Source: Torpedo marmorata (Eukaryota). From it: DNA of 64,000 bases. The notes under the pieces are model-generated. The model was not told where the DNA came from. It did no database searches and was given only the letters and a program-made list of their open reading frames with translations. Positions 1 to 64,000 of the stretch are shown here, piece after piece; within the stretch, counting starts at the first letter, position 1, and each line of letters opens with the position of its first letter. Location: the NCBI GenBank assembly GCA_977017645.1, contig OZ360221.1, positions 40,424,001-40,488,000 of the forward strand, given 5' to 3'. The position numbers and the translations under genes were made by a program.

Positions 1-31
1 TATTATTTAGTAACTGCATCAGTTAGACATG

Positions 32-197
32 AATTTAGACATACTGTACAGCACGGTAACAGGCCATTTCGGCTCACGAGTCAGTGCCGTCCAATTTACA
101 CCCCATTAACCTACACCCCCGGTACATTTTGAACAGTGGGAGGAAACCGGAGCCCCCGGAGAAAACCCACGCAGACATGGGGAGAACGTACAAACTC
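32..197 (-). mobile_element. tRNA-derived V-SINE (HE1-like), 5'-truncated copy
   Basis: Reverse complement has the V-SINE core (GAGTTTGTACGTTCTCCCC...TTTCCTCCCAC) and a CR1-like 3' tail, matching fuller copies at 47860 and 53195. Confidence 0.8.
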
Positions 198-614
198 AAT
201 GGTAGAATTTTACCTTCTATGTAATATATGGGACCCACAGCATTTCTATTTAATTTTCCACACTCTACTAAGCTTAACATAATCAGCCTTGCAATAATAA
301 AGAGCTATGTTTTAAATATTCCCATTGATTTTATTTTCATTGTGTTGGTACGGCAGGGGAAGCCATTCATTACATCAAGTCTATGCTGTCTACCTATAGA
401 ACAATCAGTTCAGTCCTATTCCCTCGCTCTTTCCCCATTGCCCTGGAAATTATTTTCCATCAAAGTAACTATCTAATTCCGTATAGAAAGCCCTGATTAA
501 CTCAATTTCCACAATCCATGCAGGCAGTGAATTTCAGATCATCACTGCTCTCTTCGTGATGCAAAGTTGAGAGAAGGTGCAGTGTTTTGTGTTATGGAAT
601 TACAATAATGAAAC

Positions 615-1158
615 CATTGCATACCTTCGCTCTGTCTGCATCAGTGACAGGGATCTCTCAGTGGCCAAACATTTCAATTCTGCAACCCACTCCTGCGCTG
701 ACATGTCTGACCATGGCCTCATGTACTGTCAAATCAAGACTACCTGTAAATTGGAGGAGCAACACCAAATTTTTGTTCTCGGCACACTCCAACTGGATGG
801 CATTAACATTGACATCTCCGGTTTCTGCTAGCCTATTCCCCGTTCTTCCTCTCTCTTCTCCATCCCTCTGTCTTCTTTCCTCCAGCTCTCCACCCCGTTC
901 CCTCTCCATTCACAGAGCCACCCCCACCCCTTGTTTGCTGGTGTGCCCTCCCTCCTTTATCCACCTGTGGGGCTGAGCTCCTCCCCTTACCCTCCCCCCC
1001 ACCATTTTGTTTGGCGCCTTGATGAAGGGCTCAAGCCCTAAACTTTGGTTATGTATCTTTATCTTTGCTATATAAAGTACGATGTTTGACCTATTGAGTT
1101 TCTCCAGCATTGTGTTTTTACTTCAACCATGGTGTCTGCAGACTTTTGTGTTTTACTG
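615..1158 (+). mobile_element. Penelope-like element 3' end (GIY-YIG endonuclease C-terminus plus tail)
   Basis: ORF 577-831 VAKHFNS...KLEEQHQIFVLGTLQLDGINID; tail with TTGATGAAGGGCTCAAGCCC shared with the other Penelope copies. Confidence 0.85.
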
Positions 1159-2360
1159 CTGGCATTATAATAACTAGCTTTTGGCAACCCCACTAAGAAG
1201 GCATCAACTTGCTGCAGGAACCATAAATTGTCACCAGTGACGGGCCTATCAATGAACCACATGGAGCTGAACATGAAGGGCCTCGACTTCTTAAATAATT
1301 TACAGAGATAATTTTTTTTGATACCACTGGGAATCTCCAGCCATTTTCTGCTGGCCTGTTGATGTGGAACTAAAGACTAGCCTATCTGAATTTTATTTAC
1401 TGTACCCAGGATTAACACTTGTAAGAGTTTACAAAGAAAGGGTGAGATAGTTAGTATCATATGCAATGCATTGCTTGTTTTTAATGATTGTATCAGTTGC
1501 ACTGTCAAATGGAAGTCTTATCTTTCTCCCATTATCAAATGTACAGAAGACTGAGATTTCCGTTGGGCAAATGTTGTCATTTGTCTGAGCTCTGATAATG
1601 TTCAAGACCCATATTTACTTACACCGGGTGAATGCAGGAGGCCACTGGACTAGAATACCAGCCACCCGTATAGTTAGAGAACACCTTTAAAGACACAAAG
1701 CATTCACAGGACACTGGAGGGTTAACCAAGTTTTAACACTGAGCCACAAGGAGATATTAGGGCAGAGTTAATGAGGTAGTTATTTTAAAAGAGGAAAGGG
1801 AGGCAGAACAGCACAGAGGATTATGAAAGGAATCCCCCAGTTTTGAGCATTAGCAACTGAAGATGGAGTAATTAAATTTAGGAATGATCAAGGTTTGATT
1901 AATGAGGTCAAATGAACAAATATTAACTTTCGTTTGAAATACTTTTGATACTTTTGGGTGCTATTTCTCAAGTACCTACCTCTAGTACATTTTGCATTGG
2001 CACTTCAAAGGGTAGCATGCTTTAATGCCACAGTTATATTAAGACTGAGAAGTTAATCACTTTTAATTGCAGGGTCAGGTGCCAAAACCCGTTCAGACAT
2101 TGCTTGGCTTCCTGTGCACCCAGCCCAGCAACATCTGAGCCTTAATGAAACTCTCCATGTTATATCAGACTTTCAACCATTAAACCACCAAATTCCCAGT
2201 TATGTGTTTAGGAGTGAGTATAATTAACCAGGGGAGACATAGCAAATTATGAAATGGTGGTTAATAGGTCTCCCCCTCTATGTCTTTATTCAGGGAGATC
2301 CCCCCATCAACCTCAATCTCAGATAACTCTTTGTCTTTCTCACCAATTACTAGGCCCATA

Positions 2361-2896
2361 CAGATTTCAGATTTCAGATTTATTATCAGAGTACATACAT
2401 TACATCACACACAACCCTGACATTCTTTTTCCTGCGGGCGAGGCAGAATTACCACTTATTAGTAGTGCAAAAAAAACTGTACTCAACGTACACATGTAAA
2501 CAAATAAAGAAATATAAACAAACTGTGCAATACAGAGAGAAAAAAATCAATAAAGTTCAAAAGTAAGAGTTCTTAAATGAGTCCCTGATTGAGTTTATTG
2601 TTGAGGAGTCTGATGGTGGAGGGGTAGCAGCTGTTCGTGAACCTGGTGGTGTGAGTCTTGTGGCACCTATACCTCTTTCCTGATGGTAGCAGCGAGAACA
2701 GAGCGTGTGCTGGGTGGTGTGGATCCTTGATAATTGCTGCTGCTCTTCGACGGCAGCGTTCCCTGTAGATGTTCTCGATGGTGGGGAGGGTTTTGCCTGT
2801 GTTGTCCTGGGCTGTGTCCACTACCTTTTGCAGGGCTTTACACTCAGGGGTATTGGTGTCCCCATAACAGATCATGATGCAGCTGGTCAGCACACT
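2361..2896 (-). mobile_element. Rex1/Babar-type LINE 3' fragment
   Basis: ORF 2573-2935 [23 protein letters not shown] is a typical Rex1/Babar ORF2 C-terminus; (TCTGAAA)n tail at 2361-2381; near-identical to 5802-6368. Confidence 0.85.
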
Positions 2897-3519
2897 AAAG
2901 GACATGGTACAGGACGACCTATCCTGGACCCACAAGACCTCTCATTAGTCAGGAAGGCGCAGCAATGCATACACTTCCTAAGGAGGCTGAGGAGGTCAAG
3001 GCTACCGGCCTCAATCTTGATAACATCTTACAGGAGCATAATTGAGAGTGTCCTGTCTGGCTGCGTCATTGCAAAGCATGAGACTGGGTCAATACAGAGG
3101 GTCATCAAAATGGCCGAGAAGATCACTGGGGTCTCCCTTGCCTCTATTGGTGACATTTACCAGAGGTTTTGCTTAAAGAGGACTAAAATAATTATAGAGG
3201 ACTCTTTCCATCCAGCACACAGCATCTTGGACCTACTACCATCAGGAAGGAGGTACAGGAGCATCAAAATCAGGACTGCCAGGCTGGGATATAGCTTCTT
3301 CCCGCAGGCTGTGAGATTGATGAACAGTTTCTGGATAAACGAGTGAATCATCACAAAATATCAGAAATATTTATTTTAAATTATATCTTTATGTATATAC
3401 GTGATTATTATGTGCTGTATATTGTGTATGTATGTGTGTGCACAATAGTCAGGAGAAATGCTGCTTTGTCTGGTTGTATATGTGCAGTCAGATAATAATA
3501 AACTTGAACTTGAACTTGA
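2897..3519 (+). mobile_element. Rex1/Babar-type LINE 3' fragment
   Basis: RKAQQCIHFLRRLRR...YRSIIESVLSGC...LLPSGRRYRS; AATAAA followed by a (ACTTGA)n tail. Confidence 0.85.
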
Positions 3520-4045
3520 TCATCATCTTCCTCCCTCTCACCTTCTTTCTTTGAGTAGTGCTGCATACCTCTACCACAAGTCATCGTCAAGTTCCTGGCT
3601 GCTCAGATTGCAACCTCTCATCTACCAGGGCAGTTTGACTGCCATCAGTTTGCACCATCACTCCTGACATTGATGTGCTGCAATCCCATAAAGCATGTCT
3701 ACAATCCTGGACAATCCTTTGATATGGCTCCTTCTTTTCTCCTCCTCATCAAAGAGCAAAACTTGTGCACAATGAGGATCACCAAATGAAGCAGGACCTC
3801 CTCAAGCACTATTGGGATTGACTCTCCTCTTTTATAGCAACATGGAAGAAGACTATTCAGTCTGGTTCATTCTAGTTCCCAGTACCACAGTCCCATCAGT
3901 CCCCTTCCCCATCTCTACATTTTTCTGCACCTCTGCAGCTTATTTTCTCTCATATATGCTCATTAACTCCCCTTTGCCATTAACCGATACTGATCGATAA
4001 TTTATGGTAACCAATTAACCCACCAGCATGTCTTTGGGAACTAAC

Positions 4046-4290
4046 AAGGTAAAAAGGTAAAGGTAAAGGTTCCATCATTGTCACGTAATACCACATTTAG
4101 AATGTAACATACATGAAATTCTTTAATTTTTGTCTACCGTAAGGCAGACAGAGGGTCTGCTACTTTGTCCAGAGCCCCTCACGGAAACCTACAGTACCTG
4201 GTGTTCCTAGGCAGTCTCCCCTCCAAGTACTGACCAGTCCTGTGCCTGCTTAGCTTCTGAGATCATACAATCCCAGTCGTATTCAGGCTA
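4046..4290 (-). mobile_element. 5S rRNA-derived SINE (SINE3-like)
   Basis: Reverse complement of 4185-4290 follows vertebrate 5S rRNA (GATCTCAGAAGCTAAGCAGG...GTCAGTACTTGGAGGGAGACTGCCTAGGAACACCAGGTACTGTAGGTTT), then a ~110-bp LINE-like tail and (ACCTTT)n. Confidence 0.85.
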
Positions 4291-4309
4291 CTGGTGAGGG
4301 AACATACAA

Positions 4310-5105
4310 ACTCCAATTTACTTTGGATAAGTGTGAGGTGATCCTTTTTGGTAAGTCAAAGCAGAGCAGGGCTTACTCAGTAAATGGTAGGGCCCTGTTA
4401 AATGTTGTAGAACAGGGAAATTATTATTCTCTGAAAGTATGACACAGGTATACAGGGTCTTTCTTCCACCAACTGTAACAATGAATATTTACTTATCGAT
4501 CTATACTTTCTATTTATTATCTCTTTCTGCGCTGGGGTAATTTAATGACTGCTATTGTAGTTGGTGTATCTTGCATACCTGTTTGGCTGCAGCAAGTAAG
4601 AATTTTGGAGTATATGTGTATTGTACTTATGTACATGACAATCAACTTATTATCATAATTTTCATCAGAGTTGTGAAGAAGGCATTTGGCATGCTTGCTT
4701 TCTTTGGCCAGGGCATTAAGTACAGGAGTTGAGACATCATATTACAGATGTACAAGACATTGGTAAAGTCTACAATCGGAATACTGTGTGCAGTTCTGTG
4801 GTCAGTTTGCTGTCGGAAGGATGTCATTAAACTGGAAAGGGTGCAAAAAAGATTCATAAAGATGTTACTGGGACTGGAGGGCTTGAATTATAGAGAGAGA
4901 CTGAATAGATGCCGACTTTAATCTCCAGGGTGTAGGAGGCTGAGCGGTAATCACAGACATGAGGGGAATAGATAAGGTGAATCATCGCAGCATTTACCAG
5001 AGAACGATAGTTTAAAATCAGAAGGCATTTTTTTAAGGTGGGGGGGTAGATTTAAAAGGGACGTGAGAGGCAACTTTTTCACTCAGAGGGCTGTGAGTAC
5101 ATGGT
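4310..5105 (+). mobile_element. Degraded CR1 LINE fragments
   Basis: GATAAGTGTGAGGTG, GTGAAGAAGGCATTTGGCATGCT, TACTGTGTGCAGTTCTG and TTCACTCAGAGGG are collinear with the CR1 at 8245-10598. Confidence 0.75.
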
Positions 5106-5801
5106 GGGTTAATTGCTGCTGTAAATTGTCCCTTGAGTGTAGGTTAGTGGCAGAGTTTGTGGGAGGTGGTGAGAATGAAGGGAAATAGTGTAGGGGTAGT
5201 GTAAATATGAGTTTGATAGTTCGCGTGGACTACATAAGGTGAAGGGCCCGTTTCTGTGCTGTGTGATGATTCTAGAACAAAAGCAAAGGACTGTGAAAGG
5301 GTGGAAAGCTGGGATGATTGATTGGAGTCAATTGAATGAGGGTGTAAAGGCTCATGAATAACACTGATCGGCAGGAGAAATTTAATGAAATCTGAAATGA
5401 CCAAAAAAAGAAGAAATAGTATACTTGTTGGAAATATACAAATCAATTATCTGAAATCTTACAGAACTGGAAGCAAATAAATCATTGTGAATAGTGAGAC
5501 TATAATAATGGCAACTTAACTGTTAACTATCCTCTGAAATAGCCTGGCAAGACAATATGTTCAGGGAAATATGGAAAGATAAATGATGATGGAACCTCCA
5601 CTCCTTTCACCCTCACCTTAATAGCAACACAATGAGCTCTTGGGTTTCTTTATTATCAAAATAGGGCGTGCCCACCTCTTGTTCTTGCCCACCAAGTCAA
5701 GCTTTTCCAGCAATAGCTTCTCTTCACTGTTATGTCTAGATTTCCACAAAATATCTTTAATTGGTTTCTTTAGTTTCCTCGTCAACCACAACTTTCTCTT
5801 C

Positions 5802-6368
5802 GGATTTCAGATTTCAAATTTATTGTCAGAGTACATACATGACATCACACACAACCCTGAGATTCTTTTTCCTGCAGGCCAGGCAGAATTACCACTTATT
5901 GGTAGTGCAAAAAAAGAATCTGACTCCACGTGCACATGTAAACAAATAAAGAAATGTAAACAAACTGACTGTGCAATACAGAGATAGAAAAAAAATCAAT
6001 AAAGTGCAAAAGTAGGAGTACTTAAATAAATCCCTCATTGAGTTTGTTGTTGAGGAGTCTGATGGTGGAGGGGCAGCAGCTATTCCTGAACCTGGTGGTG
6101 CGAGTCTTGTGGCACCTATACCTCTTTCCTGATGGTAGCAGCGAGAACAGAGCGTGTGCTGGGTGGTGTGGATCCTTGATGGTTGCTGCTGCTCTCTGTC
6201 GGCAGCGTTCCCTGTAGATGTTCTTGATGGTGGGGAGGGTTTTACCCATGATGTCCTGGGCTGTGTCCACTACCTTTTGCAGGGCTTAACGCTCAGGGAT
6301 ATTGGTGTCCCCAAACCAGTCTGTGATGCAGCCAGTCAGCACACTCTCCACCACACATCCGTAGAAAC
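5802..6368 (-). mobile_element. Rex1/Babar-type LINE 3' fragment (same family as 2361-2896)
   Basis: ORF 6022-6270 [21 protein letters not shown]; same 3' UTR and tail. Confidence 0.85.
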
Positions 6369-6660
6369 CAAATTTTGCTCCTGTCCCCTTAAAACACACA
6401 CAATTAATCCAACTTTTGATCACCCTTCCCAAATGTTTACTTTTCCTTTGGTTGAATGTTCACTTTTGTCCAGTTGCCTTCCTGTGCTGTGCCTTGTAAA
6501 TTGTCTTCCATGCTAAAGATGCCATACCAATGCAAATTGCAGTGATGTTTATCACTGCACTATTGGCAACTGTACCTTCTTCTGCCTTGGCCCTAAACTT
6601 TAGAATTCCCTATGCTAACCTCTCCACCTTTTCTCCTATTTCTCCCCCTTTCGTATACGC

Positions 6661-6779
6661 CAGTGGTTTTCAAACTTTTTCTTTCCACTCACATACCACT
6701 TTAAGTAATCCCTTACAAATCACAGAGGGATTACTTAAGGTGGTATGTGAGTGGAAAAGAAAAAGTTTGAAAACCACTG
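6661..6779. mobile_element. 119-bp hAT (Charlie-like) foldback MITE
   Basis: TIR CAGTGGTTTTCAAACTTTTT, arms of ~50 bp; perfect 8-bp TSD GTATACGC at 6653-6660 and 6780-6787; half copy at ~32225-32273. Confidence 0.92.
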
Positions 6780-7432
6780 GTATACGCTGTAAAGTTGTTA
6801 ATTTGGACATTTATTTCATCTGTTTTCTCTTTCTTGGCTCAGGGTCCAAAGTTTATTTGATATGTCTGCTGTGTATTATCTTGGGACATTTTGAACTAAC
6901 TTAACTCTGAACCCAAAATGTGCAGACAAAATGTAGACATGATTATAGAGATGTGAGCTTCACCTCCTCAATCTCGTAGAAATTTAGAAACGAGTTTGGT
7001 CACTTTGTCATTGGGCCACAAGATGGAGTACCTCTCCATGGCAGGATGGTGGGAGATGAGGGAGGGAGAAGGAGGAGGTCCAACAAACTCAACTCATGTT
7101 ATGGCTTGACATCAGCTCTTGGCCACTTGCAGTAGTCAAGGGACCATCCATCACTCAGATCACCAAATTCATTTGCATCAGCAGAGTGTTTGTGAAAATA
7201 AATGGAAGGCCTCAGAGTGAAATATCCAATGGTCCATCCAATACAGCAGATTCCTGTTGTTTGATTGATGTGAATGTGACTGCAATAATTTCCCTACATC
7301 TATAAACAATAATGACAGCTCATTATTTCTTCACAAAATATTTCAGACCATTTTTCTGAGATCTTTATTGACATTTGGTATTTGAGTGTGCAGGTACAAT
7401 TTATTTTATATATATATTTTATATCATTTATA

Positions 7433-8171
7433 TAAATTTAAATTTTTAAATTTAGACATACAGCACGGTAACAGGCCCTTTCGGCCCATGAGCCCGTGCC
7501 GCCCAATTACACCCAATTAACCTACAACCCTGGTACGTTTTGAACGGTGGGAGGAAACCAGAGCCCCCGGGGAAAACCCAAACAGACACAGGGAAAACGT
7601 CCAAACTCCTTACAGACAGCGCGGGATTTGAACCCCGGTCCCGATCGCTGGCACTGTGACAGTGTTGCGCTAACCGCTACGCCAGGGGTCCCCAAACATT
7701 TTAGACCCCTTCACGGAATACTTGATCCCTCACCGACCCCCAGGCATGGAATCCCGGGGGGGGGGTGGTGATGGGGGGTGGTGGTGGCGCTGGACGGGGG
7801 GGGGGGAGGGGAGTGGCAGCGCTGGACGGGAGGTGGACACTACCAAAGGTACAAAGAACACATACATCTTTCTTCCACGCTCAGTCCGTCCTCCCGTTCG
7901 CTCTCAACTTATTCAAAGGCCGAAGCCAAATACAACATGGCGGCCACCAAGGCCCGCTCTCGTGAGAGGTTGGCCACCACTGCCATAGGTGCTATTTTCT
8001 GTTGATCCACCCCTGCTTTCCACCGCAAAAGTTCAATCGACCCCCCCCCCGTCGTTATCATCCCCCTTTCGACCCCCTGCCATTTATCGACCCCTTGGAT
8101 AGTCCCATCGACCCCCAGGGGTCGATATCGACCACTTTGGAGACCCCTGCACTACGCTAATTGTGCCGCCT
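7433..8171 (-). mobile_element. V-SINE (HE1-like), interrupted by a hAT MITE
   Basis: Reverse complement shows tRNA B box GGTTCAAATCC, V core and CR1-type tail; the head resumes after 8149. Confidence 0.85.
7683..8149. mobile_element. hAT non-autonomous element inserted in the SINE head
   Basis: TIRs CAGGGGTCCCCAAA / TTTGGAGACCCCTG; 8-bp TSD CGCTACGC / CACTACGC (1 mismatch). Confidence 0.85.
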
Positions 8172-8244
8172 TGATATATATGATATATATATCATATTTC
8201 AAGTGACACGAGAATATAATAGGTACCCATTGAAATACATATAA

Positions 8245-10598
8245 GAACCGACGAGAGAGGGGGCAGTATTGGATCTACTATTTGGGAACGAGATAGGTCA
8301 GGTGACAGAGGTTTGTGTTGGGGAACACTTTGGGTCTAGTGATCATAATACCATTAGTTTTAGGTTGATAATGGAGAAGGATAGGGCTGGGCCTAAGGTT
8401 GAGATTCTTGATTGGAATAAGGCAAATTTTGAGGAGATGAGGAAGGATTTAGAGGGATTGGGATCATTTATTTTTAGGAAAGGATGTCACAAATAAATGG
8501 AGGATATTCAAAGGGGAAATTTTGAGAGTACAGAGTCGGTTTGTCCCTGTGAGGATTAAAGGAAGAGTTAGAAAATATAGGGAGCCTTGGTTTTCAAAGG
8601 ATATTGGGAATTTGGTTCGGAGGAAGAGGGATGTGTACAACAGGTATAGACAGCAGGGAATAGATGAGGTCCTTGAGGAATATAAGGAGTGTAAAAAAAA
8701 TCTTAAGAAAGAAATTAGAAAGGCTAAAAGGAGATATGAGGCTGCTTTGGCAGGCAAGGTAAAAATAAATCCAAAGGGTTTCTGTAGGTACATTAAAAGC
8801 AAAAGAATAGTGAGGGATAAAATTGGGCCCATTGAGGATCAGACGGGTAGGCTATGTGAGAAGTCAGAGGAGATGGGGGAGATTTTAAATGAATTTTTTT
8901 CTTCAGTATTTACAAAGGAAAGGAATATTGAGCCAGGTGAAGTAAGGCAATCTGGCAGGGAGGTCATGGATAATATAAAGATTAATGAGGAGGTAGTATT
9001 GGCTATTTTAAAGAGTATAAAGGTGGATAAATCTCCAGGTCCTGACAGGATATTCCCGAGGACCCTGAGGGAGGTTAGTGTACAAATAGTGGGGGCTCTG
9101 ACAGAAATATTTAAAATGTCACTGGCCACGGGGGAGGTGCCGGAGGATTGGAGGGTAGCTCATGTTGTCCCGCTGTTTAAGAAGGGCTCCAAAATTAAAC
9201 CTGGAAATTATAGGCCTGTGAGTCTGACATCTGTGGTGGGTAAATTAATGGAGAGTGTTCTTAGAGATGGTGTATACAGTTATTTGGAAAGACAAGCATT
9301 GATTAGGAGTAGTCAACACGGTTTTGTTCGTGGTAGATCATGTTTGACAAATCTCAAAGAGTTTTTCGATGAGGTTACTAAGAGGGTTGACAAGGGGAAG
9401 GCTGTGGATGTTGTCTATATGGACTTCAGTAAGGCATTTGACAAGGTTCCGCATAAGAGGCTCGTTAGGAAGGTTCAAGCATTAGGTATTAACGACGAAG
9501 TAGTGAAATGGATTCAACAATGGTTGGATAGGAGATGCCAGAGAGTAGTGGTGGAAAATTGTTTGTTAAATTGGAGGCCGGTGACTAGTGGAGTGCCTCA
9601 GGGATCAGTACTGGGTCCATTGTTGTTTGTCATATATATTAATGATCTAGATGATAGGGTGGTAAATTGGATTAGTAAGTATGCAGATGATACGAAGATT
9701 GGTGGTGTTGTGGACAGTGAAGTAGGATATCAAAGCTTGCAGGGGGATATTGGACAGTTAGAAGAGTGGGCGGAAACATGGCAGATGGAATTTAATACTG
9801 ATAAATGTGAGGTGCTACATTTTGGTAGGATTAATCAGCAAAGGTCATACATGTTAAATGGAAGACAATTGAGAAGTGCAGTAGAACAGAGGGATTTAGG
9901 AATTCTGGTACATAATTCCCTGAAAGTTGAGTCACACGTAGATAGGGTGGTGAAGAAGGCATTTGGTATGTTGGCCTTCATAAATCGGAGTATTGAATAT
10001 AGGAGTTGGGATGTCATGTTGAAGTTGTATAAGGCATTGGTGAGGCCAAATTTGGAATATTGTGTGCAGTTTTGGTCGCTGAATTACAGGAAGGATATAA
10101 ACAGAATAGAGAGAGTGCAGAGGAGATTTGCAAGAATGTTGCCTGGGTTTCTGGGTTTGAGTTATAGGGAAAGGTTGAACAGGCTGGGACTTTATTCCCT
10201 GGAGCGTAGAAGGTTGAGGGTTGATTTGATAGAGGTATTTAAAATTATGAAGGGGAAAGATAGAGTCAATGTGGACAAGCTTTTTCCATTGAGAGAGGGG
10301 AAGATTCAAACAAGAGGGCATGGATTGAGATTGAAGGGGGTAAAGTTTAGAGGAAACATGAGGGGGAATTTCTTCACTCAGAGGGTGGTAGGAGGGTGGA
10401 ACGAGCTTCCGGCCGAAGTGGTAGATGCAGGTTCAATTTTAATGTTTAAGGAAAAGTTGGATAGGTATATGGACGAGAGAGGTGTGGAGGGTTATGGGCC
10501 GGGTGCGGGTCAGTGGGACTAGGTGGGAGAATGTGTTCGGCATGGACTCGAAGGGCCGAACTGGCCTGTTTCTGTGCTGTAAATGTTATATGGTTATA
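8245..10598 (+). mobile_element. CR1 LINE, 5'-truncated, young
   Basis: End of the APE domain (LDLLFGN...GSSDHNTI), complete RT, 3' UTR GGGCCGAACTGGCCTGTTTCTGTGCTG and TGTTATATGGTTATAT tail. Confidence 0.95.
8522..10522 (+). CDS. CR1 ORF2 reverse transcriptase region (666 aa open; frameshift upstream near 8460)
   Basis: KSPGPD, PGNYRPVSLTS, QHGF, DFSKAFDKVPH, GVPQGSVLGP, YADD and YCVQFWS motifs. Confidence 0.93.
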   Translation: MRVQSRFVPVRIKGRVRKYREPWFSKDIGNLVRRKRDVYNRYRQQGIDEVLEEYKECKKNLKKEIRKAKRRYEAALAGKVKINPKGFCRYIKSKRIVRDKIGPIEDQTGRLCEKSEEMGEILNEFFSSVFTKERNIEPGEVRQSGREVMDNIKINEEVVLAILKSIKVDKSPGPDRIFPRTLREVSVQIVGALTEIFKMSLATGEVPEDWRVAHVVPLFKKGSKIKPGNYRPVSLTSVVGKLMESVLRDGVYSYLERQALIRSSQHGFVRGRSCLTNLKEFFDEVTKRVDKGKAVDVVYMDFSKAFDKVPHKRLVRKVQALGINDEVVKWIQQWLDRRCQRVVVENCLLNWRPVTSGVPQGSVLGPLLFVIYINDLDDRVVNWISKYADDTKIGGVVDSEVGYQSLQGDIGQLEEWAETWQMEFNTDKCEVLHFGRINQQRSYMLNGRQLRSAVEQRDLGILVHNSLKVESHVDRVVKKAFGMLAFINRSIEYRSWDVMLKLYKALVRPNLEYCVQFWSLNYRKDINRIERVQRRFARMLPGFLGLSYRERLNRLGLYSLERRRLRVDLIEVFKIMKGKDRVNVDKLFPLREGKIQTRGHGLRLKGVKFRGNMRGNFFTQRVVGGWNELPAEVVDAGSILMFKEKLDRYMDERGVEGYGPGAGQWD

Positions 10599-11809
10599 TT
10601 TAGATATAGGGAAAGATTCTGAAGTCTGACTGGAAGTAGCATTTGTAATAAAATATTTGTAAATTTGATCTTGTAATCCTTATTTTGTAGTCTATATGTT
10701 TACAGACTCTTGAGTGTACATGTCATCAAGGAAGCTTAAGGGTTTCATCATATTGGTCTTGAAATTACAATGACATAATACATCTGTATAAGGTTTCCTA
10801 ACCTGCTACTTCAAGGGGACGTTAAGCCACTTAAAGTAAGCAGGCTGCCAAAATAAAAAAATAATGACGGACATTCAAATATTTCTTTGCAGTGCATTGT
10901 GCTATGATTATCTGTAATAACTTCCCTAAAGATAATTCTCAAGGGCTCAGTTTGATTCCAATATTACTCTTGATTAGCCTTTGATTAGTTGCTTTAGGTA
11001 TTTTATTTTTTCTCTGTTGATTTGATATTTTGAAATGCTAAATCTGCTGCATCAATGAATTGAAGTTTGAAGGTTTCAGAAGGACACCATTGCAATTCAT
11101 CATAATTTTTGGAAAACTGTGCTAATTATTCTAAATTATTTTATTATTTTCTCTGCCTTCATTACTCGTTGATGCTACACCTTTGAAACCTCTGTTCAAT
11201 CTCCTGTCCTGAAATGTGCATGTTTGGTCTCTGCCCTATTGGTCATTTATCATAGCAAGAGGTTGAATCGTTTCTTTCAATGATTGCATGCAAGTTTCTC
11301 TGGTTTTGTTTCCTTTTGCTTCAAAAATATGTACAATGAGAGAGGCTCCTGAGATTGTGCCAAAAAGAAGTCTGTTTAATAATCCATGTTGAGAAACTGG
11401 CATCGATAACTAGACCCAGTAATTATTGCACAACCCTAGTTGCTCATCAGATGGTGTGAGTCTTTCTCCTTAACCAATTTTGTCCGTACGTTGAAGAATT
11501 TCCCTTGGGGTGTGTACATATGGAAGTGACTGTGACTTGCTATAAGACCCCTCCCTAGTTCACTTTAAGGACTGAAATCTGCCGTCATTACCCAGAATTG
11601 CCTGTTGTGAATTGAGTGTGGATGACACACATCTGTTTCAATGTTCAAGGCCAATCAAGGATTGCTGGCTTTGCGGTGATGTCTATATCCACAAGTGAAT
11701 AAATAAAAACAATGTTATAGGATTTTCACCCAGTGAAAAGCTTGAGTTAGAACATGGAACAAAGATCTACAGCACAGTACAGGCCCTTTGGCCCACAGTG
11801 TTGTGTCGA

Positions 11810-12869
11810 CCATAATGTGGGAAAGTGGATCAGCAAGTGTGCATATGACACAAAAATTGGAGGCGTTGTGGACAGTGAGGAAGGCTTTCAAAGCTTGCAG
11901 AGGGATCTGGACCAGCTGGAAAAATGGGCAGAAAAATGTCAGATGGAATTTAATGCAGACAATTGTGAGGTGTTGCATTTTGGAAGAACAAACCAAGAAA
12001 GGTTATACACGGTAAATCGTAGGGCACTGAGGAGTGCGTTAGAACAGAAGGATCTGGGAATACAGATGCATACCATATATACTCGTGTAATAGTTGGTCC
12101 CGTGTAATAGTCGACCCCGCCCCCTTTTATGGCCTAACAATCGCATTTTCTGTATGACCCGTGTAAAAGTCGACGCCCCTATTTTTGGCGCCGACCGCTC
12201 ACCCATCCAAGCTCCTGACGCCCCAACCACGAACCCTTGCCTCGGCTTCCCGCCTATGCAAGCTCCTGACGCCCCGACTGCCCACCAATCCGAGCTCCCG
12301 ACGCCCTGACTGCGAACCCTTGCCACGGCTCTCCGCCCACCAAACCTCCTGTCGCCCCAGCCACAGACTCTCTCCTAGGTCCCGGCTGCCCACCGGAACT
12401 CCCGATGTTCCAACCGTGGATCCTCGCCTTGACCGCCTGCCCACCGGAGGTCTCAACGCCCCTACCGTGGATCCTCTCCTTGGTCGCCTGCCCACCAGAG
12501 CTCCTGACGCCCCGACCGTGTATCCTCGCCCTGGCTGCCCCCCCATCCAAGCTCCCGATGCCCTGGCCACAGACTCTCTCCTAGGCCCCGGCCGCCAGCC
12601 CATCCAAATGCCCCGAACACGGACTTACCATCCGGTCCCGGCCATCCGAGCTCCAGATGCCTTGAACGATGCAGGTACATCCGTGGTCAAAAGTATGACC
12701 CATGTAAAAGTCGACCCCCCCAAATTTGACCCATTAAATTGGTCCAAAAAAACTCGACTATTTCACAAGTATGTACGGTAATTCCCTAAAAGTGGCATCA
12801 CAGGTCGATAGGGTTATAAAGAGAGCTTTTGGCATATTGGACTTCATAAATCAAAGTATTAAGTATAGG
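11810..12869 (+). mobile_element. CR1 RT fragment (hosts the Tc2-like MITE; cut off by the Penelope element)
   Basis: ISKCAYDTKIGGVVDSEEG...MEFNADNCEVLHFG; continues after 12780. Confidence 0.85.
12073..12778. mobile_element. Tc1/mariner (Tc2-like) MITE with an internal ~51-bp GC-rich minisatellite
   Basis: Ends CCATATATACTCGTG / CACAAGTATGTACGG; TA TSD at 12071-72 and 12779-80; removal restores CR1 GATGCATAATTCCCT. Confidence 0.85.
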
Positions 12870-13420
12870 ACACAAAATGCTGGAGAAGCTCAGCAGGTCA
12901 AACAGTGTCCTTTATGTAGCAAAGGTAGAAATACATAACCGATGTTTCGGGCTTGAGCCCTTCATCAAGGTATGAGAGAATGCCGGCAGGCATCCAAACA
13001 AAAGGGTAGGGGGGGAGGGGGATTGGCAAAGGCAGGAGATGATAGGTGGAAGAGGGGAGGGAGGGGACAGCAGCAATGAGGGGGAGGAGGGTTGGCTGGG
13101 TGGGTGAGGGGGAAGGGAGGGGAGAACTGGAAAGACAGGAAAGGAGGAGAGGAAAGAAAAGGTGAGCAGGTTTAACGGAAAGCAGAGAAATCAATGTTAA
13201 TGCCATTTGGCTGGAGAGTGCCCAGACGGAAGATAAGGTGTTGTTCCTTCAATCTGCGGGTGGTCAGGGTGGGATAGTGCAAAAGGCCATGGACAGACAT
13301 GTGAGTCTGGGAGTGTGACTCAGAATTGAAATGATTGGCTACTTGGAGGTCGCTGCGGATGGAGAGTAGGTGCTCAGTGAAGCGATCTCCCAATCTGCGA
13401 CCGGTCTCTTCGATGTAGAG

Positions 13421-14317
13421 TGTTACAAATTCAAACCAGCAACGACAGAAGACACAATGCAAAAGGGGTAAAATTGAAATTATTATTTATTAAACACAAG
13501 TAAACATATAATTTCACAACAATTAACCCCACTATAAACGTCTATAAACTCTATTCTTATCTAAAAGGTGTATGTGTGTGTGTGTAAAGCCCAGACCATT
13601 ACAGTCTGTGCCCAACCCTTATGTAAAAATGGAAAAACTTTCCCCAAAAACCCCAGGTCAGTCATAAAAAAAAAATCAGTCAAAAAAAAGGATAATACAG
13701 TCCACAAAATCCACTCTCTAAGTTCAGGCTTCAATACAGCTCTGAGTCTGGTAGAAGTACTTCTGAATGAACGTTGGAGAGAGACAATGACTGTTTATGC
13801 TTACAAATACTTGTTTTCTTCTCTGATGACATCCCCTTCTTGTAGGTTCATAAGGATTGCAAGTTCCAGATCAGTATACCACTGATTTAGGCGTGTGCTT
13901 GAATCTCACAGCTAGTCTCGCTGATCTCACGCCTGTTCTCCACAGAAGTTGCTTTTTCTCAGAATTTCTCTGAGACAGGAGGCCATGTGCTATTTTGCCA
14001 GATTTTCTCTGACTTTGCACACGCCTGGATTTGGCTGTGTCTTGTAGCCTTTGCAACTCACAACTGTGTGCTTTGCAGAGATCTGCCCCTGCTTTTTGCA
14101 GAAGTGAAACAAATGTATCTTGTCCCGTCTGTCTCTCTCTCTCTCTGGTCTCTCTCTGTCTGGGTACACCAAGAGTGCAACAATGTATCTTGTCTGGGTA
14201 CACCAAGTAGCTGGGGAAGTTAACTCTTTCAGTACCTGGCCCCAGTGTATACTCCAAAAGACTTCATCCTTCCTGCTGACCGTCCGCAGTCCAAATGGTC
14301 AGTCATGGTCCATAACA
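13421..14317 (-). repeat. 3' LTR of the Gmr1-type element
   Basis: Direct repeat of 18424-19320; about 10 substitutions counted by eye. Confidence 0.97.
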
Positions 14318-14329
14318 CCTCCCACCCAC
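14318..14329 (-). promoter_or_regulatory. Polypurine tract
   Basis: GTGGGTGGGAGG on the minus strand directly before the 3' LTR. Confidence 0.8.
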
Positions 14330-14449
14330 AAAGGAAATTTTGGTCTGCAAGAACAAAATTTAGGAAAGTAATTGAGGTGTCAGAATATAAACAAAATCTA
14401 CAATGTTCATCCACAAATACAAAATATGAACTATTTTCATTAATAAAGT

Positions 14450-16594
14450 TTAACATCTAGAAAGACAATCAGCAATTACGTTAACTTTCCCTTTTATATG
14501 AGTGATTACCAAATTATATTCTTGTAAAATTAGACTCCAATTCAACAACCGTCGATTCTTATTTTTCATTTTACAAAGAAAAACCAATGGATTATGGTCA
14601 GTATACACTATGAGTGGTTTTTGAGCTGTACAGATATACACATCAAAGTGTTGTAGAGCCAACACAAGAGCCAACAACTCTTTTTCTATAGTTGAATAAT
14701 TCCTTTGATGATCATTGAACTTCTTCGAGAAGTGGGATACCGGATGGTCAATGTCCTCTTCGTTCTTCTTCTGTAACAGCACCGCACCCACAGCTTCATC
14801 GCTCGCATCCACGGCTAAAGAAAACGACTGTTCTAAATTAGGTGACTTAAGCACAGGTTGGTGGCATAACATGGCTTTCAATTTGACAAATGCTTCCTGA
14901 CAACCTGTTGACCATACAAATTTTTCTTTCTTTCTAAGCAAATTTGTGAGAGGGAGCGCAAGATCAGTAAAGTTTTTACAGAACTTGCGGTAGTAGCCAA
15001 TCATTCCCAGGAACCTCCTCAGAGTTTTCTTACCAGTTGGAACAGGGAACTCGGAAATAGTCACAACCTTTTCCTCTACTGGCCCCAACTGCCCCTGTCC
15101 TACTACATAACTCCGAGAATTAACAGTCCCATGACCCTCTCTGAAACTGGTTATATCTGTCTCCTCCTTACCCCTGTCAATAACCAGTACCTCTGGTACA
15201 TTTTCAGTCCCTTTGTGTGGCACCTGTTCAAAATATGGCTTAATCATATTCACATGACAGACCTGTGTGTCTCGTCTGCGATTAGGTGTTTCTATGACAT
15301 AGGTGACATCATTAATTTTTGACTTAACTCTATAGGGTCCTGAAAATCTAGCCCTAAGAGGATTTGAATGGATGGGAAACAGAACTAATACGTTCTCACC
15401 AAGTTTAAAAGTTCTCATCTTTGCCTTTCGATCATACCAAACCTTCATTCTCTGTTGAGTGGCCTTTAAATTCTCCTTTGCCATCTCACAAGCCCTATGC
15501 AATTGATCCTTAAATTTGGAAACATAATCTAACAGATTTAAATGCACATCACGATTAATCCACTGTTCTTTTAATAATCTTAAAGGACCTCTCACCTCAT
15601 GTCCGAAAACTAACTGAAATGGACTAAAACCAAGTGAGTCTTGGACAGACTCCCTCGCTGCAAATAACAACAAATGAACCCCCTCATCCCAATCCTTTTC
15701 CTTCTCACAACAATAGGTTCTAATCATGGTTTTCAAAGTCGAATGGAACCTCTCCAAGGCCCCTTGACTTTCTGGATGGTACGCAGAGGATACAATCTGT
15801 TTAACTCCTAGTCCATCAACCACTTGTTGGAAAATGCCTGACATGAAATTACTGCCCTGATCTGATTGAATTTCCCTTGGCAAACCTACCAAGGTGAAAA
15901 ACTTTACCATAGCCTTTACAATTGACTTTGCTTTTATGTTTCTCAGAGGAATGGCCTCTGGAAATCTGGTGGCTGCACACATAATTGTTAACAAATATTC
16001 ATTCCCCACTTTGGTTTTGGGCAATGGGCCAACACAGTCCACAATTACTCTCGAGAAAGGCTCACTGAAAGCAGGGATAGGTTGCAAGGGTGCCACCGGG
16101 GGACCCTGATTAGGTTTACCCACCACCTGACCAGTGTGACAGGCCCGGCAAAAGCTTACAACCTCCCTTCTTAAACTGGGCCAATAAAATTGTTTCATTA
16201 TTTTCCTTATAGTTTTCTTCACCCCAAGATGACCACCTAAGGGTGTACTATGAGCCAAAGTTATTATTGCATCCCTATATACTTTATGGATCACAACCTG
16301 CTGCACTACTGCCCATTCTTCATTGGCAGGAACATCGCGTGGTCTCCACTTTCTCATCAACACCCCATCTTTTTCATAATAACCTACTGGCACCTTTTTA
16401 ATCTCCTCTTCAGAGAGAAACTTATCCCTCACCTCAACAAGATCAGGATCGTCCTTTTGCCTTGCTATTAACTCCTGTCGGGATAGTGAGAAATCTGTGC
16501 CTTTAGGTGTCTTATCAGTGGATGGGTGTAACATACGAGATTGCTCAACCGTTTCCAGGTTTTCTTGATTATCAGTTTCTTTTTCTTTTACCAA
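14450..16594 (-). CDS. Pol: integrase fused to RT thumb/connection and RNase H (no RT palm)
   Basis: HHCC-type motif (AHSTPLGGHLG...CRAC), VDCVGP, QSDQGSNF, YHPESQGALER, GPY; then LRRFLGMIGYYRKF, VDASDEAVGAVL, YSTIEKELLA, TDHNPL, NVIADCLSR; no YxDD. Confidence 0.92.
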   Translation of the reverse strand: MVKEKETDNQENLETVEQSRMLHPSTDKTPKGTDFSLSRQELIARQKDDPDLVEVRDKFLSEEEIKKVPVGYYEKDGVLMRKWRPRDVPANEEWAVVQQVVIHKVYRDAIITLAHSTPLGGHLGVKKTIRKIMKQFYWPSLRREVVSFCRACHTGQVVGKPNQGPPVAPLQPIPAFSEPFSRVIVDCVGPLPKTKVGNEYLLTIMCAATRFPEAIPLRNIKAKSIVKAMVKFFTLVGLPREIQSDQGSNFMSGIFQQVVDGLGVKQIVSSAYHPESQGALERFHSTLKTMIRTYCCEKEKDWDEGVHLLLFAARESVQDSLGFSPFQLVFGHEVRGPLRLLKEQWINRDVHLNLLDYVSKFKDQLHRACEMAKENLKATQQRMKVWYDRKAKMRTFKLGENVLVLFPIHSNPLRARFSGPYRVKSKINDVTYVIETPNRRRDTQVCHVNMIKPYFEQVPHKGTENVPEVLVIDRGKEETDITSFREGHGTVNSRSYVVGQGQLGPVEEKVVTISEFPVPTGKKTLRRFLGMIGYYRKFCKNFTDLALPLTNLLRKKEKFVWSTGCQEAFVKLKAMLCHQPVLKSPNLEQSFSLAVDASDEAVGAVLLQKKNEEDIDHPVSHFSKKFNDHQRNYSTIEKELLALVLALQHFDVYICTAQKPLIVYTDHNPLVFLCKMKNKNRRLLNWSLILQEYNLVITHIKGKVNVIADCLSRC

Positions 16595-16600
16595 GTTATT

Positions 16601-18315
16601 TTACACTGCCTTGTCTACAGTGACATTTTTCTTAGACATGGCCCTGGTTATGGCACATGCGGGATAAATATCAGAGTCTTTCTCTGACTTATCAATGACT
16701 GGCTTAGTGGTCATTCTCACTGCAGGAACTACTTTACCCTTGGCCAAGTCATTGCCTAACAACAGTGAGACTCCTTCTACGGGCAACTCTGATCTCACTC
16801 CTATTATAACTGGTCCTTCCACCAAGTCTGAGTTCAATACTATTTTGTGCAAAGGAATGGACTCAACCTCACCACCAATTCCTTTTATTAAATTTATGTC
16901 ACCGATGTCAGTAGCTTCACAAAATTCCAAGACACTATCTAACACAAGTGACTGAGCAGCTCAAGTATCTCTCAAGATTTTCACTGGAACTTGTTTTGAT
17001 CCTGCCTTAACTAAAACAAAACCATCAGTCACAAAAGGTTTAAATACATCTTTAACTTTGTCAGTAAATTTATCTCCTTCCTGGGTGTTATGCATCTTCT
17101 CACTCTGAATACAAGCATTAGGTGTTGCATCCTTTTCTCTCTTCTTTTTCAACACTGGACAGCTTGCTAGCATATGACCAACCTTCCTACAGTAGTGGCA
17201 AATGGGACCCGAATTGTTTTCCCTTTTCCACTTTCCTTCATCCCTTTCCTTAACACCACTTCCAAATTTACTTTCCACTTGCTTCTGATTATCCACCGTG
17301 ACCTTTTGGAAAATTCTACCTGACGTCCACTTAGGCTTGTGGGTTAAAGCATATTCATCTGCTAACTTAGCTGAATTTTGCCAAGTTTTCACCTCCTTTT
17401 CATCTAAGTAGGACTTAATATCCTCAGGAACACACCTTTTTATCTCCTCAATTATTATCAATTCTCTCAATTGATTGTAATCATTGTTTACTTCCTTAGA
17501 TGTGCACCATCTGTCAAAACACACAACTTTTTCATAGGCAAACTCTGTATAAGATTGGGTTGCTGATCTTTTTAAATTTCTAAACTTCTGTCTATAAGCC
17601 TCTGGAACTAACTCATAAGCCTGGAGTATAGCCTTTTTCACCGTTTCATAATCAGCAGCTTGCTCCGTGGTAATAGTAGAATAAGCTTGCTGAGCTTTTC
17701 CTTTTATTACACTTTGTAACATAAGAGACCATTGGTCTTGTGGCCATTTTAATTTCACAGCCACTTTCTCAAAATGTTGGAAGTACTTATCTATTTCTGC
17801 CTCCTCAAATGGAGGAACCAACCTAACTTCTCTACTAGCCAAAAACCCCTCAGCAGGATGACGAATTTGATCTTGGCGCTCTTCTTGTCTCCTCTCATTT
17901 TCCAACTTTATCTTTTCCAGCATATATATATCCGATTTTTCTCCTCGTTCTCTAAGTCTAATCTCTTCTGTTCCCTGGCTACCTCTAATTCTAATTTCCT
18001 TTTTTCTAATTCCAATTCTAATTTCTTTTGTTCCCTGGCTGCCTCCAATTTCTTTAGTTCCAACTGTATGTTTTCAGAAGGTTTACCCTTGGGAAACTGC
18101 TCTAACATGCTCTCCTCAAATTATTTTTCTTTTATATAGTATTTGACTATTTTTCTCCCAATCTCTGCCTTTTTCATAGATGGTTTTACAGAAGCAATGC
18201 CCAACTCTGTCGCTATAGCCACTAACTGTTGCTTTTTCGCCTTTTTTAAAGTATCAGGTTCAGGTGATTCCAAAAAATGTTCTACATCCATTGTTGCTGG
18301 TTTTTTGTTACACAC
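16601..18315 (-). pseudogene. Disrupted gag-protease of the Gmr1-type element
   Basis: AYELVPEAYRQKFR capsid region, CHYCRKVGHMLASC zinc knuckle, protease LRDT*AAQS with a stop at the DTG glycine; in-frame stops at 18121, 16961 and 16601; frameshift in an AT run near 17925. Confidence 0.88.
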
Positions 18316-18407
18316 ACACTAGCTTTTAATTAGCTTTACCAAAAGGAATGCCTTAAACCAAACTGGGATTCCTTCAATTACCAAGATGGATTTTGATTCA
18401 AATCTTA

Positions 18408-18420
18408 GGACGAGCCCCCA
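18408..18420 (-). promoter_or_regulatory. Primer-binding site, tRNA-Pro
   Basis: Minus-strand TGGGGGCTCGTCC 3 nt after the 5' LTR, complementary to the tRNA-Pro 3' end. Confidence 0.88.
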
Positions 18421-18423
18421 ATT

Positions 18424-19320
18424 TGTTACAAATTCAAACCAGCAACGACAGAAGACGCAATGCAAAAGGGGTAAAATTGAAATGATTATTTATTAAACAC
18501 AAGTAAACATATAATTTCACAACAATTAACCCCACTATAAACGTCTATAAACTCTATTCTTATCTAAAAGGTGTATGTGTGTGTGTGTAAAGCCCAGACC
18601 ATTACAGTCTGTGCCCAACCCTTATGTAAAAATGGAAAAACTTTCCCCAAAAACCCCAGGTCAGTCATAAAAAACAAGTCAGTCAAAAAAAAGGATAATA
18701 CAGTCCACAAAATCCACTCTCTAAGTTCAGGCTTCAATACAGCTCTGAGTCTTGTAGAAGTACTTCTGAATGAATGTTGGAGAGAGACAATGACTGTTTA
18801 TGCTTACAAATACTTGTTTTCTTCTCTGATGACGTCCCCTTCTTGTAGGTTCATAAGGATTGCAAGATCCAGATCAGTATACCACTGATTTAGGCGTGTG
18901 CTTGAATCTCACAGCTAGTCTCGCTGATCTCACGCCTGTTCTCCACAGAAGTTGCTTTTTCTCAGAATTTCTCTGAGACAGGAGGCCATGTGCTATTTTG
19001 CCAGATTTTCTCTGACTTTGCACATGCCTGGATTTGGCTGTGTCTTGTAGCCTTTGCAACTCACAACTGTGTGCTTTGCAGAGATCTGCCCCTGCTTTTT
19101 GCAGAAGTGAAACAAATGTATCTTGTCCCGTCTGTCTCTCTCTCTCTCTGGTCTCTCTCTGTCTGGGTACACCAAGAGTGCAACAATGTATCTTGTCTGG
19201 GTACACCAAGTAGCTGGGGAAGTTAACTCTTTCAGTACCTGGCCCCAGTGTATACTCCAAAAGACTTCATCCTTCCTGCTGACCGTCCGCAGTCCAAATG
19301 GTCAGTCATGGCCCATAACA
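18424..19320 (-). repeat. 5' LTR of the Gmr1-type element
   Basis: Direct repeat of 13421-14317; adjacent to the PBS. Confidence 0.97.
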
Positions 19321-19564
19321 AGAGAATGCCATAAAGGGAGCACCGGATGCAGTAACTAAGTCCTGCGGATATACAAGTGAAGTGTTGCTTCACTTGAAAG
19401 GCCTGTTTGGGGACCCGGACTGTGACAAGGGAGGAGGTGTGGGCGCAAGTGTTGCACCTCCTGCGGCCACAGGGGAAGGTGCCGGGGGGCGATAGGTGGG
19501 GAGGGATGAGTGCACGAGGGAATCACGGAGGGTGTGGTCCCTGCAGAAGTCCGAGAGGGGAGGA

Positions 19565-19963
19565 CTGAAAGACCCTGCAGCGGATAGTTGGGTCAGCGGA
19601 GAAAGTTATTGGTGTCTCTCTCCCCACCATGACGGACATCTACAACACATGATGCAGGAGGAAGGCTAATAACATTGTGAAGGACTTCTCACACCCCTTT
19701 GGTAAACTTTTTTCCCTTTTGCCATCTGGAAGGAGGTACCAAAGCATTTGGGCTTGTACGTCCAGATTGTGCAACAGTTCTTTCCCCCAAGCCATCAGGC
19801 TCCTCAATTTTTAGATATATATGTGTATTAGCATGTTATAGTTTTTTTATTGTATTATGATATTTATGTACATTTGCTCATGGTCCTGGAGAAACGCTAT
19901 CTCGTCTTTACTGTGTATATGGTAATGAACGACAAATAAAGGTGACTTGACTTGACTTGACTT
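19565..19963 (+). mobile_element. Rex1/Babar 3' fragment inserted in the Penelope element
   Basis: LPSGRRY-type coding remnant, AATAAA plus (GACTT)n tail, probable TSD GAGGA (19560-64, 19964-68). Confidence 0.85.
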
Positions 19964-20483
19964 GAGGAGAAGGAAAAATGTGTCTGGTGGTGGGATCCTG
20001 TAGTAAGTGCCGGAAATTCCGGCGGATAATGTGTTGGATGCAGAGGCTGGTGGGGTGGTAGGTAAGGATGAGGGGGATTCTATGTTTGTTGCGTCTGGGG
20101 GCAGAGGGGGCCAGGGCAGATGAGCGGGAAATGGAGGAGATGCGGGTGAGGGCTGAGTTGATGATGGTGGAGGGGAAGCCACGTTTGTGGAAGAAGGCAG
20201 ACATTTCGGAAGATCTGGACTGGAAGACCTCATCTTGGGAATAGATGCGGTGGAGACGGAGAAATTGAGAGAAGGCGATGGAATCCTTGCAGGGGACAGG
20301 GTGTGAGGAAGTGTAGTCAAGGTAGTTGTGGGAGTTAGAGGGTTTGTAGTATATGTCGGTGGAAAGCTTGTTTCCCGAGATGGAGACAGAGAGATCCAGG
20401 AAGGGGAGAGTGTTATCGGAGATGGACCAGGTGAGTTTGAGATCAGGGTGGAAGTTAGACGCGAAGTGGATGAAGTTGACAAC

Positions 20484-21032
20484 GAAGTCCCTGATGATCT
20501 GCAAGATGAACTCATTGACCTTCAAAACGATTCTGGATGCAGAGATGTGCTTGAGACTTCGTCTATGAGTTTTGGCCAAAAATGACAGATGGTTACCCAA
20601 CATTGCGAAGGAGTGTCGTCAGAAGATCCTTCCCTTCGCGACCACTTATCTTTGTGAATCAGGCTTTTCGACGTTGCTGCAGGTGAAGACAAAGGCACGA
20701 AACCGCATTGAAGTGGAGGCAGTTCTCAGGTGTGCATTATCTACAACAGTACCAAGGATGTGGAAACTGGTGAAGAAACTTCAGGAACAGGGGTCTCATT
20801 AAAGTGGTTTGAGCTTTGATTTTGATTGGGAGTTTTTATGATCAGTGTATACTTGCAGTGTTTTTTGTTCTTTAAAAATGTTAAATAAAATACTTTAAAT
20901 TAGATAAAGATGTGTTTCTTGCAGAGCTGCCTTTGACTTGAAAATATTGCTCAGTCATTGCCACTAATGGGCCATAGCATGTTAGGCCGGAAGCCAGGTG
21001 GGCCTTAGACCGAAAAAGGTTGAGAACCACTG
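20484..21032 (+). mobile_element. hAT (Buster/Charlie) transposon 3' end
   Basis: LPFATTYLCESGFS...LRCALS...QGSH dimerisation domain (ORF 20572-20802); right TIR AAGGTTGAGAACCACTG. Confidence 0.88.
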
Positions 21033-22369
21033 TCTTAAGGATAGGCTGCTGACAGCACAGCTGTTATTTTAATTAAAATGAATTAGAATCCACTGATCTG
21101 GACATTTCCCTTCGTGGTGAAAGAGTTAAAAAAATGAGAATTGCAACTTTTATAATTCATTTAGTGCAACACTTCATGTTGAGTCCATGGAAGATTACGA
21201 GTGGGTGCCACTTTGTATGAGCCATGAAGAGGTAATGCATGATGAATTATTTTATTGTTTGTGTATACAAGACACAAATTAAAGGTTTGTTTTGCTCATA
21301 TCCTGTCATTTATTACTTTAAATGTGCACATTTTTCTTTCATTTTTAAACGTGCAAGGATTATTATGCCAAAAAGATCTTCAAAGCTTTTTGAACTCAGC
21401 AACATGCTAAGATTGCACAGAAGATGCAACCTTTAAATGTTTAGACAACAGTAGAGGAAGCTGAAATTGAAACTCCTTAACCTCGTGCATGTAAGCATGA
21501 TGTTGTCAGAGGTCTTGGAAACATTGTTTCCGTAGCTTCCTTTACCTTCCCTGGACATTGTTTTGGCACATCATTCCATCTGCCTTGTTCACAGCACATG
21601 GACAGTGTTGGCGTTGTTAAATCCCAGATTCGCTCATTATATCAAACATAAGTACACAAGAAGATAGAAGCAGAAGTCGGCCTGTCAGCCCCTCAAGCCA
21701 TCTACTATTCAATATGACCACGGCTGATCTACCCCAAACCTCCTGGCCTCTCTACTCCAGTTCTCCACATTGATTTCCTGAACTTTCATAAAGTTATGGA
21801 GTCGTACGGACATACAGTACAGAAACATTCCCTTTGTCTCACCACTTACCAGCTCTTGGTTCATAACCTTCAATGCCTTGATGATTTATGTATTCATCCA
21901 GGTACTCCCTAACTGCTATGTAACTACTTACACCTCGTACCCCAGCCAGCTCTCTCTCCACAGATGCTTCCTGTATTTCCAACATTTTCTGTTTATTTCA
22001 GGTTTCCAGTGTTTTGCTTTCCCAGCATGAATCTCACAGTTCACCTTTGTTTTCTTCCATCTTTCATCTCTTTCTATTTACATCTCCTCCTGCAGATCAT
22101 CTGCAGCTAACAAGGATTCAACCCCCTCTCTCTGCCAGCACCATCACTGCCTTTTACAATCAGTTTCATTTGTTCTCCTCCCGATCCCAGATATTCCTTT
22201 GGTTCTCTCCATCTCTTCCTCTCCCCGGCAAGCCTTCACCTGAAGCATTGACCCTGATCCTATTTTTGTAGATCCTGACCGACCTGCTGAGAATTTCCAA
22301 ATATTTTTGTTTTTATTTCTAGCCTTCCTGCTCACGTGTTCTGCACCTTGACCAACAAAGCCAATTATC

Positions 22370-25300
22370 AGAATTTCCTTGCTGTTAACTTCAATCCCTC
22401 TAGCAATGAAGGACATCATTTCATTTGCCTTCTTGATATCTGTTGCACCTGCAAACTAACCTTTTGTGATTCATGTACACGCACTCCCAAGTCCCTCTGC
22501 ACAAAAGCATGCTCTTCACCATTTAAATAATAACCTGATCTACTATTTTCTTTCTTCCAAAGTGGATAACCTCACATTCACCAACATTGTTCTCCATCTA
22601 CAGACCCTTGCCCACTCACTTAACCTATCCATATCTCTCTGCAGACTCTTCATGTCCTCTGCACAATTTGCTTTTCCACTCAATTTAGTATCATCAGCAA
22701 ACTTAGATACGCTACCCAATCATTAAAGTATATCGAAAAACTGTTGTGGCCCTGTGCCTCTGATGGTAATATTTAAATCTTATCTGGTTAGGTGCGGTAC
22801 CAGATGACTGGAAAATGGCAAATGTAGTGTATTCATTCAAGAATGGCAGCAGGGAGAGGCCAGGTAATTTTCGGCCAGTTATCCCAACATCAATGATTGG
22901 TGAAATTATTGAAGAATATTCTGTGGGACAGGATTAACTCCACTTGGAAAAGCAGGGATTGATCAGGGATAGTGAGCAGGCATTTGTTGGTGGGAGCTAC
23001 GGATGGATTAATCTGATTAAATTTAGTGTCAATAAGATTTACTAATAATAAGATATCAATAAGATTGAAAGAGTGCAGAGAAGATTTACAAGGATATTGC
23101 CGGGACTCAAGGAACTGAGTTACAGGGAAAGGTTAAACAAGTTACGACTTTATTCCCTGGAGCATAGGAGCATGGGAGATTTGATAGAGGTGTACATAAG
23201 TATGAGCGGTAGAGTAAATGCAGTCAGGCTTTTTCCACTAAGGTTAGGTGAGACAAAAACTGGAGGAGCAGGGCTAAGAGTGAAATGGAAAATGTTTAAA
23301 GGGAACATTAGGGGGATCTTCTTCACGCAGAGTGATGAGTGTGTGGTATGAGCTGTCAGCTGAAGTGGTGAATGCGGGCTAAATTTTGATATTTAAGAAA
23401 AATTTGGATAGGTGCATGGATGGGATAGGTATGGACAGCTATGGTCTGGGTACAGATCATTGGGACTAGGCAGAATAATAGTTTGGCAGATGAGATGGGC
23501 TGTAGGGCCTGTTTTTTTGGTGTTCTATGGTTCTGTGGTAACTAAATGAGGTCAGTGCATTGACATGGTTTATGGGGACCTCCGTAAGGCTGACAAGGTC
23601 CCACATGGAAGACTGGCCAAAAAAGTTAGTATTCAAGGAAAGTTGGCAAATTGGATCCAAAGCTGACTTGGTAAAGTGTTCGTGGATAATATTGGAGGGT
23701 TGTTTTTATGAACGGATGCCTGTAAGCAGCAGGGATTGCTAGTTGGAACCCTTGCTGCTTGTTTTTATACATCAATGACTTAGATGTGAATGCAGGAAGT
23801 ATTAAGTCATAGAGTCACAGAGACATGCAGCATAGAATAGGCTCTTTGGCCCAACGAGTCCATGCCAACCACTATGGTATTCTGGGCTAATCACATTTAC
23901 CTGCACTTGGTCTGCATCCACCAAATCCCTCTTATCCATTATTCTGTCCAAATGTTTTTTGAATGTTGTTATTGTGCCCGCTTCTACAGTTTTCTCTGGC
24001 AATTCATTTTGGATTCGGACCACTTTTTGAGTGAAAAAATTTGCCTCTCAAGTCCTTACTGAATCTCTCGCCTCTCACCTTAAACCCTTGCCCTCTAGTT
24101 ACAGAATCATCTACCCTGGGAAATAGACTGTGGGCATGCACTTTATCCATGCCCCTCATGATTGTAAACCTTTATAAGATCACCCCTCAGCCTCCTTCGC
24201 TCTTGGGAATAAAGACCAGTCTATCTAACCTCTCCCTTTCACTCAACTCCTCCAGTCCCGCAACATCCTGGTGAATCTCATCTACAGCCCATCCAATTAA
24301 TCAATGCCCTTCCTATTGCTCAAGATTCAAGGATCCTTTTATTGTCACGTAATAATTCAAATATGTAATATTCATGATATACTTCACCTTTGCCTGCTGT
24401 AAGGCTAAGAATCGCCATGAGCATTGCTCAGCACCCCTAATAATAAGAGAAAGAGAAGCAAAAGAGAGTCTCTTCAGAGACATTGAGTGTCTGTGGATTC
24501 ACCTCCAGTGCTCCCGCAGCCTCTGCAGCCGCACAGACTCCTGTTCAAATCGTTGGCAACCTGAGTTCCAGGTCCAAACCTCCGATACGATCAGGAAGCT
24601 TTCAGTGCTTGAGGTCCTCTTGCCTTTAGCACTCTCGAATCCCGGTTCCAATTCCTGGTTTCCATGTGCCTCTCTGTGTGGGTCCTTCGACCGCAAGTCG
24701 CCAGCAGCTCGCAGCCTGTGTAAGTTCTTCGACCGCAATTCGCCAGCACCATTTAGCCTGTGTGGGTCCTTCAGCCGCTGAGCCCCTCGCTGGTCCACTG
24801 CCATGGTCACCATCCTGTAGGGTCATCTCCCAGGCTTCTCCTTCTCAAGGTTGGGGTGTTCTCCCTGTAGCTGTTGCCCTGCGTTGGTCCACTGCCCTCC
24901 CAGTGTCTGCAACCCCTTATGGTATGCTGCCCAGCACAGGCACTGCCATCTTGGTCACAGACCTCCGTGGTTGCAGGATTAAAAAAAAAACACAGTCAGA
25001 TCCTCTAACACATTGTTTAAAGCCTGTACGGAGCCATCGGCATCACAGCCAGGCAGTAGGACCCTGCAGAGCAGTGCTGTGTCTCTGCTCCCTGCTCTCC
25101 TGTGTCTGCACCAGTGGCAGGGCTTCCGTTACAGCAGCTCCAGCAGCACTGCCATTTTGAGCTGGGCAACCAGAACTGCACAGAGTACTCTGTTATCTCA
25201 CCAACGCCTTGTACAGTTGAATCATGAGTTCCCAACCTTTGTACTCTACACCCAATGGCTGGCATGCCAAATGCCTTCTACACCACCCTTTCCACATGAG

Positions 25301-26690
25301 TTTCAACTTTCAAGGAACTGTGGCCTGTACCCCTTGGTAACACTCTCCAGGGCTCTGTCATTCACCGTGTTAAGTCCTGCCCTAGTTTGACTTACCAACA
25401 CCTCACACTTATCAGTTAAATTCCATTTGCCACTCCTTGGCCCACCTACCCAACTGATCTAGATCCTATTGTAAACTTAGATATCCTTGCAACCTTCCTC
25501 ACTGTCCACTACACCACCAATTATGGTGTCATCCGCAAATTTAATGATCAAGTTAACGACGTGATTAGTATGATTAGTAACTTTGCAGAAAATTTGAAAA
25601 TCAGTGACTTTGTTGAAAGTAAGGAGAGAAGTCTTTGGTCGACAAGTGCAGAAATGACCAGCAACACAGTGAGGTAGGGTGGTGAAGAAGGCATTCAGAT
25701 GCTTGCCTTGCTTAATTGGGAGTACATTAATCATATTCATCGATCATGGAGTATAAACGCAGGGAGGTCTTGGTGCAATAGTATAAAATACTGGTTAAGC
25801 TGCAGGTAGAATATTGTATGCAGTTCTGGCCGCCAGATTATAGGAAGGATGTGCTTGCAATGGAAATGGTGCGGAAGAGATTGGTCAGGATGTTACCAGA
25901 GTGGAAACGCTTCAAGAGGAGGGACTGCATAGATTTGGTTTGATTTCATTATAGAGGAGGAGATTGGGAGGGGTTCTGACAGAGCTGTGCAAAATTATGA
26001 GAGGCTTAGGTACAGAAGATAGTAGAAACTTTTTCTCATGGCAGAGTTGTCTAAGATTAGAGGACAGAGGTTTGAGGTGAGGGGTAAGAGTTTTATAGGA
26101 GATTAGATAAATAATTATTTCACCAAGTGGATGGCTGGAATCTGGGGATTCCAACTGTCCAATGGGATGATGGAGGTAGACAATCTCACAGCATTTAAAA
26201 AGATAGTTAAAGTATTTTTTTAAAAATTGAAAAGATTATAAGGGGCTTCGATATGGTGGACAGCCAGCACCTTTTCCCGTGTGCTGCAAATACCAGAGGA
26301 CATCTGTTTATGGTAAGTGAAGGAAAGTTTAGGGGAGACGTCGGAGGTAAGTTTTTTAAACAGAGTGGTGGGTGCCTGGAATGCATTGCCAGGGGTGGTG
26401 GTGGAGGCTGGTACAATAGGGACATTTAAAAAACTCTTAGACGGGCACATGGATGTGAAAAAATAGAGGGGTATGGGTGTGAGGTGGGGAAAAATTTAAT
26501 TGTTGTGGAGTAGGTTTACATAGGTCAGCCACATCATTGTGGGCTGAAGGGCCTGTACTGTGTCGCTGTGTTCTATGTTGTATATGCGAATGCACAGGAG
26601 GCAATGGATCATGTGTCAGTAAATGGGATTAGTATTAATGTGAACATATTGGTCAGCATCGATGTGGTGGGCTAAAGTATGTCTGTGCTG
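22370..26690. mobile_element. Cluster of degraded CR1 fragments on both strands
   Basis: QRRFTRILPGLKELSYRERLNKL (23073+), IIKFADDTIIGGVVDSEEG (minus, ~25500) and several CR1 3' UTRs. Confidence 0.75.
24321..25160 (-). mobile_element. ~840-bp non-autonomous retroposon inserted in CR1
   Basis: Minus strand starts CAAAATGGC, contains 42-bp internal repeats, ends AATAAAAGGATCCTTGAATCTTG; the CR1 continues on both sides. Confidence 0.6.
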
Positions 26691-27064
26691 CATAACTATG
26701 ACCCTGAGGCTAAGGAATACGATAAACCCATCTTCATGCTTACATGTTTGCTATGATCCTCTCTCCAAGTCTCACTAAATATTATAAGGAGCTTTTCAAT
26801 AGTGAGTAGATGACAATCTGAGCTGGACAGACATTATGGAGAGCATAATGTTCAGAGAGTGGTGTCTTGCAGAAACATTTGGTCATTATTCAAGAAACCA
26901 AGTTTGCGGGCACCTCCTCCAGTGGTGGTACATTGGAAAGACCTACCAGCCATTATGTACAAGTGGAACCAAATCTATCCCTTCACTGCAATGACGCTCA
27001 GAATAACATTGCTAAGAGTAGTCAAACTAACCAACACCTAATTCAGTTAGCCTTTTTGTAAGTA

Positions 27065-28087
27065 CCGTATTTGACAGCATATAAGCCACCCCTTTTATCC
27101 CCAAAAAATTGCCTCAAAAACTACCCCGGGTCTTATACGCGAAGGTGACATTTTGGTGACGCCATTTTGGGCACCGAGTGGAGTCCAGGAAGCGGGCCCG
27201 CAGCTTCGCGGACCACCTTCCCTTGGGTGGCCCGTGCTTTCCGGAGTCGCCGCTGCCGCCGCTCACTTCCCCCGGTAAGAAGGCTCACTTTCTCCCTCCT
27301 TCCCGCCTGCCCGCCCGCTCTCTCCCTCCTGTTCACTCTCCCCGCCCGCCCGCTCGCTCACTCTTGCCCGCTCTCTCCCCGCCCGTTCGCTTTCCCTGCC
27401 TGTTTGCTCTCCCCGCCTGCCCGCTCGCTCCCCCCGCCCGTTCACTTTCCCCGCTCGCCCGCTCGCTCCCCCACCCGCTCGATCACCCCGCCGCCCGCTC
27501 GCTCCCCGCCTGCCCACTCGCTCCCCACCCGTTCGCTCTCACCAACAGTGCTTTGAGGGGAGTGCTGGGCCATGATGATCAGCCTTTGTTCGACGAGCAC
27601 GGACCCTCGAGCAAATTGAATGAGGCGCGGGGGCGGATGGCAGTGAGCGAGCGGCCTGTCAAGCTCGGCTCAACAGGCCGCTCGCTCACTGCCACCCGCC
27701 CCCGCACCTCATTCAATCTGTACGGGGGGCTGTGCGAGTCGAACAAAGGCTCAGCGTAGAGCCTGATCACCGAGGCCCAGCGCTCCCCTCAAAGCAAGTG
27801 ATCGATTGTCTGCTCCCCGCGACGGTGGGCCTGGGCCCTGCCCGGTGTCCTGGCTTCTCTCCCTCCCACCCTCGCGCGCCCGCAGGTCCCGGCACTCCTG
27901 TCAATCAATTCGCGTTTGGACGGTGGGGGGGAAGCAGCCTGAGCCTCGGCGTGCGGCGGGCAGGAGGACGTGTTGCTGCTGTGAAGGTAAATACACGAAA
28001 ACAAATTTTTCCTGAAATCTCACGCTAAAAATGGGGGGGGGGGGAGGGTCCTATATGCCAGTGGGTCCTATGTGCCATCAAATATGG
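27065..28087. mobile_element. Tc2-like MITE, GC/CpG-rich, with an internal ~250-bp inverted repeat
   Basis: TIRs CCGTATTTGACAGCATATAAG / CCTATGTGCCATCAAATATGG; TA TSD at 27063-64 and 28088-89. Confidence 0.82.
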
Positions 28088-30299
28088 TAATTGCATCTTT
28101 CACCACGTCAGAATGTACTAAATGCTTCCCAGCTCATTCAGAAGTTTTGAAGCACAGTAACATTTGTAATGTCGGAATTGTAGTACTCAATTTCCACACA
28201 GCAAGGACCTATAAAGAGCAAAGATGTAAGCCAAGGAATAAATGTTGATCAGGATATTAGAGAGGGCTCTGCTGCTTTTCATCAAAATAAACTGAGTGCC
28301 TGAGGTGGCAGGCTCAACCTTAGTTCAAGTTCCTGCCAGAAAGATGGCATCACTTGCTCAGTACCATACTCTGGAGAATTTGACTCAAGACTCCAGAGTG
28401 CCCTTAATGCTCAACATTCAGCTGATGGAGTGTAAAGCTGTCACTGAGTCACGGTTGCTATCAATTTAGTAATTGATCAATTGATTTTCAATCCCCTGTG
28501 AAAACAAACCGTTCATTGGGTTTTCTCGGGTCGAGGGGTTTAGTGGGGCGACTGAAGGAAAAAGATTGCAAGACTCACAATGCAGTGGTCCATGAAGGTG
28601 GCTCACCACCTCGAACTCAAGACTAATTAGGGATGAGAGATTGATGCTGGCTTTGCCAGTGACACCCACTTTCCATAAATGAATGTTATAAAAAAAACTT
28701 TTCAATGCAAAAATTATATTTCACAAATATGCAAGCTCAAATTTTGACTTTTCATTGTGTCTAAAGGAGCTGCCTACTCTGTTGAAAACCCCAAGGCTCA
28801 AACTAAGATGCAAACTCTTCAAACTCTTCCTAACTTTCTCTCTCCTGTTGCATTTTAAACCAACCCTACCCCCTCCACAAAAATCTTTAGCCTATCACTC
28901 CGGGATTCTGATTGAGGTCAACTTCAGTCAGATCTCTTTTTCTGTCTTGTATTTAATTGATCTGTAAGATTCCCTCCTATTTCTGTACTTATGCCTGACA
29001 GTATCAAATTATTTGTCAGACCCATGCCACTGGAGTGTCAGGCAGAGCAGGAAACCAGCAGGGATTCAAATCATATTGTTTATACCAGTCTGGTTCCAAT
29101 CCATTTGATTCACAGTTCTAAACCCAACCCAGGAAGTGAATGTGCCATTACACTGGAGTAAATTAACTTTCACTGTTCACACAGCCCCCTTTGATTTGAA
29201 ACAGGTGAAGTGCAGAACCAGTCTATATTTACAACAGTAGAGTAAACGTGCTTCAGTGCGGTGATGTGAGTGGTGGACTTCCAGACAACAGTCAATCCCG
29301 AGCAACTCTGTGCTCAAGATGAACGGATTTTATCGAGGCCGAACACAGGTTTCATGGTTCCTAGTATGCCGGTTGAACTTTGTGGGATTGCAAATTAGTT
29401 GGATGTGCCAAGGAGCCTTTTTTAAATCATTTTGCAGCAAGGACAGCATTTATTGCCCATCCCTAAATGTCCTTGAGAAGGTGATGGTGAACCGTCACAG
29501 TCTTGGTGAAAGAATTCCCATAGTTAATGGGAAATGACAGCAGGTGGAAATTTTAATTCAAGTATGCTGCCAGAATCTCCTTCTCGACTTCTTTACCCCT
29601 TGATAATCCAAAGTCGAGTGACAACAGTGGATCTTGCTCATTATTGCAGAATTGATATCCATACAGATATGTGTAAATTTTTAGTCTGTTTTTTTGTCCA
29701 TGTGAGCTGCCAGTTCATTTTCTATTTCATGGCACTTGAGGTATAATGAGAATATAACCATAGTATGATTCCATGATCTTAGTCTCTGGATCTATACACT
29801 TTTATCTGAGGCAACAGTGACTGCTGTAAGTGAGGCATCATTAGACAGCCACAAACAAGGGGAAGCAGGCAATACTGCAGCATGTCAACTTCAATCATAT
29901 CAGTCAGTTTGATGTTAGTTGTAAGAAAAAGGATGGAAGGCATTAGTGAGCCATGTGATACCTTATCACCTGGAGAGACTGGCAGTTATTAGAGAATCCC
30001 AGCATGGGGAAGAAAGCTTCTCTCTCACTCACGTGGTGGAGTTCTTTGAGGAAAACTCCATTAGCAAATAATGGCAGGCTGGTTGGTGTCGTAAACCCTG
30101 ACCGCAGAAAGTCTTCTCAAGATAGGCCACGCGAAAGACTACTGGGGAAGATCTCTGGGATTAGCCATTAGTTGTTGGATAGGAAATTATTTGTGCCTGA
30201 CAAACAGAAAGCGATCATCAATGGAAGTAGATCGGGAACTGGCTGTGAACCTGCAGTTCAATCACGGTGTCTGCAGACATTCGTGTTTTACTCCAAAAC

Positions 30300-30652
30300 T
30301 GCAAAACTGCGAAATCTCTTCGAGGGATGCCTACCCTGAAGAACTCCTTTGCTCTCCGAAAGGAGTTCTGTGGGATTCTCTCTCACTGCTCCCTGCTGCT
30401 CCCAAGCTTTATGACCATGTACTCACCTGGACTCGCTTCCATAGCCACATTCATCCACTACCTACCCGTGGGACTGTGCTCCTCCACCTGCCCCACCCCC
30501 CACCCCCCCACTATTTTATTCGGGATCCTGCCTACAATTTGTTCATTCCTTGATGAAGGGCTCAAGCCAGAAACATTGGTTATATATTTTTATCTTTGCT
30601 ATATAAAGTACACTGTTTGACCTGCTGAATTTCTCCAGCATTGTGTTTTTAC
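30300..30652 (+). mobile_element. Internally deleted Penelope remnant
   Basis: Tail CCTTGATGAAGGGCTCAAGCCAGAAACATTGG...CTCCAGCATTGTGTTTTTAC. Confidence 0.75.
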
Positions 30653-31173
30653 GTGAACCTGCAATTATTTGTTTTCCACAATCAATGGTTTGACTGACCC
30701 ACTGAAGATAGATCCATTGTTGCTCGGATGACAGAGAAGCATACACAAGAGTAAAATCTTGAGTTCGGATGAAATAACTGGGGTGTAGGTTAATTAATTA
30801 AGGATAAGGACGACTTGAAGCTGGAATCCAGTGCCTTCTCCTTAACAGCCAGTGGCAGCTTAGTGGTGGATGCTTCTCCATATTGACACCCTGCATTCCC
30901 TAAAGAATAGGACTCCCAAAGAGGAATTCTGCTCTTGTCATGGGAGGTGGAGAAGTCAGCGACGTCATCTGCAAAAGTATCTTTTATTTGTTAAGGGTGT
31001 GGACATCACTGGCAAGGCCAATATTTCTGTTCATCCCCAACAGTGTGGCTTGCAAGACCATGGTAAAATGGGCCTGGAGTCACCAATCAGCTTGGGCACA
31101 AGTGAATCAATAGTTTCATGCTCCAGTATTTGTTACCAATACCACTTGTTATTTTAAAAATCAGTTCATATTA

Positions 31174-31774
31174 CACTGGATAACGAAGATTTTGCTTCCT
31201 GAACACTTTGGGGTGTATTTTATGGATTTTGGGCTGCTGATCACGAAAACCATCTTAAAAGTTTCCTACCATGTACTGTTTTTTTAGGTATAACTTATTT
31301 TTGTGATTGCCTGTCATATTTTAAGTCTACTTGAAGCATACAAAACCATGAAGTGCAACATGTCATTGAAAATTCATTTTCTGCATTCGCACTTGGACTT
31401 CCCTGCTGATCCTGTTGCAGTCAGTGACGAACATGGTGAAAGGTTTCACCAGGACATTGCGGCCATGGAAAAGTGATATCAGGACAACTGGAATCCATCA
31501 ATGCTGGCCGACTATTGTTGGACACTGACACGAGAGGCATCAGATGCTGAGTACGAATGAAAATCAGTGGCAAAACATTTTTAGGTCAGTTGAACTAACA
31601 CAATGTGTCAGCATCATTATGCGATTAAACATGCTACATTCAATAAAAGTTAATTGAATGTTTCTCCATCTTCCTACGCGACACAACAAATCTGAAATTA
31701 TCTTTGTATTCAGTTTGAGGTTGTCTATCATAATCTTTCAGGAAGCAAACCTTTTGAAAAAATGTGTTGTCAGT
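31174..31774 (+). mobile_element. Chapaev3-like non-autonomous DNA transposon, copy 1 (right end damaged)
   Basis: TTA|CACTGGATAAC left end; transposase 3' remnant with stops; collinear with 41141 and 44504. Confidence 0.75.
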
Positions 31775-32399
31775 CGTGATGGTGGGTCTCAACCTGAAAT
31801 GGCCACCATCCCTTCACTTCCTGTGTGACCTGCTGAATTCTTCCAGCAGTTTATTTTTTTGCACCATGTGCCACTACTCATACCCACTGTGCCCATGAAA
31901 CTGCTGTACTTGTCCTTCTTGGTGGTAGAGTTTACAGGTTTGGGAGTTGTTGTTGGAGTAGCCGAGGTGAGTAACAGATTTGAAGATGGTACACACTACA
32001 GCCTCAGTGTGATTACGGTGGAGGGTGTGAATGTTAAGTAGTTGGAGGTGTTGTGGGTAGTGTAGAAGGTTGACGTACAGTAGGTTACAATAGGATATAG
32101 ACAGGATGCAGAGTTGGGCAGAGAAGTGGCAGATGGAGTACAATCTGGATAAATATGAAATGATGCATTTTGGAGGGTTGAACTTGAAGGTGAAATACAT
32201 GGTTAATGGCAGGATCTAATAAGAGATTACTTAAGGTGGTATGTGAGTGGAAATAAAAGGTTGCGAACCACTGCTTAAACAGATATTCTCTTTTCCAGTT
32301 TCATTCAGTAAGCCATCATCAGAAAATAAATCACACAGTGGGATGAACACATCATTGGAATTGAACAGAGTAATTTGAACATTGGTGTTCTTCTGGAAA

Positions 32400-33690
32400 T
32401 AAAACAAAATCCTACACCCAGGTCCCTTTTAAATCTTTCCCCCCCTCCACCCTCACCGTAAACCTAAGCCCTCAGGTTTTCAAACCCCCTACCCCCAACC
32501 CTGGGGAAAAAAGAGACTGACGACTTACCTTATCTATCTCCCATGATTTTTAAAAATCTCCATAAGGTCTTCCCTGAGCCCACTACTCTCCAGGATGAAA
32601 GGTCCTAGCCTATCGAGTCACTCTTTATAATTCAAGCCTGTCAGTTCTGGTAAAATTCTTGTGAAACTTCTCTGCACCCTTTTCAGCTTAAATTACATCT
32701 TTCCCATAGCTGGGTGACCAAAACAGCACACAATTCTCCAGAGGCAGCCCTAAGGTTGAGGCATTCTCAATCATGGCCAGCCACAAAACCTGAGGGGATG
32801 ATCCATTTCAATTTGCCCACCTCTATCGGATATCAATATACAATGTGGATACGGCAGAAAACCAGACATGTGGTCTCAACATGGTTTAGCACAGTTGTAA
32901 CATGAGATCCTGGGGGCAGGTGAGGCCTGGGCCTGATGTCCCGCTTACCCAGGGAAAGTGCATGCGTAATACATTGCCTCTCCTTTCTCGGGGTAGTGAT
33001 CGCCGCGTGGCCACTGTCTGGCTTGCCAGGCAGGAGGTCACTGCAAATGGCCTCTCCTACATTACTGCGTCCGTAGCAACACCTTCTTGTCGGTGTCTCC
33101 CGTTTTCACTGAGTTTGCTACGTCATGTCCCGACCGAGTGTCCGGCGGTATAACTGGATGGGTAGGCTGGGCTCGATGGCCTTGGTTGGCAGCCAGCCTA
33201 AGAGAAGGAAAACTCTGATTTCAAACCCGGGCAGATGGGGCTCGTTAGCCTCGTCAGGCCATCCATCTAGGAGAAGGACACTCCGACGTAACACCTACGA
33301 CCCGAGGACCTGGCTGTCACTGTCCCAGCCAGCTAGGCCGTGGCAGATAAACCCCGGGTGTAAAGGGTGGGGCCAAGTACTGCACACACTGCACTCCACC
33401 TAAAAAATCCATTGTGCAGGCTCGAAGGACGTGCCCACGTCTACGATCCTTCCTAAATCTTCGTTCGCGAAGCCAAGCCATGAACATGGGATCCTAGCAC
33501 CTGTAATCAATGCTCTGACCGATGAAGACAAATGTACCAAACATATTTTTCACTACTCTGTGAAAAGTGTCACCACTTTCAGGGAACTATGCAAATATAC
33601 TCCTGGTCTACAACACTCCCGTGGACCTTATCGTTTACTGTGTAAGTCCTGCTCCATTTTGACTTACCAAAATGGGTTACCTCACATGTC
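32400..33690 (-). mobile_element. Degraded CR1 fragment hosting a 571-bp insertion
   Basis: Antisense CR1 motifs (CTCTGCACCCTTTTC, CCAAAACAGCACACAAT, CACTTTCAGGGAACTATG). Confidence 0.7.
32912..33482 (+). mobile_element. 571-bp non-autonomous non-LTR retroposon (RTE/Vingi-like)
   Basis: 13-bp TSD AACATG(A/G)GATCCT at 32899-32911 and 33483-33495; AAGCC-repeat tail; GGCAGCCAGCCTAAGAGAAGGAAAACTCTGATTTCAAACC motif recalled from RTE/Vingi 5' regions. Confidence 0.65.
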
Positions 33691-35772
33691 TAAGTTTTCC
33701 CAATACTCTGGCCAAGGTTTATTATACATCCAATATCATTATACGACACTATCTGATCATATGTCTCAATATTGTTTGTAAGAGCTTGCTATGTATAAAT
33801 AGGCTGCTGTTTTTATTTCTCACTCTTAAAAGGAGGCCATTTGCTCTATCACGTCTGCACCAGCACAGAAAGCAATGCCATCAGCCCCATTTGTGGGGGG
33901 GAGGGGGGGGGGGTAAGTATGTGGAATGAGCTGCAAGGGGAAGTGATAAATCTGGATACAATTGCAACATTTAAAGGGCATTTAGACAGGTACATGGATC
34001 ATAAAGGTTCAGAGGGATATGGGCGAAATGTAAGCAAATGGGACTAGGTTAGGTCGTCAATTTGGTCAGCATGGCAAGTTGGGTTGAAGTGCCTGTTTCT
34101 GTTCTGTAAAACTCCATGACTTCATAACTTACTAATCCTACCCCTTTGATGCGCTGGTAGAGACTTGATGGGGTGAATGTGTGCCTTCTATGTGGTATGT
34201 ACATGAGAATAAAAGAAATGCGACAGCATGTTTATAAATAGCAAGCTCTTACAAATAACATATAATCAGATAATCTATCATGGTGATGTTGGTTGTTAAT
34301 GTATACCAATCAGAAATGAATCCTTCCACCGCCGTCCTTTGCCTCCCATCACCAAACCAATCTTGGATCCAATTGGCTAGCTCACCTTGGATCTCATGTG
34401 CCTGAGCCTTGACCAGCCTACCAAGTGGGACCTTGTCAAATGCCTTATGACATCATTCATTTATTAATAATCTTACATAGAATATTACTGCACAGAAAAC
34501 AGCTTTGGCCCTTCTAGTCTGTGCCGAACAATTATTCTGCTGAGTCCCACTGACCTGCACCCAGTCCATATCCCTCCATACCTCTCCCATCCATGTATCT
34601 GTCCACATTTTTATTAAATGTTAAAATTGAGCCCGCATTCACCACTTCAGCTGGCAGCTCGTTCCATACTCCCACCACTCTCTGTGTGAAGAGGTTTCCC
34701 CTTTCACCCTTAACCCATGTCCTCTGGTTTGTATCTCACCTAACCTTAGTGGAAAAATCCTACATGCATTTATACCCCTCATAATTTTAAATACCTCTAT
34801 CAAATCTCCCCTCATTCTTCTATGGTCCAGGGAATAAAGTCCGAACCTGTTTAACCTTTCCCTGTAACTCAGTTCCTGAAGTCCGGGCAATATCCTAGTA
34901 CATCTTCTCAGCACTCTTTCAATCGTATTGATATCTTTCCTGTAGTTAGGTGACCAAAACTGCACACAATACTCCAAATTTGGCCTCACCTATATCTTAT
35001 ACAACTTTACCATAACATCCCAACTCCTATACTCATGATGCACCATCAATAACTCTGAAAGACTAGAAGTTAGGCAAGAACTGATAGGCTTTTATTCACA
35101 TTGGAATGGATGTACACTCCTGGTGGTCGTCTGTACTGGACTGGGGAGGGAGCTGTGGCACAATAGCCTTTATTCAGGGGTCTGTGGGAGGAGCTACAGG
35201 TTCAGCCAGTAAGGGGCGTGTCCAGACAACCATAAACATAGATACAGGTATTTACAGTGGTTTACCACATTCACCCCTCCTTTTAAAAAAGAGTCCTGCG
35301 GGGTGAAGTGAATTAAAGTTCTTACAGATTCAGTCTTTCAGGTGGTCTGGTCTGCCGCTGCGACCGTCGTAGTACCGGCTGCAGCACAGCTGTTGCATCC
35401 AGTCCTGATTGGACCACCTGTGTGTTGTCGGCTCTGTCTTGGTGGATGCGTGGCGGCGAAGTATCTGGCAAGCCTTCCCCCGGAGCTGGGGTCACTTACC
35501 ATGGTAACGGTGCATCATGGGTGGCGGTAGGTGGGGAGGGGGCAGGGCAGTCTTCAGTGGTGTCAGGGACTCCTGAGGGCGCCAGGTCCCGAACGGAGAC
35601 CGTGTCCTCCCGCCCATCAGGGTACGTCACGTAGGTGTACTGGGGGTTGGCGTGGAGGAGATGGACCCTTTCGACCAGTGGGTCCTGCTTATGGCTCCTT
35701 GCGTGCCTCCGGAGTAGGACTGGCCCTGGGGACGTCAGCCAGGATGGTAACGTGGTCCCTGAAGCGGACTTC

Positions 35773-37254
35773 TTAGGAAAGGAAAACATTCTCTCGTGGA
35801 GTGGCATTGGTGGCTGTGCACAAGAGTGATCTGATTGAATGGAGTGCCTCGGGGAGTACCTCTTGCCAGCGGGAGACTGGTAGACCTCTCGACCTTAGGG
35901 CTAGGAGGGTGGCCTTCCAAACGGTAGCACTCTCCCTCTCCACCTGCCCGTTCCCTCGGGGGTTATAACTGGTGGTCCTACTTGTGGCGATGCCTCTGGC
36001 CAGCAGGTACTGACGCAGCTTATCACTCATAAAAGAGGACCCCCGGTCGCTATGGATATAGCAAGGGTACCCGAACAGGGTGAAAAGGTTGCGTAGGATC
36101 TTGATGACTGTGGCCGTGGTCATGTCCAGGCAGGGGATGGCGAACGGGAAACGTGAGTACTCATCAATAATGTTGAGGAAGTACACGTTGCGGTCAGAGG
36201 AGGGGAGGGGTCCCTTGAAGTCGACGCTCAAGTGTTCAAAGGGGCGGGTGGCTTTTATCAGGTGCGCTCTGTCTGGTTGATAGAAGTGCGGTTTGCACTC
36301 CGCACAGATCTGGCAGTTCCTGGTCATGGTCCTGACCTCCTCAATGGAGTAAGGTAGGTTGCGGGCTTTTATGAAATGGAAGAATCTGGTGACCCCGGGG
36401 TGGCAGAGGTCGTTGAGGAGGGCTTGTAGGCGGTCTATTTGTGCGCTGGCACATGTTCCGCGGGAAAGGGCAACTGGGGGCTCATTGAATTTACTGTAGG
36501 TGAAAAGTTCAATTCTCCACCTCAGAATCTTGTCGTTCTTAATTTTACCTCGCTGTTGGTTATTGAACATAAACGCAACTGAACGTTGGTCAGTTAGCAA
36601 GGTGAATCGTTTTCCGGCGAGGTAGTGCCTCCAGTGCTGCACCGTCTCAACAGTGGCTTGGGCCTCTTTCTCGACAGAGGAGTGTCGGATTTCTGGGCCC
36701 TGGAGGGTGCGGGAAAAGAAAGCTAAGGGTCTGCCCGCTTGGTTGAGGGTGGTGGCCAGGGCGAAATCGGACGCATCGCTCTCCACCTGGAACGGGGTGG
36801 ATTCATCCACAGCGTGCATCGCGGCCTTGGCGATATCCACCTTGATGCGGCTGAAGGCCGCATGGGCCTCTGACGACAGGGGAAAAGAGGTGGATTTGAC
36901 GAGGGGGCGGGATTTGTCGGCATAATTGGGGACCCACTGGGCATAATAGGAAAAGAAGCCCAGGCACCTTTTCAGGGCTTTGAGGCTGTGGGGAAGGGGG
37001 AGTTCCAACAGGGGGTGCATGCGGTCTGGATCTGGGCCAATTACTCCGTCCTGTATGACGCAGCCAAGGATAGCCAGGCGTGTTGCGCCAAAGACGCATT
37101 TATCCTTATTATAGGTAAGGTTGAGGAGCTTGGCGGTCTGAAGGAATTTTTGGAGGTTGGCTTTATGATCCTGTAGGTCATGGCCGCAAATGGTGATATT
37201 ATCCAGATACGGGAATGTGGCCTGCAGCCCGTGCTGGTCGACCATATGGTCCAT
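35773..37254 (-). pseudogene. Pol: RT C-terminal half, RNase H, integrase (frameshifted)
   Basis: FPYLDNITICG, LGFFSYY, ESDASD, TDQRS, HPGV...CQIC, VDFKGP, HSDRGSSF, GNGQVER. Confidence 0.9.
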
Positions 37255-38829
37255 CTCCTGCAGGAACGCTCAGAAAATTATAGAGGCGGCCATCTGCCTC
37301 GAAGGCAGTGTATTGGCGGTCCTCCGGTCGGATGGGGAGTTGGTGGTATGCCGACTTTAAGTCGATGGTGGAGAACACCCGGTGTTGGGCGATCTGGTTT
37401 ACCATGTCGGCTATGCGGGGGAGGGGGTACGCATCCAGCTGAGTATATCTGTTGATGGTCTGACTATAATCGATGACCATCCTGTTCTTCTCCCCATTCT
37501 TTACCACCACCACTTGGGCTCTCCAGGGGCTGGTGCTGGCTTCAATGATCCCCTCCTTCAACAGCCGTTGCACTTCCGACCTGATAAAGGCCCTGTCCCC
37601 AGCACTGTATCGCCTACCTTTGGTGGCCACGGGTTTGCAGTCGGAGGTAAGGTTAGCGAACAGCGGTGGGGGTGTGATCCGGAGGGTAGAAAAGCCGCAG
37701 GTCGCGCGCGGTGGGCGATCGGTGGGTCGCTGGCTGGACGCGATGGGAGGGGGAACCGGGAAGCTTCTGTGGGTGAGTTGCGATGGACGGTTTGCAAACT
37801 GCGGATTACGGATGGTAAGGGGTGGATGGGGCCCATCGTACTCCAACGTCACGCTTTTAAGGTGACATTGGAAGTCTAGCCCCAGTAGCACGTCCGCGCA
37901 GAGCTGTGACATGACTAGTAATTTAAAACGTTTATACTCTGTCCCCAGTACAGTCAGCGTCACTACACAGTAACCGCGGATCTCTGCTGTGTGAGTCTTG
38001 GAAGCCATGGAGACTTTGTGGCTTACCGGCATTACCACGAGGCGGTAACGCTGTACCGTGTCGGGGTGTATAAAACTCTCCGTGCTCCCACTATCGAAGA
38101 GGCAGCTCATCTTGTGGCCATCCACCTCAATGTCCATCATCGATCTGACCAGTTGTTGGGGGCTCCCTTGATCCAGTGTGATGGAGGCCAGTACTGAGTC
38201 GCTGTCGGATTCTGTAGGGGTGATGCGGTGTTCGGGTGTTCGGTCCCAAGATGGCGCCGTCCAAGATGGCGGCCCCCATGGTTCGCACGCGGCGCTGCTG
38301 GGTTGGGAAGATGGCGGCCCCCAAGATGGCGGCGCCCTCTGCTCGCACGCGGCGCTGCTGCGTCTAGAGGGCGGTTGCGACTTACAGACTTTCGCGTAGT
38401 GCCCCTTCTTCCCGCAGTTAGCGCAGACCGCATCTTTCGCCGGGCAGCGATTCCGGGGGTGCTTATCCAACCTGCAAAAGTAGCACTTCGGCTGATTGCG
38501 GGTCATAGCAGCCGTGGTTGAGTCGCTAACGGAACGTGGCGGTGTTCCACAGGCTTGCGGCCCTCCCGTGTCCGAAGACGGCAGCGGCCTCGGCAACCAC
38601 GATGTGGTCGCGCTATCGGCAGAGTACGCATCCATGTTTTGGAGGGCCACTTCTAGCGTGCCCGCTAGGTCCACGGCCCTCTGCAAGTTGAGCTCACCTT
38701 GCTCCAACAGTCTCTGCCTTATGTAGTTCGATCGGATACCGGCGATATAGGCATCTCTTATAAGATCCTCTGTGTACGTCGCGGCCGTAACGGCCATGCA
38801 GTTGCAGGCCTGTCCGAGGCCCGCCCGTA
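37199..38829 (-). pseudogene. Gag C-terminal half (two CCHC knuckles), protease, RT N-terminal half
   Basis: CYFCRLDKHPRNRC and CANCGKKGHYAKVC, LFDSGSTESF, SPWRAQVVVV, RMVIDYSQTIN, IDLKSAYHQ; PFG motif lost by a deletion near 37260. Confidence 0.9.
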
Positions 38830-41308
38830 CAGCCAGTAAGGGGCGTGTGCAGACGACCATAAACATATGTACAGGTATTTACAGTGGTTTACCACAACTC
38901 AATACTTTGATTTATGAAGTCCAATATGCCAAAAGCTCTCTTTACATCCCCATCTACATATGATGCCACTTTCAGGGAATTATGTATCTGTATTCCCAGA
39001 TCCCTCTGTTCTACCGCACTCCTCAGTGTCCTACCATTTACCATGAATGTCCTACCTTGATTGTCCTTCCAATATGTATTTCTAATCTTCAAACTTTAAC
39101 TTCCCGCTGTCAAGACTTTTGAGTGATGTTATTAAGAAGAAATGACTGCGCAGCATTTGAAGTTAACATTCACATTTGGAATTTCCAATGTAATTAAAGT
39201 CAGGAGTGGGCTACCTCTATTTAGGCCTCCGTCCTGAAGGTGGTGTTGTGACTGCTCCACTGTACCCATCCCAGAAGTGTGGGATAACACACAGCTGCTC
39301 TTCAAACTCCTCTATAGCCTTGGATAACGTCACAGATGTGCACTAATATATTTCAGCACAAAAACAGAAAGCACCAGAAGTACTGAGTTGACCAGTAAGC
39401 ATCTCGCAGGAGAGAAATGATGTTCCAGTTCAGTGACATTTTGATCCCTATGGTGATGGGAGGAAAGTTTAGGCGAGACATCAGGGGCACGTTTTTTACT
39501 CAGAGAGTTGAGGGTGCCTGGGATTCATTGCCAGGGGTGGTGGTGGAGGCTGTTAGATAGGCACATTGGTGAAAGAAAAATAGAGGGTTATGTGGTAGGG
39601 AGGGTTTAGGTTTTGTTTGGAAGGAATATATAGATCAGCAGAACATCGAGGGCCGAAGGGCTTGTACTCTGCTACAGTGTTGTAGGTTCTAAATCATCCA
39701 CCCTTATGTGAGCAAGATGATTTGGGTTTTCTGGTTTGTATCTAAAATTCAGCAGTGAAAGCACATCGGGGTTTAGTTTTGTTCTCCTGTAAAGACTCTA
39801 ATCCAAAGGATTCCATGGCATTATTTTGAAGAGTATTTTTTCCTCAATATTCTGGTCAATATTTATCATACAATTAATATCATTATGATTGATTATCTGA
39901 TCACATGTCTCAATGTTGTTTGTAAGAAATTTCTCAGTATAAATAGGCAGTTGCTTTTCTTGTATTTGTATTTTCTAACCACATAGACAGAGGCCATTCT
40001 CTCCTTCGTCACGCTAGCACATAGAGCAACCCCATCAATCTTGTTTTCCCCCACTTCCTTGTAGCATCTTTATCAAAGGCTCATCAATTCCTCCCAATCC
40101 ACCCACTTACTCGAGGAGTACAGCAGCCACCAATGAATCACCTGGTTTGCCTGCCTTGCTGCACGTCTCCAAGATCAGGGTTTGATCCCGACTTCTGCTT
40201 CTCCATGCAGAATTTGCATGCTCACTGGTTTCTGCTGGGTGCTCTGGTTTCCACCAATACCCTGAGAGGATACTGTAAGTTAACTCTGGTGCTGGTGGGT
40301 GGGAGGCAAATTGAATGGAATGGATGGACACATGAGATAGAATAAGTTCCTGGGTAATAATTGGGATACTGTGACTGATGGGTGTTCTGAGGCTAGAAAT
40401 AAACTTGATACTGAATGAGCTCCCTCTGCACCTCAACGAAATACGAAAGAGTCTACACTGCTGGATATTTTCAACAGAGGAATGGATCACAGAGCCAAGG
40501 ACAACTCTCTGCTCCCCTAGTCCTTGCACACCAGTTTGTTTTCCAGCCACAGGAGCTGTATGTGGAGAACGACACAAGTACCAGGGTCGTAGAATCATTG
40601 AATCATGTTCCATGGAAACAGATCCTTCAGCCTACCATGTCTGTGCTGACCATCAAGGACCCATCCACTGTAATCCCATTTACCATTTGTGGTGGAAAAC
40701 ACCAGTGACTTGTTCAAGACCATTGAAACAGATGGGCGATTACAACAATTCTCTCGTTTTGTGATAAGCATTACTAATAACTTAAACATTTCAGATAAAT
40801 GAACAATTGAAATGTCACATGGTGCAACGAGGAAGTTTGTTTTGTGAGCAGTTCAGCTAGACACCCCTTATCTAACACAGCAAGTAACACTCAGTGTGGA
40901 AGTGCAGAGGTACAGAGAGTAATCCGTTATTACAGAGTTGCTTGTGTGAGGTTCGTTCAGGAGACAAAAAAAAACAGCAGGAAATAAACTGCCCTTGAAT
41001 CTGATGGTGCGTGATCTCACACTTGTGAATCTTCTTCCTGATGGGAGGAGGGAGGAGAAAGTGTGGTCAGGGTGAGATGAGCCTTTTTATACATTGGCTG
41101 CTTTTCTAAGGCAGTAGGAGGATGCATCGTACATCAATAACACTGGACAACGAAGATTTTGCTTCCTGAACACTTTTGGGTGTATTTCATGGATTTTGGG
41201 CTGCTGATCACGAAAATCACCTTAAATATCACGTACAATTTTTTTAGATATAATCTATTTTTGTGATTTCCTGTCATATTTTAAATCTACTTCAAGCATA
41301 CAAAACAC

Positions 41309-41536
41309 ATGTCATTGAAAATTCATTTTCTGCATTCGCACTTGGACTTCTTCCCTGCTGATCTTGGTGCAGTCAGTGACGAACATGGTGAAAGGTTTCA
41401 CCAGGTCATTGAAACCTTGGAAAAGCGGTATCAGGGCAACTGGAATCCATCAATGCTGGCCGACTATTGTTGGACACTGACACGAGAGGCATCAGATGCT
41501 GAGTACAAACGAAAATCAGCGGCAAAACATTTTTAG
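41309..41536 (+). pseudogene. C-terminal fragment of a Chapaev3-type (RAG1-related) DDE transposase
   Basis: MSLKIHFLHSHLDFFPADLGAVSDEHGERFHQ...MLADYCW; HxxxxH plus GAxxxExxE pattern. Confidence 0.75.
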
Positions 41537-41570
41537 GTCAGTTGAACTAACGTAATGTGTCAGCATCATT

Positions 41571-41917
41571 TTTTAAAAATATTTTATTTAAAATTTTTAA
41601 ATCACACAATACACAGTTTAAAACGCAAATTTCTCAAATTACATGTGATACATTTTCACCCCCCCTCCCCCCCACCCTCCCCTCCCTAACCCTCCCGAAA
41701 AGAAAGAAAGAAGAAGAAAAGGATAGAGTAAGGAGAATGTCAATCTAAAAAGAACAACTATAAACTGATCTTATTGTGGAGGATAGGCTCGCCAGCCAGA
41801 CCCGATGTCCAGAGATCTTCAAATCCTTAAATGCACAATTTTTATATATGGGCTCCATACTTCCAAAAAGAAATGATACTTATCACGTAAATTATATGTA
41901 ATTTTTTGTAATTATAT
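41571..41917 (-). mobile_element. L1-clade LINE 3' end
   Basis: Minus strand encodes KITYNLRDKYHFFLEVWSPY (L1 ORF2 end) with AATAAA and an A-rich tail; 19-bp TSD GTAATGTGTCAGCATCATT (41552-70, 41918-36). Confidence 0.8.
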
Positions 41918-42464
41918 GTAATGTGTCAGCATCATTATGCAGTTAAACATGCTAAAATTCAATAAAAGTTAATTTAATGATTCTCCAACTTCCTACGTGA
42001 TACAGCAAATCTGAAATTATCTTTGTATTCAGCTTGAAGTTGTCTATCATAATTAGCAATTTTTTTTTCAGGAAACAAACCTTTTGAAAAAATTTGTTGT
42101 CCAGTGTAATTAGGTGGGGAAACCCAGATGCCGTGATTATTATCCGGATTATTGTTTATTTTAGAAGTTTGCCATTCTGCCACCATTTATTGAACTGAAT
42201 TGTGAGGGCAGGCTTTGGGATGGGTTAAATGGAATTGAGTGTTGGAGTTGCTTTACGGTTGGCATTGTGACTGCTCCAGCTGAGCTGATGGTTGCAGTAG
42301 AGGTAGGACTGGCATGGGCAAATGAACTTTACTTTAACATTCAGCTTGCTTTGTGACCCATGTGAACATATTTTGCAATGCGACTTTAGTTTGCTGAAGG
42401 GAAATGGCTGTTTTGATTGTGGAAAGTCTTTAAATAGATGGGTTCACTGGGACAAGCTGGAGTA

Positions 42465-42817
42465 TATGATAGGTATAGACAGAGTAAATGTAGGTAGGCT
42501 TTTTCCACTGAGGGTAGGTGAGATACAAACCAGAAGACATGGGTTAAGGGTGAAAGGGGAGAAGTTTAGGGGGAACATTAGGGGGAACTTCTTCACACAG
42601 AGAGTGGTGGGAGTACGGAATGAGCTGCCAGCTGAAGTGGTGAATGCGGGCTCAATTTTCACATTTAAGAAAAATTTGAACATGTACATGGATGGAAGGG
42701 TATGGAGGGATATGTTCTGGGTGCAGGTCAATGGGACTAGACAGAATAATAGTTCAGCACAGACTAGAAGGGTTGAAGGCCTGTTTTCTGTGCTGTAATG
42801 TTCTATGGTTCTATGAT
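42465..42817 (+). mobile_element. CR1 3' fragment
   Basis: GEKFRGNIRGNFFTQRVVG; TTCTATGG-type tail. Confidence 0.85.
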
Positions 42818-42982
42818 TCCATCAGTCACAGGACTAACATACAGTATTTCACACAAATGACCCTTGTATCATTCAATGCGGCAATTACTGTTGGTACTCC
42901 TGCTCCGTGTATACTTTGCTGACTTCTCTGTTCATAGGTAACATGGGAGGCTTCAGGATTTGTGACAGAAAACGGTGGTGGT

Positions 42983-43858
42983 TCAAGTTCAAGTTCATAT
43001 ACTGTACATATGCAACCCGATGAAAAAGCTTTTCTCTAGTGCGCATGCACATGCACCACATATACTGTATACATAAAGATATAATTTAAAATAAGTATGT
43101 ATAAATATTTTGAATTGATGTACTTGGTTACAGGATACTGTCCATCAATCTCACAGCCTGTAGGGAGAAGCTATTCTCCAGCCTGGCAGTCCTGATTTTG
43201 ATTCTCCCGTACCTCCTTCCTGATGGTAGTGGGTCAAAGATACTGTGTGATGGGTGGAAAGTGTCCTCAATAATTCTCTGAGCCCTATTTAATCAACGGT
43301 CCCGATTAACGACATCAGTAGAGGACAGTGAGACCCCAGTGACCTTCTCGGCCATTTTGATGATCCTCTATTGACTTCCAGTCCAATGCTTTGCAGCTGC
43401 CATGCCACACGATGATGCAGCCAGACAGGGCACTCTCAATTGTGATCCTGTCTGGCTGCATTTCCATGACGGTCGAGGACAGTGTCACCGGGCGGTAGTT
43501 GTTTAGTCCAGTTACCAATGCTCCCTTGGGCACTGGGATGATAGTGGCTGCCTTGAATCCTGTGGGAACAATGTACTGTTGCAGTGAGACTTTGAAGATG
43601 ATTATTAGGACCTCCGTCAGCAGGACTTCACAGTCCTTCAGCACCCGACCAGGTGTGTTGCCTGGTCCTACTACTTTATGTGAGTTCACCCTGGATAGGA
43701 TCCTCCTCACCTCAGCTATGCAGGATGCCTGTTCTTTTGGGGGAGATGGGGCTTTCTTCGGTGTCACGTCGTTTTTCTCATCGAACCGTGGATAGAAGGT
43801 ATTCAACCAGACAAGAAGGGAGGCATCATTGTGGCTGACCCGCAGGGTTGACTTATAG
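42983..43858 (-). mobile_element. Rex1/Babar LINE, internally deleted
   Basis: ORF 43315-43806 FKAATIIPVPK...LNNYRPVTL joined to IESALSGCIIVWHG; (ACTTGA)n tail. Confidence 0.8.
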
Positions 43859-44503
43859 TGGTGCTGTGGTGGGAGGCGTTACCCCTTCTAAACAAGTCAC
43901 TAAACTCACTGTCAATAAAAAAAAATCAGCAGAATCACAATAACAGCATGAATTTATGCAGTATCTTCAATGCACCAAATATCTCAAGGCATTTATCCAG
44001 AGTGTTGTTGATAATCATCAGTAATCTTTGGAAGGAAGCCATTGATATCATGAGATGGTTAAATGTTCAGTCAGAGTGGTGGGTCTAACTTGCCCATTAA
44101 AAGAAAAGAGAGTTTAAAAGGTTTTTGGGGAAAGTTTCAGGACGCAAGTCCTTGTTATCAGATGTCAGAAGTGCGGTGATTAAAATAGGAATATGTTGGA
44201 AACCAAAAGTAAAGGAAATTTATGAATAAGAAGGGCTTAGAAGGGTAAAGACCAAATACAGTCAAATAGGACTAGCCCATAAAGCCAACTTGGTCAGCAT
44301 AGATGAGTTGGGACAAAGGGCCTGTTTTATGCAGCATGACTCCACGAATCTTTAACTCCACGAGAGCAGAGGTCATGAATGTCTGTAGGACATAAGAGAA
44401 TGATGCAAGGAAAGGGAAGGGTGAGGCCATGAGGGGGATTTGAGGATTTTACAACTGAGATGTTTTTCGACCAGTGACCAGTGCAAAAAGGGTCGACAGA
44501 TAA

Positions 44504-45105
44504 CACTGGACAACAAAGATTTTGCTTCCTGAACACTTTTGGGTGTATTTTATGGATTTTGGGCAGCTGATCATGAAAAACTCCTTAAAAGTTTCCTATC
44601 ACGTACTGTTATTTTAGATATAATCTATTTTTGTGATTTCCTGTCATATGCATAATTTGCTTCATGCATTCAAAACCATGTAGTGCAACATGTCATTTTC
44701 TGCATTCGCACTTGGACTTCCTCCCTGCTGATCTTGGTGCAGTCAGTGATGAACATGGCGAAAGGTTTCACCAGGTCATTGCAACCTTGGAAAAGCGGTA
44801 TCAGGGCAACTGGAATCCATCAATGCTGGTCTACTTTTGTTGGACACTGACACGAGAGGCATCAGATGCTGCATACAAACGAAAATCAGCGGCAAAACAT
44901 TTTTAGGTCAGTTGAACTAACGCAATATGTTGGCATCATTATGCAATTAAATATACTAAATTCAATAAAAGTTAATTTAATGTTTCTCCAACCTCCTACG
45001 GGATACAGCAAATCTGAAATTATCTTTGTGTTCAGCTTGAAGTTGTCTATCATCCCCAATTTTTTTTCAGGAAGCAAACCTTTTGAAAAAGTGTGTTGTC
45101 CAGTG
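44504..45105 (+). mobile_element. Chapaev3-like non-autonomous DNA transposon, copy 3
   Basis: Both ends intact, TAA/TTA flanks, HFLHSHLDF...SDEHGERFHQ remnant. Confidence 0.82.
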
Positions 45106-45638
45106 TTACGATTCACTGCATCGAGTGCCAAGCAGCAGAGGGGTTGCAAGGAGGGGTCAATGGAAACATAAGTTTGGAATAGTGGTAACGACCTGTTTCA
45201 GCAGCCGACAAACTGATGTTACTGAGATGGTGTACGACCTTGGGCCAGGTGCAGTCAGAAGCTCTGCCTGAGGGCCAAAACGCAACATGAATTTGTGTAG
45301 GGTGTGACTCTGCTCCTGGTAGCTGCTGGGATGGAAATGGTGGTCATGGAATCAAGCTTGTGATGGGAACAAAGTCAGTGGCTCAGTCCTTGAAAGATTT
45401 AGTTGGAAAGCATTTCTGCTCATTCTGAACTGATGCAATGTGATGAGAACCAAGAGAGATAATGACGTCATCATTGGTGTATCTGCAGAACCTGACAAGT
45501 CTCGATAAAAGGACTCGACCTGAACCGTTGACTGGCCATTTCTACCAAGGATGCTGCCTGACCTATTCAGTTCCTCCAGCAGCTCATTGTTTGATTACGT
45601 TTTCATGTTGTGTTGCTGAGGAGCACTGGAAGGTGAGA

Positions 45639-46978
45639 AACACAAATGCTGGAGAAACTCAGCAGGTCAAACAGTGTCTTTTATGTAGCAAAGGTAGAAA
45701 TACATAACCGACGTTTCGAGCTTGAGCCCTTCATCAAAGTATGAGAAAATGCCGGCAGGCGTCCGAACAAAGGAGTGAGGGGGGAAGGGGGATGGCAAAG
45801 GCAGGAGATGATAGGTGGAGAAAGGAGGGAGGGGACAGCAGCAAAGAGGGGGAGGAGGGATGGCTGGGTAGCTGGAGAAAAACAGGAAGGACAGGTGAGG
45901 GGGGAGGGGAAGGGAACAACAAGCAGGTTTAGTGGAAAGCAGAAAAGTCAATGTTAATGCCATCTGGCTGGAGAGTGCCGAGACGGAATATGAGATGTTG
46001 TTCCTCCAATTTGCGGGTAGTCTGGGTGGGATAGTACATGAGGCCATGGACAGACATGTGAGTGTGGGAGTGTGACCCGGAATTAAAATGGTTGGCTACT
46101 GGGAGGTCGCTGTTGTTGCGGACGGAGAGGAGGTGCTCAGCAAAGCGGTCTCCCAATAGGGACCGCTCCCAATAGGGACCGCTCCCTCCGCGATTCACTT
46201 GTGCACTCATCCCTCCCCACCCATCGCACCCCCGGAACCTTCCCATTGTGCCCGCAGGAGGTGCAACACCTGCGCCCACACCTCCCCCCTCACCACGGTC
46301 CAGGGCCCCAAACAGGCCTTCCAAGTGAAACTACACTTCACTTTTACATCCAGAGGACTTATTTACTGCATCCGGTGCTCCCTTTGTGGCTTTCTATACA
46401 TTGGAGAGACCAGTCGTAGATTGGGAGACCGCTTTGCTGAGCACCTCCTCTCCGTCCGCAACAACAGCGACCTCCCAGTAGCCAACCATTTCAATTCTGG
46501 GTCACACTCCCACACTCACATGTCTGTCCATGGCCTCATGTACTATCCCACCCAGACTACCCGCAAATTGGAGGAACAACATCTCATATTCCGTCTCGGC
46601 ACTCTCCAGCCAGATGGCATTAACATTGACTTTTCTGCTTTCCACTAAACCTGCTTGTTGTTCCCTTCCCCTCCCCCCTCACCTGTCCTTCCTGTTTTTC
46701 TCCAGCTACCCAGCCATCCCTCCTCCCCTCTTTGCTGCTGTCCCCTCCCTCCTTTCTCCACCTATCATCTCCTGCCTTTGCCACCCCCCTTCCCCCCTCT
46801 CACTCTTTTGTTCGGACGCCTGCCGGCATTTTCTCATACTTTGATGAAGGGCTCAAGACCGAAACGTCGGTTATGTATTTCTACCTTTGCTACATAAAAG
46901 ACACTGTTTGACCTGCTGAGTTTCTCCAGCTTTTGTGTTTTTTACTTCAACCACGGTGTCCACAGATTTTCGTGTTTT
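45639..46978. mobile_element. Penelope insertion with an inverted duplicate of its 3' end
   Basis: 45639-46158 (minus) mirrors 46420-46940 (plus); GIY-YIG ORF 46199-46648 (GLIYCIRCSLCGFLYIGETSRRLGDRFAEH); 14-bp direct repeat ACTGGAAGGTGAGA at 45625-38 and 46979-92. Confidence 0.9.
45703..45743 (-). ncRNA. Minimal hammerhead ribozyme motif (Penelope-type)
   Basis: CAUACU-UUGAUGA-A-GGGC(UCAA)GCUC-GAAACGUC-GGUUAUG: core boxes, helix II, palindromic ACGU, GUC site, helix I with one bulge. Confidence 0.65.
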
Positions 46979-47074
46979 ACTGGAAGGTGAGAGTTGGGGC
47001 AGGGTCTAGGCGCACAGCTGGAGCTCTGGGCATCATCTGATGTGATGGCGTGGGAGTGAAGAGAAGATACTGCA

Positions 47075-48472
47075 GAGACTCGTTCAGAAAGTCATGAGGC
47101 ATGGGATCCACGGAACCTTGGCTGTGTGGATTACAAATTGCAGGAAGAAAGCAGAGAGTAGTAGTGGAAGGAAAGTATTCTGCCTGGAGGTCAGTGACGA
47201 ATGGAGTTCCGCAGGAATCTGTTCTGGGACCCCTGCTCTTTGTGATTTTTATAAATCACCTAGATGAAGAAGCGGAAGGATGGGTCAGTAAGTTTGTGAT
47301 TGATATGAAGGTTGGGGGAATTGTGGAAAGTGCTGAAGGCTGTCGTAGGTTACAAAAGGATATAGACAGGATTCAGTTGGGCAGAAAAGTGGCAGATGGA
47401 GTTCAATCCAGATAAGTGTGAGGTGATGCATCTTGGAAGGTCAAACCTGAAGGCTGAGTACAGGGTTAATGGTCGGATACTTAACAGTGTGGAGGAACAA
47501 AGAGGAACCTTGAGGTCCAAATCCATACATCTCTCAAGGTTGCCGCGCAGGTTGATAGGATAGTTAAGAAAGCCTATGTGATGTTGGGCTTCATTGATAG
47601 GGGGATTGAGTTCAAGAGTCAAGAGGTCAGGTTTCAACTCTACAAGTCTCTGGTGAGACCACCCTTAAAGTATTGTGTTCAGTTCTGGTCACCTTATTAT
47701 AGGAAGGATGTGGAAGCTGTGGAGAGGGTGCAGAGGAGATTTACCAGGATGTTGCCTGGATTGGAAAATAAGTCTTATGAGGCAAGGTTAGTAGAGCTGG
47801 GACTTTTCTCTTTGGAGCAAAGAAGGATGAGAGGAGACTTAATAGAGGTCTACAAGATTTGGGACGGAACGGTTGGCGTAGCGGTTAGCGCAACGCCTTT
47901 ACAATGCCAGCGATCGGGACTGGGGTTCGAATCCTGTGCTGTTTATAAGGAGTTTGTATGTTCTCCCCGTGTCTGCATGGGTTTTACCCGGGGGCTCCGG
48001 TTTCCTCCCACTGTCCATAACGTACCGGGGGTTGTTGGTCAATTGGTTGTAATTGGGTGGCACGGGCTTGTGGGCTGAAAGGGCCTGTTACCGTGCTGTA
48101 TGTTTAAATTTTTAAAAAAATTAAAGATTCTGAGAGGCATAGTTATCTGTGGACAGCCAGCGCCTTTTTCCCCAGAGCAAGAATGGCAAACACCAGGGGA
48201 CATCTCTACAAAGTGAAGGGAGGAAAGTTTCGAGGAGACATCAGGGGTAAGTTTTTTACACAGAGAGTTGTAGGTGCCAGGAATGCATTGCCAGGGGTGG
48301 TGGTGGAGGTGAAACATTAGGGGTATTTAAGAGACTCTTAGACAGGCACATGGATGAAAGAAAAATAGAGGGTTACGGGGTAGGAAGGGAGTAGTATTTT
48401 TTTTGGTAGGAATATGTAGGTCGGCACAACATCGAGGGCTGAAGGGCCTGTACTGTGCTGTAGTGTTCTATG
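47075..48472 (+). mobile_element. CR1 RT-to-3'-end fragment
   Basis: GVPQESVLGPLLFVIFIN, YCVQFWSPYYRKD, 3' UTR; interrupted by a SINE. Confidence 0.88.
47860..48123 (+). mobile_element. Full-length tRNA-derived V-SINE (HE1-like)
   Basis: A box TGGCGTAGCGG, B box GGTTCGAATCC, V core, CR1-like tail, TSD AAGATT. Confidence 0.88.
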
Positions 48473-50019
48473 TAATAGTTCAATGGATATCAGTGGAAGT
48501 GCACGAGGCTCCTTAGCAGAGAAGCGACTTCGAGAAGAATCAACTGGTTGATTCTTCCTTGTTGAAGACTGTGCATAGCTCAAGAAGGAGTTACTAGTGG
48601 AAACAGAGGGTGGTTAATACAACCTAAAATGTAATGTGTGGCCTCGGTAAGGGCCATTAGGCGGTGCAGATTGGAATGGAGTTGTGGGATAACAGCAGAG
48701 ATTTGTAAAAGAGAGGGAGATTGAGATGATGTACCTTTCTCAAGTTCAAGGCTGTTTCTATTGATTGGAAGGGCGATGAAAGGCTATTTGGATAAGTTGG
48801 GCACAGTTTTTGATGACAGGGAGCCAATAACAATATCAGCTAACATGAAACCCAGGAACGGCCGTTGCTGATAGTGTTGATTTGAGGGAGCGAGAAATAG
48901 AAGCAGGAGTCGGCCATCTGGCCTGTCGAGCCTGCTCTGCCATTCAATAAGGTCTGGCTGTAGACTCAGCTCTGCTTGCCCACCCCTTTCCCATAACCCT
49001 TAATTCCCCTATATTTCAAAAATCCATCCAACTATGTTTTAAATATATTCAATGAGGCAGCCTCTACCGCTTCCTTGTGTAGAAAGGGACCTGAACAGTC
49101 CTTCCAAGTGAAGCAACACCTCGGCTCTGTCCGTCGCAATACCGGGGATTTCCCAGTTGCTACCCATTTCAATTCCCTGCCCCATTCCCTTGCTGACATG
49201 TCTGTCCATGGTCTCAGGTACAGCTGGACTGAGACCACCTGAAAATTGGAGGAACATGAGTTTTCACATATATCTGATGAACAATTGTGAACTGCAAATG
49301 GTTTATCACATTGACTTTATTATTTTCTGCTTTGAAGTGGCTAAATCTGGATTCAGAGTCATAACCATAGAGTTATGCAATGTAGAAACAGGCACTAGCC
49401 CATGACATACATCCATGCCAACCTTTAATATGGCAGGGAGATGGGTCTCCATGCAGAAAGACAGAGGGAAGCAATGTAGAAACCACAGCAAAAGTTAGAA
49501 AAGGGTAAAGTAAAAGCAGGGTACAGAAAGGTCAAATTCAAAAGACACAACGATTCTAAAAGGACAATGAGGGTAAGGCCACTTCATCTGAATCTCCACA
49601 ACATTTGAAACAAGATCAATGAACTTGTATGAGGGGTATAATTTAGTGACCATTACAGAAATGTGGTAGCAGAGAGGGTGGTGAGGCAGGTACCATTGCA
49701 ATGTTTAAGAAAAAAGTGATGGATACATGGATAGGAAGGGACCTGGGCCCAAATGCAGGCAAATGGGACTTGTGTGGATGAGACATTTTGGTCAGTGTGG
49801 GCAAGTTGGAGCGAAGGGCCTATTTCCACACTGTATGACCAGGGGTAGTTGTGGAGGCTGGAACAATTGGGGCATTTAAGAGACTCTGAGACAGTCACAT
49901 GGATGAAAGAAAAATAGAGGGTTATGAGGTCGGGAGGGTTTAGGTTTTTTTAGGTATATATAGGTCGGCACAACATCGAAGGCCAAAGGGCCTGTACTGT
50001 GCTCTAATGGTATATTTTC

Positions 50020-50180
50020 TAACACCTCATATTCCGTCTGGGCACCCTCCAACCCGATGGCATTAACATCGACTTCTCTGGTTTCAATTAGCCTCCCACC
50101 CTCCCCCTCCCCCTCCCATCTTTCCCTATCTCTCCTTTCCTCCAGCTCTGTCTCTGTCTCTGTCTCTGTCTCTGTCTCTG

Positions 50181-50215
<35 letters not shown>

Positions 50216-50520
50216 TCCCTTTTCCCTCTGTCTCCTTTCCCCTTGCTCTGCTTCCACAGAGCCCCAAACAACCCTCCCTCTCCCACTCATTTCTCATCTT
50301 TCCTCTCTCCTGTGCCCCATCCATATCCATTAACACCTTTTGTCTGTTGGTCTGTACTCTCCCCCCTGCCCATTCTTCCCTCCCCTGCTTTTAATTCAGG
50401 CGCCTGCCTGCCTGCATTTTACTCACACCTTGAAGAAGAGCTTAGACCCGAAAGATCGGTTATATATCTTTGCCTCCTATGGACACTGCGAGACCTGCTG
50501 ATTTCCTCGAGCATTTCCAT
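50020..50520 (+). mobile_element. Penelope 3' end
   Basis: HLIFRLGTLQPDGINID coding remnant; tail with TTGAAGAAGAGCTTAGACCCGAAA. Confidence 0.8.
50146..50214. repeat. (TCTCTG)n plus (TC)n microsatellite
   Basis: Direct reading. Confidence 0.95.
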
Positions 50521-50577
50521 GTTTCTATAGAGAATTTCACAGATTCACTACTCTCTGGGCGAACTAGTGATCGTTAG

Positions 50578-50792
50578 GATGGCACGGATAGCGTAGCGGT
50601 TAGCGCAGCGCTATAACGGCACCAGAGACCAGGGTTAGAATCCAACACTGTCTGCAAGGAGTTTGTACGTTTTCCCCATGTCTGGTGCTCCAGTTTCCTC
50701 CCGCCCTTCAAAACGTACCGGGGGTTGTAAATCATTTGGGTGTAATTGGGTGGCACGGGCTTGTGGGCCGGAAGGGCTGCATGTCTAAATTT
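50578..50792 (+). mobile_element. V-SINE (HE1-like)
   Basis: TAGCGTAGCGG A box, GGTTAGAATCC B box, V core, tail. Confidence 0.82.
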
Positions 50793-50923
50793 AAGAAGAA
50801 CTTTAAAAAAAAATATTAAATAATTTTTTTTATCTCTCTCAGACATACAATGGTCCTTACGTCTGTCTTAAATCTACTCCCCTAAATTTTGAGGCTATGT
50901 CCCCTAGTTCTAATGATTTTTGA

Positions 50924-51120
50924 GTAAAAACACAATGCTGGAGAAACTCAGCAGGTCAAACAACGTCCTTTATATAGCAAAGACAAAGATACATAACCAA
51001 TGTTTCAGGCTTGAGCCTTGATGAAGGGCTCAAGCCCGAAACGTTGGTTATGTATCTTTATCTTTGCTATATAAAGTACTCTGTTTGACCTGCTGAGTTT
51101 CTCCAGCATTGTGTTTTTAC
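50924..51120. repeat. ~200-bp palindrome of two opposed Penelope tails
   Basis: GTAAAAACACAATGCTGGAGAAACTCAGCAGGTCAAACA mirrored by TGTTTGACCTGCTGAGTTTCTCCAGCATTGTGTTTTTAC. Confidence 0.9.
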
Positions 51121-51214
51121 TTCAACCATTTTGCCTAATAGGGAGACTGCTTTGTGGAGAACCTGCCTTCAACCTGCAGAGGTGACCCTGCCTCTTGCAA
51201 TAATTCTCCACTCT

Positions 51215-51890
51215 GATAATCAGAATTTATTGTCATGAACCTGTCACGAAATTCATTGTTTTGCGGCAGCATCACAGTGCAAACATTTATATCAACCACA
51301 TTACAAAATAAATAAAAATAGTGCAAGAAAAAGTCTGTGGTTCATTGTTCATTCAGAAATCTGATAGCAGTGGGGAAGAAGCTGTCCTTGTGTCGCTGGA
51401 TGCTCATCTTTAGGCTCCTGTACCTTTTTCCCAATGGTAGCAGTGTGAAGAGGGCATGGCCTGGATGGTGGGGGCCTTTGAGGATAGAGGCTGCTTTCTG
51501 AAGCCACCGCCTCTTGTAGATGTTCTTGATGGAGTGAAGTCTGGTGCCTGTGATGTCACAGGCTGAGTTAACAACCCTCTGGAGTTTATTCTTGTCCTGA
51601 CCATTGGCACCTCCATACCAGACAGTGATGAAACCAGACAGAATGCTCTCCACGGTGCACCTGTAGAAGTTTTTGAGAGACTTTGGTGACATACCAAATC
51701 TCCCCAAACTCCTCACAGAGTATAGCTGCTGGCGAGCCTTCTTCATGATTGCATTGACATGGAGACCCCAGGACAGATACTCAGAGATGTTGACACCCAG
51801 GAATTTGATGTTCTTGACCCTCTCCATGAGGACTGGTTCATGTTCTCCTGATTTCCTCCTGAAGTCCACAATCATCTCCTTGGTTCTGCT
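51215..51890 (-). mobile_element. Rex1/Babar LINE 3' fragment
   Basis: ORF 51342-52001 [10 protein letters not shown]...KFLGVNIS...[10 protein letters not shown]; same family as 55611-56760. Confidence 0.88.
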
Positions 51891-52377
51891 CCATCTGAAT
51901 GTGGCTTCCTGCACTGTTTCATTCAGACACAATGCAAAGCTGAGAACAGCAACTTGCCTTCCGTTTGAGTACATTGCAGCCTTTGAAATCAAACTAATCA
52001 CTTTCAGATAATTTGTTCTCTCTGCGTTGGAATTGGCCAGTTCTGCTCCAGGTTATCCTTTTGTCATGCTCATTCAAGTTTCTCTCTCTCCACTGACACC
52101 AACATTGAGATTGCAGGACTTTCCATACAGCTCTGAATTTCAGTTCTTAATTTTTAAATTTCTCTCTCGATTGCTGCACTAATTAATTTATCAACCAGAT
52201 GACACAATTAATAGTTGATCATCTGAGCATCGCTGGCTAGGTTCTATCAGATATATTCTCTTTATCTGATCCATCCCTTTATCTCCTTCTCTGCAACTGT
52301 AAACTAACTAGTTTTCTTTTTTTCCCAGTTTTGATGCATGGTTTTTATCTTTAAGTATTGTTTCTCCTTTACATCTA

Positions 52378-52596
52378 CAGTAAACCCCTGTTATCCCGAA
52401 TTCAAGCAACCGGCAGCCTCAAGCAACTGGCAAAAAAATAGTTGAAAATAAGTAGGTAAAAAATATGTAAGTTTAAAATTGGCTTGCCTCACCGTTAGTT
52501 CGCCAATCACGCAACATGCAATCTCAGGCAACCGGAAAATATACTTATCCGGCACCTATCAATCCCCATAGGTGTCAGATACCGGTGGTTTTACTG
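52378..52596. mobile_element. Tigger/pogo-like MITE
   Basis: TIRs CAGTAAACCCCTGTTATC / GATACCGGTGGTTTTACTG; TA TSD. Confidence 0.8.
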
Positions 52597-53194
52597 TATT
52601 TCTTTTTCCACAGTTGCTCCCTGTGTTGCTGTGCATTTGCAATATTATCTGTTTTTATTTCCTATTTCCATTATCTGCAGTTTTTTGAATTTCATCCACA
52701 AAATTTTGCTTTTGCTTTCCTCTTTTCATTTTGCTGCACTTCCACATCCTGATCTCAATGCACAGCTGGAACAAGAGACGGCAGCAAGATTCATAGAGTG
52801 GTTACAGCACAGAAGGAGGTCTTTTGGCACAATGTCTCTGTACTGGCTCTCTACCAGGGCAACCCACCAGTTTGATCCATCCTCCCTTTTTCTATAGCAA
52901 AAAAACACGCAAACTGCTGGAGGAACTCAATGGATCAGGCAGCATCTGTGGAGAAAAATGGATGGTCAACATTTTGGGTCAAGACCCTGTATCAAGACTG
53001 AGAGGAAAGAGGAAAGCTTGCCAATATATTCGATCATGTCAGAGAGTTTTACAACACCCAACTACGGCCCAGTTTGTCCATGCTGACCTTGTTGTCTACC
53101 CATTTGTGTGTGTTCCACTCTTATCCCTCCAAACTTTTCCTGTTATCAATATCTTTTAAACATTGTAACAGTACCTGTCTCTACCACTTCCTTT

Positions 53195-53439
53195 TTTGTA
53201 GACATACTGCACAGTAACAGGGCACTTCGGCCCACGAGCCCGTGCTGCCCAATCACACCCAATTAACCTACAACCCCCAGTATGTTTTGAAGGGTGGGAA
53301 GAAACCAGAGCACCCATGGAAGACCCACACAGACACGGGGAGAATGTACAAACTCCTTATATGCGGGATTCAAACCCCGGTCCCGATCGCTGGCGCTGTA
53401 ACAGCGTAAGCTAACCACTACGCTAACCGTGCTGCCCCA
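53195..53439 (-). mobile_element. V-SINE (HE1-like)
   Basis: Same sequence family as 7433 and 47860. Confidence 0.85.
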
Positions 53440-55254
53440 ACCGTGCCTCTGGCAGCTTATTTGACTGCTCACCACCCTCTTTTGTTTCTTAATTTTACTA
53501 TACCACTGTGAATTCTCATTAAGGCATTTGACAAAGTTCTCCTCCCCTCTTAGACGGGAGTTCTGTGAGCCCCTCTCTATACCGTCCTCCCACTCTTGTT
53601 TCTGCTGCTCTTTGACAGCGATCTCGCCATTCCCCCACCTCCTCTGGTTCCACCTGTCACCTACAAGCCTCTGTCCCCCACCTTCATGCTGCTATGTGCT
53701 GGTAGTATTTCCCCTTCCTTCTCAGTCCTGATACAGGGTCTCGACCTGAAATGTCGACCATCCCTCTGCCTCCACAGCGACTGCCTGATGTGTTGAGTTC
53801 TTCCAGCAGTTGTTTTTTTTAAATCCAGATTCCAGCATTTGCAATCCCTTGTTTCTGACCTTGTTCCACAGCCTTGCAAATGTTTCCCTCACCAAATATT
53901 TATCTAAATCTCTCTCGAAGGTTACACTGGAGCCAGCTTCCACCACAGCTGCAGGCTGTGCATTCCAGATTCCAATCAATTATTTAACAAAGTTTTCCCT
54001 TATGTCACTATTAATTCTCTCCCTCTTACTTTATACCTTTCATGTTTGGTCCTCAACCCCCTTCACCAGAGGGAATAGCCATTCACTATCCACACACTCC
54101 AGACCTCTTATCATTTTACATACTTTGAAATCTCCTCATCCAAAGAAAAACAGTCCCCGCCTCTCCTTCAGCCCAGGAACCATTCCAATCAATCTTTCCT
54201 GGACCATTTCAAATGCCTTGATGATAAATTTTCAAAAGGGAATTGGGTGAGATGAAAAATGTTTGTAGAATAACTGAGAAGCGAACCTAACTGGGTAGGT
54301 GTCATGGAGATCGCTGGCATGAGTACAATGGGCCAACTGGCCTCCAGCTGTGCCACATGCTTTCATTGGTGTGATGATGAGACTGAAACAGGAACACAAG
54401 ATTAGCAGGCAATGCGATGGGAACCAGGCGAGATCTCTGAGAACAGTGGATATCTCAAATCAACTTTTGGAAAGTGGAGTTGACTGGACTTCAGTCTATT
54501 AAGCTGAATAAATGACCAGGATGAGAGATGTGAAAGAGCAAAGATTTGTCCAATTCTATGAGAGCATGTAACCAAATTCAGGGTAATAAGGGCATCTGTA
54601 TGAAGTTTGGAACTTTTCCTTAAAGTGACAATGTGGTGGCAATTTCTAATCATGACTCTCTTCAACACAATGCACTGCTTAGTGGTGGAAAATTCATAAC
54701 CTTTTTTTATGATTGTGGTTGTGTCAAATAAATGGAATGTGCAAGCAAATGGAAAGTGTGACATTAAGCTTATCAAAGGTTCGTATTGAAGTCGAGGGAG
54801 AAAACAAAAATTATTTCACTTGTACTCTGGTCCTTCACGGCATTACTGGTAGTGTTATGATGGAATATGTTGCTCAGTCCTCCTGGGTATACCACAGTGT
54901 ACAGATTATATCGATCAGATGAATTGTACTCATTCCATTCATGTTTGACTGGGTACTTTATAGTATTTATATTATATAAAGCATACATTGAATAGGTTAC
55001 AATAAGGAATGAGCTTGATGAAGTAATAAAAATAAAACACAACTAATTTCAATTTGGTTTATTGGAAAGGCACATTTATGGGCAACATTTTTGTCCTCTG
55101 TTCAAGGTTCATTCATTTTGTAAATTCTATTTAAGTTTATATTACTGTATAGGTGCATACATGTACCTCAAATTCATGCTATAATTAAGCATCTTGTGGA
55201 AGCTATTTTACAAATTAGACTCTTGCTACATGACATATCAATGTAATCTATCGT

Positions 55255-56785
55255 GATCGTTGTCTGAAGAGGTCGTGCAAAATCATTGAGGACCCCTTCC
55301 AGCCTGCACACAGCATCTTTCAGCTGCTCCCATTGGGAAAGAGATACAGGAGTATCAGAGCCAGCGACACCAGGCTGAGGAACAGTTTCTTCCCACGGGC
55401 TGAATGACCAAAGGAAGTGCTTGCATTAATCTTCCGAGACTCTCATATTCGCAAAACAATATTTATTTATTTATTTATTTGTATACGTGAATGCTTGTCC
55501 TGCATGTGTATAGTTTGTCTGTTTGTGTGTTATGTCTGGTTGTGTGTCTGCATGTTTTGCACAGAGGCCTGGAGAACGCTGTTTCGTGGGTTGTACTTGT
55601 ACAATCAGATTCGCCTATTGTCAGAATTGCTCCACAGCAGATGCAATGTCGCTGGCTCTCCACTCAGCTCCGGATCACCTCGAAAACAGCAATTCATACA
55701 TACGGCTGCTCTTCATCAACTACAGCTCGGCCTTCAATACCATTATTCCCTCAGTGCTGGTCAAGAAGCTACAAACTCTAGGCCTCTGTACCCCACTCTG
55801 CAACTGGATCCTTGACTTTCTCATCGGAAGACCACAGTCAGTACGAATTGGAAACAACGTCTCCTCCTCACTGATTATCAACACAGGCGCACCCCAAGGA
55901 TGCGTGCTTAGCCCACTGCTCTACTCGTTATACACCCATGACTGTGTGGCCAGGCACAATTCCAATGCCATCTACAAGTTTGCCGATGACACCACAGATG
56001 TCGGCAGAATCACAAACGGCAATGAGGAAGCATACAGGAGGGAGATAGATCAGCTCGTTGAATGGTGTAATGACAACAACCTTGCGCTCAACATCAGCAA
56101 AACCAAGGAGATGATTGTGGACTTCAGGAGGAAGTCAGGGGAACACGACCCAGTCCTCATCGTGGGCTCAGTAGTGGAGAGGGTCAAGAACTTCAAATTC
56201 CTGGGTGTCAACATCTCTGAGGATCTGTCCTGGAGCATCCACGTTGATGCAATCACAAAGAAGGCTCGCCAGCGGCTATACTTTGTGAGGTGTCTGAGGA
56301 GATTCGATATATCACCGAAGACTCTTGTAAACATTTACAGGTGTACCGTGGAGAGCATTCTGGCTGGTTGCATCACTGCCTGGTATGGAGGCACCAACTC
56401 TCAGGACAAGAATAAACTCCAGAAGGTTGTTAACTCGGCCTGTGACATCACAGGCACCAGACTTCACTCCACCGAGGACATCTACACGAGGCACTGTCTT
56501 AAAAAAGCAGCCTCTGTCCTCAAAGACCCCCACCACCCAGGCCATGCCCTCTTCACTCTGCTTCCATCGGGAAAAAGGTACATCAGATTCCTGAATAATC
56601 AATGAACCAAAGACACTGCCTTACTTTTCGTGCACTATTATTTATATCTTTTTTTTATAGTAATGTTGTAAGATGGTTATAATATGAATGTTTGCACTAT
56701 GATGCTGCCGCAAAACACCGAATTTCATGACTTGTTCATGACAATAAACTCTGATTCTGAGATGACAATAAACTTGACTTGACTT
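55255..56785 (+). mobile_element. Rex1/Babar RT fragment (55611-56760) nested in the 3' UTR of an older Rex copy
   Basis: [23 protein letters not shown] motifs (ORF 55523-56605); two tails in series, CTGATTCTG then (GACTT)n; AGAT at both junctions. Confidence 0.88.
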
Positions 56786-57072
56786 TTCTAGGGCAGCTTC
56801 GATTGGCAATCCACTGCAACCAATTGAGTTAAACGTTATGTTCGATGTACAACAGGCATCCAATCCAATGGAGCAAATGGCATTATAGGCTGCATGATTC
56901 TTTGTATGACTCCATGAAAATCAAAAGTTGCTGGTCCTTCTTCCACAGAACAGTGCAGCGCAGGAACTGGACCTTCACCCCACATGTCTGTGACGAAAAT
57001 GATGTCCAAATCAAACTAAAACTCTGCTGCTTGCACTTGATAACTATCCCTCCAGTTTGCATGCCTCCAGAC

Positions 57073-58040
57073 TTTTTTTGTAAATCTCTTTATTAATTCC
57101 ATAAAATCATGGCGATAACAGTTCATTCACTATATACGTTTACAGAAAAAAAGCAAAGAAAAGCATGATCACATGTTCCATTAATCCATCCATAACAGAG
57201 TATACATTACAGATATATATCAATTTTGTTTTTCTTTACAATTTAGTATTATAATACCAATAGGTATAAAAAGAACCAAGCCACAAAAAAAAAGATAATA
57301 TAGTAATTTCATCATAATACATTTTTTTATAAAAGCTAAAGCAATCTAAACTAGCCTACCACCTACCCCCACCCCAGAATTGCACTGACCTGTAGAAATA
57401 ATATAACTTCAAATCATGAGGAATCATAAACTCTGATAATAGTCGATAAAGGAACCCCAAATATTAGTAAATTTTAGGTTTAATTTAATATTTGACATCT
57501 AATCTTTTCTAATGTTAAATAGGACATTAAACTTGATAGCCAATCTTCACATATAGGAGGATTACCATCCTTCCATTTGAGCAAGATCTGTCGCCTTGCA
57601 ACCAGAGAAGAAAAAGCAATCACATGTTTTTGATTATTAGTAAGATCATGATTACTAGGATCATTTATACCAAATATTGCTATAAATGGATTTGGATCTA
57701 ACTGAGTAGCTAAAACCAAAGAAAGAGTACAAAAACTTTTGTTCCAAAATCTAACTAACTTAGGGCACAACCAAAACATGTGAAATAATGTACCTTCATG
57801 AACATTCCATCTATCACACATAGATGATATATTTGATGAAAATTTAGCCAGTAAAGATTTCGAGTAATGAGCTCTGTGAACTACTTTGAATTGAATTAAA
57901 TTATGTCTTGCGCATAATGAAGAGGTATGGATACGGTCCAAAATATTGGACCACACTGAAGGTGAAAAAACGTCTAAAAAATCTCTTTCCCAAGCCTCCT
58001 TTATTTCATCCACATGCTGTATCACATTTTCTTTTGAGTT
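57073..58040 (-). mobile_element. L1-clade LINE 3' fragment
   Basis: ORF 57480-58025 LIQFKVVHR...CDRW...GTLFHMFWLCPKL (zf-RVT region), LEKIR; AATAAA plus A tail near 57073-57093. Confidence 0.85.
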
Positions 58041-59059
58041 TGCATTCTACTCCAATGGAAACAGAGGAGTTATGAATTTACCAGCGAGACATTTCCTGTT
58101 GTGTAAGGTCACCATGAAGATCAAAGACTTCACAAAGCTTTTTAAACTGTTGCATAACTGCTTACTGTCTTAGTATTACAAAGCTGTGAATTGACACACC
58201 TCTATTAATGCAAGAGTCTTTGTAGCACGAGTCAATAAATCATTAATAGCACAGAGGTGATGTTACTACCTCAATTATTAGCTTCTCTGTGATGATAACA
58301 GGTTGTGGTTCAACTTTCCTTTGCAATGTTATTACAGTGCCAGCAACCTGGGTTCATATCTGGTGCTGTCTGTAAGGAGCTTGTTCATTCTCCCCGTGTC
58401 CTGCGAGGGTTCTTACCAGGTGCTCTGGTTTCATCCTACCCTCCAAAAACACACGGGGTTGGTAGGTTATTTGGGTGACACGGCTTTCAATGGCTGGAAT
58501 CGGATTCTACTGTGCTGTAAATACAGTTAAATTTAATTTACAACTTGCTGCAGAATCTTTCTTCACTCATGCTGCTTAATGTGTGAACTTTTAGTTAATC
58601 AGGAATTTGTGTGGTCTCTTCACCATTGTGCATATTGTTGGGCCTCAACTCTCCTGTGGGGTTCAGCAAACTTAAAATTTTCTGCTATTTAAGTCTTGGC
58701 TCAGCCCCATACCAGCCACTTAATCTGGGATGACCATCAGATAATACTAATACCAAAGTGATCTAAAAAGTTATGCAAAACTTTGTGAAGTGCAGTAAAT
58801 TATCCTGTTCTCTCAGCTAATGGATCATTCTGAACCAGCAGAACTCAACACCGATTACCTGGCAAGTGTGGTTTGTGAGAAATTATTAGGAACCATTTGG
58901 ATGCTACATTCTTTGGGTATCTACAGAGGAGATGTCAGGGCACTGAAAAATTGCCACCAATGTCAATAAAATCCACGAGAAGGATAAGCAAGCCAGCTCA
59001 GGCTAACCCCCTGGTATTGAGGCTCTCTTGCACTCAGTTATATTGCTCAGTGCCAGAGC

Positions 59060-59405
59060 CCTGAAATAGACCTCCATTCTGAGCTTTGTCATGGGAAGAG
59101 ATTACAAGGTGGAAGAGTAAAAGATTCAAGGACATGCTCAGGCTTCTGTGAAGAAATACATCATCCTCCCTGACTCCTGGGAATATCTGGTCACTTAAAG
59201 TGGAGACAGCATTTGGGATGGTATTTGAGAACATCGAGTCCATGCTACACAAAAGGCAGAAGGAGCAGACCACCTTACAAACAACCCACTGATCATCCAC
59301 CATCTGCCCCCATCCTTGGAAGGGAATATAGTTAACTCATTAACCACCTCAGAACCCATAAATTCAGAGTGGAAATCAGTTATCCTTGATCCCAAAGGAA
59401 TGTCC
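59060..59405 (+). mobile_element. Degraded RTE-clade LINE 3' fragment
   Basis: AAAAGATTCAAGGACATGCTC (KRFKD.L), TCCTGGGAA (SWE) and AACCACCTCAGAACCCAT (HLRTH) follow the RTE/BovB-type C-terminus. Confidence 0.6.
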
Positions 59406-59974
59406 ATGTAGAAGAGTCAACATTGACTGCATTTCAGTAGAATTTCTTTGGCTGGAAACCATTTGGCAATGTCTTGAAATTATGTGAACTGCTATTTACA
59501 TATCTTTCCATTTTTGTTTTATATGTGGTGTAAGTAAGATCACATTTCCCACAATTGCTCTTTAGCCAATGAGCCTGACCCCAGTGATATCAGTATTAAA
59601 ACTAAGAGAGAAATTCTACCAGTCAGTAAATCCAACTGTTATTGGACCAAGATTGAGAAGTGATCACATGACTGATAAGATACATTGTCAGGAACAATAT
59701 TCAGTACCTAAAAATAGGTGGGTTTGAATTCACCTTTAATGGTGACCACAAACTGTGCAGATAATCTCAATGAAAGCACTTTTCAGCAGATGCCGCTGAG
59801 GTAGTACTGGCAGGTTGAAGTTTAGAACTGCTGGGAGTGACTTTACTTGTCTCTGTCAGTGTCAAGAGATGATAAAATATACCTGCTGACTGAGCTGGCA
59901 CAGTCCATTGGCAGTGCCCCTTTTTAGTAAGCTGATTCATTCAGCACCAGTATGAAGATGGCATGAAAATAAAT

Positions 59975-60219
59975 CAAATTTTTAAATGTAGACACACAGC
60001 ATGGTAATAGGCCCTTCCGGCCCACGAGCCCGTGCTGCCCAAATATCCCAATTAACCTACAACCCCGGTATGTTTTTGAAGGGCGGGAGGAAACCGAAGG
60101 AAACCCACGCAGACACGGGAAGAATGTAAAAACTCCTTGCAGACAGCGCCGGATTCGATCCCGGGTGACTGACGCTGTATCAGTGTTGCATAAACCGCTA
60201 CGCTAACTGTGCCGCCCCA
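59975..60219 (-). mobile_element. V-SINE (HE1-like)
   Basis: Reverse complement has B box GATCGAATCC, V core and tail. Confidence 0.85.
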
Positions 60220-62869
60220 AGGGAACAGGAGGAAAGAAATAACTCGAGATGCCTTTAACATTAAAATAACTCCCTCTTTATTGAAAAAAAGCATAGGGGT
60301 AAACAAGAGGTCAAAAGGAACTATTTAATGAGAAACATGGTATTGAGCAGGATAAACGAGTAGTAACAAGTGTTTATGACTGCACTCCCAGCAGAAACCT
60401 CATAACATCCTTCTGGTCTCAGGAGGGTTATAAAAACGTGGCATCATTGAACAAACACAGGATATCGGTACTTCAACATTCTTCCTTGATTCCTCACACC
60501 CTTGCTCCCCCTCCCCCCTCAAAAGAAATATAAAATGCGAGTCACAAAAATCTTGTGGATGAGAACGAATTTCACAGACTGAGAATGTGTTCATGTGAAA
60601 ATGTGATGGAACCTTTCCTCACTCGATCTACCCAAGCCACAGAGAGGCTGGGCTTAATTCTTTAACTGTTTAGGTTCATGAACACTCACAAATGTTCGGC
60701 CTTGATGTGTACATGGGGGATATTGTCACTATGTATGGGTCGTAATCCAAGATTTATTCTGTTTGTCTTATCCAGAAAATCACATTTATAGTTCTGTGAA
60801 ATCTTTCTGCTAAATTTATACAAACCCAAGTTAAATCCTGACCTGGGGCATAATTGGAGTTCCTTTAAAATTACCATTGGATGTGGCACTGCCCATGGTT
60901 AGTCCGAAATTTGAAACATAGCTCTCACCTGTGAAGTTCAAAGCCCTAAAATTCATCTGCTTTTAGTGCGACAGTGGATTCATGCAAATGATCACAAGTC
61001 CTGAGGGTGATTAACTGCTTAAAAATATTTGGCTTTGGGTTAGTTGTGATTCTTAGGAGAGGGAATATTTTGAAGCGAATTAGAGGCCATCTTGCTAGAA
61101 ACACAATTTCGACACAGAATAAATGCACAACGCTGATATCATGAAGGGTAGACTGATGCTATGTGGAGGAATGCATTGAGATTGTTCATTCAACATTGCT
61201 TTATGTTGCAACGTTAAGGAAGAATGAAATTCTTTGGAGAAGATCAGCCAGTTGTCAGCCATGGACCCCACAAATCCTTGACATCATTTTTTTTCTGCCC
61301 ATTATTGTAGGTGTCTGATCTGGCACACAATATCAGTGTCCCTCTTTGTTCCTCCATCCATTTACCCTAGAGGACCCACCCTGTCACATTTCCAAGTTAC
61401 TGATCTTCAACTACAAATCACCCTTGACTCTCTGCAATAGCTTGTTTTATTACCTGATCTCGGTAACCTGTCTTAATACTATAGTGCTAACTGCTCTATC
61501 CGACAACAATATTAGTCACATGGATTTATCGTGTTTCCTTAATATCATAAAATGTCCAGTTAATTCACAGAAGCATTGTTAAACAAAATGGGAGTTCAAT
61601 CCACATAGGGCAATATTAGAATAGGTGACCAAAATCTTGGTCCAAGAGGAGGCATTTGAAGAAGGCGTGAGGTACGGTGGGATTAAGAGAATAGATTTCC
61701 TAGCAGATGAAGTCAGGGTAACCAAGGAGAGCAATAAAAATCAGTGGTGCACAAGAGACCGGAACTGGAAGAGCACAGGGATCTTGGGGGACTGTAGCAC
61801 TGTAGATAGTGGCATACAAATGTAATCATGGGTTTCCTCACTTGTATAACATTCCTTACTTCTTATACTCCATTGCATTGTTTGTAAAATTCAGAGGTTG
61901 TGGAAAAATAATGAAACCTCATTTTAACTTTCATAAATCGCAGCACATTCCAGGGTAGAAATTAAGTTTCAGATTTACATTGTCTTTTATTTTGTAGAGA
62001 AATACTAAAGACAACTTCACTTTATTAACACTTTATTAAGAAAGTGTTAGAAACAGTATCGAACTTTCAAATCTTTTTGTTTTACTACTATTAATTTTCC
62101 AAGAAATGAGTGATAAAATGTCACAATTAACTCGTTACTGAAAGCAGATTAATGAACAAAATTGGTTTCTCAAATTTCATCTGACCACTAATATCCAAAA
62201 CATAAATCTTTGATGCTTCCATGCTAATTATCATTAACAATTGGTTTGGCAGGGTGGGGGAATGATAAATATGTGGAAAATGTAATGCATAGACTTACAT
62301 TCTTTCATTTGTTGCTATTGTATGCATCGAACAATTAAACTGCCTCCTATTTGCATTAGGAAACTACACTGGGTTCAACTCCGACTGACCCAGGACTGAA
62401 TGCGGTATCTCATTCTGAGCACTGCACAGACCAGGTACTGGAAAGCATCAAACTATCAGTCCAGCACATGTGCTCTGATCTTCACTGAGCAGGAGGTGAT
62501 CATCAGTTGAGTCTGATTCTAATTTCAGTCACAGTGCTCAGATTGAAACCAGCCTGCAAAAGGTGGGAATGTTGACTCGGAAGTCACAATGAGTCCAAGC
62601 AATGGGGCACTGGCAATTTTAATAGGACACAGCTGCAAAATCAAAATTAATGCAAATTTTGCAGTTTTGGTTCAGTCAAGGCTCATAAAAATTACTAGAA
62701 AGCACATTAAAGATCAAAACAACTGCAAGAATATGATCTCTGCTCTTTTAATTCCAGTATGATTGCACATTGTCTTTGTGATAGATTATAGTAAGCCCTA
62801 CACTTTTAAAATTGTGATATTTTTACTTGCATTTATAAACGGTTTAGTAAAAAGAAGATTTTTTTTTAC

Positions 62870-64000
62870 TTAAGACAAAGGTTGGATAGATTTTTTCATA
62901 GTAGGGGAATTAGGAGATATGGGGAAAAGGTAGGTAGGTAGAAATGAGCCTATCATCAGATCAGCCATGATCTCATTGAATGGCAGAGCAGGCTCGACAG
63001 GCCAGATGGCCTACTCCTGTTCCTATTTCTTATGTTCTGATCTTCTTACTGAGGTGCCCCTAAAAATATTTATGTCTATTTCCACCTCAAAGCCTCTGTT
63101 ATAGTTTTGCTACATCTTTGTACCTGATTATTCCAATTTTGGCCTGAAACGTTGACCTTTCTTTTTCTCCCATGGATGCCACTCGACCCGCTGAGTTCCT
63201 CCAGCAGATTGTTTGTTATTTCAATGCTCAATTGGTTGACCTTCCCTTTTATAACATTCATAAACTTAAGCTGATCCAAAAACTTTGAATTGTGATGTGG
63301 AATCTTTTTCTGTTTATCTGAGGGACAGCCAGGGCCTCGGCTTAAGGTCTCATAAAAGGATACTTCCATGGTCCTGCAATATCTCAATACTGGACCAAAG
63401 TGCCTTGACTTATATGGAATTTAATCCTGATCAGTGCAAGGTGATGCAGTTTGGGAAATCTCAGGATGGAAGGACATACACGATGAATGGTAGAGCCATA
63501 GGGAATTTTGAGAAACAGGGGGAGTTTTAACACCAGAGGGCATTCTTTTAAGATAAGGAGTAGCAGGAGGAGAAGGGATCTGCGGAAGAATTATTTTTCG
63601 CCTCTGGTGGTTGTATTGCACACTGCCTGAGAAAGTCATGGAGGCTGGTACAACCCTATCTGGATGAGCACTTGAACCACCAATGAATAGAAAGTTGTGG
63701 ACAAAATGCTGGCAAATGGGATTAGTATGGGTGGGTATTTGGTGGTTGGCATGGCCATGTTGTGATGAAGGACCTGTTTTGGTGATGTTTTATGAAATTA
63801 AAACTCAAGTTTAAGTTTATTATCACACGTACCAAGATGTGTGGTTTTGTGTGCAGACCAGTTGAAAATCTCATGCATAGCAAGACACAAAACAAAAGTA
63901 TGGAGCTGAAGGGAGCAAAAGAGCAAAGTCAGCATAGTTTTACTATTTTGAGATTCATTTAGGTGTCTGATAACAGTGGGAATGAAACTGTTCATTAACC
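62870..64000. mobile_element. CR1 3' fragments (+) and a Rex 3' end (-, from ~63820)
   Basis: MEFNPDQCKVMQFG; GGCCTACTCCTGTTCCTATTTCTTATG tail; NSFIPTVIRHLN. Confidence 0.7.

Follow-up and report, generated by a model that had tools for sequence, protein, structure and literature searches.

Chapaev3 transposon ends with inner boxes offset by one helical turn, from Torpedo marmorata to metagenomes

Our analysis started from non-autonomous Chapaev3 transposons in a 64,000-nucleotide stretch of Torpedo marmorata DNA (the window). Each end of these elements has three boxes, and the inner two lie 10 bases deeper at one end than at the other. Judging from the sequences, the elements' RAG1-fold transposase probably prefers a short end paired with a long one, although not as a strict rule. 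An earlier note on this DNA had recognized the one-turn offset within a single family. The offset is real and is conserved far beyond that family: a short and a long end are paired in 13 of the 15 Chapaev3 families with both ends, and amino-acid identity among these families (14 of the 15 measured) is 43-71%.

Chapaev3 copies in the window

The segment 41141-45105 marked in the earlier note holds two separate non-autonomous copies of about 0.6 kb with unrelated host repeats between them, and a third copy lies at 31174. Copy A (41141..42106, + strand) is an internal deletion derivative with an insertion added later, flanked by the target site duplication (TSD) TAA at 41138-41140 and 42107-42109. 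Its left end comprises the terminal 11-mer, or box 1 (41141..41151, +), box 2 (41158..41170, +; positions 18-30, spacer 6) and box 3 (41203..41214, +; starting at position 63). The right end, on the minus strand, has the terminal 11-mer at 42096..42106, box 2 at 42067..42079 (positions 28-40; spacer 16, with an A/T tract at its start) and box 3 at 42022..42033 (position 74 from the right tip; the family mode is 73). The interior contains a remnant of the transposase carboxy terminus (41285..41536, +; 83 aa stop to stop) with an H-x3/4-H motif and the region of the catalytic E. The later insertion of about 350 bp (41571..41919) has a direct repeat of about 18 bp on either side and lies outside the transposon proper.

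Copy B (44504..45105, +; 602 bp) has its left box 2 at 44521..44533 (+; spacer 6), left box 3 at 44566..44577 (+; position 63), right box 2 at 45066..45078 (-; spacer 16) and right box 3 at 45025..45036 (-; position 70, bases having been lost between boxes 2 and 3). Copy C (31174..31775, +) belongs to the same family; its right tip is damaged and its right boundary approximate, and both of its boxes 2 are intact (31191-31203, +, and 31737-31749, -). The 11-mers described in the earlier note were recovered exactly at 41141 (+), 42106 (-), 44504 (+) and 45105 (-), and with one mismatch at 31174, and its 13-mer likewise lies at 18-30 from the left ends and 28-40 from the right ends in all three copies, with spacers of 6 and 16. 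The 3-bp TWA flanks that it reported are exact for copy A (TAA/TAA), but copy B is flanked by TAA and TTA, an inexact TSD.

Ends of the family in its own genome

Exact two-box ends number 7,957 genome-wide, compared with none for a reversed-pattern control, and are thus far above chance. The spacer is 6 in 3,169 of them and 15-17 in 4,308 (7,477 with either), as against 7-14 in 85 and, by subtraction, 4-5 or 18-22 in 395. Spacers had been expected to be fixed at 6 and 16. This holds for the left end, with 6 in 72 of 75 copies (the left search pattern itself favors 6), but the right spacer is 16 in only 34/57 copies and 15-17 in 48/57. A third box lies at 63 on the short end and at 73 on the long end, so that the ends are tripartite and not, as first described, bipartite. 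Facing end pairs are short/long in 63 of 64 cases. Four right ends in this genome have lost the 10 bases of the offset, on differing backbones, and no amplified short/short subfamily was found in it.

Among the 57 old copies with both ends, TWA occurs at the left flank in 45 and at both flanks in 33, the flanks are identical in 30, and the element is preceded by A in 49 and followed by T in 43. The TWA target sites, the CAC...GTG termini with a short terminal inverted repeat (TIR) and the transposase motifs described below support the proposed Chapaev3 identity. The 13-mer is no more conserved within the genome than its neighbors at positions 31-62 (0.97 vs 0.97), contrary to what had been predicted, and decaying copies cannot show constraint on box 2 at this level. 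Contigs of four further runs contain the family, with the same deletion of about 1.7 kb in three. Loci L171-L173, considered as a second family, turned out to be internal fragments of this one. The host genome also contains a RAG1 gene.

The offset across Chapaev3 families

We called 34 5' ends and 50 3' ends among 85 loci, two of them from the host's own genome; many of the 83 outside loci are uncalled, and a further six ends were placed manually for a 12-family comparison of offsets. The family count omits L116 (a 57-bp inner inverted repeat in which no tip was found) and loci with one end, and the family tree comprises only loci collected in the present analysis. The offset is exactly +10 in all eight intact families represented by a single locus, which have open frames of 558-578 aa; an unanchored scan gives 10 in seven of the eight, and the eighth has a miscalled end. 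When offsets of 0-20 are scanned over 12 families, only 10 stands out (0.72 vs 0.23-0.34), and CAC is present at both ends in 12/12. Published Garfield and Merrow_TO termini, compared by eye, also have an offset of 10, and the extra 10 bases of the long end always begin with an A/T tract.

Box 2 varies between families, yet agrees between the two ends of each family. In a window (20-28) picked after the 12-family offset scan, identity is 0.875 between ends of one family and 0.474 between ends of mixed families (1 of 40,320 permutations). Positions 33-60 are also alike within families (0.45 vs 0.38; 540 of 40,320), and part of the signal is therefore shared ancestry of both ends. Box 2 is A-rich in only one or two of eight families. 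Of the ends called, 26/34 on the 5' side have box 3 at 63 and 20/50 on the 3' side have it at 73; among single-locus families it is at 73 in 8/8 long ends and, by the pattern used, not at 63 in 3/8 short ends. The long-end box 3 of one large, decayed family is scattered over 67-75 without a peak, and L145/L146, with a value of 8, likewise depart from the pattern. Polarity is reversed relative to the open reading frame (ORF) in L176, with an offset of 9, the pair still being short plus long.

The same end layout is found in families on metagenome contigs from soil, sediment and insect gut. The earlier note had pointed to an apparently cartilaginous host, of the earliest-branching living lineage with V(D)J recombination. 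Host lineage provides no argument for a link to the origin of recombination signal sequences (RSSs), because the Torpedo copies are only about 3-7% from their own majority sequence and the layout is found in these metagenomes; the vertebrate host is incidental to it.

Two of the 15 families, the L098 family and L114, are symmetric. The L098 family is long/long with 231-bp TIRs and several insertions; two complete copies at different sites are 91% identical, and the TSD matches in L098. It is nested among asymmetric families (support 99/97 and 100/95) and has 73% DNA identity with the asymmetric L093. L114 has 669-bp symmetric TIRs and one copy. In addition, the published lamprey Merrow consensus termini read as short/short, with offsets of 0 and 1, although gaps in a T-run had been taken out when that consensus was made. 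Some lineages, at least, can still make use of symmetric ends, and because two families have them the enforced left/right pairing rule suggested earlier, a strict rule of the 12/23 type, appears doubtful for the group.

The autonomous parent and its transposase

A search for the autonomous partner, as previously advised, identified L061, a 2,282-bp element with a 557-aa ORF and ends as in the non-autonomous copies. The C(2)C, LH and H(4)H motifs were located in its DDE transposase, whose length fits the Chapaev3 range of about 555-560 aa, and by eye also in the printed Garfield_BM protein. The predicted fold is closest to RAG1 (Z 17.1, rmsd 4.8, 355 aligned; model residues 174-548 to RAG1 461-1008; Foldseek E 6.5e-7), with further matches to ProtoRAG (Z 16.0), HzTransib (11.4) and the P element (11.1), which supports the proposed kinship with RAG1 and Transib. 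The alignment begins at RAG1 residue 458-461, which we take to be beyond the nonamer-binding domain (NBD), and no counterpart of the NBD was aligned. The 2.28-kb element has one long ORF and no RAG2 partner.

Pfam gave no match for either the fragment or the full ORF (RAG1_imp_bd appeared at E 0.17 in 2/45 members only), nor did a PDB sequence search. An HHalign comparison with the RAG1 of the host by itself fell short of significance (probability 0.5%), yet it placed the second D and the C-x2-C and LH motifs in register. The ESM Atlas returned unnamed clusters, with RAG1_RNase_H only at 0.81, and no relatives were found in the viral contigs searched.

The amino-terminal residues 1-140 have invariant Cys/His, as in the Chapa zinc domain, and no RING. 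The top six matches of the domain model (pLDDT 92.8) are all ZAD domains, each weak (Z 2.8-5.3). A likeness of ZAD, Chapa and NZD has been reported, and the homologue of the Chapa domain in RAG1, in contrast to ZAD, reportedly does not dimerize (bioRxiv 2026.01.24.700457).

Pairing preference and alternative explanations

A preference for short plus long ends could arise if the catalytic core binds the terminal 11-mer while box 2 is recognized by another DNA-binding part, most probably the basic amino-terminal Chapa zinc domain, which is carried on an acidic, flexible linker. By adding one helical turn, the 10 additional bases would keep the boxes on the same face and allow a bend, giving a paired complex that is lopsided in the manner of RAG on 12/23 signals. 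Another binding site may be provided by box 3, which lies 42 bases (four turns) deeper. The lack of an aligned NBD counterpart and the reported failure of Chapa's RAG1 homologue to dimerize count against this scheme. ProtoRAG, in which asymmetric TIR pairs outperform symmetric ones, is a precedent for a tested preference (PMC8289069).

Alternatively, though this seems to us rather unlikely, only phasing may matter: each end would need its boxes on the right helical face, and spacers of 6 and 16 would serve in any combination. An ancestral 10-bp indel would then be frozen since other indels break phasing, which accounts for the exact 10, and symmetric elements would arise when one end is copied over the other. 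The mobile long/long family, derived from an asymmetric ancestor by 3' end copying, the symmetric L114 and the short/short Merrow consensus all fit. However, box 2 and the variable 11-mer positions changed in step at both ends while the spacer stayed unequal in 13/15 families, and end-copying that homogenized the boxes should often have equalized the spacer as well.

More speculatively, the one-turn asymmetry may predate RAG and Transib and be ancestral to the Chapaev3-Transib-RAG group. Chapaev3 would then enforce it with one protein, without NBD or RAG2; the family-specific box would be read by the Chapa domain, which corresponds to the functionally unexplained zinc domain at the N terminus of RAG1.

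It is improbable that a strict 12/23-type rule governs the asymmetric families and that the transposases of the symmetric families are altered in specificity. The nearly uniform facing pairs of the Torpedo genome and its lack of an amplified short/short subfamily are in keeping with such a rule, as are box 2 positions (20-28 and 30-38) near those of the RSS nonamer (20-28 and 31-39); but the Torpedo copies all come from one parent and are therefore uniform by descent, the long/long family is closely related to L093, and neither an NBD match nor a RAG2 partner was found. That the offset has no function, being a neutral leftover from an imperfect TIR or reflecting promoter or polyadenylation needs at one end, is very improbable: box 2 is indeed no more conserved within the genome than its neighbors and the long spacer slips in its T-run, but positions are fixed (63/73; offset 10) across 43-71% amino-acid identity with diverged intervening sequences, polarity can flip relative to the ORF, and the 12-family scan and box 2 permutations argue against it.

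Comparison with known systems

The available portions of published accounts of Chapaev3 (CMC/CMCT; Merrow, Garfield, Conan and anole families) describe CAC...GTG termini, a TWA TSD between A and T, a transposase of about 560 aa with C(2)C, LH and H(4)H motifs, and MITE-like deletion derivatives (PMC4079192, PMC3014272), all shared by the elements studied here. These portions give 11-19-bp TIRs only and make no mention of inner boxes or end asymmetry ('asymmetr' and 'spacer' have 0 matches in that of PMC4079192), and no description of a one-turn offset in Chapaev3 was found in the literature searched, which did not include Repbase Reports. Here the ORF is preceded by the short end, whereas in the printed Garfield, Merrow_TO and Conan sequences the short end is 3'.

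The likeness to V(D)J RSSs lies in the CAC tip, the common catalytic fold and a second element about one turn deeper on one partner (20-28 vs 30-38 here; 20-28 vs 31-39 in RSSs, by arithmetic from 7+12 and 7+23). Unlike 12/23 signals, Chapaev3 ends have an offset of 10, not 11, a third box, and a family-specific box 2 in place of an A-rich nonamer; unlike the RAG1/2 system, there is no NBD match and no RAG2, and natural symmetric families exist. The TSD is a 3-bp TWA, not the 5 bp of RAG1/2, Transib and RAGL elements. Five Transib families have RSS12/RSS23-like 5' and 3' TIRs (PMC1131882), and the two TIRs of PflRAGL-A differ in length by 10 bp (PMC10462144). ProtoRAG (BbRAGL-B), with 27/31 TIRs, is asymmetric and shows a tested preference but no absolute rule (PMC8289069); it differs from Chapaev3 in its 4-bp offset and two-protein system. 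Transib families are mostly symmetric, whereas asymmetry is the rule in our Chapaev3 sample, and asymmetric Transib and PflRAGL-A use nonamer-like boxes, unlike the Chapaev3 box 2.

Earlier examples of one-turn asymmetry were RSSs, five Transib families and a single RAGL-A element. Its predominance in a more distant RAG1-fold lineage broadens the question of when 12/23 geometry originated and whether the NBD and RAG2 are required for it. Chapaev3 elements are small and single-gene, with open frames and naturally differing box 2 sequences, and there is a natural long/long family beside an asymmetric sister; with these, both the pairing preference and the box 2 reader can be tested directly. A role for the Chapa/NZD domain might also emerge. 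For the annotation of Chapaev3 ends, the three-box map (1-11, 20-28, 63-74, and +10) is of practical use.

The Drosophila P element, whose fold is also matched by the predicted transposase (Z 11.1), belongs to a different superfamily with a THAP DNA-binding domain and an 8-bp TSD. Its inner transposase sites lie at unequal distances from the two tips, and one 5' plus one 3' end is needed.

Copies in the window and their autonomous parent

Three copies of the same ~0.6-kb repeat lie in the window, at 41141-42106, 44504-45105 and 31174-~31775 (right limit approximate). An earlier note had placed a terminal 11-mer (box 1) and an inner 13-mer (box 2) in their ends, and these positions hold, with a spacer of 6 on the left and 16 on the right. 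The copy at 41141-42106 also carries a later insertion of ~350 bp (41571-41919), which has a T-run at its start and an ~18-bp direct repeat on its flanks and is probably the 3' end of a retroelement in reverse orientation. Between the copies at 41141 and 44504, a decayed reverse-transcriptase-like frame can be recognized by eye on the minus strand (43315-43878).

The element is a Chapaev3 transposon, as the earlier note had it: it has CAC termini and TWA target sites with A before and T after, and its transposase carries the C(2)C, LH and H(4)H motifs, all in agreement with published accounts of Chapaev3 (PMC4079192, PMC3014272). It differs from RSS, Transib and RAGL in having no nonamer, no RAG2 and a 3-bp TSD, which rules out identity with any of them. 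The window copies retain 83 codons of the transposase C-terminus; 1,648 longer sequences are related to this remnant, and many of them measure 550-565 aa. Searching the genome of the same assembly with the core of one relative recovered long copies, including the autonomous partner presumed by the earlier note (L061:384-2665 on contig G000:C1578), which has the same ends, 2,282 bp and an open 557-aa frame; the short element is this parent's first ~150 bp joined to its last ~440 bp. The copies lie ~3-7% off the majority sequence, in top-hit sets that are hence biased young. Judged from these sequences, amplification in this genome is extinct or nearly so, and V(D)J recombination is far older. 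A single RAG1 locus is present in the host genome.

End layout across the genome

The 11-mer followed by 4-22 bases and the 13-mer has 7,957 exact matches in the 6.2-Gb genome, against 0 for a reversed-pattern control. The spacer is 6 in 3,169 of these two-box ends and 15-17 in 4,308, and falls at 7-14 in only 85; by their coordinates, the first 100 matches listed comprise 40 ends with spacer 6, one with spacer 5 and 59 long ends (exactly 16 in 38 of the 59). Among 87 fetched loci, the proposed fixed 6/16 spacing is borne out on the left (6 in 72 of 75 ends) but not fully on the right, where 34 of 57 ends have 16 and the others differ within a T-run. Facing ends pair short with long (spacers of ~6 and ~16) in 63 of 64 cases from 106 loci. 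In the lone exception and in three further exact right ends the 10 bases are missing; these ends have different backbones, two of them with two variants in common, and no amplification of the four was seen in this genome. Box 2 had also been expected to be better conserved than its neighbors, which is not the case within the genome (0.97 against 0.97). Since copies within one genome decay neutrally, the comparison was moved to other families.

Asymmetry across Chapaev3 families

The family sample consists of the best 80 of 495 metagenome loci and 3 genome-contig loci, and contains 15 families with both ends, the electric ray family counted. A short end is paired with a long end in 13 of them. 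In eight families represented by single loci (L091, L093, L094, L096, L100, L140, L156 and L160), each with an open frame of 558-578 aa, the best offset of box 2 between the ends is always 10; an unanchored scan also gives 10 in seven, the eighth having a miscalled end. The long spacer starts with an A/T tract in all eight.

Box 2 varies among families and agrees between both ends of each. Positions 21-23 and 25 are the same at both ends in 12 of 12 families, in a profile where two multi-copy families are represented by a chosen copy with offset 10. Because these representatives were picked with that offset, the test was rerun without them on the eight single-locus families: box 2 identity between ends is 0.875 within families against 0.474 when mixed (1 of 40,320 permutations), for a box 2 window picked after the 12-family profile. 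Of the 34 called 5' ends, 26 have a third box (RCWGAWYNCRAA-like) that begins at 63; of the 50 called 3' ends, 20 have it at 73 and 11 lack it, under an end-calling rule that favored its presence and not its position. Box 3 lies 42 bases beyond the box 2 core at both ends.

The long end lies 5' of the ORF in L176 (offset 9), and the 3' end of L129 is short. In PMC4079192 Fig. S6, read by eye, the long end is 5' in Garfield, Merrow_TO and Merrow_LF; the offset is 10 in Merrow_TO and also in Garfield, where 4 shared bases can be seen, and 9 in Merrow_LF.

Predicted transposase fold and a proposed model for end recognition

The AlphaFold model of the transposase (pLDDT 80.6) finds its best structural match in RAG1 (Z 17.1, rmsd 4.8, 355 residues), followed by ProtoRAG (Z 16.0), HzTransib (Z 11.4) and the P element (Z 11.1), and Foldseek agrees; the predicted fold thus supports the kinship with RAG1 and Transib that had been assumed. 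The alignment pairs model residues 174-548 with RAG1 461-1008, and so starts after what we take to be the end of the nonamer-binding domain (NBD). At the N-terminus, residues 1-140 make up a zinc domain of basic character (the Chapa domain; 18 K/R versus 12 D/E) with a weak ZAD likeness, and residues 141-170 form an acidic linker to the core, modeled at low confidence.

The end layout is present in, and conserved among, most of the Chapaev3 families sampled. We suggest that the RAG1-like core would bind the terminal tip and that a second domain would read box 2, most likely the Chapa domain, because it stands in the chain where RAG1 has the NBD and because box 2 changes with the family. For the counterpart of this domain in RAG1, a preprint reports a basic patch and no dimerization (bioRxiv 2026.01.24.700457), which fits a role in binding DNA, though not as a pivoting dimer of the NBD kind. 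The extra helical turn would preserve the phasing of the boxes, and may bend.

The paired complex would, somewhat probably, favor unlike ends. The main rival, that the turn provides phasing alone with no pairing preference, appears possible but rather unlikely. A pairing rule like 12/23 had been proposed, and the prevalence of unlike ends (13 of 15 families) speaks for a preference of this kind, but the strict form is doubtful. In the L098 family both ends are long, within 231-bp TIRs that take in the ORF end; its complete copies L098 and L155 occupy different sites and are 91% identical, and the family branches within the asymmetric ones, with L093 as its sister, so that a copied 3' end took the place of the 5' end and the element went on moving afterwards. 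L114 has symmetric 669-bp TIRs and a matching TSD. The lamprey Merrow ends, as far as the printed consensus goes, are short/short with offsets of 0 and 1, in a consensus built gap-stripped over a T-run. In addition, L145/L146 have an offset of 8, and the long-end box 3 is scattered across 67-75 in one large decayed family.

Relation to known systems

RSS nonamers lie at 20-28 and 31-39 and the box 2 core at 20-28 and 30-38; since these positions nearly coincide, the '6/16' layout is geometrically near 12/23. Chapaev3 is positioned near Transib, though distantly (PMC4411706, PMC12730594), RSS-like end asymmetry is published for five Transib families (PMC1131882, PMC8355894), PflRAGL-A has a 10-bp end asymmetry (PMC10462144), and ProtoRAG favors asymmetric 27/31 TIRs (PMC8289069). 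Searches of the literature other than the Repbase Reports, including passages of PMC3630058 and bioRxiv 2026.08.26.747230, turned up no account of Chapaev3 ends as asymmetric or tripartite. An earlier mention may exist in those Reports, which define the group, since the asymmetry of Transib had already been noted by their first author.

Other Chapaev3-related sequences

L061, the best-scoring long copy, has no TSD and a right spacer of 13 bases. Its pN/pS against the majority is 0.29 (24 synonymous, 26 non-synonymous), with 0.36-1.21 in the other 29 copies, possibly reflecting domestication or its selection as the best protein hit. Of the 33 copies that have TWA at both flanks, 5 combine TAA with TTA, as the copy at 44504 does, a mix that may be commoner than decay predicts. 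Three internal transposase-gene fragments (L171-L173, on G000:C5, C184 and C24, and in some eight further places) sit in a larger unit that is near-identical on many contigs and is devoid of transposon ends. Annotated proteins of hosts, namely a GIGYF2-like isoform of an electric ray (P0017) and a caecilian RPB3 entry (P0016), also contain the transposase C-terminus, through exonization or as an annotation artifact. A distant relative, L116, has a 57-bp inner inverted repeat with a box-3-like motif (1744-1800 and 3815-3871), and no recognizable tips were found in this locus. Three short contigs from bacterial assemblies (L175-L177) also contain Chapaev3 sequence, most likely through eukaryotic contamination. 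Among contig sets X2, X3, X12 and X15, three organisms have the same ~1.7-kb deletion derivative in common and the fourth has mainly full-length sequence, which suggests a separate amplification.
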